The notes under the pieces: generated by a model
Told to the model about the DNA's origin: nothing
The model's input: only the letters and a program-made list of their open reading frames with translations
Databases searched by the model: none
Part shown: one piece after another, positions 1 through 64,000 of the stretch
Position numbering within the stretch: position 1 is the stretch's first letter
Layout: each line of letters starts with the position of its first letter
From: Candidatus Omnitrophota bacterium
Lineage (GTDB): Bacteria > Omnitrophota > Gorgyraeia > Zapsychrales > Aceulaceae
Direction: 5' to 3'
NCBI GenBank assembly: GCA_029564765.1
Contig: JAKQPK010000055.1
Coordinates: 5,255-69,254 of the forward strand
Length of the DNA: 64,000 nucleotides
Program-made: the position numbers and the translations under genes

Positions 1-1404
1 AAATATTTGATAATGCGAATGGCCGAATCCCCAAATGACAGAAGCGGCAAGGCAAGCCAGGAAGATGTTTTTGAATAATTTTTTTCCATATTCAATGCCA
101 AAAAGCCGATACAGTGTTTCTTCGCATATGCTCGCGCGAAAGGCCACGATCAGGATCGTGACAAACGGCAAGATCGCTGACGACGCCTGGGTAACGTGAG
201 GCCGTTCGATCCAGACACCCCAGTATGTCTGGCCGATATGAAAAATGACCGATTGCAGGCCAAGCAGGATAAGTGTGATGGCATACCCCAGCGCGATCAT
301 TGCGGCTGTATGGCGCGAAAAGAACGTTGACTGAAGATAGTGAGCAAATCCCCTGCAACGGCTGGTATTTTCTTGCGCGATGGCCTCCCCTGCCATGGCT
401 GGAACGACCATCATGATAGCCAAAAAGGATCCTGTCACCAGAAGCCCTAAGGATAATTCAGAAAAGTAGACCTTTAAGGAAGATGTTGTCGGGTAATCAT
501 AAAGCATGTCCTGGATATTATTGAACTGAAAGATGATCAACAGCGCGCATAAAAGTACGCCAGCAGCAACATAAAATGGCTGGGTTATCTGCAGAATGAG
601 GTTTTGGCGTTTTGTGACCAGCGTATAGGTCGCCGCGATGATCAGAAGATAGGAGAAAAAAGAGAAAATATTCGTTAATATTCTTCCAGATTGCTTGGCA
701 TTGGCGATGAACCGCTTGAAATCATCCGGGACGTCGAAGACGTTGGTGTCAAAGGAGAGAATATCATTTCCGGACGCGCGGATCTTGATTAGCAGTTTTC
801 CAGTGCCGGCGTTCTTTTCCCTGCTCCAGGGAATGCTGACATTGTCTTTTTGCCAGCTGAACGAATGATCAGCGCGGTTATCGTATTCTTTGGTCGTTTT
901 TTCTTTGAGCGTATAACCGTTTAAATCGGCATGAAGCTGTTGGGAAAGAAACTGTTGGGCCAAAGCATAGGATTTTTCCACGCTTGCTTCAGGCCGGTGC
1001 GCTGTGTCCTCGATCAGGTGAAGAAAGCCTGTGATCTTTCCCGTGGAAGCGCTCACGCTGATGCGGTATTCTTCCTTCTTTCCTTCCTGAAAAAAGCGTA
1101 CGCGCCAAGAAAAAAGATCGAACCGATGTCCAGCGATAAATTCTTGTTCGCCAGCGAACCCCAAAGTTTTTTGCAGATAGCGATCAGCAGCGCTCTCGCT
1201 TCCTAAGACGACCGCCTGCGTGTAGATCTCGGGGTCAATGGCGCGCTGTTGGCGCAGATAGTCTCGCGCGGTTTTAAGCGCATCTTTTCTGGAAATCTTA
1301 AGGTCGATGAAGGAAAAGCTTGGGTAGCTAAAGCGTATCCATGCCCCAATGCCTAGAAAAGCAAGGATGAGATACAAAAGCCATTTCTTGCGTTCTTGGG
1401 TCAT
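1..1404 (-). CDS. CPBP-family intramembrane protease (Abi/CAAX-protease-like) with large N-terminal extracytoplasmic domain; partial, C-terminus beyond left edge
   Basis: Manual minus-strand translation from the ATG at 1404 gives 468 codons with no stop, running off position 1, so it is absent from the ORF track. It starts MTQERKKWLLYLILAFLGIGAW (TM helix), then a ~250-aa soluble region, multiple TM helices, and ends ...EETLYRLFG...SVIWGFGHSHYQIF, the EExxxR / FxxxH motifs of CPBP proteases. No other ORF of 60 aa or more covers 360-930. Confidence 0.55.
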   Translation of the reverse strand, partial: MTQERKKWLLYLILAFLGIGAWIRFSYPSFSFIDLKISRKDALKTARDYLRQQRAIDPEIYTQAVVLGSESAADRYLQKTLGFAGEQEFIAGHRFDLFSWRVRFFQEGKKEEYRISVSASTGKITGFLHLIEDTAHRPEASVEKSYALAQQFLSQQLHADLNGYTLKEKTTKEYDNRADHSFSWQKDNVSIPWSREKNAGTGKLLIKIRASGNDILSFDTNVFDVPDDFKRFIANAKQSGRILTNIFSFFSYLLIIAATYTLVTKRQNLILQITQPFYVAAGVLLCALLIIFQFNNIQDMLYDYPTTSSLKVYFSELSLGLLVTGSFLAIMMVVPAMAGEAIAQENTSRCRGFAHYLQSTFFSRHTAAMIALGYAITLILLGLQSVIFHIGQTYWGVWIERPHVTQASSAILPFVTILIVAFRASICEETLYRLFGIEYGKKLFKNIFLACLAASVIWGFGHSHYQIF

Positions 1405-1421
1405 GGCAGTGGATGTCGGAG

Positions 1422-2090
1422 TTAAAATAAGTTTATAACCTCTGGCGGCAGACGCTGTAATTCTTGATTGCCTAGGATCTTGATCGCCCAGCGTAAAAGA
1501 TCGATCTTTTGCTGTAATCGTTCATCCGCGGGGACATCATCTCTGATCTTGCGACGAGAGAGAAAAAGCATTCTACGTAGTGCGTTAAAAACGATCCGGG
1601 CTTCTCGGCTTCTGTTCTGGCCGGACTTGATGACATCGTTGACGTACGCATACGAAAGCTCGTTGACGACCTTATTGTAGTGGTCCATACGGGAGAGAAG
1701 CGGAGGCATCATGGATTCAAAATATTTATAACGGTCCATTTTGCAAAGCGCGTGCCGGATCTCGATCTCCACAAAAACAGATGAGGTGCGGTCAAGGCGT
1801 CTTAAGAGCGCTTTTTCAAAAAAGATCTTTTCCCTGGAAAAGACCGTCTGCGAGAATTTTTGATTGAAGACACGCACAGCGGCCGCACTTCGAAAGGCCG
1901 ATAATGTGTCATCGTTGATCATGGCCAAGAGGACGTCTTTGGGCTCGTCAGCATATTGCGCGGCATATCCTTCCAGCAGCTGCTTGTCATCGAACATGGC
2001 AGATGGATTATCAGATTGAGCGTAAGACAGCGCGATCAAGGCTAATGATAAAAATAACGGGCAAAGAGAAAGGAATGTAATCTTTTTCAT
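1422..2090 (-). CDS. hypothetical secreted/periplasmic protein (signal peptide)
   Basis: 222-aa ORF; N-terminal signal peptide MKKITFLSLCPLFLSLALIALSYAQ; no recognisable domain; its start coincides with the nadC stop. Confidence 0.5.
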   Translation of the reverse strand: MKKITFLSLCPLFLSLALIALSYAQSDNPSAMFDDKQLLEGYAAQYADEPKDVLLAMINDDTLSAFRSAAAVRVFNQKFSQTVFSREKIFFEKALLRRLDRTSSVFVEIEIRHALCKMDRYKYFESMMPPLLSRMDHYNKVVNELSYAYVNDVIKSGQNRSREARIVFNALRRMLFLSRRKIRDDVPADERLQQKIDLLRWAIKILGNQELQRLPPEVINLF

Positions 2091-2947
2091 TAAATAACGA
2101 TCTCCATAGAAATATTGACGGATTTTTTAGTGTGTGTTAGTGCTCCAATCGAAATGCGTTCGATCCCGGTCTTTGCAAAAGAACGGATGTTATCGAGGTT
2201 GACCCCTCCTGAAACTTCGAGCATTGGCACGCGCTTTCTTCGATCCTTTTTTGTAAAATCGATGATCCTTTTGATCTGGCTCGGTGACATGTTGTCCAGC
2301 AGGATCAGGTCGGGATTGGCCTCCCAGGCCTCCTGAAAGTCCTGAAAGGTCTCCACCTCAACGCCAATAGGTTTTTTGGTCCGCTGCTTAGCTTTTTTCA
2401 TCATATCGACGATCGATAAATGCGAGATCAGATGATGGTTGTCTTTGATCAGGATCATGTCGTTTAAGTTCATGCGATGGTTAACGCCTTTGGCGCAGCG
2501 GATCGCGTATTTTTCAGCGACTCGAAAACCTGGTGTTGTTTTTCGCGTATCAACGATTTGCGCCTGGTAAGGACGCGCTTTCTTTAAGAAAGCAGTTGTG
2601 TTGGTCGCGATCGCGGATAAATGACTGATAAAATTAAGGGCGACCCTCTCCCCTATCAGGATGGTTCGCGTTTTTCCATTGATCTCAACGATGCGTTTGT
2701 TGGCCGGTATAATGTCGCCATCTTTAAAGGCGCAACAGACATTTATTTTAGGATCGAGCTTCTGAAAGACGCGCTTGACGATCTGAGCGCCAACGATGGT
2801 CGCCTTTTCATGAGTTACCATGTAGGCGCGAGATGTTTTTTGCTTTGGAACGAACAGTTCTGTGGTGATGTCACCTGCGCCGATGTCTTCGCGCAAGGCC
2901 AAGTCGATCAATCGCTCAATATCGGGATGCAGTTTTTTAGGGTCCAT
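2090..2947 (-). CDS. nadC: nicotinate-nucleotide pyrophosphorylase (quinolinate phosphoribosyltransferase)
   Basis: 285 aa; N-terminus LALREDIGAGDITT and overall NadC-like sequence. Confidence 0.9.
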   Translation of the reverse strand: MDPKKLHPDIERLIDLALREDIGAGDITTELFVPKQKTSRAYMVTHEKATIVGAQIVKRVFQKLDPKINVCCAFKDGDIIPANKRIVEINGKTRTILIGERVALNFISHLSAIATNTTAFLKKARPYQAQIVDTRKTTPGFRVAEKYAIRCAKGVNHRMNLNDMILIKDNHHLISHLSIVDMMKKAKQRTKKPIGVEVETFQDFQEAWEANPDLILLDNMSPSQIKRIIDFTKKDRRKRVPMLEVSGGVNLDNIRSFAKTGIERISIGALTHTKKSVNISMEIVI

Positions 2948-2952
2948 TCGTT

Positions 2953-5589
2953 CTATGCCAGGTCGCCAAGGGTTTTTTCAAGTTCGCTGATCTTGGCTGA
3001 CAGCTCGGCGAACCGTGTTTTTTCTTTTTCGACAACGTCTTTAGGCGCTTTTTTAAGAAAAGAGGTATCGTTTAGGCGCTTAGAAAGATTCTCGCATGAG
3101 TGGCGGCAATTTTCAATTTCTGTTTCAATTCTTTTTTGTTCTTTCTCGACATCGATCAGGCCTTTAAGAGGAATGAAGATCTTTATTTTTCCGCATAAGG
3201 CGGTTGCCATATCCTTTGTCTTTACAGGTGCCTGTGATAGTCGCAGATCGTTAATGCCTGCCAACGTTTCGAGGACGGAGAAATTGCTTTCAAAGAAACG
3301 GTATTCATTAGCCGAACATTGCAGGATGCAGCAGAGGTCCGCGCCGTTGTTGATATGCCATTGCGCGCGAATATTACGGATGGCAGCGATCACGGCGAAT
3401 AGCCCTTCCATGCTTTGTTCCATGGCCGGGTTCTTGATGCGATGATCAATCGTTGGCCAGTTCTGCAAGGAAAGGATCTTTTTATCGCTGGTCATATTAT
3501 GATAGATCTCTTCGCTGATAAACGGCATGAAAGGATGCACTAAGCGTAAGGATTGGTCAAGAATGTAAAGAGAAACGATTTGAACTTCTTTTTCATTGAA
3601 ACGAGATTTGACCATCTCGAGATACCAATCGCAGACATTTTTCCATATGAAGTCATAGACCAGTGTTTCAGCTTCGGAGAAACGAAATCTTTCGATCGCA
3701 GTCTCAACATCCTGAGTAGTCGTCTGCAGCTTGGAGAGGATCCACTGACATGCCAGTGGAAGGTCCTTGGTTTTTAGTTTTTTAAAATTTTTATGCAGGT
3801 CTAAAGTCGAGATATCCGTGGTGTTCATCAGGATCAATCGGGAAGCGTTCCAGATCTTGTTGGCAAAGTTGCGGCCGATCTCGAATTTTTCTTTCGCGAT
3901 AAAAAGGTCTTGGCCTGAATTGACGATCAGGCTGAAGCGCAGCGCGTCCGCGCCGTATTCCTGAATGATCTCCAGAGGGTCGAGGGCGTTGCCGAGCGAT
4001 TTAGACATTTTTCGTCCTTGCGCATCGCGGACAGTCCCATGGATGTACACATCAGAGAACGGGATCTTTTTCTGGAATTCCATACCGGCCATGATCATGC
4101 GGGCAACCCAGAAAAAAATGATCTCAGGGGCTGTGAACAGTACTGACGTCGGATAAAAATATTTTAAGTCCGCGCTTCTTTTTGGCCAGCCCAGCGTCGC
4201 GAAAGGCCAAAGCCAGGAGGAGAACCAAGTGTCCAGCACATCAGGGTCCTGTCGGAGGTCTTTGCCCCGGCAGCAAGGACAGTGTCCAGGTTTTTGGTCC
4301 GTGACGATAGGACGGTCTTCCCCGCAGGCCTTGCAATACCATACTGGAATGCGATGCCCCCACCAGATCTGCCTTGAGATGCACCAGTCGCGGATGTTTT
4401 CCATCCAGTTAAGATAGGTCTTGGTCCAGCGTTCTGGATAAAATTTGATCTGCCCATTTTTGACAACGCGGATCGCTGGCTTGGCAAGCGGTTTCATTTT
4501 GACGAACCATTGCCGTGAAAGATATGGCTCGACGACCGTATGGCATCGGTAGCAATGGCCTACCGCGTGAAGGTGTTCATCAATTCTTTCAAGAAGGTTT
4601 TCTTTTTGAAGGGCTTCGATAACGGCAGTACGAGCTTTGAAGCGGTCGAGGCCGTTAAACTGCTTGGCATTCTCGTTCATGCGACCATCTTCATGAAGGA
4701 TGTTGATAGTTTCGAGATCATGACGTTGGCCCATCTGAAAATCATTAGGATCGTGGGCAGGAGTGACCTTTACAGCACCCGTCCCGAATTGCGGGTCAAC
4801 AAAATCATCCGCGATGATGCGTATCTCACGGTTGACCAGCGGCAGGATCAAGATTTTGCCGATAAGTTTTTTGTATCGCGCATCCTTAGGGTTTACGGCA
4901 ACAGCTGTGTCCCCGAGCATGGTTTCGGGGCGGGTTGTCGCGACGATCACATGCTCGCTTGGATCATCCTTGAGCGGATAGCGAATATGATACAAAGCGC
5001 CTTGTGTTTCTTTATGTTCAGCTTCTTCATCCGAAAGGGCTGTGTGGCAACGAGGACACCAGTTGATGATGTAGCGGCCGCGATAGATCAACCCTTTTTT
5101 GTAAAGCCGAATAAAAACTGTATTGACCGCTTTACTGTAGGGCTCATCCATGGTAAAGCGTGTGCGGTCCCAGTCACATGAGGATCCGAGTTTCTTGAGT
5201 TGATGAATGATCGTATCGCCATACTGCTTTTTCCAATCCCAAAGGCGCTGCAGGAATTCTTCGCGAGAGAGATCATGGCGCGTTTTTCCCTCTTTTGCCA
5301 GTTGTTTTTCGACAACATTCTGCGTGGCGATCCCGGCGTGATCTGTTCCGGGCATCCAGAGCGCTTCAAACCCTTTCATGCGTTTATAGCGGATCAAGAT
5401 GTCTTGCAGGGTGTTGTTAAGCGCGTGACCCATGTGCAGGATCCCGGTCACGTTCGGCGGAGGGATAACGATCGCAAAAGGGTTTTTCTTGCGGTTTGCC
5501 TGTGCGTGAAAGACATGATCTTTTTCCCATAGATCACGTCGAGAATCTTCAACAGTCTGCGGATTGTAGCGCGAGGAGATCGTATTCAT
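2953..5589 (-). CDS. valS: valyl-tRNA synthetase
   Basis: 878 aa; class-I HMGHA (PPPNVTGILHMGHALNNTLQD) and KMSKS motifs; C-terminal coiled coil typical of ValRS. Confidence 0.95.
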   Translation of the reverse strand: MNTISSRYNPQTVEDSRRDLWEKDHVFHAQANRKKNPFAIVIPPPNVTGILHMGHALNNTLQDILIRYKRMKGFEALWMPGTDHAGIATQNVVEKQLAKEGKTRHDLSREEFLQRLWDWKKQYGDTIIHQLKKLGSSCDWDRTRFTMDEPYSKAVNTVFIRLYKKGLIYRGRYIINWCPRCHTALSDEEAEHKETQGALYHIRYPLKDDPSEHVIVATTRPETMLGDTAVAVNPKDARYKKLIGKILILPLVNREIRIIADDFVDPQFGTGAVKVTPAHDPNDFQMGQRHDLETINILHEDGRMNENAKQFNGLDRFKARTAVIEALQKENLLERIDEHLHAVGHCYRCHTVVEPYLSRQWFVKMKPLAKPAIRVVKNGQIKFYPERWTKTYLNWMENIRDWCISRQIWWGHRIPVWYCKACGEDRPIVTDQKPGHCPCCRGKDLRQDPDVLDTWFSSWLWPFATLGWPKRSADLKYFYPTSVLFTAPEIIFFWVARMIMAGMEFQKKIPFSDVYIHGTVRDAQGRKMSKSLGNALDPLEIIQEYGADALRFSLIVNSGQDLFIAKEKFEIGRNFANKIWNASRLILMNTTDISTLDLHKNFKKLKTKDLPLACQWILSKLQTTTQDVETAIERFRFSEAETLVYDFIWKNVCDWYLEMVKSRFNEKEVQIVSLYILDQSLRLVHPFMPFISEEIYHNMTSDKKILSLQNWPTIDHRIKNPAMEQSMEGLFAVIAAIRNIRAQWHINNGADLCCILQCSANEYRFFESNFSVLETLAGINDLRLSQAPVKTKDMATALCGKIKIFIPLKGLIDVEKEQKRIETEIENCRHSCENLSKRLNDTSFLKKAPKDVVEKEKTRFAELSAKISELEKTLGDLA

Positions 5590-5595
5590 GACAGG

Positions 5596-7164
5596 CTATT
5601 TCTTCGTATCTTTTAAGAGCTTGTATTCAACGCTGTCGATCAAAGCTTCCCAGCTGGCTTCAATGATGTTTTCATGCACGCCGACGGTCGTCCAGGCGTC
5701 AGTATCATCTTGGGATTCGATCAAAACGCGGACTTTCGCGGCCGTTGCGGCCTTGGAGTCGATCACGCGCACCTTGTAATCCGTCAAGCGCATATGCTGT
5801 AAATTCGGGTAGAATTTGGTCAGGACTTTACGTAGGGCGCGGTCTAAGGCGTCAACAGGGCCATCCCCGTCTGAAGCCCCATATTCTTCTTGACCGTTGA
5901 TCTTAAGGCGCACGGAGGCTTCCGCGAACATTTTGCCATCGTTGCGTTTTTCAGTTGTGACCTTGAAGCTTTCAAGATCAAAGAAAGGCTTGTATTTTTT
6001 TAGCTGCCTTTTGAGCAGGATCTCGAACGAGGCATCTGCCGCTTCGAACTGATAACCTTGAAGCTCTTTTTCCTGCAAAAGCTCTAAGAGTTTCTTTGCT
6101 TCTTCAGATTTTTTATCGATCTTGATATCGAGCTTTTGGGCTTTCATGATAATAGGCATTTTACCCGCGAGTTCCGACGTCAAAAATCGACGATGATTGC
6201 CGATCACCTTTGGATCGAGATGTTCGTACGCCAAAGGATTCTTGAGCATGGCATCAATATGCACACCGGCTTTATGCGCGAATGCGGAATGACCCACAAG
6301 CGCGTGATTGTCCGGTAGTTTGACGTTGCTGATCTCGCTGATGAAATACGCGGCCTCGGTCAGATTCTTAAGTTTCGACTCAGGGATCGCCTTAAAATGT
6401 GTTTTTGTATGCAAGATGCCAATGATCGTTGTCAGATCCGCGTTGCCGCAGCGTTCCCCTAGCCCATTGAAGGTGCCTTGCACCTGCGTGCAGCCGGCTT
6501 CAACAGCGGCTAAGCTGTTGGCGACCGCCAGATCGAGATCGTTATGGCAATGAATGCCCAAAGGTATTTTGATATGCAGCCGGACATCTTTAAGGATGTT
6601 TGCCACCTCTAGCGGCAAGGCGCCTCCATTGGTGTCGCAGAGGATAATAAAGTCGGCTTTGGCATTTTGAGCGGTGATGAGCGTTTGTAGCGCGTATTCG
6701 GCATTACGTTTATATGCGTCAAAGAAATGCTCTGCGTCATAGAAAACTTTCTTGCCGCTTTCTTTCAAAAAAGTGATCGAGCTTTCGATCATCGCGAGAT
6801 TTTCTTCGAGCGTTGTTTTTAGGACGTCTTTGACATGCAGGTCTGAACTTTTGCCGAAGATCGTGATAACGGCTGCTCCGGAATCCACTAGCTCTTTTAA
6901 GTTGTTGTCATCAGATGCTTGAATGTTCGCGCGTCGAGTCGATCCAAATGCGGTGACGACAGAATTCTTCATCTTTTTTGTCTGCATGATCTTGAAGAAT
7001 TCTTTGTCCTTTGGATTGGATCCGGGCCATCCTCCTTCGATATAGTGCACGCCAAGCTCGTCAAGTTTTTCAGCAATGCGCACTTTATCGTTAACAGAGA
7101 AAGAAACTCCCTCGCTTTGGGATCCGTCACGTAAGGTTGTATCGTAGATCAGAATAGAAGGCAT
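5596..7164 (-). CDS. cimA: (R)-citramalate synthase / 2-isopropylmalate synthase family (CimA-type)
   Basis: 522 aa; N-terminus LIYDTTLRDGSQSEGVSFSVNDKVRIAEKLDELGVHYIEGGWPGSNPKDKEFF is typical of the CimA branch of the LeuA family; HxH metal site; C-terminal regulatory domain. Confidence 0.8.
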   Translation of the reverse strand: MPSILIYDTTLRDGSQSEGVSFSVNDKVRIAEKLDELGVHYIEGGWPGSNPKDKEFFKIMQTKKMKNSVVTAFGSTRRANIQASDDNNLKELVDSGAAVITIFGKSSDLHVKDVLKTTLEENLAMIESSITFLKESGKKVFYDAEHFFDAYKRNAEYALQTLITAQNAKADFIILCDTNGGALPLEVANILKDVRLHIKIPLGIHCHNDLDLAVANSLAAVEAGCTQVQGTFNGLGERCGNADLTTIIGILHTKTHFKAIPESKLKNLTEAAYFISEISNVKLPDNHALVGHSAFAHKAGVHIDAMLKNPLAYEHLDPKVIGNHRRFLTSELAGKMPIIMKAQKLDIKIDKKSEEAKKLLELLQEKELQGYQFEAADASFEILLKRQLKKYKPFFDLESFKVTTEKRNDGKMFAEASVRLKINGQEEYGASDGDGPVDALDRALRKVLTKFYPNLQHMRLTDYKVRVIDSKAATAAKVRVLIESQDDTDAWTTVGVHENIIEASWEALIDSVEYKLLKDTKK

Positions 7165-8390
7165 TAGGCAACCTGATCAAGGTTGAACTTTTTATGCAAG
7201 ATCTGAACAGCTTTGTCAGCCAAGGCCTGATCGATGATACATGAGGTATTGATCTCAGACGTGGTGATCATTTCAATGTTGATCTTGCTGTCTGCGAGCG
7301 TCTGGAACATCTTGGCAGCGACACCGCAATGCGAACGCATGCCAGAGCCGATGATCGAAACGCGGGCGATATCCTTGTCGGCGACCACGTCCCCAAAATT
7401 CATTTGCTTAGAAAGACCTTTTACGGTTTTCAGCGTTTTTTCCAGGTCTTTCTTGGAAACGGTAAAGGAAATATCGGTATGCTTGGTGTAGCTGACGTTC
7501 TGAACGATCGTGTCAACATTGATGCCAGCTTTTGAGATCGCGGTAAAGATCTTTGCGGCGATCCCTGGCTTATCAGGAACATTGCGGATGGTCACTTTTG
7601 CTTCTGACTTGTTGCATGTGATGCCCCGTACGGCAACGCTTTCCATTTTTTCATTCTTTTGAACAATCATGGTCCCTTCCTCCTTCGAAAAACTTGATCG
7701 AACATGTAGTGGAATATTATATTTTTTTGCGACTTCAATCGAACGTGCTTGCATGACCTGAGCGCCTAAGGCTGCCATTTCAAGCATTTCTTCGTGCGTG
7801 ATGTGAGAGATCTTACGGGCTTCTTTCACGATGCGTGGATCGGTCGTGTAGATCCCCTCCACATCGGTATAGATCTCGCAGACATCAGCGTTGAGAGCTT
7901 TAGCGAGCGCGACCGCTGTCAGATCAGAACCGCCACGACCTAAGGTCGTGATCTCGTCATCTGAGGCGACACCTTGGAATCCCGCGACAATAACGATCTG
8001 GTTTTTCACGAGGGCTTTGCGGATGCGTTTGGCATCGATCTTGATAATTTTGGCTTTTGTATGAACCTTGTCGGTGCGAATGCCAACTTGGGCACCGGTT
8101 AGGGATACGGCATCGAATCCCAGCTTTTTTACTGCCATGGCAAGCAGTGCTGAAGACGCCTGCTCACCTGTCGCCATCAGCATATCCATTTCCCTGTCGG
8201 GGGGCGTTGGATCAATAGCGAACGCCAGCGCTTCTAGTTCATCTGTCGTATCGCCGAGGGCTGAGACAACAACGACCACGTCCTGATTGTGTTGTTTATA
8301 GCTAGCGATACGACTGGCAACGTTTTTGATCCTGTCAATATTGGCGACCGATGAGCCACCAAATTTTTGAACAATAAGTTTTTTAGTCAT
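7164..8390 (-). CDS. lysC: aspartate kinase
   Basis: 408 aa; KFGGSSV N-terminal kinase motif; two C-terminal ACT domains. Confidence 0.9.
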   Translation of the reverse strand: MTKKLIVQKFGGSSVANIDRIKNVASRIASYKQHNQDVVVVVSALGDTTDELEALAFAIDPTPPDREMDMLMATGEQASSALLAMAVKKLGFDAVSLTGAQVGIRTDKVHTKAKIIKIDAKRIRKALVKNQIVIVAGFQGVASDDEITTLGRGGSDLTAVALAKALNADVCEIYTDVEGIYTTDPRIVKEARKISHITHEEMLEMAALGAQVMQARSIEVAKKYNIPLHVRSSFSKEEGTMIVQKNEKMESVAVRGITCNKSEAKVTIRNVPDKPGIAAKIFTAISKAGINVDTIVQNVSYTKHTDISFTVSKKDLEKTLKTVKGLSKQMNFGDVVADKDIARVSIIGSGMRSHCGVAAKMFQTLADSKINIEMITTSEINTSCIIDQALADKAVQILHKKFNLDQVA

Positions 8391-9999
8391 TCCTTCTCCT
8401 GTGTTTAAAGAGCGTCAAAACCTCAACGAGCAGCAGTAGAGCTGCTATTATAAGAATTATAGAGATAATTACAAGTAAAAATTCTTGATTCCTCCACTGG
8501 CTTGGCACCTTGATCGCAAGGGCTGTCAACGCCGTGATCAGCATGAATGCCGCGGGTAAGAGCGCGTATAAAAGGCCGGTTTTTCGTTTCTGCAGGATCC
8601 AGCATGTGATGACAATGAGAGCTAACGCAGCGACTAACTGGTTCGACGCCCCAAAAAGGGGCCAGATCTTTTTCCACAGAGGAAGATGTGCTGTGTCTTT
8701 GGCCATTGCCAGCGCGCCTGCGCACACAATCACGATAAATGTTGAGAAGAACCTGTTCTTAATAAAAGAGATCTCTTCTGTGATGTAGCGGGCAATGCGG
8801 GTAGCAGAATCAAGCGTTGTTAATATAAAGGCGTTAAGAATAAAGAGCGCTAAAAAATTTCCCCAGGGGCCTAGAAAGGATTTGGTTATCTGGCCGAATC
8901 CTTGCCCAAAAAGTGTGATAGGGTTAGTGTTAGCGGATCGATGCAGATAAAATTCTGGGAGTGAAAAACTTGAAGCAAAGACGAGGATCACCAGCGTCGC
9001 TAGAAACCCTTCTGTGAGCATCCCGCCGAAGCCGATTTTTTTTGCATCGCGTTCACTGATGATCTGTTTCGATGTTGTCCCCGAAGAGATCAGCGAATGA
9101 AACCCAGAAATAGCGCCGCAGGCAACCGTAATGAACATCATGGGCCACAGAGATCCTTGCGCGCTGCCAGTCGATATGAACGCGGGAGTTTGTGTTACAG
9201 GTTGCGTCAAGAGGATCCCCGTAAGCCCCAAAATAATTCCTGCGAATAATAAAAAACTTGATAAATAATCCCGCGGCTGCAGCAGATAGTTAACAGGCAA
9301 AACAGACGCAAAGAAAGAATAGGCAAGCAAAAGAAAGATCCAGATATTCCGGCCATTTGTCGCAATGCTGATCGGAAAGATATTCCCTAGAAAAACAAGC
9401 CCTGCCAAGGCGCAGAGTCCCAAGAATGTGACCGGTACGAGAGGACCTTTGAAGCGATATAAAGCGATCCCCACGCAGATGGCCACGGGGATGAGCCCAA
9501 AGGAAGGGATAACGATCTGGGCTTGCTGGGAAAATGTATCTGCCGCTAGATAGGTAAAGACCGCAACGATCAAGACTAGTGTGAGCCACAGAAAAATAGA
9601 AAAGATCAGTTTCGCCTTGCGCGAGATCGCTGTTGCGGCAATGTCCCCTATCGATGATCCTTTTTCACGGACGGAGATCATGAGCGCTCCGTAGTCATGG
9701 ATGCTGCCTAAGAAAATAGATCCGACAACAACCCATGCTAATGTGGGTGCCCAACCCCAGATCAGGCATGCCATGATCGGCCCAACGATCGGGCCTGCTC
9801 CGGCAATCGAGGAAAAGTGATGACCAAAAAGGACTAGTGCGTTCTTTGCTGGTATATAATCTACCGTATCTGTTTGCGTTAAGGCAGGGGTTGGACGCTT
9901 TTCATCAACATTCCAGAGGGTGTCGAGAGTTCTTCCGTATATGCGGTACGCCAGATAGAATAGGCAGAAAACAATAACTATAATGGAAAAAGCATTCAT
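8383..9999 (-). CDS. cstA: carbon starvation protein A (peptide/pyruvate transporter family)
   Basis: 538 aa polytopic membrane protein with CstA-like N-terminus (FGHHFSSIAGAGPIVGP). Confidence 0.8.
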   Translation of the reverse strand: MNAFSIIVIVFCLFYLAYRIYGRTLDTLWNVDEKRPTPALTQTDTVDYIPAKNALVLFGHHFSSIAGAGPIVGPIMACLIWGWAPTLAWVVVGSIFLGSIHDYGALMISVREKGSSIGDIAATAISRKAKLIFSIFLWLTLVLIVAVFTYLAADTFSQQAQIVIPSFGLIPVAICVGIALYRFKGPLVPVTFLGLCALAGLVFLGNIFPISIATNGRNIWIFLLLAYSFFASVLPVNYLLQPRDYLSSFLLFAGIILGLTGILLTQPVTQTPAFISTGSAQGSLWPMMFITVACGAISGFHSLISSGTTSKQIISERDAKKIGFGGMLTEGFLATLVILVFASSFSLPEFYLHRSANTNPITLFGQGFGQITKSFLGPWGNFLALFILNAFILTTLDSATRIARYITEEISFIKNRFFSTFIVIVCAGALAMAKDTAHLPLWKKIWPLFGASNQLVAALALIVITCWILQKRKTGLLYALLPAAFMLITALTALAIKVPSQWRNQEFLLVIISIILIIAALLLLVEVLTLFKHRRRND

Positions 10000-10004
10000 T
10001 TGAT

Positions 10005-11207
10005 CTAAAGATTTTTTTTGATAAAGAAAGACATGAGTTCTTCTCCGCTGTCAAAAAAGACCTTTGATCTTTCCGCTTCGCTTTCGCAAAAAGAAGAAGA
10101 GTTTGTTTTAGGGACCTTTTTCCCGAACATCACGAAGCATACGGGCTCCTTGGTGTGCGTGCGCTTGATAACAGGCGTGCGGTGGTCCGGCAGGATCAAG
10201 ATACGCACATCATCATGTTTTTTGGCATAATCTAGGATAGGCGCGACAACCTCATTATCGATGCGTTCCGTGCACGCGACCTTCATTTTAAGATCCCCGT
10301 TATGGCTTGCTTCATCTGTCGCTTCGATATGGATAAAAACAAAATCACGATGCGCTAAAGACCTTAACGCGTAGTCTGCCTTACCTCGGTAGTTTGTGTC
10401 ATAGTAGCCTGTCACGCCAGGAACGCTGATCACCTGAAGGCCAGCCAGCTTCCCTATTCCATTCACGAGATCAACGGCAGAGATCACGGAGCCGCTTAAT
10501 TGAAATTTTTCCTGAAATGACGGAAGGCGTGGCTTCTGTCCTTGACCCCAAAGCCAGATCATATTCGCTGGATTCTGGTTATTTGCTTGGCGCGCGAGGT
10601 TTACCGGATGGTCTTTGAGGATCTCCTGGGAGCCGCGCATCATTTTGATGATCTGCTCAGACCCATCCCCAGAAGGTAAAAACGATTTAATATCCTGGTT
10701 GAGAATATCATGAGGAGGCGTGCAGCGCAGTTGAGCTAGTGTTGCGGCCAGAGGTGTTTTGAGGGTTAGTAGATGACGATAGCTTTTTCCAGAATAGAAC
10801 CTGATTGAAGATGTCCCCAGTTTTTCATTCAATGTTGTAATGAGTTTCTCAGCTTCCTGAGAGCTGATGTGTCCTGCGCTATAATCGCTCATGATGTCAT
10901 TGGTAACGGTCACGACGTTACAGCGGAAAACGACCTCGTTATCCGTAAGCGTAATGTTTAAGTTCGCGGCCTCTAAGGGCGCGCGGCCCGAAAAACTTTT
11001 TTGAGGATCATAGCCTAAGGCAGACAGATTGCCAATATCTGAACCCGCGGGTAATCCTTCAGGAATGGTCTGAACAAGTCCGACAGTGCCGTTTTGGGCT
11101 AAGAAATCCATGTGCGGTGTTTTGGCGTATGCCAAGGGCGTTTGGCCGTTCAATTCTTCTACGGGATAATCAGCAACGCCATCCGGGACAATGACAATAT
11201 ATTTCAT
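10005..11207 (-). CDS. apgM: 2,3-bisphosphoglycerate-independent phosphoglycerate mutase, archaeal type
   Basis: 400 aa; N-terminus [15 protein letters not shown]...TPHMDFLA and metalloenzyme core of ApgM-type iPGM. Confidence 0.85.
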   Translation of the reverse strand: MKYIVIVPDGVADYPVEELNGQTPLAYAKTPHMDFLAQNGTVGLVQTIPEGLPAGSDIGNLSALGYDPQKSFSGRAPLEAANLNITLTDNEVVFRCNVVTVTNDIMSDYSAGHISSQEAEKLITTLNEKLGTSSIRFYSGKSYRHLLTLKTPLAATLAQLRCTPPHDILNQDIKSFLPSGDGSEQIIKMMRGSQEILKDHPVNLARQANNQNPANMIWLWGQGQKPRLPSFQEKFQLSGSVISAVDLVNGIGKLAGLQVISVPGVTGYYDTNYRGKADYALRSLAHRDFVFIHIEATDEASHNGDLKMKVACTERIDNEVVAPILDYAKKHDDVRILILPDHRTPVIKRTHTKEPVCFVMFGKKVPKTNSSSFCESEAERSKVFFDSGEELMSFFIKKNL

Positions 11208-11857
11208 ATTTTTTTCTTTAAAAGGTTGATGAGTTGTTGCGCGATCTTGGATCGAGAACCAGCTGGTCGGCTGAGACCAGTTTGTTTATCTAAAAGATAG
11301 CCGCAGTATTTTTGATCCATCAGCTTGTTGGCGAGAACCAGATCGCAATCCGCCTGCGCTATAAGCTGTTGAGCTTTTTTGATCAAGGAGGCCTTGGTGC
11401 TGTGTGTTTGCAATTTAAATCCAACCAAAAAAACGTTCGGATCTATTTTTTTTATGCGGTTGATCAGCTTGGGTGTTGGAACAAGGTCAAGGCGAAGACA
11501 AGAACGACCAGAGGAGATCTTTGTCCGGTAGGCTTTTTTGACCTGGTAATCACAGACAGCCGCCGCGTGGATCACGATGTCGTAGCGCTTTCGGGTTAGT
11601 TCTTGGGTTAGCAAAGCTGAAAGTTGTTGAAAATCAGTAAAGGGGCGTACGCGAACCTTGGGATCGCGAAAAGGATGCGTGACAGGTCCTTGCAGCATCG
11701 TTATCTTCGCACCTTTTTTTGATAGAAGCGCGCAAAGGATGTGCCCTAACTCGCCGGAAGAGGTATTGCTGATAACGCGAACGGGATCGATGCGTGTCCA
11801 TACTGGGCCGCATGTAATAAGGATCTTTTTATTAGTAAAGGACCGATCAGATTCCAA
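11204..11857 (-). CDS. coaB: phosphopantothenate--cysteine ligase (CoaB domain only)
   Basis: 217 aa; [27 protein letters not shown] matches the CoaB nucleotide-binding motif; no CoaC flavoprotein domain. Confidence 0.75.
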
Positions 11858-12896
11858 TTTCTTTTAATATGCTTTGAAGGGTTGGCTCCACAACAACAGG
11901 TTGCGCGATATTATTGATGACAAGATTGGGATCCTTTAAGCCGTGGCCTGTGAGCGTGCAAACAATGCTTCCTTTTTGGCCATGAAAGAAATTAGCATTA
12001 TGAAGCTTGAGAACACCAGCCACAGAGGCTGCGGAAGCCGGCTCTACAAAAACACCTTCTTTTTGAGCCAACAATTTGTAGGCGTCTAAGATCTCTTCAT
12101 CCGTGACTTTGTCAATTAGTCCCTGAGATTCATCGCGGGCCGCTTCTGCTGACTTCCAGCTGGCAGGGTTGCCGATCCGGATCGCCGTCGCGATCGTTTC
12201 AGGCTTATCGATGATGTGGCCGTCAACGATCGGAGCTGATTTTGCTGCTTGAAATCCAAGCATACGCGGCAAGCCAGTCTTTTTGATCTGGTGATATTCT
12301 TTGTATCCTTTCCAATATGCCGTAATGTTGCCAGCATTGCCAACGGGGATCGCGTGAAATGTTGGCGCATGCTGCAGAAAGTCGCAGATCTCAAAAGCAG
12401 CTGTTTTTTGTCCTTCAATGCGAAAGGGATTTAAGGAGTTCACAAGTTCGATCGGATATTTTGAAGTAATGTCCTTGACCAGAGTGAGCGCTTCATCGAA
12501 ATTTCCTCGAATGGCGATCACGTGCGCGCTATGGATCATGGCTTGAGCAAGCTTGCCCAAGGCGATGTTCCCATCTGGGATCAATACAATACACTTCATT
12601 TTAGCGCGCGCCGCGTAAGCGGCAGCTGATGCGGATGTGTTCCCTGTTGATGCGCACATGACCGCGACGGCTTTTTTTTCTGCCGCTTTTGAAATGGCCA
12701 TCGTCATTCCTCGGTCCTTGAAAGATCCTGTGGGGTTTGTGCCTTCATGCTTCAAGTAAACATCAAGACCGATCTTTTGGCTTAGAAAAGGAGCATGAAT
12801 AAACGGCGTATTCCCCTCCCTCAATGTGATGACTGGGGTTTTGTCGGTAACGGGTAAGAAATCACGATACTGAGCGATCAAGCCTTCCCATTTCAT
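11847..12896 (-). CDS. thrC: threonine synthase
   Basis: 349 aa; PLP-lysine motif [11 protein letters not shown]. Confidence 0.9.
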
Positions 12897-12897
12897 A

Positions 12898-14193
12898 TTA
12901 GAGGTTCTCCATGCGGATAGCCACAGGCTTGCTGCGGACGACAGACAGATTCGTTATTTTTTCTAAGGCTTGACGAAGCTGATTTTCTTTGGCGCGGTGT
13001 GTCAGCATGACAACAGGAACGGCGAAACGTTTTTTTTGCACTTTTTGGTTTACAGAATCGATGCTGATCCCATGCTTACCAAGAATGCCTGTGATCTTAG
13101 AAAGGACACCAGGCCGGTCGATCGCCATAAAACGAATGTAGAACTGTGTTTCGATCTGACTTATCTTGCGCAGTTTTACTGTGCGATCTTCAAAAGCGAT
13201 GCTGGAGGTGCGTATTTTAGCGATACGGTCCCCTTTTGTCGCGCAGTTGATCAGATCGCTGACAACTCCTGATGCGGCTGTCATCTGGCCTGCGCCTTGG
13301 CCATAGATCAGAATATCGCCGAGGGGATCGGTTTGCAAGAACACGGCATTGAAAACCCCATCGACAGATGCCAAAGGATGATCTTCGTCAATGAGCGTTG
13401 GGTGAACGCGCAGTTCTATACCGCCATCGACGTTCTTAGCGATCGCCAAGAGTTTGATCACAAGGCCGAGCTCTTTTGCATAGCGGATATCGTCGTGGGA
13501 GATCTGAGTGATCCCCTCAACGTGGATCTGCTCAAGGGCTACTGTTTTTCCAAGTGCGATACGGACAAGTACAGCAAGCTTGTGCGCTGCGTCCATGCCA
13601 TTAATATCCAGCGTTGGATTGCTTTCAGCATAGCCACATTTTTGGGCTTTGGCGAGGGCAGCTGAAAAAGTGCATAATGTTTCAGACATTTCACTTAAGA
13701 TAAAATTGGACGTCCCGTTAATGATCCCGTATAAACCTGTGAAACGATTGGAAGATAGGCCTTCAGTGATCGCATTGATGATCGGGACACCCGCGCCAAC
13801 CGTCGTTTCAAAATAAATATTACGTTTCTGGCGAAGGGCGTATTTGAATAATTCTGTGCCGTATTTAGCGATCACAGCTTTATTGGCAGTGACAACATGT
13901 TTTTTTTGTTTTAACGCTTCAAGGATGAATTCTTTGGCTGGATGCAGACCGCCGATCAGCTCAACAACGATCTGGATGCTGGGGTCAAGCAAGATATCGC
14001 TAGCGCGTGTGGTAAATATTTTTTTCTTGAGATTGAGTTTTTGAGCGATCGTCGGATTTTTATCACAGATTTTTTTGACGGCGATCTGGACATTGAACTT
14101 CTTTTGATAAAGTTCACGGTTTTTTTTAAGGATTTTAACAACCCCGCTTCCGACTGTTCCGCATCCGATCAAGCCAATATTGATTTTATTCAT
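12898..14193 (-). CDS. hom: homoserine dehydrogenase
   Basis: 431 aa; N-terminal GxGxxG ([13 protein letters not shown]), catalytic domain and C-terminal ACT domain. Confidence 0.9.
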
Positions 14194-14203
14194 AGGACAT
14201 CCT

Positions 14204-14575
14204 TTAGATCTGGGATTGAGACTTAGACTTGATGAACGCCTGTTCGATCTTTTTTAATATGTCTTCTGCCTCTGGAGTGCTTTCTTCGATGCGGACCCGT
14301 ACTTCATAAATGACGTTAGGGATCTTTTCTTTGCAATCGACAACCGTTGTCAGAACGCTGACTGATTCACCGAGATAAGGTGTTTTGATCATGGTCTGTA
14401 ACTTTGATCCTGGGGTCAAAGCCAGGCTACTTGAAAAACAAAATCCTCCCCGACTGATGTTCTTTAGTTGTGAGATGCTATGGTCGGCATCTGTTTTTCC
14501 GGCTTCATAGAAAGTGACAATAAAATGCTTTTCGATCCGCGGATGCTGACGACGTTCAGACGGAATACTTGCCAT
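14204..14575 (-). CDS. PilZ-domain protein (putative c-di-GMP receptor)
   Basis: RxxxR (RRQHPRI) and D/NxSxxG (NISRGGF) PilZ motifs. Start placed at the internal Met (MASIPSE...), which has an AAAGGAG RBS 6 nt upstream; the longer track ORF would overlap tRNA-Pro. Confidence 0.7.
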   Translation of the reverse strand: MASIPSERRQHPRIEKHFIVTFYEAGKTDADHSISQLKNISRGGFCFSSSLALTPGSKLQTMIKTPYLGESVSVLTTVVDCKEKIPNVIYEVRVRIEESTPEAEDILKKIEQAFIKSKSQSQI

Positions 14576-14598
14576 AACAACTCCTTTGTTTGTTAAAA

Positions 14599-14677
14599 TG
14601 GTCGGAGCGGTGAGATTTGAACTCACGACCACTTGAACCCCATTCAAGTGCGCTAATCCAAGCTGCGCTACGCTCCG
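14599..14677 (-). tRNA. tRNA-Pro (anticodon GGG)
   Basis: Reverse complement folds as a canonical cloverleaf: CGGAGCG acceptor, GCGC D-stem, anticodon loop AUGGGGU, T-arm GTGAG-TTCAAAT-CTCAC, encoded ACCA. Confidence 0.85.
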
Positions 14678-14682
14678 AAAAT

Positions 14683-15684
14683 TTATTCAGGTTTTAACCT
14701 CCGGCACATCAAAGCTGTGACGGCGTTACGGGGATCCTTGCCTTTATAAAGAACGCGAAATACTTCTTCAGTGATCGGCATGGCAATCCGATAGCGACGA
14801 CTTAGTTGATATACGGCCTTGGCCGTTGGTACGCCTTCGGCAACGTTTTTCATGCCTGCTAATATATCTTTTATTTTTTTACCTTGGCCAAGTTTCTCGC
14901 CGACTTGGCGGTTGCGGCTATTAGGGCTAAAGCATGTTGTTGCGAGGTCTCCTAAGCCGCTTAGTCCAAAGAAAGTATGCTTGGTCGCGCCTAACACTTC
15001 TCCTAAGCGTGCCATTTCAGCCAATCCTCTTGAAAGGATCGCGGCTTTCGTGTTAGTCCCAAACCCGAGACCATCGCATACACCGCAGGCGATCGCGATA
15101 ATGTTCTTTATGCTTCCGCCAATCTCTACGCCTATCATATCAGAGTTTGTGTAGATGCGAAAGGCTGGTGAGTTAAAAGTTCGCTGAAGTTTCTTCGCCA
15201 GGTCCGCATTGCGTGAAGCAATGACAGCAGTAGATGGCGATCCTTTCGCGACCTCGATCGCGATCGTTGGACCCGAGAGCACGGCAAGAGGAACAGTTCC
15301 AAGCATTTCATGGATGAGCTGAGACATGCGGGTAAGTTTTTTGCTATCGATCCCCTTAACAACACTCAGGAAAGGTTTTTGAGCGTAATTACATTTCTTG
15401 ATCTCTGAAAGCACCTCGCGGGCATATTGTGAAGGCGTGGCAAAAACGATCAGATCACAATCATTGATCGCTTCATGCAATGTTTGCGTGATGTTTATTG
15501 ACCGAGGTATGGGGATGCCAGCAAGAAATTTTGGATTCTGGCGTGTTCTTTGCATCTGCTGAGCGTAGGGTGCGAAAGCGCTCCACAGCGTTACAGACAA
15601 ACCTTTTTTTGCGAGATGGATGGCGAGGGTCGTTCCCCATCCCCCGTCACCGATGACGGATATATTTTTAAATGATGTTCTCAT
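14683..15684 (-). CDS. gpsA: NAD(P)H-dependent glycerol-3-phosphate dehydrogenase
   Basis: 333 aa; N-terminal Rossmann motif ISVIGDGGWGTTLA and GpsA-like body. Confidence 0.9.
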   Translation of the reverse strand: MRTSFKNISVIGDGGWGTTLAIHLAKKGLSVTLWSAFAPYAQQMQRTRQNPKFLAGIPIPRSINITQTLHEAINDCDLIVFATPSQYAREVLSEIKKCNYAQKPFLSVVKGIDSKKLTRMSQLIHEMLGTVPLAVLSGPTIAIEVAKGSPSTAVIASRNADLAKKLQRTFNSPAFRIYTNSDMIGVEIGGSIKNIIAIACGVCDGLGFGTNTKAAILSRGLAEMARLGEVLGATKHTFFGLSGLGDLATTCFSPNSRNRQVGEKLGQGKKIKDILAGMKNVAEGVPTAKAVYQLSRRYRIAMPITEEVFRVLYKGKDPRNAVTALMCRRLKPE

Positions 15685-15781
15685 AATTATTAATATTTAT
15701 ATTATTATATTCGATGACTTTGACCTTTCAAGGAAAAAGATGGAACCTTTTAGATGAGGCTCAGGGTGCCAAGAAAGTTCG

Positions 15782-16486
15782 TTACCGCCAGATAAAGATC
15801 TCGCGGAAGACCTCGAACATGTAAGCCGCACCCCAGCGCAGAACCTGAAGCTTACGCTCCCCGCCTTCACGCCTTGGCTCATCGCCAGGGATCTCGCTGA
15901 TCTTCAGATTTCTTTTTGCAGCCCGAATGGATAACAGGGGTTCTATCCCGATACGTGTGCGAAAGAGTTGTTCTTCGAATGAGTAGCTTTTGTCTTTATG
16001 AAGGTCTAGGTCGTAAACAAGCTGTGTCCTGTAGGCTCTGAAAATGACCATGGCGTCCGTATAATGTGCATTGTGAAAAAAGTTGATAAAGGTCGTGAAC
16101 AGTTTGTTACCAAATGCAGTTATGGCGTCATCATCGTAGCTCTTTGCTCCTTGTAGATAGCGGGAAACAATGACCATGTCAAAGCCTTCCTTGAGCTTGT
16201 TGATGCACTCCGGGATAAGCTCTGGGATGCTATTTCCGTCAGGGCTGAACGTAAGAACAATGTCCCCTTTAATATAAGGCAGGGCTTCTATATACGCGTG
16301 ACGAATACCTTTTTTTTGTTGGACGAGCACTTCATAGCCTTGGCTTCTGGCATAGTCAGCAGTCCCATCCGTTGACTGGCCATCGACAATGAGGATCTGA
16401 TCATACCATTCTTTTTTGATGCGCGGCATGATGGTCTTCATACCGTCGATCTCGTTGAGAGTTGGGATCAGAAGTGTAATTTTCAT
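15782..16486 (-). CDS. GT2-family polyprenyl-phosphate glycosyltransferase (Dpm1/ArnC-like)
   Basis: 234 aa soluble GT-A: LLIPTLNEIDG ... VDGQSTDGT ... DxD-containing core. Confidence 0.8.
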   Translation of the reverse strand: MKITLLIPTLNEIDGMKTIMPRIKKEWYDQILIVDGQSTDGTADYARSQGYEVLVQQKKGIRHAYIEALPYIKGDIVLTFSPDGNSIPELIPECINKLKEGFDMVIVSRYLQGAKSYDDDAITAFGNKLFTTFINFFHNAHYTDAMVIFRAYRTQLVYDLDLHKDKSYSFEEQLFRTRIGIEPLLSIRAAKRNLKISEIPGDEPRREGGERKLQVLRWGAAYMFEVFREIFIWR

Positions 16487-16507
16487 GAAATTAATGTTGT
16501 CATTTTA

Positions 16508-16581
16508 TGGAGCGAGAGAAGGGAATCGAACCCTCGCTACCAGCTTGGAAGGCTGGAGTTCTACCACTGAACTACTCTCGC
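16508..16581 (-). tRNA. tRNA-Gly (anticodon TCC)
   Basis: RC = GCGAGAGTAGTTCAGTGGTAGAACTCCAGCCTTCCAAGCTGGTAGCGAGGGTTCGATTCCCTTCTCTCGCTCCA; canonical arms; CCA encoded. Confidence 0.9.
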
Positions 16582-16598
16582 GTCGCTTTGTTATACGA

Positions 16599-16685
16599 TG
16601 GTGGGCAGAGAAGGATTCGAACCTCCGTAGCGCGATGCGCAACAGATTTACAGTCTGTCCTCGTTGACCGCTTGAGTATCTGCCC
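16599..16685 (-). tRNA. tRNA-Tyr (anticodon GTA), long variable arm
   Basis: RC = GGGCAGA...CAGACTGTAAATCTG...TGCGCATCGCGCTAC...GGAGGTTCGAATCCTTCTCTGCCCACCA; perfect acceptor stem; CCA encoded. Confidence 0.9.
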
Positions 16686-16707
16686 TTTATACGTGTCAAT
16701 GGAGCTG

Positions 16708-16816
16708 AGGAAATTGGCGCATCGTCTTCTTCTATCTTGGCCTATCGGAAAAGACGATGACCCCCGACACACAGCTCGGAAAACCTTCAAATTTTTAAGC
16801 TGGCGAGAGGCCTCGA
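16708..16816. repeat. copy 1 of a perfect 109-bp tandem direct repeat; contains an orphan 3' fragment (18 nt) of tRNA-Thr
   Basis: Identical to 16848..16956 (AGGAAATTGGCGCATCGTC...GCTGGCGAGAGGCCTCGA); the copies are separated by a 31-bp AT-rich spacer; each unit carries a 9-bp-stem hairpin (CATCGTCTT...AAGACGATG). Confidence 0.9.
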
Positions 16817-16847
16817 CACCAATTTTTCCTTCTTTTATTTAGTTTAG

Positions 16848-16956
16848 AAGGAAATTGGCGCATCGTCTTCTTCTATCTTGGCCTATCGGAAAAGACGATG
16901 ACCCCCGACACACAGCTCGGAAAACCTTCAAATTTTTAAGCTGGCGAGAGGCCTCG
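16848..16956. repeat. copy 2 of the 109-bp tandem direct repeat; its last 18 nt form the genuine 3' end of tRNA-Thr
   Basis: 100% identical to copy 1 by direct comparison. Confidence 0.9.
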
Positions 16957-17011
16957 AACCCCCGACCGGCTGATTACAAGTCAGCTGCTCTACCAACTGA
17001 GCTACGCCAGC
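16939..17011 (-). tRNA. tRNA-Thr (anticodon TGT)
   Basis: RC = GCTGGCGTAGCTCAGTTGGTAGAGCAGCTGACTTGTAATCAGCCGGTCGGGGGTTCGAGGCCTCTCGCCAGC; T-stem has two G:U pairs; CCA not encoded. Confidence 0.8.
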
Positions 17012-17145
17012 GTAGTAATTTCTATTTTACAGAACGGATGTTTATAGCAAATTTTCATACTTGTGTAAAGAAAGATTTTAACAAGAAATCATGGAATTTG
17101 AAAGAATTAATTGCGGGAACTCTTCTTCTTTGATAGGATTTCTCC

Positions 17146-18666
17146 ATGCCTGAACAAGTCCTTAAGTTTATCCAGCGTAGGGCCTATGCGATCACCTGCT
17201 CACTTCTTTTTTTAGCAGCTGTTATTGTCCGTATTTTGGCCGCCAGAGGCGATTTTGCGATGGATGAGATCTGGTCGCTACGCCTTGCCACAGAGAATGC
17301 TCAGCACATAACGGATATCATCTTTAAGATCAAGCATGACAACAATCATATATTGAATTCGGTCTGGATGTATGTCTTGGGGCCGCAGCAGATTTGGCAG
17401 CTGTATCGTATCCCGGCTGTGATCGGCGGAAGTCTTTGTGTTCTGTTTTCGTTTTTGATCGCTCGCCGACAAAGCCGTGCGCAAGGCATTGCAGCGTTGA
17501 TCCTTACAGGTTTTTGTTTTCCGCTTGTCTTTTATTCTTCGGAGGCACGCGGCTATGGACCCATGCTGGGCTTTGCCATGATCTCTTTTTATGCCATGAC
17601 ACGATTGATTGACGAGAGCAATCCTAGAGTGTTGCTGCGCCATGCCATTCTTTTTTGGAGTGCCGTTGTTCTTGGCCTCTTGTCACATTTAATTTTTATC
17701 TATATTTACATTGGGTTTGTCACCTGGTCATTGCAAGAATTCTTTACTCAAAAAGATAAATCGAGGATTGATCAAGCTAAAAGTTTTATTTATGTTCACA
17801 GTGTCCCGATAATCGCCGCAATCTTTCTTTATCACTTTTTTGTAAAGAGCATAACAGTTGGAGGTGGCCCAAACGATAGCTTTCTTTTTATCTTTTTTCA
17901 GATCTTAATAGTGACATTTGGTTTCCGTGGCCTTGAGCAGCACGCTTTTGTTCTTTGTTCCGCTGTTTTTGTTTCCTTCTTGATCTTGCTTTGGTTCATT
18001 CGGAAAGCGTATGGCAATGTTTGGATATTCTTTACGATGGGCATCCTCATCGCCCCAGCCCTTGTTCTCATCCTTTTCCCTTTTCCGCACATGAGCATGC
18101 GGTATTTCATTCCGAGCCTTTTGTTTTTTATGTATACCTTATCTTATTTTATTGATTTTTTGTGGGAAAGATCCTTAATGGGTAAAATAATAGCTTCTGC
18201 CATCCTTTTATTGTTTCTTTTTGGCCAGACAACGTATTTACCTAACTTTTTAAAATATGGGCGTGGACGTTTTGAGGAAGCCATTCGCTATATCTCCACT
18301 CTATCAAATGGAAAACCAATCAAAATCTCAAGCGATTCGGATTTTCGTACTGATTTAGTTCTTGATTTTTATAAAGAACGAATAAAAAATTCAGAAAACC
18401 TTGATCATGTAGCTTTCTTCTCCATTAAGGACGAAAAAGATCTGCCTGATATTTTTTTGATCCATTTTTTCAGATGCGCGCCGTGGGATACGGGGTGTCT
18501 GCCGCACGATGTGAATGAAGACACAACGATCACGCTTTCATTTAATGGCAGACACTGTCAGTTTTCTTATTTGAAGTCCTTTCCATGGCATGGCATATTG
18601 TCTGGATGTTCTTGGATCATATTAAAACGCGAAGGGGCTGTTTTCTTTAGTGAACCTATCTCATAA
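17146..18666 (+). CDS. GT-C-fold membrane glycosyltransferase (ArnT/PMT-like, GT39/GT83-like)
   Basis: 506 aa with about 11-13 TM helices; conserved D-E dipeptide in the first extracytoplasmic loop (GDFAMDEIWSLR), as in polyprenyl-phosphate-sugar-dependent GT-C enzymes; AGGA RBS. Confidence 0.65.
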   Translation: MPEQVLKFIQRRAYAITCSLLFLAAVIVRILAARGDFAMDEIWSLRLATENAQHITDIIFKIKHDNNHILNSVWMYVLGPQQIWQLYRIPAVIGGSLCVLFSFLIARRQSRAQGIAALILTGFCFPLVFYSSEARGYGPMLGFAMISFYAMTRLIDESNPRVLLRHAILFWSAVVLGLLSHLIFIYIYIGFVTWSLQEFFTQKDKSRIDQAKSFIYVHSVPIIAAIFLYHFFVKSITVGGGPNDSFLFIFFQILIVTFGFRGLEQHAFVLCSAVFVSFLILLWFIRKAYGNVWIFFTMGILIAPALVLILFPFPHMSMRYFIPSLLFFMYTLSYFIDFLWERSLMGKIIASAILLLFLFGQTTYLPNFLKYGRGRFEEAIRYISTLSNGKPIKISSDSDFRTDLVLDFYKERIKNSENLDHVAFFSIKDEKDLPDIFLIHFFRCAPWDTGCLPHDVNEDTTITLSFNGRHCQFSYLKSFPWHGILSGCSWIILKREGAVFFSEPIS

Positions 18667-18772
18667 AATAAATAGTTTGTTCGTTTAGGATTTGATTTTC
18701 TTATAGGGTTATGATACTCTATTTTTTATTTTGCTTTTAGAAACAATCATGCAACTTAACAAAGGAGAAGTC

Positions 18773-19978
18773 ATGAAAAAGATTGGCATTATTACCAGTG
18801 GCGGCGATTGCGGCGGTTTGAACGCGGTCGTTAAGGGTGTCGCCCAGATGGCACACCGCAAAGGCATTGCCTGCTATGTCATCCCTAATGGATACGCAGG
18901 ACTTTACAATTTAGTTGATTTTAACGATCTTGTTGAGCTCTCCCCTGAGCGTGTGGATTCTGTCAATTCGGCATTGGCGGGCTCCGAAGCCGGCCATTCA
19001 AGGGTCAAGATCTCAAAAATAAAAGATGATAAGAAGTACGATCGCATCAAGCAAGGCCTTAAGAAATTTGGTATCGATGGTCTTATCATTAGCGGCGGTG
19101 ACGATACGGGAAGCGTGATCGTCGACTTATCCAATCAGGGTATTAAATGTGTTCACGCGCCGAAAACGATGGATCTGGACCTGCAGACGTATTCTGTTGG
19201 CGCCGATTCGACCATTAGCCGTATCGCGACATTCGCCGAGGACCTTAAAACAACTGGGCGCACGCACAACCGCATCATTGTTATGGAGGTTTTTGGCCGT
19301 TATGCAGGACATACTGCTTTTCGCGGGGGTGTTGCGGCGGACGCGGATGCGATTTTGATCCCCGAGATACCCGTTGATTTTGATGTCTTATATCAACATA
19401 CTAAGAAGCGTTTCATTCGTCGTATCGAACAAAGCGATGTCAAGGCAGGTACTTATTTGATCATTGTTGCTGAAGGGTTAAAAAACTCGAATGGCGAAGA
19501 GCTTGTTGATGAGGCCGCTGGTGTTGACGCGTTTGGTCATAAGAAATTGGCTGGGGCCGGTAAATATGTTTGCCAAGAGCTGTCCAAGCGGTTTAAGCAA
19601 GATGCGGCTGTGAAAGATTTTATGAAGAAAGAAAAAATGTTCGTTGAAGGGCTCTACGATATCCCGGAAGTTCGCTCTGTCGCTCCAGGACATTTGGTCC
19701 GCTGTGGCCGCTCCTCTGCTTACGATGCTAATTTCGGTAAAGAAGCTGGAGCCGCAGCCGTGCTATTGCTGTCTTCTGGAGTTGATGGCGTGACCGTTGT
19801 TGGCATTAATGGTAAAAAGATCCGTTATATGGATACCAAAGAAGCTATTAAGCAACGCCATGTTGACTTGGATGTTGTCACGGTTCATGAAACGATGGGT
19901 ATTTGTTTTGGACGTGAGCGCCAGAGCGTTAATCCTGTTTTCGAGAAAGCGCAAGGACCGATCGAAAGACACTTATAA
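18773..19978 (+). CDS. pfk: 6-phosphofructokinase (ATP- or PPi-dependent PFK family)
   Basis: N-terminus KKIGIITSGGDCGGLNAVVKGV and GGDDTG motifs. Start set at the internal ATG preceded by AAAGGAGAAG, not at the track ORF start. Confidence 0.85.
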   Translation: MKKIGIITSGGDCGGLNAVVKGVAQMAHRKGIACYVIPNGYAGLYNLVDFNDLVELSPERVDSVNSALAGSEAGHSRVKISKIKDDKKYDRIKQGLKKFGIDGLIISGGDDTGSVIVDLSNQGIKCVHAPKTMDLDLQTYSVGADSTISRIATFAEDLKTTGRTHNRIIVMEVFGRYAGHTAFRGGVAADADAILIPEIPVDFDVLYQHTKKRFIRRIEQSDVKAGTYLIIVAEGLKNSNGEELVDEAAGVDAFGHKKLAGAGKYVCQELSKRFKQDAAVKDFMKKEKMFVEGLYDIPEVRSVAPGHLVRCGRSSAYDANFGKEAGAAAVLLLSSGVDGVTVVGINGKKIRYMDTKEAIKQRHVDLDVVTVHETMGICFGRERQSVNPVFEKAQGPIERHL

Positions 19979-19995
19979 GATCAGCTGAAGCAAAG

Positions 19996-20043
19996 CAAAA
20001 AAATAAGCGCTCGAGAAATTCTATCGAGCGCTTATTTATTGAT
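19996..20043. terminator. bidirectional rho-independent terminator between convergent pfk and pilin genes
   Basis: Perfect 14-bp inverted repeat AAATAAGCGCTCGA-gaaattcta-TCGAGCGCTTATTT, flanked by an A-run on one side and a T-run on the other. Confidence 0.65.
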
Positions 20044-20055
20044 AAACTTAAGAAT

Positions 20056-20436
20056 TTAGAAACCTGCCAAGGTACATCCTGATCCAGAACATGAAATAGT
20101 CCCATTGCGTACGATCGTAAGCGTGAACAAGCTCCCCGACCGAACAATAGTTGCGCATGCGCTGGCATCCGAACAGCTCGAAGAAACAGTGGGCATGGCA
20201 AAATATTTTGGCGTTGGGATCGTTACATCCAGGTCTGCAAGAGCGGTTGCAAATGCACTATTTTCAAGAAAATAGCGTTCTTGGGCTGATAATAGCGTCC
20301 CTAAGATGTATGTCCCTTCCGCGGCCTTTGATCTTTCAACCGCACCGGTGTATTTTGGGATAGAAACAGCTGCAAGAACAGCGATAATAATGATAACAAT
20401 GATGACCTCAATTAAGGTGAATCCTTTTTTGATCAT
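20056..20436 (-). CDS. type IV pilin / pseudopilin-like protein (prepilin N-terminal methylation motif)
   Basis: MIKKGFTLIEVIIVIIIIAVLAAV is the class-III signal with G-F-T-L-I-E; 126 aa; C-terminal Cys pair. Confidence 0.8.
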   Translation of the reverse strand: MIKKGFTLIEVIIVIIIIAVLAAVSIPKYTGAVERSKAAEGTYILGTLLSAQERYFLENSAFATALADLDVTIPTPKYFAMPTVSSSCSDASACATIVRSGSLFTLTIVRNGTISCSGSGCTLAGF

Positions 20437-20492
20437 TTTACCCCCTCCTTCTTTTCTAGTACTAAGTATACCATGATTACGAAAGTCAAAAA

Positions 20493-21347
20493 TTATTTAT
20501 CGAGATTTTTTATCGCGTCAGGAATTTTTTCAAGAATGTCGACGGCAGTCATAGGCGCTTTGCCTTTTTCTTTGGCGGCTAAGTCCCCTGCTTTTCCATG
20601 TAGAAAAACTGCGTATTTTGTGGCTGTAAAGGCGTCTATTTTTTGAGCTAAAAAAGAAGCGATCATCCCTGTCAAGACATCCCCGCTACCGGCCGTTGCC
20701 ATGCCCGCATTGCCCGTTGTGTTCACGTAACTCTTTTTATTAGAAGCGATAACAGTGCGATGACCTTTAAGCACAACAATGCAGCTGTGCTGGCGCGCAA
20801 AATTTTCAGCGATGTGCTTGCGTTCAGCGGCATTGTTACTGATAGGTTTTCTGACCAGCCGCCTCATTTCTCCAGGGTGCGGTGTAAGTATTTTGACGTT
20901 CGTTTGTTTTTTTAGGATGATCGATCGTCTGGCGATGGCATTAAGAGCATCAGCATCGATCACAAGAGGGATATCAAAGGAGGCAACGATCTTTAATATC
21001 AATCTTTGAGTCGAGGGATTCTGTGATAATCCTGGACCAAGAGCGATCACAGCATATCGATGAAGTTCTTTTTTAAGAGCGAAATATGCATTGACGGACA
21101 ATGTTTGCTCTTTTGTTTGGGCTAGCGGCAGAGTCATAATAACAGGTGAGATCTTTTTTTGAGCCGCAAGATTAAGTTCTTTGGGGATCCCGAGGGTAAC
21201 AAGGCCAGCTCCTGCGCGCATGGCTGCCTGACAGGTTAATGCGGCAGCCCCTAACATGCGAGCGCTTCCGGCCAGGATGAGCACATGGCCGAAATCATTC
21301 TTGTGTTGGCAGGGGTTATGTCGTGATAATGGCGCTGGCAACTGCAT
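20493..21347 (-). CDS. nnr: ADP-dependent (S)-NAD(P)H-hydrate dehydratase (YjeF C-terminal domain)
   Basis: GHVLILAGSARMLGAAALTCQAAMRAGAGLVTLGIP carbohydrate-kinase-like motif. Start placed at the internal Met to limit overlap with acpS; exact start uncertain. Confidence 0.75.
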   Translation of the reverse strand: MQLPAPLSRHNPCQHKNDFGHVLILAGSARMLGAAALTCQAAMRAGAGLVTLGIPKELNLAAQKKISPVIMTLPLAQTKEQTLSVNAYFALKKELHRYAVIALGPGLSQNPSTQRLILKIVASFDIPLVIDADALNAIARRSIILKKQTNVKILTPHPGEMRRLVRKPISNNAAERKHIAENFARQHSCIVVLKGHRTVIASNKKSYVNTTGNAGMATAGSGDVLTGMIASFLAQKIDAFTATKYAVFLHGKAGDLAAKEKGKAPMTAVDILEKIPDAIKNLDK

Positions 21348-21666
21348 ATTGTTTTGTGTGGGACATTGATAGAAGGATCTTTTGTCTGAAATCCTTTTTG
21401 TGGAATATGCAGGATGGTTTTCCGTTGTGCTGGTTGATGATCTCGATATCCTTCCATCCGACATCAGAATTTTCCCCTAAGGCTTTTAAAACCGCTTCTT
21501 TTGCGGCGAACCGCGCCGCAAAATGCTGGTCCGGAAATCGGCGTTTTCGCGCATAAGCGATCTCTTGGTCCGTGAAGACGTGCCTGAGAAAATCATCACC
21601 CCAGCGTTCGACCGCTTTAGCGATGCGTTCCACTTCAATGATATCTATTCCCTGTCCAAGGATCAT
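21316..21666 (-). CDS. acpS: holo-[acyl-carrier-protein] synthase
   Basis: 116 aa; MILGQGIDIIEVERI...FAAKEAVLKALG is an AcpS signature. Confidence 0.85.
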   Translation of the reverse strand: MILGQGIDIIEVERIAKAVERWGDDFLRHVFTDQEIAYARKRRFPDQHFAARFAAKEAVLKALGENSDVGWKDIEIINQHNGKPSCIFHKKDFRQKILLSMSHTKQYAVASAIITT

Positions 21667-22382
21667 TTGTTTCCAGTGATTGTTAACATTTGTTGAGTTG
21701 CCTTTGGCAAGCCGACAAAAAGCGCGCGGGCGATGATCGCGTGGCCAATATTTAATTCTTCGATCCCTTTGATAGACGCGATCGCGCGTGTATTGGTGTA
21801 GTTGAGCCCGTGGCCGGCATTGACGATGAGCTTAAGCGCGTTGCCTAATGTGACGGCGTTGCGAATACGTTCCAGCTCACGGCGTATTTGTGTTTTTGTT
21901 TTTGCGTTGGCATAGCAACCCGTGTGCAATTCGATACTGTGCGCGCCGGTTTCTTTAGATCGTAAGATCTGTTTTTCTTCAGGAGCAATAAAAAGGCTTA
22001 CGCAAATACCACGGGCGGATAACGCCGCAACTGTTTTTTTGATCTCAGTGAAATTCTTAACGACGTCGAGACCGCCTTCTGTCGTGATCTCTTGCCGTTT
22101 CTCTGGGACCAGTGTCGCTTGGTCAGGCTTGATGCGGCACGCGATCTCAACGATCGCGGGGTGGATCGACATTTCAAGGTTGAAGCGTGTGCGTACGGTT
22201 TTTTTTAACGCAGAGACATCTTTATCGTTGATATGACGCCTGTCTTCACGTAAATGGGCGACGATACTGTGAGCTCCAGCTTTTTCGCAAGCAATAGCCG
22301 CATCGACAGGGTTTGGATATATGTCTCGACGGGCTTGACGCACTGTTGCGACATGGTCAATATTGACACCGAGTTTTGGCAT
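21663..22382 (-). CDS. pdxJ: pyridoxine 5'-phosphate synthase
   Basis: MPKLGVNIDHVATVRQARR... PdxJ N-terminus; start set at the internal Met. Confidence 0.9.
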   Translation of the reverse strand: MPKLGVNIDHVATVRQARRDIYPNPVDAAIACEKAGAHSIVAHLREDRRHINDKDVSALKKTVRTRFNLEMSIHPAIVEIACRIKPDQATLVPEKRQEITTEGGLDVVKNFTEIKKTVAALSARGICVSLFIAPEEKQILRSKETGAHSIELHTGCYANAKTKTQIRRELERIRNAVTLGNALKLIVNAGHGLNYTNTRAIASIKGIEELNIGHAIIARALFVGLPKATQQMLTITGNK

Positions 22383-22503
22383 AGAAAATATTTTATGGGT
22401 AGTATGCCAGCAGGATCTCTTGCACATAGAGCCAGGTGATAATCGCAAGCCCTAAGGCAATGATCTTTAGCATGAGGTTATGTGTGAGCCATCCACGTAT
22501 CAT

Positions 22504-23271
22504 TTATTTCTGCCTTATCAAGAAATTCTTAAGAGTCGCAAGGAAGCGTTCTTTATTGACAACAGGGATGAACCGTCCTTCGGTCGCGATCGAGATGTTG
22601 CCCGTTTCTTCAGAAACCATGACCACGATCGCATCGGTCTGTTCGCTCAAGCCTAAGGCTGCCCGATGACGTGTGCCGATGATCTTGCTGAGATTGATGT
22701 TTTCGGATAGCGGAAAAAGACATGCCGCTGCCAAGATGCGGTCGTTACGTATGATGATGCCTCCATCATGCAGCGGCGACGTTGTCACGAAGATGCTTTG
22801 GATCAGCTCGGAAGAGACCTTTCCATCTATGGCCACGCCACTGTCGATGTATGTTTTTAATTTTGTTTCTCTTTCGAGAGCGATCAGGCAACCGATCTTG
22901 CGCTGCGCGAGCTTATAAACAGAAGCGGACATTTCATCAAGCATGGCAACAACCTCAGATTCTTCAAGGCTCGCGCTGAACAGATGTTGTTGGCCTAAGC
23001 GGGCAAGTCCGTGACGGATCTCTTGCTGAAAAAGGATGAGGAACCCTAAGATGGACATTCCCAGGAGGTTTCGCAATAACCAGTTGATCGTTTCAAGCCC
23101 CAAGAGCTGAAAGATCAAGAATCCCGCGAGAAGATAAATAAGACCTTTGAGAACTTGAAAAGCCCTCGTGCCTTCAAAAAAAACAAGGACCTGGTAGAAA
23201 ACGAACCACAAGATCAGGATCTCAGCGATCGGTTTTATGAGAATAGCGATAATAGCCAGCGGAGATGTCAT
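22504..23271 (-). CDS. cdaA: diadenylate cyclase (c-di-AMP synthase), membrane-anchored
   Basis: Three N-terminal TM helices plus a DAC domain (DGGIIIRNDRI ... RHRAALGLSEQTDAIVVMVSEETGNISIA). Confidence 0.85.
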   Translation of the reverse strand: MTSPLAIIAILIKPIAEILILWFVFYQVLVFFEGTRAFQVLKGLIYLLAGFLIFQLLGLETINWLLRNLLGMSILGFLILFQQEIRHGLARLGQQHLFSASLEESEVVAMLDEMSASVYKLAQRKIGCLIALERETKLKTYIDSGVAIDGKVSSELIQSIFVTTSPLHDGGIIIRNDRILAAACLFPLSENINLSKIIGTRHRAALGLSEQTDAIVVMVSEETGNISIATEGRFIPVVNKERFLATLKNFLIRQK

Positions 23272-24191
23272 TATTGATTCCGGAAATTTTTAGGTTTTGT
23301 GATCGCGTCTGCTACTCGCGCAACATCACGCATAGAAGCAATGTCATGGACACGGATGATATGTGCTCCTGACAAGATCGCGCTGCTGACCGTCGCTGCT
23401 GTCCCCCATGTTCTTTTTTGTGGGTCCGTATGCCCAAGGACCTTTCCGATAAAAGATTTACGGGAGGTTCCGATCAGTATCGGTAAGCGCAAAGACGAGA
23501 ATTTTCTTAAATGCTTTAGAATGATTAAATTATGCTCTGTCGTTTTGCAGAAACCAATACCAGGATCAATAATTATTCTATCTGAATTAATCCCGCTTTC
23601 CAAGCATTTTTGCACAGATTTTCGCAATTCATCAATAATTTCTACGATAAGATTACCGTAGTGAATATGCTGTTGCATTGTGCGCGGCGTGTTGCGCATG
23701 TGCATGAGAACGACTGCAACATTTGTTCTCTTAAGGATGTCCAACATCTTTTTGTTGATGGAGGTCCCTTGGATCATGTTGACAATGGAAGCCCCTGCAT
23801 CGATCGCTTGCCGCGCCACTAATGGTTTGTAAGTGTCGATAGAGATAGGAATTGCTGTTTTCTTTGCGAGAAGGCGGATAAGAGGGATCACCCGCTGCAG
23901 CTCCTGTTCGATGGTAACGGTTTGAGCTCCTGGCCGCGTTGACTCTCCCCCAACGTCAATGATATCAGCACCTTGCTTGATCAGTTTTAAAGCGTGCGCA
24001 AGATGCGCGCGAGGGTCGTTGGATCCTTTACGCAAGAGACCATCGTGACTGAAAGAATCCGGAGTGACATTCACGATCCCCATCAGAAGGGTTTTTTTGC
24101 CTAACGACAGAGTAGTATCGCGAGCTCTAAGGTTAAAACATCGGCGGGCGTGATCGAGGGTTCTGTTGACGATCTTTCGGGAAGCTGTCAT
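23271..24191 (-). CDS. folP: dihydropteroate synthase
   Basis: GIVNVTPDSFSHDG pterin-binding motif; 306 aa. Confidence 0.85.
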   Translation of the reverse strand: MTASRKIVNRTLDHARRCFNLRARDTTLSLGKKTLLMGIVNVTPDSFSHDGLLRKGSNDPRAHLAHALKLIKQGADIIDVGGESTRPGAQTVTIEQELQRVIPLIRLLAKKTAIPISIDTYKPLVARQAIDAGASIVNMIQGTSINKKMLDILKRTNVAVVLMHMRNTPRTMQQHIHYGNLIVEIIDELRKSVQKCLESGINSDRIIIDPGIGFCKTTEHNLIILKHLRKFSSLRLPILIGTSRKSFIGKVLGHTDPQKRTWGTAATVSSAILSGAHIIRVHDIASMRDVARVADAITKPKNFRNQ

Positions 24192-24206
24192 GATTTTCCC
24201 CGAGAT

Positions 24207-26135
24207 CTATGCTGAAGGGTTTGTATGGCTTGCGGATCGTTGTTCAGCAGCTATGGGCATGCCAAGAAGGATTCTAGCTTCTTCAACATCAAGAATCTCT
24301 TTTTCTTTTAATTTTGCTACGATGATCTCAACCTTTTCACGGTTTTCATCTAGGAGTTTTTTTGCGCGATGATAGGAATCATCGATAAAGAACCGGATCT
24401 CGTCATCGATCGCTTTAGCGGTTGCTTCGCTATAATTTTTTTGCTCGACCATATCTCGACCGAGGAAAAGCTGGTTATGATGATTGCCGAGGGTGAGCGT
24501 TCCGAGTTTTTCACTCATGCCAAACTCACAGATCATGGCACGGGCGATCCCGGTTGCCTGCTCCAGATCGCTTTGCGCGCCGGTCGTAATATCACTGAGA
24601 AAGATCTCTTCGCTGGCCCTTCCTCCTAATGCGATAACGATCTTCGCGAGCAGTTCTTTGCGGCTCCAATTTTGCTTATCTTCCAGTGGCGGAGTGATCG
24701 TATATCCTCCAGCCATGCCGCGCGGGATGATCGAAACTTTTGTGAAGGGGTCAGCCCCTTCTACCAGTAGTGATAAGATAGCGTGCCCTGCTTCATGATA
24801 TGCGGTGATCTCTTTTTCGCGCTTGGAAACGATCCGACTTTTCTTTTCAGGGCCCATGGTCACGCGTTCGATGGCAGCTTGCATTTCTTCATATTCCACA
24901 AAGTCTTTATTTTTTCTGGCTGCTAAAAGTGCGGCCTCATTACACGCGTTCGCCAGGTCAGCGCCTGAAAAATAGACTGTCTGCTGGGCAATGCGCTTAA
25001 GATCCACATTAGGGCCAAGCTTAATGTTGCGGGTATGGACTTTGAGGATTTCTTCGCGTCCGATGATATCTGGGAGCGGAACAACGACTTGACGGTCAAA
25101 GCGTCCCGGCCGCAACAATGCCGGATCAAGTGTATCCGGTCGATTCGTGGCCGCCATGACGATCAGCCCTCCATGTGTGTCAAATCCGTCCATTTCCACA
25201 AGCAGTGCATTTAATGTCTGTTCGCGCTCATCGTGGCCTCCTCCGATTCCTGAAAAACGAAGGCGACCGACCGCGTCGATTTCATCAATAAAGATAATAC
25301 ATCCTTTGCCGGATGTTTTTGATGCTTTGCGCGCTTGCTCAAAAAGATCGCGTACGCGGGAGGCACCCACGCCAACGAACATTTCAACGAAATCCGATCC
25401 GCTCAAAGAAAAGAAAGGGACATCTGCTTCCCCAGCAACCGCTTTGGCAAGGAGTGTTTTTCCCGTTCCCGGCCGTCCGATCAACAAGACTCCTTTTGGG
25501 ATCTTTCCGCCAAGGCGTTCGAACTTCTTCGGGTCTTTTAAGAATTGAATGATCTCCTGCAGCTCTTCTTTCGCTTCATCGACACCGGCCACATCATTAA
25601 AAGTGATCTTTGGGTTCTTGTCATCATTAATGCGGGCTCTTGATTTACCAAACGACCAAAGGCGGTTTCCCATCTGCGCTCCCCGGTTTGATAGAAACCA
25701 GAAGAAGATGATCAGGATCAATATGGGCCCGATAGAAAATATGAGACTTGACCAGAACGTGTTCGCGATCGTAACCTTAAAATTAGATACATTCTGGCGA
25801 ATGAGGTCGAGCAATGCTTTATCATCCGCAGGGATAGTGACACGAAACCGAGAGCCGTCTTTCAGGGTTCCCTCGAGTTGGTTATCGGTCATGGTCAAGG
25901 ACTGGACCGTTTCTGCTTTTTGGCTATCTTTGACCAAAGCATAAAATTCGCTATAAGCGAGCTCTTTTGATGCGGTGACGCCGTTGTTCATGTTGGTCTG
26001 GCTGAACAACATCATAGCCAAGAAAATAAGCCCGATCCAGAGCCAGAAACTATTAGGCCGGTCTTTGCGTGTTGGCGGACGCTTGAGCGCTTTTTTGTTC
26101 TTTGCTTTGTATTCTTGCTTGTTGTTATTTTCCAT
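24207..26135 (-). CDS. ftsH: ATP-dependent zinc metalloprotease FtsH
   Basis: 642 aa; AAA Walker A and B motifs, SRH, HEAGHA zinc site, N-terminal TM and periplasmic domain. Confidence 0.95.
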
Positions 26136-26206
26136 GAGATCTCTATAGGTTAAATGTGAGGATATTATATCGTTTTTTTTGTTTTAATCAATGGTCTTGT
26201 TGTTTA

Positions 26207-27193
26207 TCATTTTGCGAAGATGACGCGGTTTTGCTCTTTGATCACGCGCATGTTGTTGGGCAAGTGGGCGATTGATCGAGATGGACGCCGGTTGATCAGA
26301 TCGATCACCTCATCAATATGTGCTGTCGTGAGCTTGCGCGTATGCCCAAGAAGTTTTTCTATGGCTAGGCGAATGACTTCTGATAAAAGGGCTTGATGAA
26401 AGTTTTTGAGCGATCGTAGATCGATCGCGATGCTTGTTTTTTTGCGGCCTCGCGACAAGGAAGCATTTTCAAGGGCATGCAGGCCTTCTTGGTGGATATA
26501 ATCATACATGCAATTGAGATGTTGTGAGAAGTTCGCCAGCGTATTCACGATCTGCGGATTGTATTCGCTCTTGATCAGCGGAAGAAGATGCAGGCGGATC
26601 TTGTTGCGCAGGAATTTTGTGTTTCTATTAGATGCGTCTTGAAACGATCGGATATTGTTTATTTTCAAGAATTCTTCGATTTCTTGGCGGGTAGAGGTCA
26701 GGAGCGGGCGAACCACCTTTTGCCCGTAAAGGATCCTTGATGGCAGAATGCCGCGAGCCCCATCGACCCCTGTTCCTCTCAAAAATCGCATTAAAACGGT
26801 CTCGGCGAGATCATCTTGGTGATGTCCAAGCGCAATGACTTGAGATCTTGTTCGTCGTGCGACAGAACATAAAAATTTTAGCCGCTCTTCCCTGGCTTTT
26901 TCTTCGAGAGATCTTTTTGTGTCCTTGATCTTAATATTTTTTGTAAAGAAAGGCAGGTTAAATTTTTTGGCGGCTTGCCGCACATATTTTTGTTCATGAA
27001 CGGCACGGCTTCTTAATCCATGATTAAGATGGGCAACAATCATTTTTATCCCAAAAGATATCTGGAACTCACTGAGGATGTACAAAAGGGCCATAGAATC
27101 TGGCCCGCCGGAGACACCAACGACGACCTTGTTTCCTGGGGAAAAAAGTTGTTGCGCTAAACAAAAGCGGGTGATTTTTTCAAGGAATTTCAT
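26207..27193 (-). CDS. tilS: tRNA(Ile)-lysidine synthase
   Basis: PP-loop motif VGVSGGPDSMAL; 328 aa. Confidence 0.9.
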   Translation of the reverse strand: MKFLEKITRFCLAQQLFSPGNKVVVGVSGGPDSMALLYILSEFQISFGIKMIVAHLNHGLRSRAVHEQKYVRQAAKKFNLPFFTKNIKIKDTKRSLEEKAREERLKFLCSVARRTRSQVIALGHHQDDLAETVLMRFLRGTGVDGARGILPSRILYGQKVVRPLLTSTRQEIEEFLKINNIRSFQDASNRNTKFLRNKIRLHLLPLIKSEYNPQIVNTLANFSQHLNCMYDYIHQEGLHALENASLSRGRKKTSIAIDLRSLKNFHQALLSEVIRLAIEKLLGHTRKLTTAHIDEVIDLINRRPSRSIAHLPNNMRVIKEQNRVIFAK

Positions 27194-27292
27194 GGATCAT
27201 TTGAACTCATTAAACCATCGTCTACCAAAGATGGCGATGAGGGTTAATAAAAGGATGATAGCTATCAGAGCAAGCCAATCCTGCAGCATGAG

Positions 27293-27832
27293 TTAATTTC
27301 CTTGGAGGCCACGTTTTTCTTTTTTTGCTTCCAAGTAGGCGGCGCGAAGTTCGTTTTTGTATTTCGTGTTAGGCGGTGTGATGGTAAGATTCGAAAAGCC
27401 TTGCCGAAGGATTTCCGCGTTCACAAAGGTCCCGTCTTTTAAGAAGATATAGCCAAGGATGTATCCTTGTCGATCGCGATAAAGGGCATCGAATTCCAAA
27501 AGGATGTCTTGGCCGGTTAGCATTTCGCGCAATGTATCGTAGACGATCTCTTCAAAAGAAATGATAGGGTCTTCTTTTTCGATAATAATATTGTATTCAT
27601 TGCGAGGGACTTCTTTTGTCCTTGGACGCTCAACAGGGACCAAACCGATCATGCGGATCTTCCGCCCGTCAACAAGGCGGACCGTCGCAGAATCTATAAG
27701 CGATTCGATGCGGGCCTGCTCTTTGCTGGCAGAGCCTGTTATAAGGGTTCGGTTCTGGGCGTAGACATAAAGATTCGCCGTTGCAAGGACGAGATGAAGC
27801 GTGATTAAGGTAAGGAGTGTTTTTTTATACAT
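27293..27832 (-). CDS. secreted staphylococcal-nuclease-like (thermonuclease/SNase) protein
   Basis: Signal peptide; VRLVDGRKIRMIGLVPVE and YRDRQGYILGYIFLKDG...NAEILRQGFS match SNase catalytic-core patterns. Confidence 0.55.
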   Translation of the reverse strand: MYKKTLLTLITLHLVLATANLYVYAQNRTLITGSASKEQARIESLIDSATVRLVDGRKIRMIGLVPVERPRTKEVPRNEYNIIIEKEDPIISFEEIVYDTLREMLTGQDILLEFDALYRDRQGYILGYIFLKDGTFVNAEILRQGFSNLTITPPNTKYKNELRAAYLEAKKEKRGLQGN

Positions 27833-27849
27833 CAGTAAAAGCCTTTTGT

Positions 27850-28416
27850 CTAGCGAATAGCTTTTTCGAAGTCTTCGATCTGCTGCAAGATTTTTTGCTT
27901 GTTTTCTCGGGTTTTCTTTAAGCGTTCTTCAGATTTATTGACCAAATCATCTAAGCGTTGTTGCTGGCTTTGCATATTTGTTTTTGCCTTTTCGAATTCA
28001 TCATCAAAGCTTTTTTGTAGATCTTCTAGTTTCTTCTTTTCTTGATCGAGGTTTTCTTGAGCGTGCTTGACCTTGCGCTTTGCCCGTTCAATACGCTCTT
28101 GAAGCTTGTTTTTTTCTTGGTCTATTCTTCCATCTTTATCCTTGATAAAGTCATTTAATCTTTCTTCTGCTTTTTTTACGTCTTCCCTGGCTTTTTCTTC
28201 TTTGAGCCTTGCTTCGCTGAGTTTTTCGATATGCTTATCAAGTTCTTTTTTTTGATCAGATGTTAGCTTTTTTTGTTGCAGGCGCCACAGGGATAGATCT
28301 TCGTTGATGTTCTTGTCATAAAATGTTTTTTTAGCATCTTGGGCGCTCGCGCGGGAAGCGCACAAGGCCAAAATGATCACAGCGGAGAAAAGAAAAGATA
28401 TGCGTGCAGAGTTCAT
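27850..28416 (-). CDS. secreted K/E/Q-rich coiled-coil protein
   Basis: 188 aa; signal peptide, then a continuous heptad-like charged sequence (…EEKAREDVKKAEERL…QERIERAKRKVKHAQENLDQEKKKLEDLQ…). Confidence 0.5.
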   Translation of the reverse strand: MNSARISFLFSAVIILALCASRASAQDAKKTFYDKNINEDLSLWRLQQKKLTSDQKKELDKHIEKLSEARLKEEKAREDVKKAEERLNDFIKDKDGRIDQEKNKLQERIERAKRKVKHAQENLDQEKKKLEDLQKSFDDEFEKAKTNMQSQQQRLDDLVNKSEERLKKTRENKQKILQQIEDFEKAIR

Positions 28417-28529
28417 AGTTTTATGGTGGCGCGATCATGCACCACATAAGAATCGATCTCTTAAAAGAACCTCCAATAATCGAGGCCAATATACCATCAA
28501 TGCCACCACCCAAAGTGATCTTAGAAAAC

Positions 28530-31500
28530 CTAATTCTTGCAGAACACCCCGGAATCAGCCGAAACTCCCGGGTCGATATTGCTGATCAAACGTAAAACCA
28601 TGTTACAGTTGGCTCCCGCCGGAACACTCCAAACATACCCCAGCGGAGCATTCGGCGCCGGAGTTCCTGCGCTTGAGTCAGTAGTGATGGTATCTGGAAA
28701 AGTCGCGCCGCCATCTGATGAAAGTTTAATGGTCATATACGGCCCTACCCCGCTGACCGTCCATGTGATCTCATAAAAGCCAGAGATCGTGTCTCCAGCT
28801 GAAGGCGCTGTCACCGCTATGCTCGCACCACCGCCACTCGCGATCGTAAAGTTGCTGTCAGATGTGTCATACACGCTCGCGTCAGACGCATCGGAGATTC
28901 GCACGCGCACCATCGAACTCGGATCATTGGCAACAGTCCACGTATAACTGCCGCTTGAGGCGGAGGTTGACGCGATGATCGTATTCGGATAGGAAGCCCC
29001 ACTGTTAGTTGAGTATTCGATCTTCACATTCGAAACGGAACCACTCGTCGTCCAGGTGATGTTTTTTGAGGATGAGACATTCCAGGACTCGCCGCCATTA
29101 GGGCTCGTCAATGTCACGCTATTGGTGGCTGCCGTAACACCGCCCGCATCCAGGATAGTGCCAGCCCCGGGCTGTGTTGGATTGCGCTCCGCAGCCGCGG
29201 TCCTGATCTGATCGACCACGCTCGCGCTCAGCCCACTTGCCTGGGCGATCTGGGGCGACAGGGTCGCATAAATAAGATTGCCGCGCAGATTCTGGATCTT
29301 CATCTGGCCATCTTCCATCACAAAAATCATGGTCGTATTGCCGCTCGTCTTTTGCTGCAGACCCGTTTTTCGGGGAGTCTGGTCTTTATCCCATTTTGTT
29401 TCCGCGATGTAGGCATTGCCGCGTTTTTCAATACGATTGATATAGATCGTGAGGCGGATATCGGTGAACATGTCAAAATCGAACCGCACACCTTCTTCGA
29501 GGAAGCCCTTGTTCCCTAAATAAGACCTTGAAATAAGCTGAGCGAACGCTGACGGATCTTTTTTCTCATAAGTTTCAGCCAGTTGCTTGATGCTCTGTGC
29601 GACCATTTGTTGCACATTAAGATCGCGATAAATGATATTCAGATTAGGGAATAAAGGAATGGTCAGCTCATCGGCGAGCGTACTGCGGATCTTGAGCACA
29701 GGATTATACGTTTTATCCGGGATCATGGTGATCGTGCTCATGATATCCGCCCTCAAAGGCAATTCGGCCCACGTCCGGCCGCCATCCTCGGAAAAAAGAA
29801 TGCGGTCCAGCCTATCAATGCTATTCAATCGGGCCGTGATCTCGATCTCTCCCTGCTTGAGATCATCCGGCAGCAAAATAAGTTCCCCGAACATCATAGG
29901 GATCGCCCGGCTGTTGATCCGGGCATTAAAGACCTGATACGTCTGAGATGTGAAATTTCGCTCTTCGCGCAAGCGCTGTGCCTCGGCACTCTTGCGGGCG
30001 GCAGCCTCTTCTTGCTCGCGCTGGGAATCATCTTCTGCTTTTTTAAGAGCCCACTCTTTTTCCTGCTTTTCAATATCCTTTTTTGCCTTTTCAATAGCCA
30101 GATCAACTTCCTGTTCTAGCTCAGTCCAGTCCTTAATAACTTTCTCGGTCTTTTCGGTCTTAACCCACCCGACGTACACACTCAAGTTGCTGCGCAGTGT
30201 CTGGGTCTTGAATGTCTCAAGATTTTCCAGCTTTTCCTTGTACCAACCATGCTGTTCAATGGACTTGAATCGTTTCCTCGCGTCATCCAGATTCTTCTGT
30301 GCCCGAACGATAGAAGCATCAAATTCTTTCTGAACAATCGCATAGCGCTCTTCATAAAGAGCAATGCGTGCCGGAATAGTTTTCAGCCCGTTGATCATGG
30401 TCTTGGCCTTATCATTGAACCCGCCATGGTATTTAATAGACTTATTGATTCCTGAAAAAAGCTTTTCCATTTGGGCAACAAGAGCGGAAGACTCAGCCCA
30501 GGTTTCTTTCAATTGCGCCAGGTATTGCACACCTTTGCTCTTTTCCGGCTCAACGCTCATAAAGCCAGCCGCGCCGTCACCTCGGAACAATTGCAACACA
30601 TGCTCTGCTTCCTTTTGCATCGTTCTCTCGAGCACTGAACTGAGCACCGGAGAATCCGAAATTCCGGTCATAAGCCTGTTCAATGTCAGGGCCATGCGGT
30701 CAACGGAATCATAAAAGTCCATCTCAGTGATGAGCCTGTTAATAAGTTGCAGCGATTTGTCACTCTGCGCCAAGCCATCCGCTAACCCCATATCTTTCAA
30801 GAAAATTCCAGTATCTTCAGCGGAAGATATTATTGGAATATTCGCAATGATGCGCCGATAACCCCCGGCAAGAACGCCGTCGCCCTGTACCTTGCCCAAT
30901 ATTTTCAAAATAGCCGGAGAGGCAACATCTTTCAACATGAGCTCATATCTATACCCAGGCTTTTTCTCTATGACCTGCAGACTTTTGGGTACAGTGGCCT
31001 CAAATTTTCTGATCAGGGCCTGTACGGAAGTTTCATAATTTTCATACGCCTTCTTCGCCAATGATATTATTTCAGGATAAAGCTCTTTGTTCTTCTGCAG
31101 GTCATCCTTGATCTGCTTCAGAGACTCCATTGATCTGATGGCGTCACCGGGATTGTGGAACATGAAAAACTGCTCTTTGTGCTGCGTCCAAGCATCCACC
31201 TCTTGGGTACGATCAACAATACCGCCCGCGATGCTCTGATATGCCGTCATATCCTCCTTAAAAGCGGCCTCCATCCGAATGATATCCGTTGCTATTTCCT
31301 CCGTCAATTTATCCAGCGTGGCGCTCATGGTCATCACACGATCCTTGACCTCGAACAGAACGACCTGCTCTTCTTTGGCAAGGATATCAGCATCCTGCCT
31401 GTGCCCATTGCCAAAAACATAACTAATATTGGCGTAAGGAAAGGTCATAGCTGACCAAGCCTGATTAATACGGTGGTATTCAGCATAAAGTGCCTCACGC

Positions 31501-32915
31501 TCGGCCGGCGAAAGGTAAGCGCGATCCTTAGCCCTGACAGCATCATACTGAGGGCGATAAATGGCTGCTGCTTGAGCGGACACTTTTTCTCCCTCTTTGA
31601 TCAGATCCTGGATTTTATTCCAGGAATCCTCTAGAGCTTTCTTGCGCACTTCCTGATAACGCTCTATGCCCGCCTCAACCTCCTTGACATCATATCCGTC
31701 AGTGCCAGCCTCTTTAAATGGATCGAACGCATCACGCAAGGCATTGAGAACGCCCTGACGATCAATAGCACAGCTTTCATACTTGAACACCGGGCTTGCC
31801 CGCGCATATAACGCATCGTTACGATTAGCGATCTCTTGCGCCTCGTCGACGACCTCTTTGTAGTCCTCTTTCTTATATTCATACACTTTCGATTTAAAAC
31901 TATCGATAGCGGCAAGAACCGGCGAAGCATCCTTACCGGCAGTGTCGATCGCGCCCTGAACGCCACTGGCAGCTGCCTTGGCATCACTGTCGAGCGCTTC
32001 GAGCTTGGCGCGGACCTGTTGTTCGATCTCGATCCTTTTCTGGATCTCGGACTTCATCTTTTCAAGCGCGGCAATAATGGCCGCCTTCATATTATCGCCT
32101 TCATTGTCCTTACCCTTTAGATACCAGCCGCTGTACGCCAGCTGCTCATCCCATTCCTTTTGCACATAGCTTGGGATATCCGTCGCCATGATCCAGTCCT
32201 TAAACGCCTTGGGATTTGATCGTGGATTGCGTCCATCGAGGATCACATTCATTTTGGATTCCAGCGCCGTATCGAACGCATAGCCCACCACATAATTCCC
32301 GAGGGCCTCGACCGCAGCCTGCGCCAGGCGATAATAACCCCAACCGGGAATGAAATATTCCATGACCTTATCGCCGATCTGCTTGCCCAGTTCGCGGCAG
32401 CCTTCCTCAGCGCCCTTGGTGCTCCATGTCGAATACACATTCCATGCAATTTCGGCAGAAGCGATGCCGGCCTTCACGCCGTTCATTTTCGTATCAAGCT
32501 TGGATTTGATATCAATATCTGCCGCTGACCAGACTGCGCTCACGGCCTTGCCATCAACGATCGCCTGATGCATCATGGAAGGCACGGCGGCCTTGAAAAG
32601 ATCGGCCCGCGCTCTTGCCTGGATATAATTGAGCATCTTGTCCTTAACAGCGTCCTTGGCTCGGGACGCGGTCTCTTCCCAAACACGCTCTTTACCCTGC
32701 TTGAGGATATACTCCAGCTTCTGCTCAGTGGTCATGCTGTTCATGGCCGTGATATCTTTAACGAAGTTCGTATAGGAGGTGATCAGCGCTTTGGCAGCCT
32801 TGCCTGTGGCCGTCTCTTCAAACGGAGCATCTTTCGCCCAAAGCGGCTGGCCCGAACAAAGGGACAAGATCGTTACGCATGTGGTCAAGAACAGGATTTT
32901 TTTCATATGTCTCAC
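28530..32915 (-). CDS. giant (1,461 aa) secreted surface protein with coiled-coil-rich body and two C-terminal S/T-rich Ig-like repeats
   Basis: Signal peptide MRHMKKILFLTTCVTILSLCSGQPLWA. Long helical/coiled-coil segments. C-terminal tandem repeats of about 95 aa (SPNGGESWNV…ITWTTSG…VKIEYSTNSGASY…GSYTWTV…VRVRI, then APSAGDTISGFYEITWTVSG…IKLSSDGGATFPDTI…GYVWSVPAG…MVLRLI). No recognisable export-class motif. Confidence 0.7.
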   Translation of the reverse strand: MRHMKKILFLTTCVTILSLCSGQPLWAKDAPFEETATGKAAKALITSYTNFVKDITAMNSMTTEQKLEYILKQGKERVWEETASRAKDAVKDKMLNYIQARARADLFKAAVPSMMHQAIVDGKAVSAVWSAADIDIKSKLDTKMNGVKAGIASAEIAWNVYSTWSTKGAEEGCRELGKQIGDKVMEYFIPGWGYYRLAQAAVEALGNYVVGYAFDTALESKMNVILDGRNPRSNPKAFKDWIMATDIPSYVQKEWDEQLAYSGWYLKGKDNEGDNMKAAIIAALEKMKSEIQKRIEIEQQVRAKLEALDSDAKAAASGVQGAIDTAGKDASPVLAAIDSFKSKVYEYKKEDYKEVVDEAQEIANRNDALYARASPVFKYESCAIDRQGVLNALRDAFDPFKEAGTDGYDVKEVEAGIERYQEVRKKALEDSWNKIQDLIKEGEKVSAQAAAIYRPQYDAVRAKDRAYLSPAEREALYAEYHRINQAWSAMTFPYANISYVFGNGHRQDADILAKEEQVVLFEVKDRVMTMSATLDKLTEEIATDIIRMEAAFKEDMTAYQSIAGGIVDRTQEVDAWTQHKEQFFMFHNPGDAIRSMESLKQIKDDLQKNKELYPEIISLAKKAYENYETSVQALIRKFEATVPKSLQVIEKKPGYRYELMLKDVASPAILKILGKVQGDGVLAGGYRRIIANIPIISSAEDTGIFLKDMGLADGLAQSDKSLQLINRLITEMDFYDSVDRMALTLNRLMTGISDSPVLSSVLERTMQKEAEHVLQLFRGDGAAGFMSVEPEKSKGVQYLAQLKETWAESSALVAQMEKLFSGINKSIKYHGGFNDKAKTMINGLKTIPARIALYEERYAIVQKEFDASIVRAQKNLDDARKRFKSIEQHGWYKEKLENLETFKTQTLRSNLSVYVGWVKTEKTEKVIKDWTELEQEVDLAIEKAKKDIEKQEKEWALKKAEDDSQREQEEAAARKSAEAQRLREERNFTSQTYQVFNARINSRAIPMMFGELILLPDDLKQGEIEITARLNSIDRLDRILFSEDGGRTWAELPLRADIMSTITMIPDKTYNPVLKIRSTLADELTIPLFPNLNIIYRDLNVQQMVAQSIKQLAETYEKKDPSAFAQLISRSYLGNKGFLEEGVRFDFDMFTDIRLTIYINRIEKRGNAYIAETKWDKDQTPRKTGLQQKTSGNTTMIFVMEDGQMKIQNLRGNLIYATLSPQIAQASGLSASVVDQIRTAAAERNPTQPGAGTILDAGGVTAATNSVTLTSPNGGESWNVSSSKNITWTTSGSVSNVKIEYSTNSGASYPNTIIASTSASSGSYTWTVANDPSSMVRVRISDASDASVYDTSDSNFTIASGGGASIAVTAPSAGDTISGFYEITWTVSGVGPYMTIKLSSDGGATFPDTITTDSSAGTPAPNAPLGYVWSVPAGANCNMVLRLISNIDPGVSADSGVFCKN

Positions 32916-32930
32916 ATAAAGATTAATTGA

Positions 32931-33392
32931 TTAAAAAGGATTATTGCCGCTAATCTGATATAAAAGCCAATTGCCATCATCCTGGTGTTTGAATACGACT
33001 TCCGCTTCGCCTTTGGAAAGGACGGCTTCTGTGGCGCCCTGGGGCTGTGCACGCTTCTCCCAATTAAACCGCGCCGACAACGTCTTTTTTCCGGCATCGA
33101 AAAACGCCTGGTTAATGAAGTAGTTAAGCTCAAGCACCTTCCCGGCATTGACATTACGGTCGATCTGATCGATAAGCTTATCGCGTAACGGCGCATCCTG
33201 GGCGATGTTCATCAGAAACATATCTTTGAAATAATTCTGGTAGGCCAATACTATCCCGGCGATCAACTTGTTGGTCAGAACAAATGCCTCATCCGCCTGC
33301 GGGGCTTCAGCCTGCGGCCGAACTGCATCCTTAGCATGGCCGTATCCGGCAAGAAAAAAAAGGCTCAGTATCAAAACGAATATTTTCTTCAT
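32931..33392 (-). CDS. small secreted/periplasmic protein (possible NTF2-like fold)
   Basis: 153 aa; signal peptide; the segment LELNYFINQAFFDAGKKTLSARFNWEKR resembles LTIYINRIEKRGNAYIAETKWDKD inside the giant protein. Confidence 0.45.
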   Translation of the reverse strand: MKKIFVLILSLFFLAGYGHAKDAVRPQAEAPQADEAFVLTNKLIAGIVLAYQNYFKDMFLMNIAQDAPLRDKLIDQIDRNVNAGKVLELNYFINQAFFDAGKKTLSARFNWEKRAQPQGATEAVLSKGEAEVVFKHQDDGNWLLYQISGNNPF

Positions 33393-33409
33393 GGCTCTCT
33401 TTTCTTTAG

Positions 33410-35155
33410 TTAAAAGTTGGATACGAATTTTGCGATAACGCGCTGTTCATTATACGTTTGATTTCCGTCCTCATGGACATAGCGATTGCGTTCAGCGCGT
33501 ACAATAAAGCGCGTCGCATGTTTTTTATTGATCAGATAATCAAATTCCGAGAACGTGCGGTTATTAAAATAATCCGTCCCAGGCTTTGACCTGTTGCTAT
33601 CGGCAAGAGTATTGCCCAGGCGAATAGTGAAACGCTGTGACGCCTCATAGGTCGCGTTTAACCCAAGATTGAAATTAATGTCCTTCTTCTGTGAGGTCTT
33701 GGTAGAGCGCAGATCCAGGGCTGGATCCAACGAACAGTAAAACCTCCGGCCGAAAAGTTTATAGTCTTTGGCAAAATTCAAGCCGACCCGATGAAAATAA
33801 TCCGAAGCCGTTCTATTGGCTTTATCTGTAAAGGCACGATATTCGTAATTAGCCCCAACGCTGGCACTGCCGATCGTATCATTAACAGAAAAACCGCCAG
33901 TACGTGTAACACCGCTGGCCGTGTTGCCCGGATCATCGGATGATCTGATCTGATAATTGACGTACGGCCGAAAAGAAAAGCTGGTCCGGGACGCGAATGG
34001 ACGCGATGCCCAGACAACATACTTTTCATCATTAATAGTGCGCTTTGTAAGCGAACTCCCCCTTAAATGGTCCCAGTAATAATTCTCGGTAAGGCTCAGC
34101 GTGTTGCTGGCATTGAGAGCGATGTCGAATGTCACCTGATGTTGGACCATATCCGGGGAGGCAGAGCCAACATCTGTGTAAAATTTCGGCTGAACGTAAT
34201 TATAAAGGTAGCGGGTCTGGATCTTGCCCATATTAAGTGTCGGTTGCAAACGCACAGCATAAGCTTCTTCAGAGTTCTTATCAGCCTCAAGATCAGGTGC
34301 ATGTTCACTGCGGGCAATCTCATAATTCATGGAGAGATACTTTTGCAAGGAAAGCGCGCCATCAATACTTGTCACATGATTACGGATCTGCTTGGAGTTG
34401 GAGGTGCGTTCAAGTGTCGAAGAATCATCCTGGGTAGTCACATGCTGCAGACCAACCCTAAAATTTGAAAAGACAGAGGAATCACGAAAAAAATTTTGAT
34501 CCATCTTGAATCCAAAGATATTCCGTTGAAACTTCTCTGTCGCAACGTCCGCTCCGTAAGCGCGCGCGATAACACCTTTATACCTCTGATCCTCCGACGG
34601 ATTGGTCTCAAAGCTTAGCCCTTCGAGAGAAGTCCCAAGCGTGAACTGACTGAACTCCGCATAAGAATCAGCAAATTCCACAATATTTTTTGGATTATAA
34701 ATTTTCGTAGATATTTGTTTCATCCGGACATCCCCACGCTGCTCGATGCGGTTATTGTCGGTTTTGCGAAGAAATATCTGCCCTTCAAAATTATAGTCTT
34801 TGGGAAGCTTTGCGCCAATATTAAGTCGCAGTTCAGTAAGATAATCCGTTCCCCTGCGAAGAAATGACTTGGATGTATTGCCCGAAATATTGTTCCAGGA
34901 TATTTCCTGAGCAATGTTCCCGGTGATGCGTCCGGAACGATCATTCAGCTCTCGCCCAGATGTAAAATCAAAAAGATCGTGGAAACGTTGTTTGAGGGAA
35001 TAAGAAGGATTGACCACGGCCGATGAAGCGGCTGCACCACTTAAATAAAAAACCTCAGCCGCGTGCGCTGAAGACGAAATAAATGAGCTTATAATAATAA
35101 ACCCAAAAAAAATCCTTAGGTGTGACCTGTTAAAAAGAATCATGTTAAATTCCAC
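33410..35155 (-). CDS. outer-membrane beta-barrel protein (unknown family)
   Basis: 581 aa; signal peptide; rich in Tyr/Asn/Ser/Thr/Gly with alternating hydrophobic pattern; C-terminus ...RVIAKFVSNF ends in Phe (OMP beta-signal). Confidence 0.55.
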   Translation of the reverse strand: MEFNMILFNRSHLRIFFGFIIISSFISSSAHAAEVFYLSGAAASSAVVNPSYSLKQRFHDLFDFTSGRELNDRSGRITGNIAQEISWNNISGNTSKSFLRRGTDYLTELRLNIGAKLPKDYNFEGQIFLRKTDNNRIEQRGDVRMKQISTKIYNPKNIVEFADSYAEFSQFTLGTSLEGLSFETNPSEDQRYKGVIARAYGADVATEKFQRNIFGFKMDQNFFRDSSVFSNFRVGLQHVTTQDDSSTLERTSNSKQIRNHVTSIDGALSLQKYLSMNYEIARSEHAPDLEADKNSEEAYAVRLQPTLNMGKIQTRYLYNYVQPKFYTDVGSASPDMVQHQVTFDIALNASNTLSLTENYYWDHLRGSSLTKRTINDEKYVVWASRPFASRTSFSFRPYVNYQIRSSDDPGNTASGVTRTGGFSVNDTIGSASVGANYEYRAFTDKANRTASDYFHRVGLNFAKDYKLFGRRFYCSLDPALDLRSTKTSQKKDINFNLGLNATYEASQRFTIRLGNTLADSNRSKPGTDYFNNRTFSEFDYLINKKHATRFIVRAERNRYVHEDGNQTYNEQRVIAKFVSNF

Positions 35156-35354
35156 AAATAATATATTTTTTATTATTATAAATGGTCATCTTGTTTCGTA
35201 AACTAAATTAAAATATATTTCCCTTTTCGTAGCAGGTTATAAGGCATCAACAAGGAACCTCATGGGGCTTCATTCCTTCGAAGCCGAATGCCCTGCTCCG
35301 CCGAAGCGAAGCCCGCCATGGCTTCACAGAGGCGAGCAAAGAGCGATGCATAAA

Positions 35355-35431
35355 TGGTGGCGGCGAGTGGATTTAAACCACTGACCAATCGGGTATGAAC
35401 CGAGTGCTCTATCGGGCTGAGCTACGCCGCC
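35355..35431 (-). tRNA. tRNA with CAU anticodon (Met, or Ile2 if lysidinylated); atypical D- and T-loops
   Basis: RC = GGCGGCGTAGCTCAGCCCGATAGAGCACTCGGTTCATACCCGATTGGTCAGTGGTTTAAATCCACTCGCCGCCACCA. Good acceptor, anticodon and T stems; anticodon loop UUCAUAC. D-loop lacks G18G19 and T-loop is TTTAAAT (no C56). Confidence 0.7.
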
Positions 35432-35487
35432 GCAAGTGTTGCATTGTACGGCATTCTTTCAGTGATGGCAAGTTTTTTTATCTGTGT

Positions 35488-35790
35488 TTACAAATGATAA
35501 AAAATGATATAGAGAAACAAGATCACGACAGCCGCTGAAATAATGTAAAAATCATTGAAGTAAAAGAAGTCTTTGATGCGTTCGTTGGAAGTGTATTCGA
35601 ATTGGGTGTTTTCCGCCGCGACAGTTCCCCCGTTTTTGATACCCATCAGGTCATTGCGCTTGAAGCGAATGAATTGTCCTGCGATGCGATACGATTGGAG
35701 CTTGCCTTGTTCGACAAGCTCCATAATTTTCTTTTCAGATACTTTTAGGATCTGCGCGGCTTCGCGCACAGAAATAAATTGGTCAGACAT
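35488..35790 (-). CDS. excisionase-type HTH (HTH_17-like) DNA-binding protein with C-terminal transmembrane anchor
   Basis: N-terminal ISVREAAQILKVSEKKIMELVEQGKLQSYRIAGQFIRFKRNDL fits the excisionase/MerR-like HTH; C-terminal hydrophobic helix FYIISAAVVILFLYIIFY. Confidence 0.6.
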   Translation of the reverse strand: MSDQFISVREAAQILKVSEKKIMELVEQGKLQSYRIAGQFIRFKRNDLMGIKNGGTVAAENTQFEYTSNERIKDFFYFNDFYIISAAVVILFLYIIFYHL

Positions 35791-35810
35791 AGTATTGACG
35801 TTAAGATTTT

Positions 35811-36332
35811 TTACCCTTTAGCTTTTTCAAGCGTTATCCAGTGATCGATCTTTGCCCGGTCAAATTTCCAGGCATCATCGGTTTTAATCCCGGGAAGCGT
35901 ACCTGCGTTGGCCATTTCCACGACCGATGAAATATCAAGCTCAAGATATCGAGCTGTTTCTTCCAGGGAAAGCTGTTCGTTGAGCATGCGGCATTGGCCT
36001 TCAAAAATAGCGCCTTCTACAATGTTCAGCTTGGGCGTTGAAATATTACCCATGAGCTCCGCGGAAGGCATTAATACTAACATCTTTGAAGCAAGGACAT
36101 CACCTTGGATCTTTCCTGCTACGATAACGTTCTCACCGGTGATCCTGGCCTCAACTCGAGCGGTTTCTCCAACAGTCAGCGTTCCTTTTGTTTCCAGTGA
36201 CCCAACAAAAAGTCCATTGATGCGCAGATTAACAGGGTCACTAAAAGAAAGGGTTCCTTTCATTTCAGCGTTTATCTCAATGAGTTTTTGTTCTGCTTCG
36301 TTCTTGCCTCGTCGGTCGCGTAAAGCCATCAT
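35811..36332 (-). CDS. bactofilin fused to a C-terminal excisionase-type HTH domain
   Basis: Bactofilin beta-helical repeat pattern (LTVGETARVEARITGENVIVAGKIQGDVLASKMLVLMPSAELMGNISTPKLNIVEGAIFEG), followed by LSLEETARYLELDISSVVEMANAGTLPGIKTDDAWKFDRAKIDHWI (HTH_17-like). Confidence 0.7.
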   Translation of the reverse strand: MMALRDRRGKNEAEQKLIEINAEMKGTLSFSDPVNLRINGLFVGSLETKGTLTVGETARVEARITGENVIVAGKIQGDVLASKMLVLMPSAELMGNISTPKLNIVEGAIFEGQCRMLNEQLSLEETARYLELDISSVVEMANAGTLPGIKTDDAWKFDRAKIDHWITLEKAKG

Positions 36333-36349
36333 ATGCCTCCTTGCCGCGT

Positions 36350-36817
36350 TTATTTTTCTGCCTGATCAGGAAAGATTTTCTCAAGTTTCTTTTCGATCGA
36401 ACGTAGTCCGTATAAAACCCAAAAGACGATAAAGGTCGCGATAAATGCTGCCGTATAATATCCTGCCCCAACGGCCATGCCAATACAAGAAACAACCCAC
36501 ATGCTAGCGGATGTCGTCAAACCACTTACGACATTATCACCGCTACGTATGATCGTCCCCGCGCACAAGAATCCGACACCCGTCACAATAGCAGCGATAA
36601 TGCGCGTCGGATCGGTTTGGTGGACATAACTATGTATATCAGAAACGTAATATGAAGTCAACACGAGTAGCGTAGATCCTACGCCGATAAGGATGTGCGT
36701 GCGAAGCCCCGCCCCTTTGTGACGTAAAAAGCGTTCTGCTCCTATGACACCTGAAAGGATGACCGCTAAAATGATCTTGATGATAATATCGAGGGTCTCC
36801 AGGAAAATTTGCGGCAT
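36350..36817 (-). CDS. MgtC/SapB-family membrane protein
   Basis: 155 aa; AVILSGVIGAERFLRHKGAGLRTHILIGVGS is an MgtC-family signature; four TM helices. Confidence 0.8.
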   Translation of the reverse strand: MPQIFLETLDIIIKIILAVILSGVIGAERFLRHKGAGLRTHILIGVGSTLLVLTSYYVSDIHSYVHQTDPTRIIAAIVTGVGFLCAGTIIRSGDNVVSGLTTSASMWVVSCIGMAVGAGYYTAAFIATFIVFWVLYGLRSIEKKLEKIFPDQAEK

Positions 36818-36830
36818 GGGATCTCTCCTT

Positions 36831-37811
36831 TTATATTGTTTGTTGTTGGATGATATGGAACCCTAACCCAGCGATCATCGAGGCATTGTCTATGCACAAA
36901 CGAAGATCGGGAAAAAAAACTTTTATGCCTTGATCTTGGCCTGCCTGCAAAAGGCGCCTGCGAAGCTCTGAGTTCGCGGCGACCCCACCGCCAACAAGAA
37001 TTGTTCTTGCTTTTTTGCGTTGACAGGCGTCTATCGTTTTCTTGACCAGGACATCAACGACACTTTTTTGGAAGCTGTACGCGATCTTTTTAACTGGAAG
37101 TTTATTGTGATGGTCTTTATGATGATGCGCTAGATAGTAGATAGCGGTTTTGATCCCGCTAAAACTGAAATCGTAACTTCCAGGAAGTTGCGCGCAGGGA
37201 AAAGTAAATTCTGTGTTTTTGCCTTGCTGAGCTAAACGGTCGATCGCAGGGCCTCCAGGATAGCCAAGACCTAGAATGCGTGATACTTTATCGTACGTTT
37301 CCCCTGCCGCGTCATCGCGGGTCTGTCCGATCAACTCGATCGAGCGAAAATTTTTGATGAAAAAAAGGTTGGTGTGCCCTCCAGACACGATCAGCCCGAC
37401 CGCCGGAAGTTCAGGTGTTTGTGGGCGTCCAGATGTCCGCTGAAAGACTAGAAAGTTAGCGTAAATATGGGCCATGATGTGATCGACCTTGACAAGAGGA
37501 ATATTGTGGCTATATGCAAGTCCTTGGGCAAATGAGATCCCCACCAGCAGCGATCCGATAAGTCCAGGACTAGCTGTCACAGCGACGCCATCAAGCTGAG
37601 AGATCTTTTTACGTGCCGTTTTAAGGGCTTCATCGACAACCGTGTGAATAGACTCTAGCTGTTTACGCGAAGCGATCTCTGGGATAATGCCACCATATTT
37701 CTTATGATGTACTAGGCTGGAGGAAACGACATGGGAAAGAATGTCGCGGCCGTTTGCAACGACGGAAGCCGCTGTTTCATCACAGGAAGTTTCAATGCCC
37801 AAAATGATCAT
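36831..37811 (-). CDS. tsaD: tRNA N6-adenosine threonylcarbamoyltransferase
   Basis: MIILGIETSCDETAASVV... Kae1/TsaD N-terminus; 326 aa. Confidence 0.9.
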   Translation of the reverse strand: MIILGIETSCDETAASVVANGRDILSHVVSSSLVHHKKYGGIIPEIASRKQLESIHTVVDEALKTARKKISQLDGVAVTASPGLIGSLLVGISFAQGLAYSHNIPLVKVDHIMAHIYANFLVFQRTSGRPQTPELPAVGLIVSGGHTNLFFIKNFRSIELIGQTRDDAAGETYDKVSRILGLGYPGGPAIDRLAQQGKNTEFTFPCAQLPGSYDFSFSGIKTAIYYLAHHHKDHHNKLPVKKIAYSFQKSVVDVLVKKTIDACQRKKARTILVGGGVAANSELRRRLLQAGQDQGIKVFFPDLRLCIDNASMIAGLGFHIIQQQTI

Positions 37812-38650
37812 GGTCTATCGTGGTCCGATAATGTTTGTTGATGTTCGATCATTTCCTTCACGGTCAAGAAATGAAAACCTTTTTCAGTCAGGATCTTGCT
37901 TTGTTCTCGTAAGATCTGCAACGTTAAGGTATGCGCGTGACCGATCCCGATGGCGTACCCACGTGTTTGCGCTAAAGACGAGAGTTGATTGAATTGGCGT
38001 TCGATCGCGGAACGATCCATGGCATTGTCAAGAAAGACGTCGCGTTTTACAAATGGCAGCGACATTTTTTTTGCGAGCGCAGAGCAAGCAGACCGCTCTG
38101 TTACGTAGCTATCCACGAAAAAAAGATCTTTTTTCTTTAAATACCGAAAGATCGTTTCCATGAGGCTTTTTGTTTCTGTAGCTTTGGAGCCCATGTGATT
38201 ATTGACGCCTGTTGCCATTGGGACCGACAGCAGGTTCTCGTCGATTAACGTACGTATTTTTTGGTCGCTCATGGACGCCGCGAGAAGGTAATCCTTGGGA
38301 TAGTGATCCAAGGTCTTGTGCGGTTCAAGAGGTAAATGGAGCATGATTTCTTTTCCGTTCTTGGCGGCAGCTTGGGCTGAAGCCTTGCTGTATGGAAGCT
38401 TGGGGAGGACCGCTACCGCAAAAGGGATCTTGATCGTTCTTAAGAACGAAAGGACGTTTGCGTTGTAGCCCCAATCATCAATGATGATCGCGATGTATCC
38501 CTTGGCAGGTTTTATCTTTTTGGTTTTCACAGCAGATCGCTGGTAGGCTGTTTTTGTAAGCACGATCATCGAGATCACGGTGATCGCAGCCACCATCGTG
38601 ATAAACGCTGCTTGAAGATGTCGTTGGTCCAGGGCTCTTTTGTTGTGCAT
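37808..38650 (-). CDS. divergent polysaccharide deacetylase family protein
   Basis: N-terminal TM anchor; YIAIIIDDWGYN motif of the divergent polysaccharide deacetylase family. Confidence 0.65.
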   Translation of the reverse strand: MHNKRALDQRHLQAAFITMVAAITVISMIVLTKTAYQRSAVKTKKIKPAKGYIAIIIDDWGYNANVLSFLRTIKIPFAVAVLPKLPYSKASAQAAAKNGKEIMLHLPLEPHKTLDHYPKDYLLAASMSDQKIRTLIDENLLSVPMATGVNNHMGSKATETKSLMETIFRYLKKKDLFFVDSYVTERSACSALAKKMSLPFVKRDVFLDNAMDRSAIERQFNQLSSLAQTRGYAIGIGHAHTLTLQILREQSKILTEKGFHFLTVKEMIEHQQTLSDHDRP

Positions 38651-38658
38651 GAAAACTA

Positions 38659-39969
38659 TTATTTTTTAAAGATCTTGATCCCTTTGATCACATTGATCGC
38701 GGCCTGGACCTGATTATCATCGAGAAGACGTTTTTTTGTTTCTTCAAGCTTGTTTGATTCTGAGGATGGCGTTGCGCCATTTTGAACACTATTAAAGATC
38801 TCCTCTGCTTTCTTTTGTGTTTTTTCAGCTTCTTTTTTTTCTTCTGCAAGCTCTTTTACTGAGGGGTCAACGGTAATGTCCGGTTCAATGCCAATACCGT
38901 GAATGGAGATATCCGCTGGTGTGTAGTATTTACTGGTCGTTAGTTTTAATCCGGTGCCATCGGGCAAAGGTATCACGGACTGGACAGACCCCTTACCAAA
39001 AGATTTGGCTCCGATGATGATCGCGCGCTTATTATCTTTTAGGGCGCCAGCTAAGATCTCGCTTCCGGAAGCACTCCCTTCATTGATCAAAACAGCCATG
39101 GGCCACTGCAGGAACATACCGCTGCGATTAGCAGATTTCGCGACACTGTTTTGTGAAGGATTGCGGGATTTTGTTGAAACAATGATCTGCCCTTCGGGCA
39201 GGAATTCTTGCGTGATCTCGATCGCGATGTTCAACAATCCTCCGGGATTGTTGCGCAGGTCAAGGATCAGGCTATCGGCTCCTTTTTGTTTGAGCTGTTC
39301 CAGTGCCTTGTGGAATTCTTTATAGGATTCTTCTCGGAACTCTGTCAGGCGGATATAGCCAATATTGTCCTTTAAGATCATGATGTCTTTAACATCGTGA
39401 ATGCGGATGATCTCGCGGGTGATCGCTAGGTCTAGGATCTTCCCTTCGCTTTCACGGAAAATAGTGATCTTGACGTTCGTGCCGGGTTTGCCTCTTAGCT
39501 TCTTGACAGCTTCGCTTAATGTGATGTCTTTAGTCGATTCATCATCGATCTTGACGATCTTGTCCAACGATTTGATACCTGCGCGCCAGGCAGGTGTGTC
39601 CTCGAGAGGCGTGACGACCGTCAAAAGATTATCCTTGATGGAGATCTCAATACCAAGCCCTCCGAACTTGCCTTCTGTTTCGGTCTTGAGATCGGTAAAA
39701 TCTTCCGGTGTCAAGAATTGGCTATGGGGGTCCAGCGAGCTTAACATTCCTTTAAGGGACCCGTAGATCAGGTCTTTTGGGGTTGGCTCTTCAACATAGG
39801 CAGCCTGGACCGTTGTCAAGGCATAACTAAAAAGTTCGATCTGGGAATAAAGGTCATTCTTTCTGACCTCTTCTTTTTTATCGATCTCGCCGATCGCGAA
39901 AGTTGCAGAGGCGAGAACAACAGCGGCGCATAGGATGATGAGCGTAAATTTCTTAAAACGATTAACCAT
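38659..39969 (-). CDS. ctpA: carboxyl-terminal processing protease (S41) with PDZ domain
   Basis: LINEGSASGSEILAGALKDNKRAIIIGAKSFGKGSVQ catalytic region; signal/anchor; PDZ segment. Confidence 0.85.
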   Translation of the reverse strand: MVNRFKKFTLIILCAAVVLASATFAIGEIDKKEEVRKNDLYSQIELFSYALTTVQAAYVEEPTPKDLIYGSLKGMLSSLDPHSQFLTPEDFTDLKTETEGKFGGLGIEISIKDNLLTVVTPLEDTPAWRAGIKSLDKIVKIDDESTKDITLSEAVKKLRGKPGTNVKITIFRESEGKILDLAITREIIRIHDVKDIMILKDNIGYIRLTEFREESYKEFHKALEQLKQKGADSLILDLRNNPGGLLNIAIEITQEFLPEGQIIVSTKSRNPSQNSVAKSANRSGMFLQWPMAVLINEGSASGSEILAGALKDNKRAIIIGAKSFGKGSVQSVIPLPDGTGLKLTTSKYYTPADISIHGIGIEPDITVDPSVKELAEEKKEAEKTQKKAEEIFNSVQNGATPSSESNKLEETKKRLLDDNQVQAAINVIKGIKIFKK

Positions 39970-41422
39970 TTTGGAACCTCCCCTTGATCAATTCACCTAT
40001 TTTCTTAGGATTTGCTTTTCCTTGAGTCTTTTTCATGGCCTGTCCAACAAGAAAACCGATGGCGCTCTCTTTGCCGCCTTTGATCTGTTCGACGATAGAG
40101 GCATTTTCTACCAGGACCGTGTCTATAATAGCGCCAAGGGCGTTGTCATCTGATACTTGTCGTAACCCTTTTTCCTCAATGATCGACATGCATGTTCGCC
40201 CTGTGTCTAGCATGATCGTCAGGATCTCCTTGCCAACCAGATTGCTCACAACACCTTCTTCCACATTCTTGATCAGACCGACAAAATAACCACTGGTAAG
40301 ACGCATTTCTGATATATTTATTTTGCGTTTATTCAATTCTTGCTTAAGAACGCTCGTGATCCAGTTACAGATCTTTTTAGGGGCGTTCCATTGCATGACG
40401 CAATCCTCAAAGAATTTTGCCAGCTGCTTGTCTTGCACTAGAACGTTGGCATCGTAATCAGACAGCTGATATTGCCGGATAAACCGATCCAGCTTTTCAA
40501 GTGGAAATTCCGGCAATGTTTTGCGCACTTTTTCAATATCATTTTCTGTGATGGTAAACGGCACCAGGTCAGGCTCCGGAAAGTAGCGATAGTCATGAGC
40601 TTCTTCCTTGCTGCGCATCGAGAATGTCATCTGTTTTTCGTCGTTCCACAAGCGGGTCTCTTGAACAATGCGTTCACCCGCCTCGACCATCTTGATCTGA
40701 CGCGCGACCTCATAGTCAATAGCAGCTTTGACCGCTTTAAAGGAGTTGAGGTTCTTTAATTCGGTCTTTGTCCCGAATTCTTGATTGCCGGCTTCGCGTA
40801 TCGAGACGTTCGCGTCGCAGCGTAAGCTCCCCTTTTCCATATCGCAATCTGAGACATCCAGGTATTCCATCAGAAGTTTCAGGCTTGTCAGGTAATCATA
40901 GGCCTCCTGCGACGAGCGCATATCAGGCTCGCTGACGATCTCTACTAGCGGGATACCTGTTCGATTGTAATCAACAAGGCTGCATTTTATTTCTGGGCTA
41001 TGGATCAGCTTTCCAGCATCTTCTTCCATGTGCGCGCGCGTAATACCGATCTTTTTTGTTTGCTCACCTGTTGTGATCGTTAGAGATCCTTTCTTGGCGA
41101 TCGGAAAGTCGTATTGAGAGATCTGGTATGCCTTGGGCAGGTCAGGATAATAATAGTTTTTCCGGTCGAACTTAACGAAGGTGTTGATCGCGCAATTAAG
41201 TGCAAGACCTATTTTCATGCCATATTCGAGAACTTTTTGATTCAAGACCGGCAAAGAGCCTGGAAGCCCTAAGCATACCGGGCATGTTTGGCTATTGGCA
41301 TCCTTACCAAAATGCGTCACGCAGCCACAGAAGATCTTTGTTCGCGTATCAAGCTGTAGGTGGACCTCAAGGCCTATGACGGTTTCATACGTTTTCATAA
41401 GACCACCTTCCGCTTGTGCCAC
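39962..41422 (-). CDS. gatB: Asp-tRNA(Asn)/Glu-tRNA(Gln) amidotransferase subunit B
   Basis: 486 aa; [13 protein letters not shown]... GatB N-terminus. Confidence 0.95.
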
Positions 41423-42831
41423 TCAGTCCCCTGCTCATAGGTGTGCGCGATGCGGAATAACATTTCCTCATCAAAGGGTTTTCCCATGATCTGAAGCCCG
41501 ATCGGAAGGCCGTTTTTTGAGAATCCGCAAGGAATAGATAGCGCTGGGATCCCTGCTAAATTAACGGAGATCGTATAAATGTCTGAAAGGTACATGGATA
41601 GTGGATCAGAAGTTTTTTCCCCGATCTTAAACGCAGTTGTCGGCGCTGTGGGCGTTATGATGGCATCGCAGGATCTGAAGGCCTCATCAAAGTCTTTCTT
41701 GATGAGCGTACGGACTTTTTGCGCTTTTAGATAGTAGGCATCATAGTATCCTGATGAGAGCGCGTAGGTGCCAAGCATGATGCGTCGTTTTGCTTCAGCG
41801 CCAAAGCCCTGATCACGAGTTTCTTCGTACATGTCAATGATCGGCGTGCGTCGTTGCTGTTGCGGTTGACAGCGCAGTCCATATTGGACGCCATCATATC
41901 TAGCCAAATTAGAACTTGCCTCTGCTGTCGCCAAAATGTAGTATGTCGCAACCGCATATTCTGTGTGCGGCAAAGAGATATCAATGAATTGCGCGCCATG
42001 GCCTTTTAGATGCTCAATGGCGGCCAACACGCTGTCTTTTACTTCCGCATCCATCCCGTCGATAAAATATTCTTTGGGGATGCCGATCTTGATGTTTTTC
42101 ACGTCCTTTGTAAGCGCGCGCGTAAAATCAGGGACAGGAAGATTGGCAGACGTTGAATCTTTTTCATCATGGCCAGCGATCAGGTTCAGGAGTAGCGCGC
42201 AATCTTCCACATCTTTCGTGATCGGCCCGATCTGATCAAGGCTGGAAGCAAAGGCGATAAGCCCATAGCGCGAAACACGGCCATAGGTTGGCTTGAGGCC
42301 AACAACCCCGCAAAAGCTTGCGGGTTGACGAATGGACCCTCCTGTGTCGGATCCTAAGGCCCAGATCGCTTCATGAGCAGCTACTGCGGCCGCAGATCCG
42401 CCGCTAGATCCTCCTGGAACACAATCGAGGTTCCATGGGTTACGAGTGACCCCGTAATAGGAGCTTTCTGTGGACGATCCAAAAGCAAATTCATCCATAT
42501 TCGCGTGCCCTAAGATGATCGATCCTGAGTCTTTTAGTTTTGTGATGACCGTGGCATCATACGGAGGGCGAAAACCTTCAAGAATGCGCGATGAGCATGT
42601 CGTAAGATAATCTTTAATGCAGATATTATCTTTGATAGCAATGGGAATAGGATATTTTCCGTCCATAGCCTTAGGCGTAATGGCAGGATCGGCGCTATGG
42701 GCATAAGCGTGGATCTTTTTGTCCTTGTTTTGGATCGTTTCTTGCAAACATTGATAGACGGAGTCAGGCGTTATTGTTTTAGCTTGGAACCCTTGCAATA
42801 TTTCATGGGCTGTCAGCTCATTGAGCTTCAT
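41395..42831 (-). CDS. gatA: Asp-tRNA(Asn)/Glu-tRNA(Gln) amidotransferase subunit A
   Basis: 478 aa; amidase signature [13 protein letters not shown]. Confidence 0.95.
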
Positions 42832-43115
42832 TCGATCACCTGCGGCACTTTAAATGAACCCTTACCATCATTATCAGTGGAAAACTTCATGATATCTTTA
42901 GGGTTAAGCGACGGCTTTTCGATATCTTGACGGAAAACATTTTCGATGGGCAAGACGTGGCTTGTTGGCTTTACAGCGGATACGTTGAGCTTGTTTAATT
43001 TTTCGATATATCCTAGGATGCCTTCAAGGTCGTTGGTGAGTTTTTCGACTTCACTTTCTTGAAGATGAATGCGGGATAAGTGAGCTATATATTGAACGTC
43101 TTTTCGCGTGATCAT
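42828..43115 (-). CDS. gatC: Asp-tRNA(Asn)/Glu-tRNA(Gln) amidotransferase subunit C
   Basis: 95 aa; position and sequence ([16 protein letters not shown]...) fit gatCAB. Confidence 0.85.
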
Positions 43116-43212
43116 GTTTAGTATTAATATAATTTAAAATAAAATAACAAGGTCATATATTATCATCAAATCATATAGTTGACAAGGTAAAATGAGGAGG
43201 TTTTGGGATGCC

Positions 43213-43605
43213 TTAACTAATTGCGGCGCTTAGTTTTGCGCGCATGTCTTCAGGAAGTGCCGATGGTTTAAAATCAAGGGTAAGGCAAACAAGATTGACC
43301 TCTGCCTCAACAATAAGGCGATCGGTCGATTTTTCAATTATCTTTTGCGCGAAAATAAGCTGTGCCGCGGTCATTTTTTTAAGTTCTGCTGTGCAAGATA
43401 GGATCTCTCCATATCGCGCGGGGCTTCGATAAATAATGGTGCATTGGCGCACGGCGTATAGATTGCCTTTTTTTTGGAATTCTTCGACGCTCAATCCTCT
43501 TTGCTCTAAGAATTCTGTGCGCGCTTCTTCCAAATAGTTTAAATAGCGGCCATAATAAACAACCCCGCCAGCGTCTGTATCGTGATAGTATATTCTTTTT
43601 TCCAT
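43213..43605 (-). CDS. acyl-CoA thioesterase, YbgC/4HBT hot-dog fold
   Basis: 130 aa; YYHDTDAGGVVYYGRYLNYLEEARTEFL hot-dog thioesterase N-terminus. Confidence 0.75.
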   Translation of the reverse strand: MEKRIYYHDTDAGGVVYYGRYLNYLEEARTEFLEQRGLSVEEFQKKGNLYAVRQCTIIYRSPARYGEILSCTAELKKMTAAQLIFAQKIIEKSTDRLIVEAEVNLVCLTLDFKPSALPEDMRAKLSAAIS

Positions 43606-43808
43606 GAAAGTCCTTTTAGTTGTTTAAGATGTTCTTAGTTTTATCATCTTCCTCGAGGGATGTCAAGAAAGAGAAGCAAAAAATTGTTAAAAATTTTCAT
43701 TCTGTGTCTTGTCAAGCATGCAAGGATATGATATATTTAATTTAGCCACGGACCCAAGAGATTGGGTAAGCGGCTTTTTTTATTGAACTTATAAAAGAAA
43801 GAAACTCC

Positions 43809-44186
43809 ATGGCCCCCAACAACGATCCTCATGATGATTCACGCTATTTTCCGCGCTGGGAAGTAGCGAACAAGGTTACCTACAAGCACGAAAATGGTGT
43901 TAATTTTCATGAATGCGTGAGTCACGATATCAGCAATACAGGGCTTTGCATGAGGACATATGAGCGGATCAAGCCTAATCAGAGGCTTTCTATGACCATT
44001 GAGCTTGCCGATGGCGTTTCTATCCAGGTTGGTGGGCGTTCTTTGTGGCAAAAAGATGGTGACAAAGATTTTCTAGTAGGCGTGCGCTTTGAAGATATCA
44101 GCGAGAAAGTCCAGGATATGATCTTTAATTGCGCGTTTGAATCCCATCCCCAGCAGTTCCAGCAAAAGTGGTTTGACGGGGTCTAA
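43809..44186 (+). CDS. PilZ-domain protein (putative c-di-GMP receptor)
   Basis: RxxxR (RYFPRW) and DxSxxG (DISNTG) motifs; 125 aa; one of only three plus-strand genes. Confidence 0.7.
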   Translation: MAPNNDPHDDSRYFPRWEVANKVTYKHENGVNFHECVSHDISNTGLCMRTYERIKPNQRLSMTIELADGVSIQVGGRSLWQKDGDKDFLVGVRFEDISEKVQDMIFNCAFESHPQQFQQKWFDGV

Positions 44187-45016
44187 TCACTTCTTCGCGG
44201 CCTCTTGAGATCCTTCAATTCTTCCTCAACAACATTACTTAAGGTGACGTAGTCGTTGGTCGATAAGTTCTCTGCGCGCTGCGATCGATCGATCCTCGCT
44301 TTTTTGAGGATCATGTCAAGGTCAGATTTTGGCGCCAGAACTCCCAGCGCGTTGATCAGTTTTTTTCGCCGCTGCTGAAAGGCTATCCGAATGATATAGC
44401 GAAACAGTGTTTCGTTCTTCGCGCAAGGATGAATGTCTGACCTGAAGGATATCTTTAAAAAGACGGATTCGACTTTTGGCGCTGGAATAAAAGCTGTATT
44501 CTTTATTTTAAACAGGATCTCTGGATGAGCGTAGTATTGAACGGCACAGCTTAACGCGCTGTAATCCTCTTCCCCTGCTGTGGCGATCAAGCGCATGCCG
44601 AACTCTTTTTGGACCATGACAAAAGCTTCGTGGATATGCGTGCGATTCTCGATAAATCTTTCAATGATGGGCGATGAGATGTTGTACGGTAAATTCCCAA
44701 TGATCTTTACCCTCGGGATCGACGATGGAAAACAAAAATCAAGAATATCTTCATTGATGATCAGTGCCGATCTAAGGCAAGGATCTTGCCGGAGTTGATC
44801 GGCCAGACGCTTGTCTTTCTCGATCGCGCAAAAGGACTGGACCTTAGGAGCGATCTGCTGTGTGAGAGCGCCTAAGCCGGGACCGACCTCCAGGACATGA
44901 TCTGATGGCTTCAGACAGCAAGCGTCAATGATCTTGCGGATTATGTTTTTATCCTGCAGAAAGTTTTGGCCTAGATTTTTTCGAGGGATTATGGGCAAAG
45001 GCTTGGAAGGTCTCAT
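44183..45016 (-). CDS. rsmA: 16S rRNA (adenine1518/1519-N6)-dimethyltransferase
   Basis: LGQNFL, VLEVGPGLGALT (SAM) and NLPYNISS motifs; start set at the internal Met abutting the pdxA stop. Confidence 0.9.
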   Translation of the reverse strand: MRPSKPLPIIPRKNLGQNFLQDKNIIRKIIDACCLKPSDHVLEVGPGLGALTQQIAPKVQSFCAIEKDKRLADQLRQDPCLRSALIINEDILDFCFPSSIPRVKIIGNLPYNISSPIIERFIENRTHIHEAFVMVQKEFGMRLIATAGEEDYSALSCAVQYYAHPEILFKIKNTAFIPAPKVESVFLKISFRSDIHPCAKNETLFRYIIRIAFQQRRKKLINALGVLAPKSDLDMILKKARIDRSQRAENLSTNDYVTLSNVVEEELKDLKRPRRSD

Positions 45017-45954
45017 CGCGATAAGCGAATGGCCAGATCGATCGATGCACACATTGAGGAGGGATCAGCCGCGTTCTTTCCTGCAATGTCAAAGGCAGTG
45101 CCATGTGCTGGCGACGTGCGAATAATTGGAAGTCCGATCGTAAAGTTGACGAGTTTATAGAAATTCGATGTTTTAATAGGGGTAAGGCCTTGATCGTGAT
45201 ACATGGCAATGATCGCGTCGTAGCGATCGGCGTTGTCCTTGTAAAAAAGCGTGTCAGCCGCAAAAGGACCCTGGATCCTGGGAAGGCGGGTTTTCATTTC
45301 TCGGATCACGGGAGAAATAACGCTTACCTCTTCTTTGCCGATATGCCCGCCTTCACCCGCATGCGGATTAAGGCCGCAGATGGCGATCTTAGGATGTGCG
45401 ATCCGAAAATAGTTTTGCAGAGATCTCGCGGTCAGCGTGATCGTTTTGCGAATGAGCTTCCGTGAGATCGCACTAGCGACATCTTTTAAGGGTATGTGCC
45501 TGGTCGCGATGACGACTTTCAGATCATCAAGAACGAACATCATGTCAAAATCTTTTACTTTGAAGGCTTGCGCTAGGTATTCCGTATGGCCTTTGAAAGA
45601 AGGGTCACCAAGCTGTACGGCTTCTTTACATAATGGGGCTGTAACGATCGCGGATAATTTTCTTGCCTTCAAAAGTCCGATGGCCACATCCAGATATTCA
45701 ATAGCAGCTTTTCCGCATGCGCGGTCTATTTTTCCAATAGGCGCGTGGGATGATAATATATTTTTCATATCAAGGAAATTCGTGTTAGGCGGCAACTTTT
45801 TTTGATAACGGCGAAAAATACGATAGTCACCGATGATCAGAAAATCGGCTAGCTTATGAAACGAAGTCTGGGCGAGAGCTTTTGCGGTGATCTCGGGGCC
45901 GATCCCTGCCGGATCCCCCATAGTAATACCGATCGTTGGTCGAGAACGTGCCAT
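45013..45954 (-). CDS. pdxA: 4-hydroxythreonine-4-phosphate dehydrogenase
   Basis: IGITMGDPAGIGPEI N-terminus; 313 aa. Confidence 0.9.
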   Translation of the reverse strand: MARSRPTIGITMGDPAGIGPEITAKALAQTSFHKLADFLIIGDYRIFRRYQKKLPPNTNFLDMKNILSSHAPIGKIDRACGKAAIEYLDVAIGLLKARKLSAIVTAPLCKEAVQLGDPSFKGHTEYLAQAFKVKDFDMMFVLDDLKVVIATRHIPLKDVASAISRKLIRKTITLTARSLQNYFRIAHPKIAICGLNPHAGEGGHIGKEEVSVISPVIREMKTRLPRIQGPFAADTLFYKDNADRYDAIIAMYHDQGLTPIKTSNFYKLVNFTIGLPIIRTSPAHGTAFDIAGKNAADPSSMCASIDLAIRLSR

Positions 45955-45960
45955 ATAGCC

Positions 45961-46926
45961 TTAATCTTTTATTTCGATAAAAGCTTCTGCGCGTAATTTC
46001 TTTAACCATTGCTCACGGCGCGCGTTATATTCTTGCTGAAAGAGAAAATTGTAAATCTTGTCTTTGACCTCTGGCAAGCTTGATTGTGTTGGCGGTGTTT
46101 TTTCTGTCACTTGAAAGATGTAGATGCCGTTGTCCAAGGCGACCAAGGGCGACAGGTCGTTGATGTTCAGCGAGAAAACAGCTTTCTCGATCTCTGGAAG
46201 GGCTTGGCCTTTTTTGAAAGTATTTTGAGCGAAAGTGCCGGAGAATTTCTGCGCAACTTCACTGAAACCTTGAGGATACTCTGAGAGCTTTTGAGGGTCT
46301 TTAAGGATCTCATAAGCCGCGCGCGCGTTTTGCTGCGCGGTATGTTGATCATCGCCATAGGCAAAAAAAGCAGAATTGAGGGAGATCTGTTCTGGAGTTA
46401 AGAATTGTTCACGGTTGTTTTCATAGTAGTCGGTTACCTGCTGAGGGCGCACGACGATCTTTTCTTTGATCTCAATGTTTTCGGCATAGTATGCCTTGAA
46501 TTGATCGAGGAGTTTTTGCCGTAGGTCATTTAAGGTCATGCCTTGGACGATAAGCTCATCTTGGAATTCTTTTTCCGATGCATAATTCGTACGGATCTCT
46601 TTTAGACGTTTTTCAACCGCTTCCGGACGGATCTTAAGCTCTATTTTTTGGGCATAATGAACTTTTAGCTTTTCATCGATCAGCCGCTCAAGTCCGTTCG
46701 TCTGATAATCGTCCATAATCTTCTTGATCTCTTGCGGGTCCTGGATCGTTGAGGTGACGCTCATGTAGATCATTGATAAGAATTCATGCAGGTCTTTGAG
46801 CGTGATGATATCATCGTTAACGATCGCGATGATCCCGTCGTTGATAGCGCCGCATACCTGGGCCGATGGCGCGATGAGCCATGTGAGCGTAAGGATCAGA
46901 AGAAAAAGACAGCGTTTAGTTTTCAT
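45961..46926 (-). CDS. surA: SurA-like periplasmic chaperone / peptidyl-prolyl isomerase
   Basis: Signal peptide, SurA N-terminal domain, degenerate parvulin-like C-terminus; conserved surA-pdxA-rsmA order. Confidence 0.65.
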   Translation of the reverse strand: MKTKRCLFLLILTLTWLIAPSAQVCGAINDGIIAIVNDDIITLKDLHEFLSMIYMSVTSTIQDPQEIKKIMDDYQTNGLERLIDEKLKVHYAQKIELKIRPEAVEKRLKEIRTNYASEKEFQDELIVQGMTLNDLRQKLLDQFKAYYAENIEIKEKIVVRPQQVTDYYENNREQFLTPEQISLNSAFFAYGDDQHTAQQNARAAYEILKDPQKLSEYPQGFSEVAQKFSGTFAQNTFKKGQALPEIEKAVFSLNINDLSPLVALDNGIYIFQVTEKTPPTQSSLPEVKDKIYNFLFQQEYNARREQWLKKLRAEAFIEIKD

Positions 46927-48805
46927 GTGATGGTATTCCTTGTTTTAAATGTTCAACGGCTTCTTTTAAAAGTCTGCAATAAAGGTCAAACCCAATGGAA
47001 GCGATATAGCCATGCTGCTGCTCCCCTAAAAGATTACCAGCGCCTCGGATCTGCAGGTCTTCAAAGGCGATATTAAATCCTGAGCCAAGCCCGCTGAATT
47101 TCTGAAGCGCGTCCAGCCGAGAGCGAGCGACTGAAGAGATCTCGTGCCGGGGTGGTGTTAGAAAATACGCGTAGGCTTTCTTTTCAAATCGGCCTACCCT
47201 GCCGCGTAGCTGGTGCAGGTCCGAAAGCCCAAAATGGTCCGCGTTATTGACAATGAGCGTGTTCGCGTTAGGAATATCAATGCCAGACTCAATGATCGTT
47301 GTGCACGCGAGAACATCGATCTCGCCTTTTAAGAATTGTAGCATAATGCTTTCTAGCAAGCGGCCTGGCATTTGGCCGTGCGCTACGCAAACCCTGGCGC
47401 GAGGAACCAGCCTTTTTATCATATTACCAACTTTTTCGATATCTTCAACCCGATTGTGAAGAAAAAAGATCTGGCCCTTTCGCCTGAGTTCTTTTTCGAT
47501 CGCATCTTTGACAAGCTCTTCATCGAACTCTACGATGTGCGTTGAAATGGGGACGCGATTTTGCGGTGGCGTGTTGATCGCGGACATATCTTTAGCCCCA
47601 GTGAGCGCCATGTAGAGCGTCCGTGGGATCGGTGTTGCGCTCAATGTCAGGACGTCCACCAGAAGCCGGAAGTGCTTGAGCCGTTCCTTAGCCTTGACCC
47701 CAAAACGCTGTTCTTCGTCGATGATCACAAGGCCAAGGTCTTTAAAATGCACATCCTTAGATAGTAATCGGTGTGTTCCAATGACGATATCGACCTTTCC
47801 GTTCTCAAGGCCCGCGACAATATCTTTTTGTTCGCGTTTTGTCCGAAAGCGATTGAGCATCGCAACTTGGACTGGAAAGTTCTTGGTGCGCTTTGAAAAA
47901 TTGTAATAATGTTGCTCAGCGAGGATAGTTGTTGGGACGAGGATCGCGACTTGCTTGCTCGCTGTCACGGCTTTAAAGCTGGCTCGTAGGGCGATCTCGG
48001 TCTTGCCGTAGCCCACATCCCCGCAAATAAGCCTATCCATAGGAGATATTGAGTTCATGTCCTGTTGGACCTCTTGCCAGGCTTTGATCTGATCCGGGGT
48101 TTCTGTATATGGAAAAGTTCTCTCGAATTCTTTCAGCCAAGGTGTCTGCGCTGGGAATGCGAATCCGGAAAGACTGGCCCGTAAGGCTTGTATATGCAAT
48201 AGTTCTGCCGCAAAACGTTGGATGCGCTTTTGAATACGTGAGCGGAGTTTTTTCCATTCGCCGGACCCCAGCTTGTAAACGCGAGGAGGCTTTTTGTGAA
48301 AGCCTACATATTTTTGGACAAGGTGGATATCTTTCTTGGGAACATAGAGTTTATCGCCTTGCGCGTATTCTACAACAAGATGTTCTTGCTCTTGCTGGCT
48401 GAAAGGGGTCTGTTCAATGCCTAAGAATTTTCCGATCCCATAATGATTGTGAACGACATAATCCCCTTGCTGAATATCAACAAAGGTGTTAAGCGGTGTT
48501 TCCGCACTGAAAATTTCGGCTTTTGTTTTTTTGTAAGGCAGGATAATGACGATCTGGTGTTGCCACAGGATCTTCCCTGAGGTAAGGTCAAAGGTTGTGA
48601 TCGACTCTATCGTGTCGTTGTTGACATCGATGCGGATGGGTGCGTCAAAATTGGAAGGAAAAACATCGATAATGCTGCCGCGATGGCTAAGGTCGCCCTC
48701 AGACTGCACGGCCTTAGCGTATTTGTATCCAAAGCGTGTTAATTCAGCGAGAACAACGTCTAAAGATACGATCTGCGCAACAAAGAGTTTCAGCGACTGA
48801 AACAT
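46916..48805 (-). CDS. mfd: transcription-repair coupling factor, short form lacking the N-terminal UvrB-homology module
   Basis: 629 aa; Walker [30 protein letters not shown] helicase motifs; N-terminus begins near the Mfd GSIIDVFP motif; secDF ends 10 bp upstream, so there is no room for a longer N-terminus. Confidence 0.8.
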
Positions 48806-48814
48806 GAAGGTATA

Positions 48815-51022
48815 TTATTTTCGACCAGTTTTTTTCTGCAAAGCCAACACTAAGGGTGTTGCGATAAAGATCGTGGAATAAATACCTGCAACAAAGCCGA
48901 TGATAAGGCTTAAGGCGAATGTGTTTAGGACCTCGCCACCAAAAAAGAAGAGAATAACGACCACGATCAGCGAGGTCAATGATGTGATGATCGTTCGGCT
49001 CAAGGTTTCATTAACGCTGATGTTGAGGGTCTCGCGAAGCGTCGTTTTCTTTAGCTTGTGCAGATTTTCACGGACCCGGTCGTAAATAACGATCGTATCG
49101 TTGATCGAATAACCTGTGATGGTAAGAAGCGCCGTAACGACCAGAAGGTCGATCTGTCGGTTCATGAGCATTAAGATCCCGACTGTAACAACAACATCGT
49201 GCAATAAAGCGACGACTCCCGCGGTAGCAAAATCAAAATGCTTGAACCGGAACCCGACATAGATCAAGATGCCCGCGAGGGCGAAAAGGATCGCCATTAA
49301 GGCTTTTTTGCGCAAGGCGTGGCCGACGACAGGCCCCACTTTCTCAACGCGTAAGATCTGAAAAGGATTGTCAGAAAGTTTTGTTTGGAATGTCTCGATG
49401 GTTTTGTCGTAGTTATCATCGTTGGAGCGGACAATGACCGTTGTTGGGTCTTTTTCAAACTGTTGAATGACAAAGTTCGTTACGCCGTTCTCGGTCAGGG
49501 CTGTTCTCAGCTCGTTGGCGTGTACTGGTTTCTCGAATTGATACTCCTGGATCTGCCCGCCAGAGAAATCGATCCCGTATGCCGCATCTTTTTTGGACCA
49601 GAAGGAATACATGCCAATGATAATGATGACAAGGGAAATCGCGTAACAAAAGTGGCGAATAGCGATAAAGTCAAATTTTGCGTTGTTCAGCAATGAGAGG
49701 CTTTTGAATGACTTAAGCCAGCGTTTTTGCACTAAGAATTCAAGTATCGCTCTCGATATGAAAAGAGCTGTGAACATGCTTGATAAAAGGCCGATCGCTA
49801 GGGTGATCGCGAAGCCTTTGATAGGCCCTGACCCGAATTGAAACAACATAAACGCGGCGATCAAGGACGTTAGATTAGAATCAAAGATGGCCGTGAAAGC
49901 TTTATTGAACCCATTCGTGACGGCAGCCTGAAGTGGACGGCCGTTGGCCATCTCTTCACGGATACGCTCGTTGATCAAAACATTGGCGTCAACCGCCATG
50001 CCAAGGGTCAAGATGATACCTGCGATGCCTGGCAAGGTCAGGGTCGCTTGAAAATCCGGCAGCATGACATTTAAAAAACCCATGATCCCAGTGATAATGA
50101 AAAGATTGCAGACCAATGCCAGATCAGCAACCAATCCTGATGCAAAATAATAAATGACCATGAAAACAACAACGGCCAGAAGACCAAAGATAGTCGCCTT
50201 GAGGCCAGCGTCAATGGAGTCTTTGCCAAGAAGAGGCCCTACGGTTCTTTCTTCTTCGATCTGCATAGGCGCAGGCAAGGCTCCAGATCTGAGCGATAGC
50301 GCCAACAAATTTGCTTCATCAAATGTGAACATCCCTGTGATCTCAGCGTTACCGCTAAGAATAGGCTCTTTAATATTGGGAGCGGATAAGACTTCCCCGT
50401 CGAGAACGATCGCCAGCCGGCGGTTAGTGTTCTTCTGAGTGATCGAGGCGAATTTTTTAGAGCCTTCAGAGTTAAATGAGAGTGAGATCCGCGGCTGGCC
50501 GAAAGCCTGTTGATCGAAATCCACGCGGGCATCCGCGACCGTTTCTCCGCTTAAGGCGGTGGCTTTTTCAACAAGGACCGGATATCGGTCCTTGTCAGTT
50601 TTTACATATTTTAAGTCATGGGCGTCGTCAACTTCTCCAGCTAGAGCCTTGCTAAGCAGGGCCTGATCATCACTAACAAGCTTGAATTCAAGTTGGGCGA
50701 CCTTACCGATAATGGATAGCGCCTTATCCCGGTCCGTGACACCCGGAAGCTGGATCAATATCTGGTCCTCCCCTTGCCGCTGGATGACCGTTTCACCGAC
50801 ACCGAGACCATCGATACGGTTTCGAAGGATCTCCATCGCCCGCTGAACAGCGTCTTTTTTGGCATCATCCGTTAATTTCTCGGTTTGCACGCGTAAGACC
50901 AAGTGCATACCACCCTTCAAATCCAGCCCAAGATTGATGCGTTTTTCTAAAGGGAAAGAAAAATAAAGGCAAGCGGCCAAGACCGCAGCAATGATCAAAA
51001 AACGTTTTTGCAGGCTTTTCAT
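48815..51022 (-). CDS. secDF: protein translocase subunit SecDF (fused)
   Basis: 735 aa; two 6-TM bundles with periplasmic domains. Confidence 0.9.
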   Translation of the reverse strand: MKSLQKRFLIIAAVLAACLYFSFPLEKRINLGLDLKGGMHLVLRVQTEKLTDDAKKDAVQRAMEILRNRIDGLGVGETVIQRQGEDQILIQLPGVTDRDKALSIIGKVAQLEFKLVSDDQALLSKALAGEVDDAHDLKYVKTDKDRYPVLVEKATALSGETVADARVDFDQQAFGQPRISLSFNSEGSKKFASITQKNTNRRLAIVLDGEVLSAPNIKEPILSGNAEITGMFTFDEANLLALSLRSGALPAPMQIEEERTVGPLLGKDSIDAGLKATIFGLLAVVVFMVIYYFASGLVADLALVCNLFIITGIMGFLNVMLPDFQATLTLPGIAGIILTLGMAVDANVLINERIREEMANGRPLQAAVTNGFNKAFTAIFDSNLTSLIAAFMLFQFGSGPIKGFAITLAIGLLSSMFTALFISRAILEFLVQKRWLKSFKSLSLLNNAKFDFIAIRHFCYAISLVIIIIGMYSFWSKKDAAYGIDFSGGQIQEYQFEKPVHANELRTALTENGVTNFVIQQFEKDPTTVIVRSNDDNYDKTIETFQTKLSDNPFQILRVEKVGPVVGHALRKKALMAILFALAGILIYVGFRFKHFDFATAGVVALLHDVVVTVGILMLMNRQIDLLVVTALLTITGYSINDTIVIYDRVRENLHKLKKTTLRETLNISVNETLSRTIITSLTSLIVVVILFFFGGEVLNTFALSLIIGFVAGIYSTIFIATPLVLALQKKTGRK

Positions 51023-51045
51023 AGATATTCCTTCGGTTTTAAGGA

Positions 51046-51336
51046 TTACGAGGCGAGGTTGGCCTTTTCCACGCGCGCAACGGCCGTGCGGTCGATCTCA
51101 AGCTTGACATTGTCATCGACACGGATCGTCACTGTTTTTTCCTTGATGTTGACGATCGTTCCGTGAATGCCTCCGCTGGTAACGATCGTGTCGTTCTTTT
51201 TAAGTTCTTCAAGCATTTTTTGGAACTTTTTTTGCTGTTCTTTCTGAGGTTTGATCACCAGAAAATAAAAGATGCCAAAGATCAGCAGATACGGAAAAAG
51301 CGCAATGATCGGGTTGATAGATGCTTCAGGTCCCAT
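51046..51336 (-). CDS. yajC: preprotein translocase subunit YajC
   Basis: 96 aa; single TM; upstream of secDF. Confidence 0.85.
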   Translation of the reverse strand: MGPEASINPIIALFPYLLIFGIFYFLVIKPQKEQQKKFQKMLEELKKNDTIVTSGGIHGTIVNIKEKTVTIRVDDNVKLEIDRTAVARVEKANLAS

Positions 51337-51374
51337 AGAAAACCTCGCTATGTTAAGTGCTTAGGTTAATAGCC

Positions 51375-51623
51375 TTATTTTTTTCGTAATTTCTTGGAGA
51401 GAGTCCGAACAGTATCGCTCATGACAGCACCTTGCGCGACCCATTTGTCTAGCTTCTCGGTATTTACTGCCAAGGCGGCAGGTTTCTTGGAGGGGTCATA
51501 ATGCCCGATGATCTCAAGGACTTTTCCATCGCGTTTACGACTTTTCGGGATCGCGACAATGCGGTAATTGGAAACTTTATTGATCGACTTTCCAATACGC
51601 TGTAAACGAATACATACTTCCAT
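51375..51623 (-). CDS. rpsP: 30S ribosomal protein S16
   Basis: IRLQRIGKS...YRIVAIPKSRKRDGKVLEIIGHYDP...WVAQGAVMSDTV matches the S16 pattern; start set at the internal Met. Confidence 0.8.
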   Translation of the reverse strand: MEVCIRLQRIGKSINKVSNYRIVAIPKSRKRDGKVLEIIGHYDPSKKPAALAVNTEKLDKWVAQGAVMSDTVRTLSKKLRKK

Positions 51624-51703
51624 GACAAACACCTCTTTCTTATTACAAATATAGTTAATAATAGGTATATATTAACGGTTTTTTTGAATATTGCAACGGG
51701 TTT

Positions 51704-53215
51704 TTATATGAAATGTTCATGCGCCATGGCGATCGCGGAGAGCTGGGCCTTGGCTTTGTTCTTTGTTTCGATGTATTCCTTGCGCGGGTCAGAATCCGCG
51801 ACAATGCCGGCTCCTGCTTGAAAATATGCTGTTTTGCCCTTGATAAGGATCGTACGGATGGTAATACAAGTATCAAGGTTGTGATCGAATCCAAAATATC
51901 CAACTGCGCCGGCATAGGGTCCGCGCGCCAGCGGTTCTAAGCGGTCAATGATCTCCATGGCGCGAATTTTTGGCGCCCCAGAAACTGTTCCTGCTGGGAA
52001 TGTAGCCTCAAGAACATCAAAAGGGGTCCTGCTTTTTGCCAGGCTACCTTTGACATTGCTGACGATATGCATGACATGGGAATAATTCTCGATTTTCATG
52101 AATTCGGAGACCTTGACCGTCCCTTGAGCGCAAACACGCCCGAGGTCGTTACGCCCAAGATCGACCAGCATGACATGCTCTGCGCGTTCCTTAGGGTCTT
52201 GTAAAAGTTCTTGCGCTAAGGCAATGTCTTGTTTTTCATCCTTGCCCCGCGGACGGGTTCCAGCGATAGGCCGTGTTTCGACAATGTTGTTCTCGCAGCG
52301 GACCAGCAATTCCGGCGAGGAGCCAACGATATATGTGTCCGCGAATTTCAAGAAATACATATACGGCGAGGGATTGACCGCTCTGAGCGCGCGATAGATG
52401 TTCAGAGGGTCCGTGGCGATTGGTGTTTGGAAGCGTTGAGATAAAACGACTTGAATGATATCCCCCTGATGGATATGCTTTTTTGCGGCAACAACAGCTT
52501 TTTGAAATTGTTTTTCAGTCAAAGTTGATGATACGCGCAACTTGAAAGGCTTTTGCGGTTTCTTAGCTAATGCGCTCTGAGGCGTTCTTGAGCGGAGCGC
52601 GGCAATAACGCATGCGATGCGTTTTCGGGCTGAAGCGTAGATCTTTTGTTTTTGTTTTCGCAACGCGTTATGCGGCACGTACGCATTGCAGACGATCTTT
52701 ATTTTATGGCTGAGATGGTCAAAAATGATCAGATCGTTGACCAGGGCTAAGACGACATCTTGTGTCTTCAGGTCATCTTTAGGCTGATCTGGAAGTTTTT
52801 CGAAAAATCTAACAGTATCGTATCCGATGTAGCCGATCAGCCCACCGCAGAATTTCGGCACACCTTTAACAGGGACAAATTGATAAGCCGAAAGGATCTC
52901 TTGCGCGTGCGTTAATGGTGTTTTGAGGATCGAGAATTTCTTTACTTGAGGGGTTCTTGAAGAAAAGGAAATAATTTCCCCGTTTGTGCCTTTACTTTTA
53001 AAGATCAGTTGTGGGTCCTTGGCTAAGAATGAGTATCGGCATACTTTTTCTGTGCCTTCTACAGATTCTAGAAGAATGGCGTATCGTGAGTTGCGCGCGA
53101 GCTTGAAGTACGCAGAGACAGGGGTTTCTAGGTCCCCTAGTATTTCTTGGCATACAGGGATCAAGTTGCCGTGTTTTGTGAGCGTGATAAATTCTTTTTC
53201 CGTCGGAGAGATCAT
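51704..53215 (-). CDS. chorismate-binding enzyme, anthranilate/aminodeoxychorismate synthase component I family (TrpE/PabB-like)
   Basis: About 503 aa from the internal start; C-terminal chorismate-binding core (…PAGTVSGAPKIRAMEII…GPYAGAVGYF…). Confidence 0.75.
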   Translation of the reverse strand: MISPTEKEFITLTKHGNLIPVCQEILGDLETPVSAYFKLARNSRYAILLESVEGTEKVCRYSFLAKDPQLIFKSKGTNGEIISFSSRTPQVKKFSILKTPLTHAQEILSAYQFVPVKGVPKFCGGLIGYIGYDTVRFFEKLPDQPKDDLKTQDVVLALVNDLIIFDHLSHKIKIVCNAYVPHNALRKQKQKIYASARKRIACVIAALRSRTPQSALAKKPQKPFKLRVSSTLTEKQFQKAVVAAKKHIHQGDIIQVVLSQRFQTPIATDPLNIYRALRAVNPSPYMYFLKFADTYIVGSSPELLVRCENNIVETRPIAGTRPRGKDEKQDIALAQELLQDPKERAEHVMLVDLGRNDLGRVCAQGTVKVSEFMKIENYSHVMHIVSNVKGSLAKSRTPFDVLEATFPAGTVSGAPKIRAMEIIDRLEPLARGPYAGAVGYFGFDHNLDTCITIRTILIKGKTAYFQAGAGIVADSDPRKEYIETKNKAKAQLSAIAMAHEHFI

Positions 53216-53220
53216 AGCCT

Positions 53221-53565
53221 TTAAATTTTGCGATAGAAGCAGCTCTTTTTTCCCGTGTGACAGGCAGCGCCGACTTGACGCACAAGGATCAAAAGCGTGT
53301 CCAGATCGCAATCATAGAATATTGATTTGACATATTGAAAATGGCCCGAGGTCATTCCTTTGACCCAGAATTCTTTGCGTGAACGTGACCAAAAACATGT
53401 CTTTCCGCCTTTGATCGTTTTTTTCAATGAGGCCAGGTTCATATAGGCCAGCATGAGCACATCCTTTGTTCGGTAATCTTGCACAATGGCTGGAAGAAGG
53501 CCGTCTGCGTTAAAGCGTAGCTGGCCTAGTGTTCGTGTTGTGATGCGTCGTGTTTCATTGTTCAT
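53221..53565 (-). CDS. hisI: phosphoribosyl-AMP cyclohydrolase
   Basis: 114 aa; [20 protein letters not shown]...[18 protein letters not shown]...C..D.D HisI core. The start overlaps the hisF stop (ATGA); the upstream part of the track ORF is a spurious extension. Confidence 0.85.
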
Positions 53566-54317
53566 GATCGGACCTCGATAGATTTTGATTTTAAGAATTG
53601 TTTGACTTGCGGGATCGGGATCTCCCCGTAATGAAAGATCGATGCAGCCAAAGCCGCGTCCGCGGCTGTTTTGGTGAAAACATCCCAAAAATGCTCCAAG
53701 GTTCCCGCGCCTCCGGAGGCGATCACGGGAATGTTCACGGCACTGCAAATAGCGTCCGTTAGTTCTAGGTCGTAGCCATCTTTTGTCCCGTCCTTGTCCA
53801 TGCTGGTCAGAAGGATCTCTCCAGCACCAAGCTCTTGGGCTTCTTTTGCCCAAAGGATCGCGTTGCGTGGGGTCAAGGTCCTTCCTCCGTGCGTGTAGAC
53901 TTGCCAGCTGTTACCTTGCCGTTTAGCGTCAATGGCAACAACGATGCACTGACTGCCAAATTTTTCCGCAGCATCTTTGATCAATTTTGGGTTCTGCACG
54001 GCGGCAGTGTTGAGGGAGACTTTGTCCGCGCCGGCGTTGAGCAGGTCGCGAATATTCTGAACAGAGTCGATCCCTCCCCCGACCGTTAACGGCATAAAGA
54101 CTTGTTCTGCCGTGTGGCGTACGACGTCTAAGAAGATGGGCCGTTTTTCGTGGCTGGCAGTGATATCAAGAAAAACGATCTCATCGGCCTGAGCCTTGTC
54201 ATAGGTCTTGGCGCATTCTACTGGATCACCCGCGTCGCGAAGGTGGACAAAATTAATGCCCTTAACGACACGGCCGTCCTTAACATCTAAACATGGGATT
54301 ATTCTTTTTTTGAGCAT
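53562..54317 (-). CDS. hisF: imidazole glycerol phosphate synthase, cyclase subunit
   Basis: [18 protein letters not shown]-terminus; 251 aa. Confidence 0.95.
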
Positions 54318-55030
54318 AGCTGGATCGCGTCCGAAAGGTTGATCGTTTGTTCATACAGCGCTTTGCCAATGATCACGCCGTAAAGATTTTTTGCGTTGAC
54401 GTATGCCAGTTGCTTAATATCATCGATCTGCGATATCCCTCCCGAAGCGATAACATTGACAGAGGTTGACGCTAGGATCTCGGCTAAACTTTTCAGGTTA
54501 GGCCCTTGGAGCATGCCGTCAGTCGCGATGTCCGTATAAATGAGCGTTCGAAGGCCAAGACGCTCAAGTTCAGGAATGATCGATAGAGCTGAGACATGAG
54601 AAACCGTGGTCCAGCCTTTTATCGCTACATATCCGTTGACACAGTCGAGGCTGACGGCGACCTTATCACCATAAGTTGATAAAATATCCTTCAGAAATTC
54701 TTTGTCCTCGATCGCTCTTGTCCCGATAATGATCCGCATTAATCCAAAGCCAAGGACTTCCTGAACCGTTTCCATGGCGCGAATACCGCCGCCCATCTGG
54801 ACATTGACGCCAATTTCTCTTTGGATCTTTTGGATGATCGCAAGATTCTGTGGCTTTCCTTTTTCGGCCCCATCAAGGTCGACGATGTGGATCAAGGTCG
54901 CGCCCTGCTGCTTCCAGCGCTGGGCAACAGATAAAGGATCTTGGTCGTAGACCTTTTCTTTAGCGAATTGGCCTTGCGTTAAGCGAACGACCTTGCCGTT
55001 TTTGATATCGATTGCGGGAATGATGATCAT
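54299..55030 (-). CDS. hisA: 1-(5-phosphoribosyl)-5-[(5-phosphoribosylamino)methylideneamino]imidazole-4-carboxamide isomerase
   Basis: [18 protein letters not shown]-terminus; 243 aa. Confidence 0.9.
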
Positions 55031-55632
55031 ATGGAAAAAGCGCAGAAATTCTTTAAAATGGTCAGGCCTGCCTCCTGACTTTTTTCAGGATGAAATTGCA
55101 CCGCGAACAGATTATCTTTCCAGACCGATGAAGTGAACGCAAGACCATAATCCGTTGTTGTCGCGATAATATCTTTTTGTTGCGGCTCCACAAAAAACGA
55201 ATGGCAGAAATAAGCGTGCGTCAGCGGTTGAATATTTTTGAGAAAAGGACATGCGGTTCTTTTGATCGCAAGCTCGTTCCAGCCCATGTGTGGGACCTTG
55301 AGGTTTTGAAATCTTTTTACTTTGCCAGCAAGGATCCCGAGCGTTTTGATCGTTCCTCCCTCACAGCTTTCATCAAAAAGAAGCTGAAGCCCAAGACAAA
55401 TGCCCAAAAAAGGTTTTCCGTCCTTTATTGCCTTTTTGATCGGGTCAACAAGGTTCAGTGCTGATAATCGCTGGATAGCGGGAGCGATCGCCCCTACACC
55501 CGGCAAAATGATTTTATCGGCCTTAAGGATATCCTCAGGCTGATCAGTAACCTGCGCGCGCGCTCCGACATGCTCCAAGGCCTTGTGAACGCTGCGCAAA
55601 TTTCCTGAACCATAATCTATGATCGCGATCAT
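55027..55632 (-). CDS. hisH: imidazole glycerol phosphate synthase, glutaminase subunit
   Basis: IAIIDYGSGNLRSV; class-I GATase triad region. Confidence 0.9.
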   Translation of the reverse strand: MIAIIDYGSGNLRSVHKALEHVGARAQVTDQPEDILKADKIILPGVGAIAPAIQRLSALNLVDPIKKAIKDGKPFLGICLGLQLLFDESCEGGTIKTLGILAGKVKRFQNLKVPHMGWNELAIKRTACPFLKNIQPLTHAYFCHSFFVEPQQKDIIATTTDYGLAFTSSVWKDNLFAVQFHPEKSQEAGLTILKNFCAFSI

Positions 55633-56249
55633 CAGTCAATAATTCCCTTGGTCGACGGGATGCCTTGACGGCGCTGGTCGATCTGAGCGGCCTGGTCAAG
55701 GGCAAGCCCAAGGGCTTTAAAGATCGTTTCAAGGTTTGTGTGCAGATCTTCGCAGATATTTTTGATATCAACGATGATATTAGCGCCCAAATGATGCGCG
55801 AACGATTCTAAAAAGTGTTCTAAGTGGGTCAAAGAATACCCTTCTTGAGAGCCTGCTTTTAAAGCCCCTTGCGTGTTCAGCCGGAAATAGCCACGCCCGC
55901 TAAGATCAAGGATCACTTCCGTGAACGTTGATTCCATGGGAGCCGCGCCAAAGCCAAAACGGCGAATACGTTGCCGATCCCCTAAGGCTTTTCTGAAGAT
56001 CTTCCCGAGGACAATGCCAATATCTTCGTTCACGTGATGGATATCAATGTTCGTATCGGCTTTCTTGACCTCGAGGTCAATATCAAAGTGTCCATGAAAA
56101 GCAAAGAGCTCCAGCATATGATCCAAGATGCCGATATTGGTCTTGATCTTTGAATTGCCACAACCATCAATATTGACCTTAGCGACAATTTCTGTTTCTG
56201 AACTTTTTCGATTTTCTGCGGCAGTCCTTGCTTTTTTAAATGTTAACAT
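55632..56249 (-). CDS. hisB: imidazoleglycerol-phosphate dehydratase
   Basis: 205 aa; HHxxE-type IGPD motifs (DIHHVNEDIG, HHLGANII). Confidence 0.9.
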   Translation of the reverse strand: MLTFKKARTAAENRKSSETEIVAKVNIDGCGNSKIKTNIGILDHMLELFAFHGHFDIDLEVKKADTNIDIHHVNEDIGIVLGKIFRKALGDRQRIRRFGFGAAPMESTFTEVILDLSGRGYFRLNTQGALKAGSQEGYSLTHLEHFLESFAHHLGANIIVDIKNICEDLHTNLETIFKALGLALDQAAQIDQRRQGIPSTKGIID

Positions 56250-56263
56250 ACGACTTACCTTTC

Positions 56264-57487
56264 TTATTGAAAGCGAATTTGTATGGAATCGTTGTGTTTT
56301 TTCAAGCCCTCTAAGAGCGCGACTTTTTCAAGAGGATCACGGATGCGTTCTAAGGCTTTTTTGGAATAGCAAATAATGTGACTTGTTTTCGTAAAATCCG
56401 ATAGGCAGATCCCTGAAAAGAACCGCGCGGTGCCCATCGTTGGCAGTACATGGCTTGGGCCAGCGATGTAGTCACCTACCGCTGTTGGGCTAAATGGCCC
56501 CAAAAAGATCGCTCCCGCATGCTTGATCCTTGAGGCGATACTGACAGCATTGTTGCTGAGGATCTGAAGATGTTCAGGGGCGATCTTGTTGGCCACATCG
56601 ATCGCCTCGTCAATGTTCTTCACATAAACGATATAGCCGTTGGGGATGTGTTTTTTTAGTTGGCGCACAAGCTTGCGGGATGTGGTGATCAGGATCGCCA
56701 ATCCTCCGACGTGTTCCGCTTGAGATTCAAGGTCCGCTAAAATATACGCGGGGTTACTGTTTCGGCTTGCGATAATCGCTAATTCGCTTGGGCCCGCGAG
56801 CATGTCAATATCGACATAACCAAAAAGTTGTCGTTTAGCTTCTGTCACGTACATGTTCCCTGGCCCGATGATCTTGTCGACCTTGGGGATCGTTTTTGTT
56901 CCAAGCGCTAATGCCGCGATAGCTTGGGCGCCCCCGATCTTGTATATTTCATCGACCTTAAGGAGATTCGCGACCGCGAGAATATAGGGGTTAATATGCC
57001 CTGTCTTGTCTGGAGGTGCCACTAAAACGATACGTTTTACGCCAGCGATCTTGGCCGGGATGACCGTCATATAGACGGATGAGACCAAGGGCGCTGTCCC
57101 TGCCGGGATGTACACACCGACAGAATCCAAAGGCAGGATCTTTTCTTTAAGCAAGACACCATCTTCATTTTTTACTCGACGAGGCTTCTTCAGCTGTTTT
57201 TCATAAAAACGAGAAACATTATTAATGATCAGCTTAAGCGTTCCCACGAATTCACTCGTGATATTTTGGAAAGCCCCGCTGATTTCGGCTTCGGCGACAC
57301 GGATCTGTTTTTGCGTCAGTTTTACGTTGTCGAAGCGGCGGGTGTACTTCAAGACCGCTTCATCACCGTTGATCTTGATATCGTCAATGATCCGCCTTAC
57401 TTTTTCTTCAATGTGTTTCTTGCGCGCGTAGAGATTGCGGTCGCACAATCTTTCAAGGCCTGTTGAGGGTGATCTTAGGATCTTCAT
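56264..57487 (-). CDS. hisD: histidinol dehydrogenase
   Basis: 407 aa; HisD core (…GGAQAIAALALGT…SQAEH…). Confidence 0.9.
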   Translation of the reverse strand: MKILRSPSTGLERLCDRNLYARKKHIEEKVRRIIDDIKINGDEAVLKYTRRFDNVKLTQKQIRVAEAEISGAFQNITSEFVGTLKLIINNVSRFYEKQLKKPRRVKNEDGVLLKEKILPLDSVGVYIPAGTAPLVSSVYMTVIPAKIAGVKRIVLVAPPDKTGHINPYILAVANLLKVDEIYKIGGAQAIAALALGTKTIPKVDKIIGPGNMYVTEAKRQLFGYVDIDMLAGPSELAIIASRNSNPAYILADLESQAEHVGGLAILITTSRKLVRQLKKHIPNGYIVYVKNIDEAIDVANKIAPEHLQILSNNAVSIASRIKHAGAIFLGPFSPTAVGDYIAGPSHVLPTMGTARFFSGICLSDFTKTSHIICYSKKALERIRDPLEKVALLEGLKKHNDSIQIRFQ

Positions 57488-60138
57488 AGGAGTTGTTTTA
57501 TCAGATTTTCAATGTATTGAAAAGTTTTATTTAGGTCTTGGCGTTCTTTGCTGCCAGCCTGCGCTAATTGAGGACGTCCGCCCCCGCTGCCGGCTATGCT
57601 TTCAGAAACTTTCGCAATGATTTCATTGGCTTTAATATTCTTTGCGATCAGATCATCTGTGACGGCTGTCACCAAAGCTGTCCCGCTGGCCGCTGTGCTT
57701 ACGCCAACGGTGATCACAGCAGATCTCGCTTTTTGCTTGATCATGTCCGTGATCTTTTTGAGCATGTCCATATCAATGCTGTCATCGCTAAAATCTTTAG
57801 AGATGCATTTTACATCCTTGATCATGGTTGCGTTTTTGATCATTTCATCCAGCGATGCCGTGATCGCCTGAAGCCTGGCGGCAGAAAGATTTTTTTCAAG
57901 CTCTTTTATTCTTTTGGCTTGATTCTCCAGGCGAGCAACGATCTCTTCTTTGGGAGCCTTGAGGATATTTGCCGCTTGGGCGATCTTGCGCTCGAGGTCA
58001 TGAATAAGCGCGATCGCGTAGCGGCCTGTGGTCGCTTCCATGCGGCGCACACCTTGCGCGACAGCGCCTTCGCTAAGGATCTTGAACAGGCCGATCTCTG
58101 CGACGTTGCCCAAATGGGTCCCGCCACATAACTCCTTGGATGTTTCACCTACTGAAACAACGCGCACCTTTTGATGATATTTTTCGGCAAAAAAGGCAAG
58201 GGCTCCCTGCTTTGTTGCCTCCAAAAGAGACATTTCGGCTTTCTTTACGGGTGTGCATTCACGAATACGATCGTTGACAAAATCTTCGACCTTGATAATC
58301 TCATCATCGGTAAGCGCTTTTGGATGAGTGAAGTCAAAACGTAATCGATCATTGGAGACCAAGGAACCTTGTTGCTGAACATGGGTTCCCAATATTTTTC
58401 TTAAGGCGGATTGCAGAACGTGTGTTGCCGTATGATTGCGCATGATATCCATGCGGCGTTCTCGATCGATCTGCGCGACAACCGCATCTCCTTGCGCGAG
58501 TGTTCCTTCTTTGACGATGCCAACATGGACAAAGACATCATTGATCTTGTATGTATGGTCGATATCAATGATCGCTTGACTTGTCGTAAGGGTTCCTGTA
58601 TCCGCGATCTGCCCGCCCGATTCTGCGTAAAAGGGTGTTTCGCTCAACACGACTTGTACTTGCGCAGGTGCGGAGATCTTTTCAACCCCCTGTGATCCTG
58701 AGAACAGCTTTATGATCTTTGTTTTTGTTTCGTTCTTTTCATATCCGCAAAACTGTGTTTTAGGGACGCGGGTAAGATCGATGTCGCATGTTGTGAACAC
58801 ATCCCCTGTCATTTTACTTGCCGCTCGTGATTTTTCACGCTGTTGATTCATCTTGATCTCAGATTCACTTAATCCTTGACGGATCGTGTTTTGCGTTATG
58901 CCAACGATCTCTGCCGTGGCGCGTATCGCTGAATACGTCAGGCCGTAGGTGTCACGATATTTAAAGAAAATATCTGCAAGTTTTTTAGTGTCGGTATCAT
59001 TTTTGATCTGTTCAAGTTCTTTTTTGAGCTCAGGGATACGCTCGTTCCTTACTTTGTGATACGCCATTTCCGTTTTTTGTATCCAGGAGGCGATATTCTC
59101 CTGCTTGTCGCTAAGTTCTTTGTAGGGGTCTTTCATGGCCTCAACGACTGACGGAACAAGCTGGTGAATAAAAGAAGCACGAGATTTTGACAGAAGAATA
59201 TCCGTGATATCCGCGATCAACTTTTTGATCACGTATCCGCGGCCTTCATTCGACGGGATGACACCATCAGCGATCCCAAAGACGATCGCGCGCATGTGAT
59301 CTGCCATGACATAGCGTTCTTTTGTCGATAGAGTGATCGCGTGCTTACGGGCGTTGGCGTCGATCGCGGATAGGATCGGCACAAATAGGTCGATCTCAAA
59401 ATTGGTGTTTTTTCCCTGAACGACCGCGGCGAGGCGCTCGAGGCCCATGCCGGTATCAATATTTTTATTGGGCAACGGTTTTAAAAGTCCATCTTCTTGG
59501 CGGTCGTATTGAGTAAAAACAAGGTTCCAGATCTCCGCGAAGCGTCCGCAATCACATGCCGGGCTGCAATTTGTTCGTTTGCAGCCAACTTCAGGGCCGT
59601 AATCAAAGAAGATCTCAGAGCATGGACCGCAAGGGCCGTTGGGGCCTTTTGTTTTAGCTTCTGATGGCCAGAAATTGCTTTTATCCCCTAGCTCAACGAT
59701 CCTGGAAGAGGCGATCTTGATATCTTTTAGCCAGATGTCCTTGGCTTCTTTATCGTCTTTGTAGACAGAGACCCAAAGCTTGCTCTCAGAGATTTGTATG
59801 ACGCGCGTGAGGAATTCCCAGGCCCAGGCGATCGCTTCTTTTTTGAAATAATCGCCAAAGGAGAAATTGCCCAGCATTTCAAAGAAGGTATGGTGAAAGG
59901 CGGTAACGCCAACCTGCGCGAGATCGTCCGTGCGAAGGCATTTTTGAGAAGTCACTGCTCGGGTGTAATGATCGACCTGCCCTAAGAATTGTTTTTTGAA
60001 TTGCTGCATCCCTGCGGTCGTAAAGAGAACTGTTGGGTCCTCTTTGGGCACCAGCGAGTCGCTAGCGATGATCGCGTGTTTTTTTCCAGCAAAGAACTCG
60101 ATGAACTTTTTTCGTATTTCAATCGTGGTCATGATCAA
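57484..60138 (-). CDS. alaS: alanyl-tRNA synthetase
   Basis: 884 aa; class-II AlaRS N-terminus (FIEFFAGKKHAIIASDSLVP), editing domain, C-Ala domain. Confidence 0.95.
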   Translation of the reverse strand: MIMTTIEIRKKFIEFFAGKKHAIIASDSLVPKEDPTVLFTTAGMQQFKKQFLGQVDHYTRAVTSQKCLRTDDLAQVGVTAFHHTFFEMLGNFSFGDYFKKEAIAWAWEFLTRVIQISESKLWVSVYKDDKEAKDIWLKDIKIASSRIVELGDKSNFWPSEAKTKGPNGPCGPCSEIFFDYGPEVGCKRTNCSPACDCGRFAEIWNLVFTQYDRQEDGLLKPLPNKNIDTGMGLERLAAVVQGKNTNFEIDLFVPILSAIDANARKHAITLSTKERYVMADHMRAIVFGIADGVIPSNEGRGYVIKKLIADITDILLSKSRASFIHQLVPSVVEAMKDPYKELSDKQENIASWIQKTEMAYHKVRNERIPELKKELEQIKNDTDTKKLADIFFKYRDTYGLTYSAIRATAEIVGITQNTIRQGLSESEIKMNQQREKSRAASKMTGDVFTTCDIDLTRVPKTQFCGYEKNETKTKIIKLFSGSQGVEKISAPAQVQVVLSETPFYAESGGQIADTGTLTTSQAIIDIDHTYKINDVFVHVGIVKEGTLAQGDAVVAQIDRERRMDIMRNHTATHVLQSALRKILGTHVQQQGSLVSNDRLRFDFTHPKALTDDEIIKVEDFVNDRIRECTPVKKAEMSLLEATKQGALAFFAEKYHQKVRVVSVGETSKELCGGTHLGNVAEIGLFKILSEGAVAQGVRRMEATTGRYAIALIHDLERKIAQAANILKAPKEEIVARLENQAKRIKELEKNLSAARLQAITASLDEMIKNATMIKDVKCISKDFSDDSIDMDMLKKITDMIKQKARSAVITVGVSTAASGTALVTAVTDDLIAKNIKANEIIAKVSESIAGSGGGRPQLAQAGSKERQDLNKTFQYIENLIKQLL

Positions 60139-60607
60139 TTACCTGTATTGACTGAAGAACTAGGCTTTCTTCAAACCCCCTGCGCATTAAATAACCATAA
60201 AGACGTCTTTTAAGGACTGAAGGCTCTAAATTTTTATAACGCGCAAGCCGTTTATTAGCGATCTGCTCAACGACACCCGCTTCATCAACGCTTTTTAAGC
60301 ATTCGGACAGGGTTTTTACGATGATCGTATCCGAAATGCCTTTCTGGCGCAACTCGCATCGGATGCGATGTCGTCCCAAGCCCTTGAATAGGCGCATTTT
60401 GATCCAGTCCCGCGCGAACTGCTGATCATTGATAAGCTCAAGGGTTTTTAGGTATTGAACGAGCTTGTTGATGATCTTGGACGGATATCTTTTTTGTTTT
60501 AGCCTTTGGGCGATCTCTGCTTGGCTTCTTTGACGTATTCTTAGAAGGCGAAAGCAGTAAGTTTTTCCTTTTTGGAGCAGAATATCGTTATCACGCGGTA
60601 CGGTCAC
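60119..60607 (-). CDS. recX: RecA regulator RecX
   Basis: 162 aa helical-repeat protein immediately downstream of recA. Confidence 0.8.
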   Translation of the reverse strand: MTVPRDNDILLQKGKTYCFRLLRIRQRSQAEIAQRLKQKRYPSKIINKLVQYLKTLELINDQQFARDWIKMRLFKGLGRHRIRCELRQKGISDTIIVKTLSECLKSVDEAGVVEQIANKRLARYKNLEPSVLKRRLYGYLMRRGFEESLVLQSIQVIDHDHD

Positions 60608-60609
60608 GA

Positions 60610-61626
60610 TTATTTTGCGATAGACATCTTTTCGCGGATCTTTTTCTCGATCTGGGTTAAGATCTTGGGATTTTCCTTTAAGAATACCTTGGCGCTATCA
60701 CGTCCCTGTCCGATCTTTTCATTTTCATAGGAAAACCAAGATCCTGACTTGACGATCAACCCTTCCTTGATCCCTAAGTCTAAGATGTCGCTTGTTCGTG
60801 AAATGCCTTCATCAAAATAGATCTCAAATAACGCTTCACGGAAAGGTGCCGCGACCTTGTTTTTGACGATCTTGGCCTTGACAACATTTCCGACAACGTC
60901 TTCGCCTTTTTTAATGCTTTCGACCCGGCGAAGATCAATGCGCACTGATGCGTAGAATTTGAGTGCGCGTCCGCCTGTTGTTGTTTCTGGAGAACCGAAC
61001 ATGACACCGATCTTCATGCGGATCTGGTTGATAAAAATAACACATGTTTTTGATTTGCTGATCGTTGCCGTGAGTTTGCGAAGCGCTTGGGACATCAATC
61101 TTGCTTGAAGCCCCATGTGAGAGTCCCCCATTTCCCCTTCGATCTCCGCGCGAGGCGTAAGGGCCGCGACAGAATCAATGACGACGAGGTCAACGGCATT
61201 GGAACGGACAAGTGTTTCCGCGATCTCAAGGGCTTGCTCTCCGGTATCTGGCTGGGATACGAGAAGATCATCCAATTTGACCCCTAAGGTTTTGGCATAG
61301 TTTGAATCAAAGGCATGTTCCGCATCAATGAAAGCAGCAACACCACCTTGTTTTTGGATCTGATTGATAATGCTTAAGGTCAAGGTTGTTTTACCGGAGG
61401 ATTCAGGGCCGTAGATCTCGATCACGCGTCCTTTAGGAACTCCGCCGACGCCAATGGCGGCGTCCAAGGCTAAAGAGCCTGTCGGGATCGCTTCGATCTG
61501 GACAGCGACGTTTTGGCTTAAGGTCATGATCGATCCCTTGCCAAATTGTTTTTCGATCTGACTTAAGGCGAGTTCAAGAGCTTTTTTCTTATCGGCGTGA
61601 ATTTCAGTCTTCTTCTCTTCTTTCAT
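60610..61626 (-). CDS. recA: recombinase RecA
   Basis: Walker [10 protein letters not shown]; [15 protein letters not shown]. Start set at the Met preceded by AAAGGGGGA. Confidence 0.95.
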
Positions 61627-61729
61627 AAATCCCCCTTTGATGTTGTGAAGCTGAATTATACATGAGGCTTTTTGAGTTGTCAAATGCTAAGCCATAGACC
61701 AGAGCATATTATATATATACTTATAGTTA

Positions 61730-62467
61730 TTATGACCGTAGTCGCAGGGATAGAAAGCCAATAGCGGCAATAGCCGCAGTCTCGACCTTTAAAACATTCG
61801 GCCCAAGCGTGACAGGGATGGCTCCCCGGCTGAGCGCAAGTTGTGCTTCTTCTTTGGTAAAATCCCCTTCAGGACCAATGAATACGACGATGCGCTCTTT
61901 TGACCTTAGCAGGTCAGATGCAATCTCTGGGAGCTTCTGGCTCGGGGCTTGAAGGGCTCCAAAGAGCGCAAGATCATTTTTTGATATCAGGTCTAGGGCT
62001 TGCGCAAACGTCATTACAGAGTGGACCTTGGGAAGAAATGCTCTTTGAGATTGTTTGCAGGCATTGATCGCTACTTCTTCATAGCGGCGATGGCATCGCG
62101 CAAGAGTTTCAGAGGCTTTAGAGATCTCTGTACGTGTTGTTCTTAAAGGGATGATCTCGTCGATCCCAAGCTCGGTGCATTTTTCAATAATGGTCTCGAA
62201 TTTTGATCGTTTAGGGATAGCACAAGCAAGGGTTAAGAGAGGATGCTGTTGTCGCACTTCTTCTAATGAATTGATCCTAAAAGTAACTTTGTGAGACGAA
62301 GCGGAAATGATCGTCGCACTGGCCTGAAGGCCTTTGCCATTAAAAACAAAAACATCATCATTGAGCTTAAAACGCAAGACATTGATGAGATGATGGATCT
62401 CATCTTTGTCTAAGAGAACAGTTTCCTTTTGGGAAAGGATGAAGTTTGGAATGTAACAACGCGTCAT
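61730..62467 (-). CDS. rsmE: 16S rRNA (uracil1498-N3)-methyltransferase
   Basis: 245 aa; RsmE-like PUA N-terminus and SPOUT core. Confidence 0.85.
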   Translation of the reverse strand: MTRCYIPNFILSQKETVLLDKDEIHHLINVLRFKLNDDVFVFNGKGLQASATIISASSHKVTFRINSLEEVRQQHPLLTLACAIPKRSKFETIIEKCTELGIDEIIPLRTTRTEISKASETLARCHRRYEEVAINACKQSQRAFLPKVHSVMTFAQALDLISKNDLALFGALQAPSQKLPEIASDLLRSKERIVVFIGPEGDFTKEEAQLALSRGAIPVTLGPNVLKVETAAIAAIGFLSLRLRS

Positions 62468-62489
62468 TCTAACCAGTCAGCAAGCTTTT

Positions 62490-63542
62490 CTATTTTCGAG
62501 GCTCTGGTACCTTTCCAGCTGCTGGATCAAGGACGCACTCACAATCTTTGAGAATATATCCTTCTTGAGAGCAATCAATAGGACATTCAGCATCAGGGTT
62601 GACACCTATCAATTTATCTCCATATTCTTTGAGCTCAGGATATAGTTCAGTTAATTGTTCCCATGTTTGCGGATTTTCTTCGACCCATTTTATAAATTCA
62701 TCAGGGCTTGATTCGAGCATCCTTATAACTTCATTGTAGGTCGATTCTAATTCTTCTTTTGTGAGAGGGCTATCATTCTGAACTATTTCTTCCAATTCTG
62801 GATATTGTTCAAGAAGTTTTTGCCACATATCAGGATTTTCTTCGATCCATTTAGCAAGCTCTTCAGGGTTTGAATCGCTTAGCTCAATAAGCTTGTTATA
62901 AGTTTCTTGGATGATGGGATCAATATTCGGATCTGGTTCAGTAATGGGATCAAGAGGATCGTCAACCGTAGGCACGCCACCTGTCCCACCGTTACCAGGA
63001 TCGGGTTCTTCAATAGGATCATCAGGCGTAGGCACGTCCCCTGTTCCAGGATCTGTCCCAACGCCTCCGGTTCCAGGATCTGTCCCAACTCCTCCGGTTC
63101 CGCCGCCATTTCCACCTTGACATGTTCCACCACCCGGCTGCGTTGAGCCACCTGTTGTTGTATTCAATGTAAGGCCTGAGCAGCTAGCCCCAGAGCAGTT
63201 AATATTGCCGCTTGAATTAATAACGAGCGAATAATTTCCATTGTTTTTTGCGAATGTTGCTAATTGTGAGGCGTTATTCGCAACACCTATGCTGAATCCG
63301 GAAGGCACATTGACGATCGTGTCAAGCTGGGCGAGCGTAGCCGCGTACTGACCATTATTAAGAAAATAGCGTTTTTGCGCACAATAGATCTCGTAAAGAG
63401 TTTTTTCAGCTGCTTTGACACGCTGATTTTCGATCGCGCGCGGCAGTTGAGGCACAACAAGAGCTGTTAATAGACCGACAATGACAACAACGATGGTGAT
63501 CTCGATAGCAGAGAAGCCTTTAGATGTTCTGAAAGATCTCAT
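62490..63542 (-). CDS. type IV pilin-like protein with long repeat-containing C-terminal extension (paralogue of 20056..20436)
   Basis: Class-III signal KGFSAIEITIVVVIVGLL. The pilin domain resembles the 20056 gene (KRYFLNNGQYAATLAQLD vs ERYFLENSAFATALADLD; NCSGASCSG vs SCSGSGCT). It is followed by a G/T/P/D-rich linker, two acidic helical repeats of about 45 aa (…EELAKWIEENPDMWQKLLEQYPELEE… / …DEFIKWVEENPQTWEQLTELYPELKE…) and a Cys-rich tail. Confidence 0.7.
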   Translation of the reverse strand: MRSFRTSKGFSAIEITIVVVIVGLLTALVVPQLPRAIENQRVKAAEKTLYEIYCAQKRYFLNNGQYAATLAQLDTIVNVPSGFSIGVANNASQLATFAKNNGNYSLVINSSGNINCSGASCSGLTLNTTTGGSTQPGGGTCQGGNGGGTGGVGTDPGTGGVGTDPGTGDVPTPDDPIEEPDPGNGGTGGVPTVDDPLDPITEPDPNIDPIIQETYNKLIELSDSNPEELAKWIEENPDMWQKLLEQYPELEEIVQNDSPLTKEELESTYNEVIRMLESSPDEFIKWVEENPQTWEQLTELYPELKEYGDKLIGVNPDAECPIDCSQEGYILKDCECVLDPAAGKVPEPRK

Positions 63543-63640
63543 TTTTTCCTCCCAAGTTATAATTAAATAACAATAATAACTACACTTTTCTAATTAAAGT
63601 ATAGCATATATAGAGTAGTTTCGCTGAAAACAAAATAAAA

Positions 63641-63713
63641 TGGACCGAGGGGGAGTCGAACCCCCGACCTTCTGATTGCGAACCAGACATTCTCCCAGCT
63701 GAACTATCGGCCC
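63641..63713 (-). tRNA. tRNA-Ala (anticodon CGC)
   Basis: RC = GGGCCGATAGTTCAGCTGGGAGAATGTCTGGTTCGCAATCAGAAGGTCGGGGGTTCGACTCCCCCTCGGTCCA; G3:U70 alanine identity pair; CCA not encoded. Confidence 0.85.
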
Positions 63714-63734
63714 ATAAAATTTGATCATTTTGAT

Positions 63735-64000
63735 CTAAGGAATCGTGCTTGAGAAACTTGGAAGATTAAAAACAGAGGTAAGCGTGTATTCAGGGTTTGT
63801 TAGATCATCTGCCGGCTGGCCCGTGTTGAATCGGCCAGCAAGTTTTACTCTTACTGAAAAAAGATTCGTCGCAGGATTATTCTGGAGAGTTGCCTCGAAA
63901 ACGGTGATGTTCTTGAATCTCTGGATCTCTGAGCTGCAGTTTGTGCTGGAATTTGCCGCAGTACAATATCTTACAATAAATTGAAGTGGATCATATTCGT
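63735..64000 (-). CDS. C-terminal fragment of an unknown protein (N-terminus beyond right edge)
   Basis: The minus-strand frame is open from the window edge for 87 codons (…NCSSEIQRFKNITVFEATLQNNPATNLFSVRVKLAGRFNTGQPADDLTNPEYTLTSVFNLPSFSSTIP*), with its stop at 63735-63737; not in the ORF track because it lacks a start inside the window. Confidence 0.3.
   Translation of the reverse strand, partial: EYDPLQFIVRYCTAANSSTNCSSEIQRFKNITVFEATLQNNPATNLFSVRVKLAGRFNTGQPADDLTNPEYTLTSVFNLPSFSSTIP

What the first reader, a model, noticed from the sequence alone, without database searches (positions are those of the whole stretch)
28530..35155. Compact operon: outer-membrane beta-barrel, small periplasmic protein and 1,461-aa secreted giant protein, a possible dedicated surface-display or export module
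Seen in sequence: the three minus-strand genes at 33410-35155, 32931-33392 and 28530-32915 are separated by only 17 and 15 bp, and all begin with signal peptides. The 581-aa product has a beta-barrel-like composition and ends in ...KFVSNF, an outer-membrane beta-signal with terminal Phe. The giant protein has no TPS domain (no NPNG motifs), no RTX or type-1 C-terminal signal, no LPXTG, no autotransporter barrel, and no motif I could assign to a known export class. Inference: the barrel may export or anchor the giant protein, possibly an adhesin. That would be a secretion/anchoring arrangement not matching the classical families. The secreted coiled-coil protein and SNase-like nuclease immediately downstream may belong to the same surface or host-interaction locus.
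Basis: partly seen in the sequence, partly recalled or inferred. Interest (0 to 1): 0.75.

Follow-up and report, generated by a model that had tools for sequence, protein, structure and literature searches.

The report
26-strand barrel with NTF2-domain partners
Three adjacent genes, found almost only in Omnitrophota bacteria, encode an unusually wide plug-less outer-membrane barrel and two secreted partners that share one small NTF2-type domain; together they probably form an undescribed complex that holds large, swappable proteins at the cell envelope, though the function is untested.

Summary
Three tightly packed minus-strand genes (581, 153 and 1,461 aa) each start with a signal-peptide-like N-terminus. 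The window is a housekeeping region of a Candidatus Omnitrophota chromosome.

- **Barrel.** It models confidently (pLDDT 87) as a 26-strand barrel with short loops and no plug or POTRA domain. The closest solved structures are MtrB, then the FimD/PapC ushers. It is not a porin, FadL, TonB-dependent transporter or LptD.
- **Small protein.** It has an NTF2-like fold and is a lipoprotein in about half of its homologues. It is a paralogue of a domain inside the large protein.
- **Large protein.** Its only family-wide conserved part is a core of Ig-like sandwich, NTF2-like domain, two helices and a QPGAG motif. The ~950-aa helical N-terminus and the C-terminal domains are swapped or absent in relatives.
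- **Synteny.** All 31 informative loci have an NTF2-bearing partner right after the barrel, and 26 have the full triad. At least 10 loci have two or three large partners per barrel. One distant relative fuses the barrel to the small protein.
- **Neighbours.** The downstream coiled-coil and SNase genes are not part of the module.

My best reading is an MtrCAB/LptDE-like plugged barrel that anchors or exports modular proteins. The docking geometry and the function are inferred, not shown. I found no description of it in the literature.

The parts
33410..35155 (-). Outer-membrane barrel, 581 aa. It has a signal peptide, then a conserved ~40-aa N-terminal segment with a short helix (residues 54-61; R57 and D60 invariant). 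A plug-less 26-strand beta-barrel spans residues 75-580 and ends in ...KFVSNF.
32931..33392 (-). Small secreted NTF2-like protein, 153 aa. Here it has a signal-peptidase-I type signal. About half of its homologues have a lipobox cysteine. It ends in the conserved motif G-[DN]-[SN]-P-F.
   Evidence: ORF. 6 of 22 homologues hit Pfam DUF4440 (best 7e-6), and others hit SnoaL_2/3. hhalign to the large protein's NTF2 domain gives probability 98.1%, E 1e-13. N-termini and lipoboxes are shown. It is present directly after the barrel in 28 of 31 informative loci, and is fused to the barrel C-terminus in P0197.
28530..32915 (-). Large secreted partner, 1461 aa (whole gene).
   Evidence: ORF. 16 homologues, all Omnitrophota where named. 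The only hydrophobic segment is the signal peptide.
29961..32834 (-). Large protein residues ~28-985: an orphan, mostly alpha-helical N-terminal region that acts as a variable payload. It is absent in the short forms and replaced by an unrelated helical region in other orthologues.
   Evidence: Composition. No Pfam or PDB relative. Short forms of 436-459 aa lack it. hhalign of type A vs type B N-terminal regions gives probability 3%, and B vs C 94.7%.
29628..29933 (-). Large protein residues ~995-1096: an Ig-like beta-sandwich containing a BNR-like SEDGGRTW motif. This is the first half of the conserved core.
   Evidence: AF2 model of residues 960-1290. Weak Big_7 and Mo-co_dimer (Ig-like) hits in a distant orthologue. 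45-55% identity across the family.
29280..29615 (-). Large protein residues ~1101-1212: an NTF2-like domain that is a paralogue of the 153-aa protein. This is the second half of the conserved core.
29163..29255 (-). Large protein residues ~1221-1251: two short helices followed by the nearly invariant motif RNPxQPGAG. This is the most conserved stretch of the protein, and a disordered linker follows it.
   Evidence: Invariant columns. AF2 helices at 1221-1226 and 1231-1244, then pLDDT below 50.
28533..29129 (-). Large protein residues ~1263-1461: two tandem Kre9/KNH-type Ig-like domains that act as a variable C-terminal payload. Most orthologues carry an HmuY-like beta domain here instead.
   Evidence: Weak Big_7 and Kre9_KNH hits. 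The two copies are 30% identical. The HmuY-like alternative is shown.
35175..35202 (-). Sigma-70-like promoter match (TTTACG-16-TATAAT) about 20 bp upstream of the barrel start. This is a consensus match only.
   Evidence: No terminator-like site lies between the three genes.

Best explanation
The three genes encode one outer-membrane complex of a kind not yet described.

- The 581-aa protein is a very wide, plug-less 26-strand barrel.
- The 153-aa NTF2-like protein, which is often a lipoprotein, docks at or inside the barrel from the periplasmic side and acts as its plug or adaptor.
- The large protein docks through its conserved core (Ig-like sandwich, paralogous NTF2 domain, two helices and the QPGAG motif).
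- The barrel thereby anchors, and perhaps first translocates, a modular client. The client's helical N-terminal region and C-terminal Ig-like or HmuY-like domains are exchangeable payloads facing the outside.
- One barrel can serve two or three such clients.

Shown: the folds of the barrel, the small protein and the core; the paralogy between the small protein and the core's NTF2 domain; the co-conservation; the modularity; and one barrel-NTF2 fusion.

Inferred: the physical docking, which side of the membrane each part lies on, and the biological role.
For: 1. Co-conservation. In 31 informative loci from different Omnitrophota species, the barrel is always followed directly by an NTF2-bearing partner. 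26 loci have barrel + small + core protein, 3 have barrel + core protein, and 2 have barrel + small protein. The flanking genes are unrelated between loci.

2. The pairing holds in remote barrel relatives. P0090 is followed by a small NTF2 lipoprotein (E 2e-21). P0096 and P0102 are followed by proteins with the Ig + NTF2 core (E 5e-18 and 4e-23).

3. A natural fusion exists. P0197 is a barrel ending in ...GDLALKW, then a Pro/Ala linker, then a small-type NTF2 domain (E 7e-18), with no signal peptide between them. The C-terminus of an even-stranded OMP lies in the periplasm (established knowledge), which places the NTF2 partner on that side.

4. The barrel has 26 strands, loops of 15 residues or fewer, and no plug in cis. 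Its best structural matches are MtrB, which sheathes MtrA, and the usher pores. By standard barrel geometry such a barrel would be roughly 45-50 Å across between C-alpha atoms (my estimate). From general knowledge of outer-membrane barrels, it should need a protein occupant to stay sealed.

5. Lumen-facing residues are polar or charged and significantly more conserved than lipid-facing ones (0.72 vs 0.55, p 1e-9).

6. The client is modular. Only the ~300-aa core is conserved, at 45-55% identity. Short forms consist of signal peptide + core + C-terminal domain. There are at least two unrelated N-terminal region types and two C-terminal domain types. At least 10 loci carry 2-3 clients per barrel. 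This matches the pattern of a shared targeting or docking domain with variable cargo.

7. All three proteins have Sec-type signals and none has a further membrane helix.
Against: - No complex was modelled. Only monomer AF2 was available, so no interface has been seen.
- The strand count and the absence of a plug rest on a single model (pLDDT 87).
- Higher conservation of lumen residues is also expected for a specific solute channel.
- The fusion is a single case from a 3.4-kb metagenomic contig of 70% GC.
- Three loci lack the small protein and two lack the large one, so neither partner is strictly required next to the barrel.
- Nothing shows on which side of the membrane the payload domains sit. 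A ~950-aa helical region could equally be periplasmic.
- The HmuY-like C-terminal domain of most orthologues fits ligand capture as well as it fits surface display.
- There are no expression or localisation data for any member.
Confidence: 0.5

Rival explanations
1. It is a true secretion pore. The barrel is a translocon, comparable in function to an usher or TpsB, that releases the large proteins into the medium. The conserved core is the secretion signal, and the small NTF2 protein is a removable plug or periplasmic chaperone.
For: Ushers are the next-best structural matches after MtrB. There are several clients per barrel, all sharing one conserved core. The barrel is wide and has no plug of its own.
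Against: The core lies internally or near the C-terminus and is a folded two-domain unit, unlike known N-terminal TPS or C-terminal secretion signals. No energy source or periplasmic chaperone of a known type is encoded in the module. The barrel-NTF2 fusion suggests permanent association rather than transient plugging.
Confidence: 0.17
2. It is a nutrient-uptake channel with a ligand-capturing partner, analogous to HmuY-HmuR or SusCD but independent of TonB. The barrel is the conduit, and the partner's HmuY-like or Ig-like C-terminal domain and NTF2 pockets bind a substrate such as a tetrapyrrole or another hydrophobic molecule.
For: The C-terminal domain of most orthologues is HmuY-like: the profile hits PDB 8b6a at 7.9e-6 and 6eu8 at 3.4e-5, and 6 of 16 members hit Pfam HmuY. 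NTF2-like folds commonly bind small hydrophobic ligands (one search hit list; general knowledge). The polar lumen is conserved.
Against: In the window itself the HmuY-like domain is replaced by Ig-like domains. This model does not explain the ~950-aa helical regions or the multiple paralogous clients. The barrel has no TonB box or plug domain. The conservation of HmuY's haem-ligand residues was not tested.
Confidence: 0.15
3. It is an LptDE-like lipid or glycolipid inserter. The 26-strand barrel plus the NTF2-like lipoprotein plug would export a hydrophobic envelope component, with the large protein as an accessory.
For: It shares the 26-strand count with LptD, and it has a small partner that is often a lipoprotein. 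NTF2-like folds can hold lipids (general knowledge).
Confidence: 0.06
4. It is an envelope tether or scaffold. The large protein's helical region stays in the periplasm and links the outer membrane, through the barrel, to the cell wall or inner membrane, comparable to the role of SlpA/OmpM.
Against: No SLH, OmpA-like, LysM or other wall-binding domain is found in any ortholog. The helical region is not conserved and is absent in short forms, which is unexpected for a structural tether.
Confidence: 0.08
5. The three genes are merely neighbours with unrelated functions.
For: There is no direct interaction evidence.
Against: The order and spacing are conserved in 26 of 31 loci despite unrelated flanking genes. 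The pairing persists in remote relatives, and one fusion exists.
Confidence: 0.02

Closest known systems
MtrCAB porin-cytochrome complex (Shewanella; PDB 6r2q)
   Different: There is no sequence relationship and no MtrB_PioB Pfam hit. The partners have no CxxCH haem motifs and are NTF2/Ig proteins rather than multihaem cytochromes. The two partners here are paralogous to each other.
LptD-LptE lipopolysaccharide translocon
   Same: Both have a 26-strand barrel with a small partner that is often a lipoprotein and could plug the lumen.
   Different: LptD is not among the top structural hits. The barrel has no beta-jellyroll N-domain and no LptD or LptE family match. The partner fold is NTF2-like rather than LptE-like. 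A large protein client is also present.
Chaperone-usher pathway (FimD/PapC ushers)
   Same: Ushers are large protein-conducting barrels (24 strands) and are the second-best structural matches. Both have a small periplasmic partner and several related clients encoded next to the barrel.
   Different: The barrel has no usher Pfam match and no plug, N-terminal or C-terminal usher domains. The small protein is NTF2-like rather than a PapD-type Ig chaperone, and the clients are not pilins.
Two-partner secretion (TpsB/TpsA) and Slam/type 11 secretion
   Same: Both have a dedicated barrel encoded next to one or more large or surface clients that share a recognition domain.
   Different: TpsB is a 16-strand Omp85 with POTRA domains, and TpsA has an N-terminal TPS domain. 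Slam is a 14-strand DUF560 barrel with TPR repeats. None of these features is present here.
HmuY-HmuR haem acquisition (Bacteroidota)
   Same: Most orthologues of the large protein end in an HmuY-like domain, and they are encoded beside an outer-membrane barrel.
   Different: HmuR is a 22-strand TonB-dependent transporter with a plug, and HmuY is a free lipoprotein. The window's protein lacks the HmuY-like domain altogether.

Membership tests
MtrB/PioB porin-cytochrome systems | The barrel belongs to the MtrB_PioB sequence family. | tested here: not met
   No Pfam hit at E<=1. The profile search against PDB sequences finds nothing. The resemblance is structural only.
MtrB/PioB porin-cytochrome systems | The partner is a multihaem c-type cytochrome with several CxxCH motifs. 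| tested here: not met
   There are zero CxxCH motifs in the small and large proteins.
LptD/LptE | LptD has an N-terminal OstA beta-jellyroll plus an LptD-family barrel. | tested here: not met
   No OstA or LptD Pfam/NCBIfam hit. The model has only ~40 residues before the barrel. LptD is absent from the top structural hits.
LptD/LptE | The partner is an LptE-family lipoprotein. | tested here: not met
   The small protein is NTF2-like (DUF4440/SnoaL). The window's copy has no lipobox cysteine.
Two-partner secretion (type 5b) | TpsB is a 16-strand Omp85 barrel with POTRA domains. | tested here: not met
   The barrel has 26 strands and no POTRA domain, and no ShlB or POTRA Pfam hit.
Two-partner secretion (type 5b) | TpsA has an N-terminal TPS domain (Haemagg_act, NPNG motifs). 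| tested here: not met
   No Pfam hit, and the NPNG count is 0.
Chaperone-usher | The usher is a 24-strand barrel with an internal plug and N- and C-terminal domains, paired with a PapD-like chaperone. | tested here: not met
   No Usher or PapD Pfam hits. The model has no plug or extra domains. The small protein is NTF2-like.
TonB-dependent transporter / SusCD / HmuYR | A 22-strand barrel with an N-terminal plug domain and a TonB box. | tested here: not met
   No Plug or TonB_dep_Rec Pfam hit. The barrel has 26 strands and no plug.
Generic porins / FadL | A 14-18-strand barrel of the Porin or FadL (Toluene_X) families. | tested here: not met
   The barrel has 26 strands. Porins align over only 220-290 residues, against 439 for MtrB. 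Only remote relatives show weak Porin_4 or OMP_b-brl matches.
Slam / type 11 secretion | A DUF560 14-strand barrel with N-terminal TPR repeats. | tested here: not met
   No DUF560 or TPR hit in the window's barrel, and it has 26 strands.
NTF2-like superfamily (small protein and core domain of the large protein) | An alpha+beta cone fold of three helices packed on a curved antiparallel sheet. | tested here: met
Type 1 (RTX), sortase (LPXTG) and autotransporter substrates | GGxGxD repeats with a C-terminal signal; an LPXTG motif; or a C-terminal 12-strand barrel. | tested here: not met
   All regex counts are 0. No corresponding Pfam hits. The C-terminus consists of Ig-like domains.

The most novel reading that the evidence does not exclude
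The module is a previously unrecognised, self-contained outer-membrane protein display or secretion system, outside the numbered secretion types. Its conduit or anchor would be a 26-strand barrel. Its partner-recognition unit would be a pair of paralogous NTF2-like domains, one in a small plug or adaptor protein and one in each client. Omnitrophota would use it to present large, rapidly diversifying proteins, possibly for contact with host or prey cells.
Probability: 0.3. Interest if true: 0.85.

Novelty: new variant of a known kind. Interest (0 to 1): 0.62.

Why it matters
Very large single-chain outer-membrane barrels are rare. The characterised 26-strand examples, LptD and MtrB, each work by enclosing a partner protein. 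A third, unrelated family that pairs such a barrel with NTF2-like partners would extend this design principle.

It would also give a first functional handle on the cell surface of Omnitrophota. This is an uncultivated phylum of ultra-small, probably host-dependent bacteria whose large secreted proteins are mostly unannotated (PMC10066038).

The conserved Ig + NTF2 + QPGAG core could serve as a sequence tag for finding the clients of the system in metagenomes.

The hypothesis is directly testable by complex prediction and by heterologous expression.

Tried and rejected
- **Sequence searches of the three proteins.** Pfam, NCBIfam and PDB sequence searches gave nothing for the barrel and only weak Ig hits for the large protein.
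- **LptD/LptE-like reading.** Rejected as membership: the barrel has no jellyroll domain, and LptD is not among the structural hits.
- **Porin-cytochrome reading.** Rejected: no haem-binding motifs.
- **Coiled-coil and SNase genes as part of the locus.** Rejected: they are not syntenic elsewhere.
- **A conserved fourth ~1,080-aa gene.** In L005 it is CarB, a housekeeping gene. In L010, L011, L019 and L039 it is a second large partner cut off by the locus end.
- **tRNA-linked island.** A tRNA-Met lies just upstream of the barrel, but tRNA adjacency does not recur in 26 other loci. GC content is unremarkable, and the surrounding genes are housekeeping.
- **Regulatory RNA.** No Rfam match in the region apart from that tRNA.
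- **AFDB fold search.** The library was unavailable.
- **Literature.** Searches for Omnitrophota with barrels, for NTF2-like proteins with outer-membrane barrels, and for 26-stranded barrels found no description of this module.


Full report
**Observation.** One search confirms three minus-strand ORFs at 33410-35155 (581 aa), 32931-33392 (153 aa) and 28530-32915 (1461 aa), separated by 17 and 15 bp. Each N-terminus has a basic n-region, a hydrophobic h-region and an AxA-type cleavage site. I read this from the sequence, since no SignalP tool was available. The 581-aa protein ends in KFVSNF. The large protein has no membrane helix other than its signal peptide. It has no NPNG, GGxGxD, LPxTG or CxxCH motif. 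A sigma-70-like site lies just upstream of the first gene, and no terminator-like site separates the genes. The layout fits one operon, but this is not proven.

**Source and context.** The barrel is 100% identical to a hypothetical protein from a Candidatus Omnitrophota MAG. The rest of the window encodes housekeeping functions: ValRS, LeuA, aspartate kinase, FtsH, TilS, FolP, GatA/B, SurA, Mfd, SecDF, TrpE, HisD, AlaRS and RecA. GC content is uniform. A tRNA-Met sits between the upstream HTH gene and the barrel. tRNA adjacency does not recur in 26 related loci. I therefore see no sign of a mobile island.

**The barrel.** It has no Pfam, NCBIfam or PDB sequence match, either alone or as a 38-sequence profile.
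- *Model.* AF2 on that alignment gives a confident model (pLDDT 87.3) with 26 beta-strands spanning residues 75-580. All connecting loops are 15 residues or shorter. There is no plug, POTRA or other domain. Before the barrel lies only a conserved ~40-residue segment with a short helix.
- *Size.* By standard barrel geometry (my estimate), 26 strands give a C-alpha diameter of about 45-50 Å. Such a pore should need a protein occupant to stay sealed. The two characterised 26-strand barrels, LptD with LptE and MtrB with MtrA, both have one (general knowledge).
- *Lumen conservation.* Residues inferred to face the lumen are polar or charged and more conserved than those facing lipid (0.72 vs 0.55, Mann-Whitney p 1e-9). 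This fits a specific occupant but does not prove one.

**The small protein.** Among 22 homologues collected from related loci, six hit Pfam DUF4440 (best 7e-6) and others hit SnoaL families. It therefore belongs to the NTF2-like superfamily. About half of the homologues have a lipobox cysteine. The window's copy has a signal-peptidase-I site instead. Most end in G-[DN]-[SN]-P-F.

**The large protein.** BLAST against orthologues from the loci shows that only residues ~993-1270 are conserved across the family, at 45-55% identity. In locus L002 the third gene is just 436 aa: a signal peptide, this core and a C-terminal beta domain.
- *Paralogy.* hhalign shows that the small protein is a paralogue of this NTF2 domain (probability 98.1%, E 1e-13).
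- *Most conserved stretch.* The helices and the following RNPxQPGAG motif are the most invariant part of the protein.
- *N-terminal region.* The ~950-aa helical N-terminus has no relative in Pfam or the PDB in any ortholog. It comes in at least two mutually unrelated types (A vs B probability 3%; B vs C 94.7%).
- *C-terminal region.* In the window it is two Kre9/KNH-type Ig-like domains. In most orthologues it is an HmuY-like domain instead. The profile hits the solved HmuY-family structures 8b6a (7.9e-6) and 6eu8 (3.4e-5), and 6 of 16 members hit Pfam HmuY.
- *Summary.* The protein is a conserved docking-type core flanked by exchangeable payloads.

**Comparative genomics.** A scan of one genome per species returned 37 loci. 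Nearly all are labelled Omnitrophota, and a few binned MAGs carry other labels.
- *Locus architecture.* HMM scans of all loci show 31 with enough downstream sequence to judge. Of these, 26 have barrel, small protein and core protein in that order with gaps of about -80 to +100 bp. Three have a core protein directly after the barrel, and two have the barrel and small protein only. Flanking genes differ completely between loci.
- *Neighbours excluded.* The coiled-coil and SNase genes downstream in the window are not part of the module.
- *Several clients per barrel.* At least ten loci encode two or three core-bearing large proteins around a single barrel, sometimes with different N-terminal types.
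- *Wider superfamily.* An exhaustive profile search found 325 barrel relatives at E<=1e-3. Remote ones show only weak generic porin matches, and some carry N-terminal AMIN, TPR or CARDB domains.
- *Remote pairings.* Four remote barrels were followed by a small NTF2 lipoprotein (E 2e-21), by Ig + NTF2 core proteins (E 5e-18 and 4e-23, one with Pfam Cds6_C NTF2-like) or by an NTF2-like + CARDB protein.
- *A natural fusion.* P0197, from a 70% GC contig, fuses the barrel to a small-type NTF2 domain. The barrel ends in a beta-signal-like ...GDLALKW and is joined through a Pro/Ala linker, with no intervening signal peptide. This argues for physical association. Because the C-terminus of an even-stranded barrel is periplasmic (established knowledge), it also places the NTF2 partner on the periplasmic side.

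**Interpretation.** The best-supported reading is a dedicated outer-membrane complex. A plug-less 26-strand barrel is occupied or capped by NTF2-like domains: the small protein from the periplasmic side, and the paralogous domain in the client's core. The barrel anchors, or first translocates, one or more modular clients. This resembles MtrCAB and LptDE in principle, but it fails every membership test for those families. It also fails the tests for two-partner secretion, chaperone-usher, Slam and TonB-dependent systems (see the membership table).

What is shown:
- the folds of the barrel, the small protein and the core;
- the paralogy between the small protein and the core's NTF2 domain;
- the co-conservation and modularity of the module;
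- one barrel-NTF2 fusion.

What is inferred:
- the docking geometry;
- which parts face outward;
- the biological role.

Four rivals remain open. They are a releasing secretion pore, a TonB-independent uptake channel with a ligand-capturing partner (favoured by the HmuY-like domains), an LptDE-like lipid inserter, and an envelope tether.

**Novelty.** Full-text searches found no description of this module. The two main Omnitrophota genome papers discuss giant proteins and pili but not this barrel or its partners. I rate it a new variant of a known kind, namely barrel-plus-occupant complexes. I give about a 30% chance that it is a new type of display or secretion system.

Noticed in passing
window 27293-27832 (-) and 27850-28416 (-): A signal-peptide-bearing SNase/thermonuclease homologue (Pfam SNase 7.8e-11; NCBIfam NucI 3.9e-13) and a secreted 188-aa coiled-coil protein lie directly downstream of the triad. 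They are not syntenic with the triad in other genomes. A secreted nuclease in a putatively host-dependent bacterium may be of interest in its own right.
   Followed up: partly
window 35811-36332 (-) and 35488-35790 (-): An unusual fusion of a bactofilin domain (2.8e-24) with a C-terminal excisionase-type HTH_17 domain (it also matches the MADS1 antiphage HTH, 1.2e-9). Next to it lies a 100-aa HTH_17 protein with a C-terminal hydrophobic tail. Both are just upstream of the tRNA-Met and the triad.
   Followed up: no
window 35355-35431 (-): A tRNA-Met (CAT) with its own promoter-like site (35471-35443) lies between the HTH gene and the barrel gene, followed by a GC-rich hairpin-like stretch. tRNA adjacency is not conserved in related loci.
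   Followed up: yes
window 17146-18666 (+): A 506-aa ORF on the opposite strand to most genes, with no Pfam match at E<=1e-5. It lies next to a cluster of four tRNA genes (14599-17011).
   Followed up: no
L046 495-2681 (protein P0197): A natural fusion of a remote barrel relative with a small-type NTF2 domain, on a 70% GC metagenomic contig. The GC content suggests that the barrel-NTF2 pairing exists outside Omnitrophota. It is a single instance on a short contig.
   Followed up: partly
L030 and L034 (same MAG, nW3bin14): One genome carries two barrel loci. One is a full triad flanked by two extra large partners. The other is a short-form system (barrel + 459-aa core protein, no small protein) preceded by a 2425-aa ORF that I did not characterise.
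   Followed up: no
C-termini of large-protein orthologues (e.g. L003 ~16350-16756, L012, L031; L002 12276-13586): Most orthologues end in an HmuY-like beta domain with the terminal motif F-[KR]-Y-A-V-Q-T-D-G-[ST]-x-N. Whether the haem-ligand histidines of HmuY are conserved was not examined.
   Followed up: partly
window 30001-32000: GC skew drops to -0.17 inside the large gene, while most of the window is slightly positive. This is probably a codon or amino-acid composition effect of the Ala/Glu/Lys-rich helical region rather than a replication feature.
   Followed up: no
L026, L027, L029: The large-protein gene is split into two ORFs, or interrupted by runs of N, in these MAG contigs. These are probably assembly or frameshift artefacts rather than real gene fission.
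   Followed up: no

Follow-up and report, generated by a model that had tools for sequence, protein, structure and literature searches.

What does a secreted protein of 1461 residues do for the bacterium that encodes it, and do the two genes lying just ahead of it belong to the answer? The locus was studied in a window of 64,000 nucleotides, the whole stretch of DNA analysed here, whose features are collected in Table 1. The reading frame of the giant protein is a real gene, since it has 14 near-full-length relatives at 28–95% identity, and its true start is likely the ATG at 32906 (MKKILF...), three codons past the listed GTG. The domain map given in a preliminary description of this DNA was borne out and is essentially right: a long helical body, an NTF2-like domain and two homologous, beta-rich repeats at the C-terminus do occur, and a signal peptide precedes them. 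The description had missed an Asp-box beta-sandwich (D1) before the NTF2 domain and, behind that domain, a linker of strong conservation. Neither the giant nor the putative barrel protein encoded upstream matched PHROGs or PADLOC models of phage and defence proteins, and a Foldseek search of BFVD returned no significant match.

Table 1. Features of the window discussed in the text, with residue numbers for parts of the giant protein.
Feature	Residues	Position	Strand	Remarks
Giant protein ORF	1-1461	28530..32915	(-)	1461 aa; Candidatus Omnitrophota genome
Signal peptide of the giant	1-27	32835..32915	(-)	MKKILFLTTCVTILSLCSGQPLWA followed by KD; sole hydrophobic segment in the protein
Conserved N-terminal helical domain	28-290	32046..32834	(-)	Invariant motif Y-F-I-P-G-W-G-Y-Y...
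Long all-alpha body	291-990	29946..32045	(-)	AlphaFold helices, pLDDT mostly 80-93
D1 beta-sandwich	994-1098	29622..29936	(-)	One Asp-box, FSEDGGRTW at 1041-1049
NTF2-like cone domain	1101-1215	29271..29615	(-)	AlphaFold and Foldseek
Conserved linker	1216-1264	29124..29270	(-)	IYATLSPQIAQASGLS..VVDQIRTA..ERNPTQPGAG...
Repeat R1	1265-1358	28842..29123	(-)	Ser/Thr-rich, Ig-like; Asp-box-like YSTNSGASY
Repeat R2	1361-1461	28533..28823 (residues 1365-1461)	(-)	LSSDGGATF; Cys pair C1437, C1459
Small secreted NTF2-like protein		32931..33392	(-)	153 aa; signal peptide MKKIFVLILSLFFLAGYGHA; paralogue of the giant NTF2 domain
Putative outer-membrane beta-barrel protein		33410..35155	(-)	581 aa; first cassette gene
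Valyl-tRNA synthetase		2953..5589	(-)	878 aa; Val_tRNA-synt_C arm; contains KEKTRFAELSAKISELEKTLG

The body of the giant is all-helical over about 960 residues. Across orthologues, the N-terminal domain, the NTF2 domain and the linker are the best conserved parts and the rod is the least conserved: the N-terminal helical domain, which holds most of the invariant columns of the orthologue alignment, is 41–98% identical, against 14–96% for the rod. Within this domain, residues 182–217 are invariant in sequence, yet AlphaFold modelled them with pLDDT below 50 (block means 32–46). The all-alpha body that follows is the fastest-evolving section of the conserved core. Its predicted helices span residues 272–373, 410–464, 497–563, 591–641, 714–753, 794–826, 847–887 and 921–956, and its alpha-amphipathic moment has a z of 4.3. 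Pfam, PDB, PHROGs and PADLOC contain no relative of the helical body, and a search of 1.84 billion representatives yielded no more than 71 related clusters; its weak structural neighbours in a Foldseek search of the PDB were spectrin-type bundles, none of them significant. The label “coiled-coil body” proposed for it is too specific. The all-alpha character and the very long helices stand, but only about 6% of the body passes a crude heptad test, against 1.4% expected, the segments 299–326 and 860–891 alone lying above the 99th percentile of shuffles. One peptide quoted in favour of a helical body, EQQVRAKLEALDSDAKAAASG, was located at residues 298–318, within the predicted 100-residue helix 272–373 and inside the first of these two segments. 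The other, KEKTRFAELSAKISELEKTLG, is absent from the giant and belongs to the valyl-tRNA synthetase.

Behind the body, D1 was modelled with about ten strands (pLDDT 73–90). The Pfam BNR motif matches residues 1041–1050, identifying an Asp-box, and the only matches of the D1 profile are to Asp-boxes in sialidases and sortilin; the Asp-boxes of the giant are single motifs within sandwiches, not a beta-propeller. The next domain, modelled as three helices and four long strands (pLDDT 70–87), has an NTF2-like fold: over residues 1101–1212, Foldseek gave TM scores of 0.70–0.77 and rmsd values of 2.0–2.4 Å to 3soy, 3rob and 3hx8, with the CaMKII hub, TcpC and ketosteroid-isomerase-like structures among its matches. 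This domain is 51–98% identical across orthologues and its invariant positions are for the most part charged or polar (EEGVRFDFDMF, W-x-K-x-Q-x-P). The linker, modelled with low confidence, is 45–100% identical across orthologues and is also kept in paralogues with unrelated bodies.

The two C-terminal repeats announced in the preliminary description were confirmed by alignment, R1 against R2 giving a Smith–Waterman score of 107 where shuffles gave 33 ± 6.5 (z = 11.4, reached by 0 of 500). Serine and threonine make up 30% of residues 1265–1461, in agreement with the richness noted before, and each repeat carries a relaxed copy of the Asp-box. The cysteine pair of R2, present in all but one of the six aligned R2 copies, fits an oxidising compartment. 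As to the suggested likeness to Kre9/KNH or Ig-like modules, beta strands were predicted by AlphaFold for residues 1266–1460, at a pLDDT of only about 30–70, and the repeats matched Big_7 (PF17957; E 8e-4, 20.4 bits) and Kre9_KNH (PF10342; E 1.9e-3, 19.4 bits), but below the Pfam gathering thresholds of 24.1 and 24.6, respectively. Faint matches to these families also occur in two orthologues, and the profile of the C-terminal repeats shows weak FN3 matches together with Asp-box matches. Most proteins that share the D1, NTF2 and linker regions end instead in a different, widely conserved domain of about 120 residues with a terminal motif, of which the Ig-like repeats are a clade-specific replacement.

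The NTF2 segment had also been said to echo the neighbouring 153-residue protein. Profiles show homology, with hhalign aligning the small family to the NTF2 segment of the giants over 107 columns (probability 97.6%, E 2.7e-12) and the small-protein HMM matching the NTF2 domain of the giants directly at 1e-5 to 1e-13, but the pairwise alignment of the two sequences is not significant (Smith–Waterman z = 3.0, reached by 7 of 500 shuffles; BLASTP E about 1). No Pfam NTF2-clan family (SnoaL, DUF4440, CaMKII_AD and others) matched either protein at E ≤ 1. The small protein has a conserved C-terminal G-N-x-P-F, and its gene begins 17 nt past the barrel gene, with 15 nt between its own end and the giant gene.

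The 581-residue product of the first gene is a putative outer-membrane barrel, as suggested by its signal peptide, its C-terminal ...KFVSNF, an aromatic content of 13%, a single cysteine and a beta-amphipathic moment with a z of 2.6 over shuffles. Its homologues form 41 clusters, and all those with a source name come from Omnitrophota or Omnitrophica. One of 29 family members passed Pfam BBP2_2, scoring 25.0 bits where 23.7 are required; apart from this match in one member, no Pfam, NCBIfam or PDB match was found, and the window protein itself matched no Pfam family at E ≤ 1. Having no POTRA, usher, autotransporter or Slam signature, it therefore has no mechanistic precedent by homology. Searches of Pfam and NCBIfam likewise detected no TPS domain, POTRA/ShlB, autotransporter beta-domain, Usher or DUF560 in the giant or the putative barrel protein.

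These three genes, which lie on one strand 15–17 nt apart and each encode a signal peptide, recur together. The order of a 540–600-residue putative barrel, a small secreted NTF2 protein and a large secreted protein was found at no fewer than 22 independent loci: in 19 of the 23 barrel-containing loci reached from the giant or its module, and in all three long contigs reached from the barrel. Order and tight spacing survive at module identities down to 27–50% and with the flanks fully changed; flanking genes vary between loci. In the window, the gene directly downstream of the giant encodes a secreted nuclease, which is not kept beside the orthologues. The large protein brings the D1 Asp-box sandwich, the NTF2 domain and the conserved linker, and this module is the invariant part, while the N-terminal bodies are interchangeable and unrelated. 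Loci hold up to four or five module paralogues; between paralogues of one locus the modules are 36–66% identical (mostly ≥40%), whereas their bodies show no detectable relation (hhalign probability 7%). The bodies include Cys-rich Adt-1-like repeats and He_PIG or Kre9-like Ig domains. In one cassette (L044) the body of the cargo consists of Cys-rich Adt-1/ADAMTS-like repeats, a domain type typical of extracellular proteins. The module also occurs alone, as a secreted protein of 431–436 residues. Two cassettes (L026 and L038) have no small gene, and many module proteins sit in clusters with no barrel inside the sequence available. The cassette is almost confined to Omnitrophota MAGs; a divergent one keeps the trio in a MAG labelled Proteobacteria. 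Judged from sequence and gene order, the trio thus constitutes a conserved, undescribed cassette of which the giant is one cargo. This is the main result, and it lies outside the frame of the preliminary description, the helical body being only one of several bodies attached to the module.

As for its function, we tentatively favour a barrel-associated system that would anchor or export large cell-envelope proteins, with the giant as a Sec-exported, rod-shaped cargo. The putative barrel would serve as the docking or export site, and the D1-NTF2-linker module as the address or anchor that takes any body to it. NTF2 domains typically dimerise through their sheets, with the NXF1–NXT1 pair as a precedent, and for this reason the small NTF2 protein may pair with the NTF2 domain of the cargo, either escorting it through the periplasm or serving at the barrel as a plug or adaptor. 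A spacer role is proposed for the helical body, which could reach tens of nanometres if extended bundles form: it would keep the conserved N-terminal domain or the C-terminal Ig-like repeats at a distance from the membrane, where they could touch a surface, a prey cell or a host. The stalk with a distal binding module proposed earlier is plausible. Omnitrophota have been proposed to live as predators or parasites with the help of large surface proteins (PMC10066038). Such a contact-spacer role of the giant agrees with the epibiotic or predatory life predicted for the phylum. A bolder and more doubtful step is to see in the putative barrel, the small NTF2 paralogue and the D1-NTF2-linker(-CTD) module an unrecognised Omnitrophota pathway for outer-membrane export or surface anchoring, in which an NTF2-based C-terminal address takes interchangeable large passengers, such as helical rods and Cys-rich repeats, to a dedicated barrel. 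If true, cells that are nano-sized and probably predatory or epibiotic would use this pathway to arm themselves for contact.

The genomic facts on the cassette are equally explained by a purely periplasmic location, and a scaffold or tether, with the module on the periplasmic face of the barrel and the other end at the peptidoglycan or inner membrane, is an alternative that we consider unlikely. Sec-dependent export with no recognisable outer-membrane translocation domain, a long helical rod and the conserved partnership with a barrel would all suit it, as would the conserved termini around a variable rod, which fit a spacer with defined ends; conceptual parallels are the Thermotoga Ompalpha rod with Ompbeta and tethers of the SlpA/OmpM type. 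However, searches brought up no SLH, OmpA_C, LysM or other peptidoglycan-binding domain; if extended, the roughly 700 residues of the helical body would be longer than the periplasm is usually wide, and a locus with as many as four or five paralogues whose bodies are unrelated is more typical of surface display.

It is distinctly improbable that the giant is instead a released effector, that is, a toxin, pore-former or lipid-binding (apolipoprotein-like) factor secreted into the medium or prey, with a hydrophobic ligand in its NTF2 cone and the small NTF2 protein as immunity or chaperone partner. NTF2-like cones often bind small hydrophobic ligands, and the ketosteroid-isomerase-like matches point in this direction, but the invariant residues of the domain are mostly charged or polar and do not suggest a greasy pocket. 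The long amphipathic helices of the body (alpha moment given above) and the invariant yet unmodelled aromatic/Gly-rich segment 182–217 would also suit an effector, whereas the giant has no hydrophobic hairpin and no similarity to toxins, pore-formers or apolipoproteins in Pfam, PDB sequence or PDB Foldseek searches. The adjacent secreted nuclease gene would also suit an effector, but it is not conserved beside orthologues. That the trio are mere neighbours inherited within one lineage, the giant being an ordinary lineage-specific secreted protein, is very improbable indeed: the evidence for a link is all genomic and the family nearly restricted to one phylum, but order and spacing outlast the flanks at the low module identities given above, the trio persists with unrelated cargo bodies and in the Proteobacteria-labelled MAG, and the small protein is paralogous to one domain of the cargo.

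Compared with known domains, R1 and R2 share with Kre9/KNH and Big_7 their length, Ser/Thr richness and the pattern ITW...G..V.I.YS.DGG....I......G.Y.W.VP....VRI, and differ in their sub-threshold scores and low model confidence. Residues 1101–1212 have the fold of the NTF2-like superfamily, which includes the CaMKII hub and VirB8/TcpC-type envelope scaffolds, but match no Pfam family of the clan by sequence.

Among secretion systems, type V (classical and inverse autotransporters, TpsA/TpsB) couples large Sec-dependent proteins to an outer-membrane barrel encoded alongside and uses a conserved region to address a variable passenger, as the cassette would do with its putative barrel; inverse autotransporters display Ig-like or lectin-like C-terminal domains. 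The cassette differs in that its barrel is a separate protein with no detectable POTRA, ShlB or autotransporter domains, in its extra small NTF2 protein and, compared with two-partner secretion, in a proposed address made of an Asp-box sandwich and an NTF2 domain near the C-terminus instead of an N-terminal TPS beta-helix. Chaperone-usher pili combine one barrel gene, a small periplasmic partner sharing the subunit fold and several paralogous subunit genes per locus, an arrangement that the putative barrel gene, the small NTF2 gene and the module genes resemble. The cassette, however, has no Usher or PapD-like domains, and its subunits are 430–1600 residues long with NTF2 and not incomplete Ig folds; polymerisation by analogy with these pili would be pure speculation. 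The cargo of T9SS (CTD) and of T11SS (Slam) similarly joins diverse passengers to a common conserved C-terminal region, but no homology to T9SS CTDs, PorV, Sov or Slam DUF560 was found, the phylum is different, and the window protein departs from that pattern with Ig-like repeats in place of the usual C-terminal domain. In LptD–LptE, as in the cassette with its putative barrel, a large barrel is encoded with a small soluble partner, and the small cassette protein, too, might sit within the barrel or next to it. The two pairs show no sequence similarity, and the small cassette protein differs by its NTF2 fold and by being paralogous to a domain of the cargo. In NXF1–NXT1, finally, the NTF2 domain of a large protein is joined by a small stand-alone NTF2 partner, and the NTF2 domain of the giant and the 153-residue protein, its candidate partner, mirror this arrangement.

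The 1461-residue secreted protein, hereafter the giant, is encoded in chromosomal surroundings of housekeeping type (ValRS, LeuA, SecDF, AlaRS, GatA/B, FtsH, TilS, FolP and TsaD), and its true start is likely the ATG located three codons after the listed GTG (MKKILF...). A database search retrieved 14 near-full-length relatives with 28–95% identity, which marks the gene as genuine and conserved; the named relatives all come from Omnitrophota/Omnitrophica MAGs. Exhaustive HMMER searching of 1.84 billion cluster representatives yielded only 71 proteins matching its helical body at E <= 1e-3. Among GTDB representative genomes, the body family was found in 8 loci, 7 of them from Omnitrophota and one on a short contig labelled Pseudomonadota. 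The giant is a genuine member of a small family, nearly restricted to Omnitrophota. Several of its closest relatives, at the compared loci L010, L003/L013 and L006, belong to a single group of MAGs carrying HQL locus tags (HQL21, HQL30 and HQL29; isolates nXXbin4 and nW3bin14), which we take to derive from magnetically enriched samples. A promoter and terminator scan gave nothing informative.

Features of the giant, of its two cassette partners and of module proteins at other loci (residues refer to the giant, other positions to the window or to the named locus)
Feature	Position	Strand	Length	Remarks
Giant	28530..32915	-	1461 residues	
Signal peptide	residues 1-27			sole hydrophobic segment in the giant
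Helical N-domain	residues 28-290			best-conserved part, 41-98% identity
All-alpha body	residues 291-990			helices up to 100 residues, pLDDT mostly 80-93
D1	residues 994-1098			beta-sandwich, canonical Asp-box FSEDGGRTW
NTF2 cone	residues 1101-1215			
Linker	residues 1216-1264			strongly conserved, IYATLSPxIAxxSGLS..V...IRTA...RNP.QPGAG
Two probable Ig-like repeats	residues 1265-1461			
Small NTF2-like protein	32931..33392	-	153 aa	
Putative outer-membrane barrel	33410..35155	-	581 aa	
Stand-alone module proteins	L006 6611-7906; L008 6685-7989; L056 12276-13586		431-436 aa	secreted
L008 cassette	contig Ga0180009_10000005			barrel homologue (hhalign E 1.8e-8), 434-aa module protein, 1123-aa window-type body

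Most of the invariant columns in the family alignment fall in the N-domain, including Y-F-I-P-G-W-G-Y-Y...A...V..Y.F. Residues 182–217 (window 32265–32372, minus strand; motif EYFIPGWGYYRLAQAAVEALGNYVVGYAFDTAL) are almost invariant across the family yet show the lowest model confidence within this domain (pLDDT below 50, block means 32–46), as would be expected of a partner-dependent region. The body, residues 291–990, evolves fast (14–96% identity). The preliminary description had presented it as a coiled coil; its long helices were recovered in the model, but only residues 299–326 and 860–891 within the body passed a crude heptad test. Model and test together support a long-helix rod and, in part only, a coiled coil. 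One helical peptide quoted in that description, EQQVRAKLEALDSDAKAAASG, is present at residues 298–318, but another, KEKTRFAELSAKISELEKTLG, is absent from the giant and lies within the C-terminal tRNA-binding coiled-coil arm of ValRS (2953..5589, minus strand). Apart from this misattributed peptide and the over-specific coiled-coil label, the proposed architecture was largely right.

No relatives of the body were found in Pfam, NCBIfam, PADLOC or PHROGs, and a profile search of PDB sequences with the body gave no match. Searches of PADLOC and PHROGs with the giant and the barrel were likewise negative. Pfam analysis of 40 distant members of the body family revealed nothing informative, with He_PIG Ig domains in five and FecR in one. 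Foldseek searches of PDB and BFVD with a 1000-residue helical model returned generic long-helix proteins only (best E 0.014–0.018, TM below 0.2), which we did not retain as structural relatives.

Between the body and the C-terminal repeats, the giant carries a module composed of the D1 sandwich, which had gone unnoticed in the preliminary description, an NTF2 domain and the linker. The suspected NTF2-like fold was borne out by a confident model of residues 994–1214 (pLDDT 70–90), and Foldseek aligned the NTF2 domain with NTF2-like crystal structures at TM 0.70–0.77 and rmsd 2.0–2.4 Å. The resemblance formerly noted between residues ~1150–1210 and the neighbouring 153-aa protein did not reach significance in pairwise comparison (z = 3.0; BLASTP E about 1) but was recovered with profiles (hhalign probability 97.6%, E 2.7e-12, 107 columns), and an HMM of the small-protein family matched the NTF2 domain of the giants at 1e-5 to 1e-13. 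The best BLASTP match between the two proteins, an N-terminal one (E 0.013), was discarded as chance or signal-peptide similarity, its profile probability being 2.8%. In PHROGs, the 153-aa protein had one marginal match (E 0.0022; no single stretch significant).

The homology of the two C-terminal repeats was confirmed by a Smith-Waterman score of 107, where shuffled sequences gave 33 +/- 6.5 (z = 11.4), as was the Ser/Thr richness of this region (30% Ser+Thr). For their suggested Kre9/KNH or Ig-like identity, Pfam scores stayed below threshold (Big_7, 20.4 versus 24.1 bits; Kre9_KNH, 19.4 versus 24.6), and the strands in the AlphaFold model are of low confidence. Both repeats are probably Ig-like sandwiches. 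Each contains a relaxed Asp-box (YSTNSGASY and LSSDGGATF), and the Cys pair of the second is kept in 5 of 6 aligned copies. Kinship between D1 and these repeats was considered and rejected, nothing beyond the Asp-box being detected (hhalign probability 17%).

The 581-aa protein has a counterpart of 100% identity in a 'Candidatus Omnitrophota bacterium' MAG. It harbors a signal peptide, ends in ...KFVSNF and is 13% aromatic, and its beta-amphipathic periodicity is modestly raised (z = 2.6). One of its 29 homologues passed the Pfam BBP2_2 model ('putative beta-barrel porin 2'). POTRA, usher, autotransporter, LptD and Slam signatures were not detectable in the protein. Its assignment as an outer-membrane barrel is a well-motivated inference.

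In the window, the barrel, small and giant genes are consecutive and co-directional, separated by 17 and 15 nt, and the identical three-gene order occurs beside orthologues in six other contigs with differing flanks. HMMs of the body, D1, NTF2 domain, small protein, barrel and Ig repeat were built and scanned against all fetched loci, among them 37 recovered by scanning metagenomes with the D1-NTF2-linker module as seed. By strict count, the order barrel, small, large was found in 19 of 23 distinct barrel-containing loci. L042 is a twentieth, its small gene concealed in a mis-called ORF; L026 and L038 contain a barrel without the small gene. In the divergent L008 cassette, from a MAG labelled Proteobacteria, the place of the small gene is taken by the 434-aa D1-NTF2 protein. 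The 1123-aa protein of this cassette ends in a possible NTF2-like domain; a protein of the locus recurs in MAGs labelled Proteobacteria, and Mrp antiporter and NrfAH genes adjoin the cassette. An independent search from three barrel homologues (contigs of 224–425 kb) recovered the triad in all three, with third genes of 1469, 436 and 1524 aa.

Comparison of the third genes revealed that their constant element is the module and not the helical body. In many cassettes, the N-terminal 750–1200 residues of the large protein are unlike the window-type body. The N-domain of the commoner 'class B' showed no detectable kinship with that of the window type (hhalign probability 7%), and a relation between them was rejected. 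A third body class is of another helical type, and the large protein of L044 (7879–10104) carries Cys-rich repeats in place of a helical rod; these repeats match two cysteine-rich domain types, Adt-1-like and ADAMTS (E 6e-10). Except for these Adt-1-like repeats, Pfam returned no significant family for seven large proteins with other bodies. The stand-alone proteins contain nothing beyond the Asp-box sandwich, NTF2 domain, linker and common C-terminal domain; they represent the giant's fused module in its minimal form. This C-terminal domain of ~120 aa occurs in 47 of 54 module proteins and ends in F-x-Y-A-V-Q-T-D-G-S-R-N-L or the variant ...Y-Q-x-N-G-T-R-x-F; in the window's clade, one or two Ig-like repeats have replaced it. 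Module proteins cluster, up to four or five per locus, and same-locus paralogues share 36–66% module identity, mostly 40% or more, independently of body class. No clear within-locus homogenisation emerged when the module was tested for concerted evolution in individual genomes. The cassette is compact and recurrent, with the barrel, the small NTF2 protein and the module as constant parts and several unrelated large secreted bodies.

Other genes flank the cassette in the window. At 35811–36332 (minus strand), one protein joins a bactofilin domain (PF04519, E 2.8e-24) to an excisionase-type DNA-binding domain (HTH_17) at its C-terminus, an unusual architecture; the next gene (35488–35790, minus strand) encodes a 100-aa HTH_17 protein that ends in a hydrophobic tail. 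Immediately after the giant gene, in the same orientation, lies a 188-aa secreted K/E-rich coiled-coil protein (27850–28416, minus strand), and further a secreted staphylococcal-nuclease-like protein (27293–27832, minus strand; PF00565 E 8e-11; NucI E 4e-13). In the called-gene tables of orthologous loci, neither a nuclease nor a comparable pair is listed immediately after the giant.

The compared loci establish a conserved, closely spaced order of three Sec-exported proteins, a common module joined to exchangeable bodies, and a small protein paralogous to one of the module's domains. As a tentative reading, which we favor, module-bearing large proteins would be exported or anchored by docking to the barrel. 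The barrel would serve as the outer-membrane docking or export site and the D1-NTF2-linker module as address or anchor. The small NTF2 protein may pair with the NTF2 domain of the large protein, as escort, adaptor or plug. NTF2 domains often form dimers, and in NXF1-NXT1, as a precedent, a large protein is paired with a small stand-alone one. The helical body could be a spacer that holds out either the conserved N-domain or the Ig-like repeats at the C-terminus for contact; conserved ends and a variable rod fit a rod with two functional ends, either of which may point outward. A periplasmic scaffold or tether, which we consider unlikely, would account for the same genomic facts, but the proteins carry no peptidoglycan-binding domain and the diversity of passengers resembles surface display. 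Quite improbable is a released toxin or lipid-binding effector, which finds no homology support and would sit poorly with the largely polar invariant NTF2-domain residues of the giant family. That three genes are merely neighbours is scarcely credible, the trio being kept across body replacement and in divergent cassettes.

PMC10066038 describes Omnitrophota as uncultured and mostly ultra-small, predicted to be predators or parasites using large surface proteins, their mode of contact with other cells being not known. Should the cassette serve for export or anchoring, it would represent a new coupling of large proteins to an outer-membrane barrel and provide concrete candidates for the cell-contact apparatus of Omnitrophota. 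Even as a structural envelope family only, it unites ~70 protein clusters and dozens of giants labelled 'hypothetical' in one modular family. Searching the literature for Omnitrophota together with NTF2, or for PF10082, gave no match, and neither NTF2 nor the cassette is mentioned in the Omnitrophota papers searched by keyword, PMC10066038 among them. None of the searched sources describes the domain combination, the helical body or the barrel family; in terms of fold, the NTF2 domain and Asp-box motifs are commonplace components. Sequence-defined membership tests of the cassette proteins against known systems were all negative. We regard a distinct export or anchoring route as possible but somewhat doubtful. 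In its logic, the cassette is similar to type V and chaperone-usher systems, with their barrel-coupled display or export, to T9SS and T11SS, whose cargos have conserved C-terminal regions, and to the LptD-LptE plug-and-barrel pair.

What the first reader, a model, noticed from the sequence alone, without database searches (positions are those of the whole stretch)
35488..36332. Bactofilin fused to an excisionase-type HTH, adjacent to a tail-anchored HTH protein, a possible DNA–cytoskeleton–membrane tether
Seen in sequence: the 173-aa product contains a canonical bactofilin beta-helix segment (repeating V/I-x-G-x-V/I-x-G patterns across about 100 aa). It is followed by a C-terminal domain LSLEETARYLELDISSVVEMANAGTLPGIKTDDAWKFDRAKIDHWI that fits the excisionase/MerR-like HTH_17 consensus. 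The next gene, 20 bp downstream, encodes a 100-aa protein. Its N-terminus is a second HTH_17-like domain (ISVREAAQILKVSEKKIMELVEQGKLQSYRIAGQFIRFKRNDL) and its C-terminus is a single hydrophobic helix (tail anchor). Established knowledge: bactofilins form polymeric scaffolds that position proteins, for example ParAB via PadC in Myxococcus. Inference: a direct fusion to a DNA-binding HTH, paired with a membrane-anchored paralogous HTH, would be a minimal system linking DNA to a cytoskeletal scaffold and the membrane. It could serve chromosome or plasmid anchoring or segregation. To my knowledge this is not a characterised arrangement.
Basis: partly seen in the sequence, partly recalled or inferred. 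Interest (0 to 1): 0.65.

Follow-up and report, generated by a model that had tools for sequence, protein, structure and literature searches.

The report
Omnitrophota bactofilin–HTH and membrane partner
A cytoskeletal bactofilin fused to a small helix-turn-helix domain, always followed by a membrane-anchored protein with a related domain, is a real and uncharacterised gene pair conserved across the uncultured phylum Omnitrophota, but the sequences suggest that these domains dock proteins rather than bind DNA.

Summary
The ORF at 36332..35811 (-) is a true bactofilin (Pfam 85.6 bits) with a C-terminal HTH_17 winged helix. Twenty bases downstream, 35790..35488 (-) encodes an HTH_17 domain, a conserved aromatic juxtamembrane motif and a C-terminal transmembrane helix.

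The pair is not a one-off. At least 542 species-level genomes encode the fusion, and every one that could be identified is Omnitrophota. In 79 of 79 evaluable loci the membrane HTH gene follows directly on the same strand, often with a 4-nt overlap. It sits in a housekeeping operon (gatCAB-ctp-yibQ-tsaD-(mgtC)-pair-tRNA-Met).

The DNA-tether reading is weakened:
- The bactofilin-borne HTH is strongly acidic (net -5 ± 1, n=110).
- In both HTHs the arginine that reads DNA bases in BldC (Arg30) is Asp/Glu in 90-98% of members, and other contact residues are also replaced.

My best reading is a membrane-associated bactofilin scaffold whose wHTH domains act as protein-docking modules linking it to a dedicated tail-anchored partner. 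The logic resembles RodZ-MreB or BacR-BacEF. A DNA tether remains possible (about 0.2).

No paper describes this architecture. I rate it a new variant of a known kind, of moderate interest.

The parts
35811..36332 (-). Gene for the bactofilin-wHTH fusion protein (173-aa ORF; probable true start is the second ATG at 36329, giving 172 aa)
   Evidence: ORF list. Pfam Bactofilin + HTH_17. 820 homologues with the same architecture. AF2 pLDDT 87. SD AAGGAGG sits 6 nt before the second ATG.
36306..36329 (-). N-terminal basic/hydrophobic peptide M-A-L-R-D-R-R-G, a possible variant of the bactofilin membrane-targeting sequence
   Evidence: Family consensus is M-A-[LFIM]-R-x-[RK]-[RK]. 105/110 members have a large hydrophobic residue at position 2-3, with a mean of 2.8 K/R in positions 4-8. 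The published MTS consensus is MFSKKKK, with F2 and K4/K7 critical (PMC12448750). AF2 pLDDT is below 50 here, so the peptide is predicted disordered.
35985..36284 (-). Bactofilin beta-helix core (residues 17-116), including the invariant F110 at the C-terminal polymerisation face
   Evidence: PF04519 85.6 bits. The profile matches PDB 2n3d and 6ria, with F110 aligned to CcBacA F130 and TtBac F105. Foldseek hits 2n3d/6rib. Mean pairwise identity is 74% across 66 genomes.
35817..35975 (-). Acidic winged helix-turn-helix (HTH_17/excisionase/BldC-like fold), residues 120-172, joined to the beta-helix with almost no linker
   Evidence: PF12728 28.1 bits. AF2 secondary structure E120-122, H123-130, H134-143, E149-151, E154-158, H159-172. 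Foldseek hits BldC 6ama, RdfS 8dgl, Xis 4j2n, RacA 5i44 and CbpM 3ucs. Net charge is -5.05 ± 1.1. The BldC Arg30 position is E139, acidic in 90% of members.
35488..35790 (-). Gene for the 100-aa tail-anchored wHTH protein, the obligate downstream partner
   Evidence: ORF. HTH_17 42 bits and TIGR01764 41.8 bits. 145 homologues of about 100 aa. It lies immediately downstream on the same strand in 79/79 evaluable loci. Median gap is 4.5 nt, and 20/66 pairs overlap by 4 nt.
35632..35778 (-). Cytoplasmic wHTH of the partner protein (residues 5-53)
   Evidence: AF2 model. Foldseek BldC 6ama, TM 0.85, rmsd 1.1-1.4 Å. The profile matches Pukovnik Xis 4j2n, E 4.6e-4. Net charge is +2.4 ± 1.4. The recognition-helix face is nearly invariant (E19, K20, K21, M23, D/E24).
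35545..35595 (-). Invariant aromatic/acidic juxtamembrane motif Y66-x3-E-R-x-K-D-F-F-Y-F-N-D-F-Y82
   Evidence: Y66, D74, Y77, N79, D80 and Y82 are invariant in 86 homologues. AF2 predicts a helix at 68-78.
35494..35544 (-). C-terminal transmembrane helix (residues 83-99), with only 0-3 residues beyond it
   Evidence: KD19 maximum 2.29 at residues 82-100. AF2 helix 80-99, pLDDT >90.
36350..36817 (-). Context: MgtC-family membrane protein gene, 17 bp upstream. Present at this position in 45 of 80 related loci, so it is not an obligate part of the module.
   Evidence: PF02308 128.7 bits. Synteny table.
36831..37811 (-). Context: tsaD. The conserved upstream neighbour of the module across the phylum, in the operon gatCAB-ctp-yibQ-like-tsaD.
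   Evidence: tblastn synteny. Pfam hits for the neighbouring genes. ORFs.
35355..35431 (-). Context: tRNA-Met(CAT), 56 bp downstream of the pair. Conserved at this position in most related loci.
   Evidence: ARAGORN. A tRNA-Met lies within about 1.1 kb downstream in 28 of 37 loci scanned.

Best explanation
This is a two-gene module that I found only in Omnitrophota, present in most sampled members, and co-transcribed at the end of a housekeeping operon.

Gene 1 encodes a polymer-forming bactofilin. Its N-terminal M-A-L-R-x-R-R peptide probably contacts the membrane. Its C-terminus carries a folded, strongly acidic winged-helix domain of the excisionase/BldC fold.

Gene 2 is often translationally coupled to gene 1. 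It encodes a tail-anchored inner-membrane protein with a paralogous, mildly basic winged helix facing the cytoplasm and an invariant aromatic juxtamembrane motif.

I propose that the two winged helices have been repurposed from DNA binding to protein docking. The bactofilin polymer displays an array of acidic wHTH domains. These bind the cytoplasmic wHTH (or linker) of the tail-anchored partner. This would fix the scaffold to the membrane or cluster the partner along it. The logic is the same as RodZ(HTH)-MreB, PbpC-BacA or BacR-BacEF.

The assembly would then organise an envelope or cell-cycle process in these very small cells.

Shown: domain identities, predicted folds, conservation, synteny, gene overlap, charge, and loss of DNA-contact residues.
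Inferred: polymerisation, membrane binding, the physical interaction of the two proteins, and the cellular role.
For: - Bactofilin identity and an intact polymerisation face. F110 is invariant.
- The strict pairing points to a stoichiometric complex. The partner gene is present in 79/79 evaluable loci. Median gap is 4.5 nt, and 20/66 pairs have 4-nt start/stop overlaps.
- The fused HTH has net charge -5.05 ± 1.1 (n=110). The partner HTH has +2.4.
- The BldC Arg30 position is E/D in both families (90% and 98%). Lys33 becomes N/E, His46 becomes A/F, and Arg47 becomes W/I-L. R30A and H46E abolish BldC DNA binding (PMC5859096).
- The exposed 'recognition helix' of the partner is nearly invariant but of mixed character (E19, K20, K21, M23, D24). 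This fits a conserved protein interface.
- The fold hits include MerR-like wHTHs that act by protein binding: CbpM 3ucs, DafA 9dvi and the PICI protein 6hn7.
- BldC-type wHTHs are known to self-associate head to tail.
- There is precedent for an HTH protein encoded next to bactofilin genes that binds bactofilins and is held at the membrane by them (BacR, PMC13649987).
- There is precedent for a bitopic client that supports bactofilin membrane binding (PbpC, PMC12448750).
- The N-terminal peptide is conserved and MTS-like.
Against: - No direct evidence for any interaction. I could not run a complex prediction.
- Net charges of the two HTHs do not co-vary in a compensatory way across 66 genomes (Spearman +0.24).
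- The partner has no extracytoplasmic domain, so it is unclear what recruiting it achieves.
- The partner's HTH keeps K20, K21, R35, R42 and K44 and is net basic, so non-canonical or non-specific DNA binding is not excluded.
- A folded domain placed directly after the last beta-helix turn might interfere with the C-to-C polymer interface.
- A divergent second clade of the fusion lacks the partner gene, so the fused HTH must have a role that does not require it.
Confidence: 0.4

Rival explanations
1. DNA-cytoskeleton-membrane tether. One or both winged helices bind chromosomal DNA. The membrane-bound bactofilin polymer, together with the tail-anchored HTH, then anchors or positions a chromosomal region such as the origin. 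This would be analogous to RacA-DivIVA or BacNOP-PadC-ParB.
For: - Both domains have the fold of DNA-binding proteins, including the chromosome anchor RacA (5i44), BldC and Xis.
- The partner HTH is net basic (+2.4) and keeps K20, K21, R42 and K44.
- Bactofilins are known to organise ParABS (PMC5703909).
- A divergent Omnitrophota clade of the same fusion sits beside a ParA/MipZ-like ATPase and an actin-like gene. That context is typical of positioning systems that use the nucleoid.
Against: - The bactofilin-borne HTH is strongly acidic (-5, never above -2).
- The base-reading Arg30 equivalent is Asp/Glu in both families, and the wing His46/Arg47 equivalents are hydrophobic.
- No parS-like or repeated DNA motif was sought or found.
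- No ParAB genes lie next to the pair in the window.
Confidence: 0.2
2. BacR-like regulatory switch. The tail-anchored wHTH protein is a membrane-tethered transcription factor or anti-factor. The bactofilin polymer controls its availability by sequestration through the acidic, possibly DNA-mimicking, wHTH. Gene expression would thereby be coupled to the state of the cytoskeleton or envelope.
For: - In B. subtilis, BacR (an HTH protein encoded next to bacE/bacF) binds DNA. The bactofilins bind it, reduce its DNA binding and hold it at the membrane (PMC13649987).
- An acidic wHTH could compete with DNA for a basic wHTH (charges).
- The adjacent gene arrangement matches.
Against: - No DUF4004 domain is present.
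- The partner is permanently membrane-inserted and has no sensor domain.
- The pair lies at the 3' end of a long housekeeping operon with only 13-20 bp gaps, so there is no obvious autoregulated promoter.
- Canonical base-contact residues are missing.
- Charges do not co-vary.
Confidence: 0.12
3. The two proteins do not bind each other and are only neighbours in the operon. The fused wHTH recruits some other, unidentified client to the bactofilin scaffold, for example a cell-wall enzyme, a ParA-like ATPase or a nucleoid protein. The tail-anchored protein acts independently of the scaffold.
For: - The second clade of the fusion exists without the partner gene.
- There is no charge co-variation.
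- Gene order is generally very conserved in this operon, including unrelated genes such as tsaD and tRNA-Met.
Against: - Adjacency holds in 79/79 loci with frequent 4-nt overlaps, whereas mgtC, which lies between tsaD and the pair, is present in only 45/80.
- The two proteins share a paralogous domain and have similar, very high conservation.
Confidence: 0.2
4. Remnant of an integrated mobile element: an excisionase-family gene next to a tRNA gene.
For: The HTH_17/TIGR01764 'excisionase' signature lies directly beside tRNA-Met. There are weak hits to the MAD1 HTH of the MADS defence system.
Against: - The same arrangement sits in the same housekeeping operon in 79 genomes that share only 53-94% protein identity.
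- No integrase is found nearby.
- No two-domain match exists in phage or plasmid collections.
- MAD1 scores are far below the cut-off (38 vs 80 bits).
Confidence: 0.01

Closest known systems
Canonical bactofilins (C. crescentus BacA, PDB 2n3d; T. thermophilus bactofilin, PDB 6ria/6rib)
   Same: Both have a PF04519 beta-helix core and the conserved C-terminal Phe of the polymerisation interface. Both have a short basic/hydrophobic N-terminal peptide. Both are small proteins.
   Different: Canonical bactofilins have short disordered C-terminal tails. This one carries a folded 50-residue wHTH with almost no linker. Its N-terminal peptide is MALRxRR rather than MFSKKKK. It also comes with an obligate downstream tail-anchored partner.
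BacR (YhbD, DUF4004)-BacE/BacF of Bacillus subtilis (PMC13649987)
   Same: In both, a MerR-like HTH protein is encoded next to bactofilin gene(s). In B. subtilis the bactofilins bind the HTH protein and hold it at the membrane, which may be the logic used here.
   Different: BacR is soluble, about 210 aa, carries DUF4004, is encoded upstream and demonstrably binds DNA. Here the HTH protein is 100 aa, tail-anchored, encoded downstream and lacks key DNA-contact residues. A second HTH is fused to the bactofilin itself.
RodZ-MreB (my own knowledge: van den Ent et al., EMBO J 2010)
   Same: Both involve a bitopic membrane protein with a cytoplasmic HTH domain. In RodZ that HTH binds a cytoskeletal polymer rather than DNA.
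   Different: RodZ has an XRE-type HTH and a periplasmic domain, and its partner is actin-like MreB. There is no homology to the proteins here; the resemblance is functional only.
BldC / excisionase (Xis, RdfS) family of single-domain wHTH proteins (PDB 6ama, 4j2n, 8dgl)
   Same: They share the fold (TM up to 0.85, rmsd 1.1-1.4 Å) and Pfam HTH_17 membership. BldC and Xis oligomerise head to tail, which shows that this fold can self-associate.
   Different: Those proteins are basic and bind DNA through Arg30, His46, Arg47 and Arg48 (BldC numbering). Here Arg30 is Asp/Glu and His46/Arg47 are hydrophobic. One domain is strongly acidic. No recombinase is associated.
RacA-DivIVA and BacNOP-PadC-ParAB chromosome anchoring systems
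   Same: Each is a polymer or scaffold with a DNA-binding adaptor that tethers the chromosome to a cell site. The RacA wHTH is a structural match (5i44).
   Different: RacA binds GC-rich ram sites using the arginine equivalent to BldC Arg30, which is missing here. PadC is a ParB-like adaptor with no HTH_17 domain. No ParAB genes lie next to the pair in the window.

Membership tests
Bactofilin (PF04519) | Sequence match to the bactofilin domain above the curated threshold | tested here: met
   85.6 bits against a cut-off of 27.9, residues 17-114. The profile matches BacA 2n3d (E 2.8e-9) and the Thermus bactofilin 6ria (E 9.1e-9).
Bactofilin (PF04519) | Right-handed beta-helix fold | tested here: met
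   In the AF2 model, residues 16-116 are all beta with pLDDT 92-98. The top Foldseek hits are 2n3d and 6rib (TM to target 0.63-0.80). This is a prediction only.
Bactofilin (PF04519) | Conserved hydrophobic polymerisation interface (Phe equivalent to TtBac F105 / CcBacA F130) | tested here: met
   F110 is invariant in 110 homologues. It aligns with F105 of 6ria and F130 of 2n3d.
Bactofilin (PF04519) | Nucleotide-independent polymerisation into filaments | not testable with these tools
   Needs purified protein with EM or pelleting. The adjacent folded wHTH could affect the C-terminal interface.
Bactofilin (PF04519) | N-terminal membrane-targeting sequence (consensus MFSKKKK; F2 and K4/K7 critical) | tested here: inconclusive
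   The consensus here is M-A-[LFIM]-R-x-[RK]-[RK]. Its physicochemical pattern resembles the published MTS, but the motif is different (PMC12448750).
HTH_17 / excisionase-family wHTH (PF12728, TIGR01764) | Sequence match above curated thresholds | tested here: met
   Partner protein: PF12728 42 bits (cut-off 27) and TIGR01764 41.8 bits (cut-off 28.8). Fusion protein: PF12728 28.1 bits, just above the cut-off, and TIGR01764 21.3 bits, below it.
HTH_17 / excisionase-family wHTH (PF12728, TIGR01764) | Winged helix fold like Xis/BldC | tested here: met
   Foldseek hits 6ama/6amk BldC, 4j2n Xis and 8dgl RdfS, probability 1.00, rmsd 1.1-2.8 Å.
HTH_17 / excisionase-family wHTH (PF12728, TIGR01764) | DNA-contact residues of the recognition helix and wing (BldC K26, R30, K33, H46, R47, R48) and a basic surface | tested here: not met
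   In both families R30 becomes E/D. K33 becomes N/E, H46 becomes A/F, and R47 becomes W or I/L. The fused domain has net charge -5. Only K26 and R48 equivalents are kept, and only in the partner. I recalled the BldC sequence from memory and checked it against the residue numbers in PMC5859096.
HTH_17 / excisionase-family wHTH (PF12728, TIGR01764) | Functional association with an integrase or recombination module (true excisionases) | tested here: not met
   No integrase lies in the neighbourhood. The position within a housekeeping operon is fixed across 79 genomes.
BacR (DUF4004)-bactofilin pair | DUF4004 (PF13171) domain in the HTH protein | tested here: not met
   No PF13171 hit at E <= 0.1 for either protein.
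BacR (DUF4004)-bactofilin pair | HTH protein physically bound and membrane-recruited by bactofilin | not testable with these tools
   Only the gene adjacency is shown.
MADS defence system MAD1 HTH protein | Match above the equivalog cut-off and presence of the other mad genes | tested here: not met
   38.2 and 26.1 bits against a cut-off of 80. The PADLOC hits are weak (E 9e-4 and 2e-5) and cover the HTH only. The neighbours are housekeeping genes.

The most novel reading that the evidence does not exclude
The pair is a minimal chromosome-membrane anchoring or segregation device specific to Omnitrophota. The tail-anchored wHTH, perhaps together with the bactofilin-borne wHTH as a hetero-oligomer assembled head to tail as in BldC, binds DNA non-canonically. 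The bactofilin polymer would turn many weak contacts into a stable tether of the nucleoid to the membrane of these very small cells.
Probability: 0.2. Interest if true: 0.75.

Novelty: new variant of a known kind. Interest (0 to 1): 0.5.

Why it matters
Bactofilins are widespread scaffolds, and their clients are normally recruited through short disordered tails. This one carries a folded accessory domain and has a dedicated, co-conserved, tail-anchored partner built from the same domain. The core is 74% identical on average across the phylum, so the module appears to be under strong constraint.

It may offer a genetically simple, two-protein way into the cell biology of Omnitrophota, which are mostly uncultured and often very small. 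Both proteins are short (172 and 100 aa) and easy to test in vitro or in a surrogate host.

It may also be a clear case of an excisionase/MerR-type winged helix being reused as a protein-docking module. If the domains do bind DNA after all, it would be the first bactofilin that contacts DNA directly.

Tried and rejected
- Charge co-variation between the two HTH domains across 66 genome-matched pairs, as a test of electrostatic pairing. Spearman was +0.24, so there is no compensatory signal. Mirror-tree-style identity correlations (r 0.49-0.55) were no higher between the two HTHs than with the bactofilin core, so they tell us nothing.
- Mobile-element or excisionase reading. Rejected by synteny and by the absence of an integrase.
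- Defence-system (MADS MAD1) reading. Scores are far below the cut-off and no other mad genes are present.
- MamR/magnetosome link. Only a weak HTH-level hit (E 0.0065, 16.7 bits against a cut-off of 100).
- Search for the fusion outside Omnitrophota. Every full-length relative whose source could be named is Omnitrophota. A few loci carry other record labels: 'uncultured Planctomycetales' (binchicken MAGs), 'uncultured bacterium', 'bacterium' and one 'Lysobacterales'. I read these as placeholder or mis-binned labels. Most metagenomic hits carry no taxonomy, so restriction to the phylum is likely but not proven.
- Foldseek against AFDB50 would have given organisms, but that library was unavailable.
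- Promoter and terminator scans gave no clear private promoter for the pair.
Full report
**1. What is in the sequence**

Two co-oriented ORFs lie on the minus strand: 36332..35811 (173 aa) and 35790..35488 (100 aa). They are 20 bp apart.

First ORF (the fusion):
- It matches Pfam Bactofilin over residues 17-114 (E 2.8e-24, 85.6 bits, cut-off 27.9).
- It matches HTH_17 over residues 121-166 (28.1 bits, cut-off 27).
- An AlphaFold2 model built on 110 homologues has pLDDT 87. It shows an uninterrupted beta-helix (16-116) followed almost without a linker by a winged helix-turn-helix (120-172).
- Foldseek returns the two solved bactofilins (2n3d, 6rib). For the C-terminal domain it returns BldC, RdfS, Pukovnik Xis, RacA, MerR proteins and CbpM.

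Second ORF (the partner):
- It matches HTH_17 (42 bits) and TIGR01764 'excisionase family' (41.8 bits, above the cut-off).
- Its model shows a wHTH (5-53), a linker, a short helix (68-78) and a terminal helix (80-99).
- Hydropathy peaks at 2.29 over residues 82-100. No more than three residues follow the helix, so the protein is tail-anchored.

A profile-profile comparison shows that the two HTHs are homologous (probability 89.5%, E 2e-6).

One detail differs. The Shine-Dalgarno AAGGAGG lies 3 nt before the first ATG and 6 nt before the second, and homologues begin MALR.... The protein probably starts at 36329 and is 172 aa long.

**2. How widespread the pair is**

- The fusion has 820 relatives at 90% clustering. 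The 120 listed all have the same two Pfam domains, and nearly all are 167-182 aa long (range 150-190). Wherever a source gives a name, the organism is Candidatus Omnitrophota/Omnitrophica.
- The 100-aa protein has 145 relatives of 98-103 aa, again all Omnitrophota where named.
- In the 80 best loci, the partner gene lies immediately downstream on the same strand in 79. The 80th contig ends inside the bactofilin gene.
- In 66 cleanly extracted pairs the median intergenic distance is 4.5 nt, and 20 pairs overlap by 4 nt. This is the usual sign of translational coupling.
- Conservation is high. Mean column identity is 70% for the fusion and 65% for the partner. Mean pairwise identity is 74% in the beta-helix core.
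- Against 1.84 billion cluster representatives, only 35 proteins score below E 1e-30, while 22,229 ordinary bactofilins score below 1e-3. The fusion family is compact.
- No plasmid record (0 of 29 hits) covers both domains, and no phage record matches at all.

**3. Genomic context**

The pair closes a long, tightly packed, same-strand housekeeping gene string: gatC-gatA-gatB, an S41 C-terminal processing protease, a YibQ-like divergent polysaccharide deacetylase, tsaD, an MgtC-family membrane protein, then the pair, then tRNA-Met(CAT).

The order ctp-(deacetylase)-tsaD-(mgtC)-pair recurs across the phylum. mgtC is present in 45 of 80 loci. A tRNA-Met follows within about 1.1 kb in 28 of 37 loci scanned. 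No integrase or other mobile-element gene is nearby. The 'excisionase next to a tRNA' reading is therefore rejected.

**4. Is the bactofilin functional?**

The profile aligns the invariant F110 with F105 of the Thermus bactofilin and F130 of Caulobacter BacA. F105 is the residue mutated in the F105R crystal form (entry title). From my own knowledge, these mutations block polymerisation. The core is not degenerate.

The N-terminal tail is predicted disordered but conserved as M-A-[L/F/I/M]-R-x-[R/K]-[R/K]. The published membrane-targeting sequence has the consensus MFSKKKK and relies on a hydrophobic residue at position 2 and basic residues at 4 and 7 (PMC12448750). The Omnitrophota peptide has the same physicochemical pattern but a different motif. 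Direct membrane binding is therefore plausible but untested.

**5. Do the HTH domains bind DNA?**

- The bactofilin-borne HTH has a mean net charge of -5.05 (sd 1.1, range -8 to -2, n=110), with 10.6 acidic and 5.6 basic residues on average in 49 positions. The partner's HTH is +2.4.
- In BldC, DNA is contacted by Lys26, Thr27, Thr29, Arg30, Trp31 and Lys33 of the recognition helix and by His46, Arg47 and Arg48 of the wing. R30A and H46E abolish binding. RacA uses the equivalent arginine (PMC5859096).
- I aligned BldC, Pukovnik Xis and the window and consensus sequences. I recalled the BldC sequence from memory and checked it against the residue numbers in that paper.

| BldC residue | Partner protein | Fusion protein |
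|---|---|---|
| Arg30 | D/E24 (98% acidic) | E139 (90% acidic) |
| Lys33 | Glu | Asn |
| His46 | Phe | Ala/Ser |
| Arg47 | Ile/Leu | Trp |
| Lys26, Arg48 | kept | not kept |

- The HMMER alignment to Xis Gp37 gives the same register.
- The exposed face of the partner's 'recognition helix' is nearly invariant (E19 100%, K20 87%, K21 91%, M23 97%, D/E24 98%). So it is a functional surface, but its mixed acidic, basic and hydrophobic character resembles a protein interface more than a DNA reader.
- The fold hits include wHTH proteins that act through protein contacts: CbpM with the CbpA J-domain (3ucs), DafA (9dvi) and a PICI packaging protein (6hn7).

**6. Most likely mechanism**

I propose a membrane-associated bactofilin polymer that displays an array of acidic wHTH domains. 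These engage the cytoplasmic wHTH or linker of the tail-anchored partner.

There are precedents for the logic:
- RodZ uses an HTH to bind MreB (my own knowledge).
- PbpC is a bitopic client whose cytoplasmic tail binds BacA and can replace its MTS.
- BacR is an HTH protein encoded beside bacE/bacF. The bactofilins bind it, strip it from DNA and hold it at the membrane (PMC13649987).
- BldC-type domains associate head to tail, which offers a structural route to a hetero-association.

The invariant juxtamembrane motif E-R-x-K-D-F-F-Y-F-N-D-F-Y suggests a further specific contact at the membrane interface.

Polymerisation, membrane binding, the interaction between the two proteins and the cellular role are all inferred. 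I put this model at 0.40.

**7. Rival explanations**

- DNA tether (0.20). It is supported by the fold family, by the mildly basic partner HTH and by the known link between bactofilins and ParABS (PMC5703909).
- BacR-like sequestration switch (0.12).
- Neighbours that do not interact, with another client for the fused HTH (0.20). This is supported by a second, divergent Omnitrophota clade of the fusion that lacks the partner gene, and by the absence of compensatory charge co-variation.
- Mobile-element remnant (0.01).

**8. Comparison with known systems, and novelty**

The first protein meets the testable defining features of a bactofilin. Both HTHs belong to HTH_17 by sequence and fold, but they fail the test for DNA-contact residues and have no recombinase association. 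They should not be called excisionases.

Neither protein belongs to the BacR/DUF4004, RodZ or MAD1 families. The resemblance to the first two is functional only.

Full-text searches found no paper combining bactofilin with excisionase (0 hits). The papers combining bactofilin with helix-turn-helix or with Omnitrophota did not describe this architecture. Databases label the proteins 'polymer-forming cytoskeletal protein' or 'excisionase family DNA binding protein'.

I rate it a new variant of a known kind. It is a bactofilin with a new folded accessory domain and a dedicated partner, conserved across a phylum. Interest is moderate (0.5). A cytoskeleton specialist would want to test it, and it is easy to test in vitro. 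The more striking claim, direct DNA binding, is disfavoured by the sequence.

Noticed in passing
L081:5001-5567, L085:3754-4317, L082:179-754 (proteins P0405, P0406, P0410, P0303): A second, divergent clade of bactofilin-HTH_17 fusions (177-203 aa). The one named member is from an Omnitrophica WOR_2 MAG. It has a canonical MTS-like N-terminus (MKFFSQKKR) and an acidic HTH, but no tail-anchored HTH gene downstream. In L081, L085 and L086 it follows a 465-aa ParA/MipZ-like ATPase fused to an AMPK1_CBM (glycogen-binding) domain and two proteins with no Pfam hit. In L081 a Volactin-family actin-like gene is also present. This looks like a cargo-positioning cluster.
   Followed up: partly
L082:5939-6142: A gas-vesicle protein gene (PF00741) lies about 5 kb downstream of a clade-2 bactofilin-HTH gene. 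A histidine kinase, a sigma54 activator and response-regulator genes lie between them.
   Followed up: no
protein P0315 (479 aa) and P0270 (231 aa): These proteins consist of tandem HTH_17 repeats. P0315 has 7 matched stretches and P0270 has 3. They appeared as the nearest non-bactofilin relatives of the fused HTH. Arrays of this domain in one chain fit a domain that works by multimerising.
   Followed up: no
protein P0344 (311 aa): The last turns of the bactofilin plus the HTH (residues 205-311) are preceded by about 200 residues of unrelated sequence. This is either a different fusion or an assembly or gene-calling chimera on a 1 kb contig.
   Followed up: no
window 35355-35431 (-) and loci L001-L080: A tRNA-Met(CAT) gene follows the pair in most Omnitrophota loci (28 of 37 scanned, within about 1.1 kb). 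In the window, a sigma70-like promoter match (35471-35443, minus strand) sits between the partner gene and the tRNA.
   Followed up: partly
window 28530-35155 (-): Downstream of the tRNA lie three apparently exported proteins with no Pfam family above its curated cut-off. They are a 581-aa protein with an N-terminal signal-like segment (no Pfam hit at all), a 153-aa protein with only weak sub-threshold hits, including one to a lipoprotein lipid-attachment site, and a 1461-aa protein. The 1461-aa protein has a long coiled-coil-like middle and Ser/Thr-rich C-terminal repeats, and I did not scan it against Pfam.
   Followed up: no
window 35908-36432 (+): A 174-aa ORF lies antisense to the bactofilin gene. 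It is a shadow ORF with a low-complexity Ser/Pro-rich translation and is not a gene.
   Followed up: no
loci L001, L005-L007 and others; L062: Many of the related MAG records are titled 'uncultured Planctomycetales bacterium' (binchicken assemblies), and one is titled 'Lysobacterales bacterium'. They nevertheless carry the same Omnitrophota-type operon. The titles look like placeholder or mis-binned labels.
   Followed up: no
window 43809-44186 (+): A stand-alone PilZ-domain protein (125 aa) is the only plus-strand gene in an otherwise minus-strand stretch. It lies between a thioesterase-like gene and a gene whose product reads like the rRNA methyltransferase KsgA/RsmA (identified by eye only, not scanned).
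   Followed up: no
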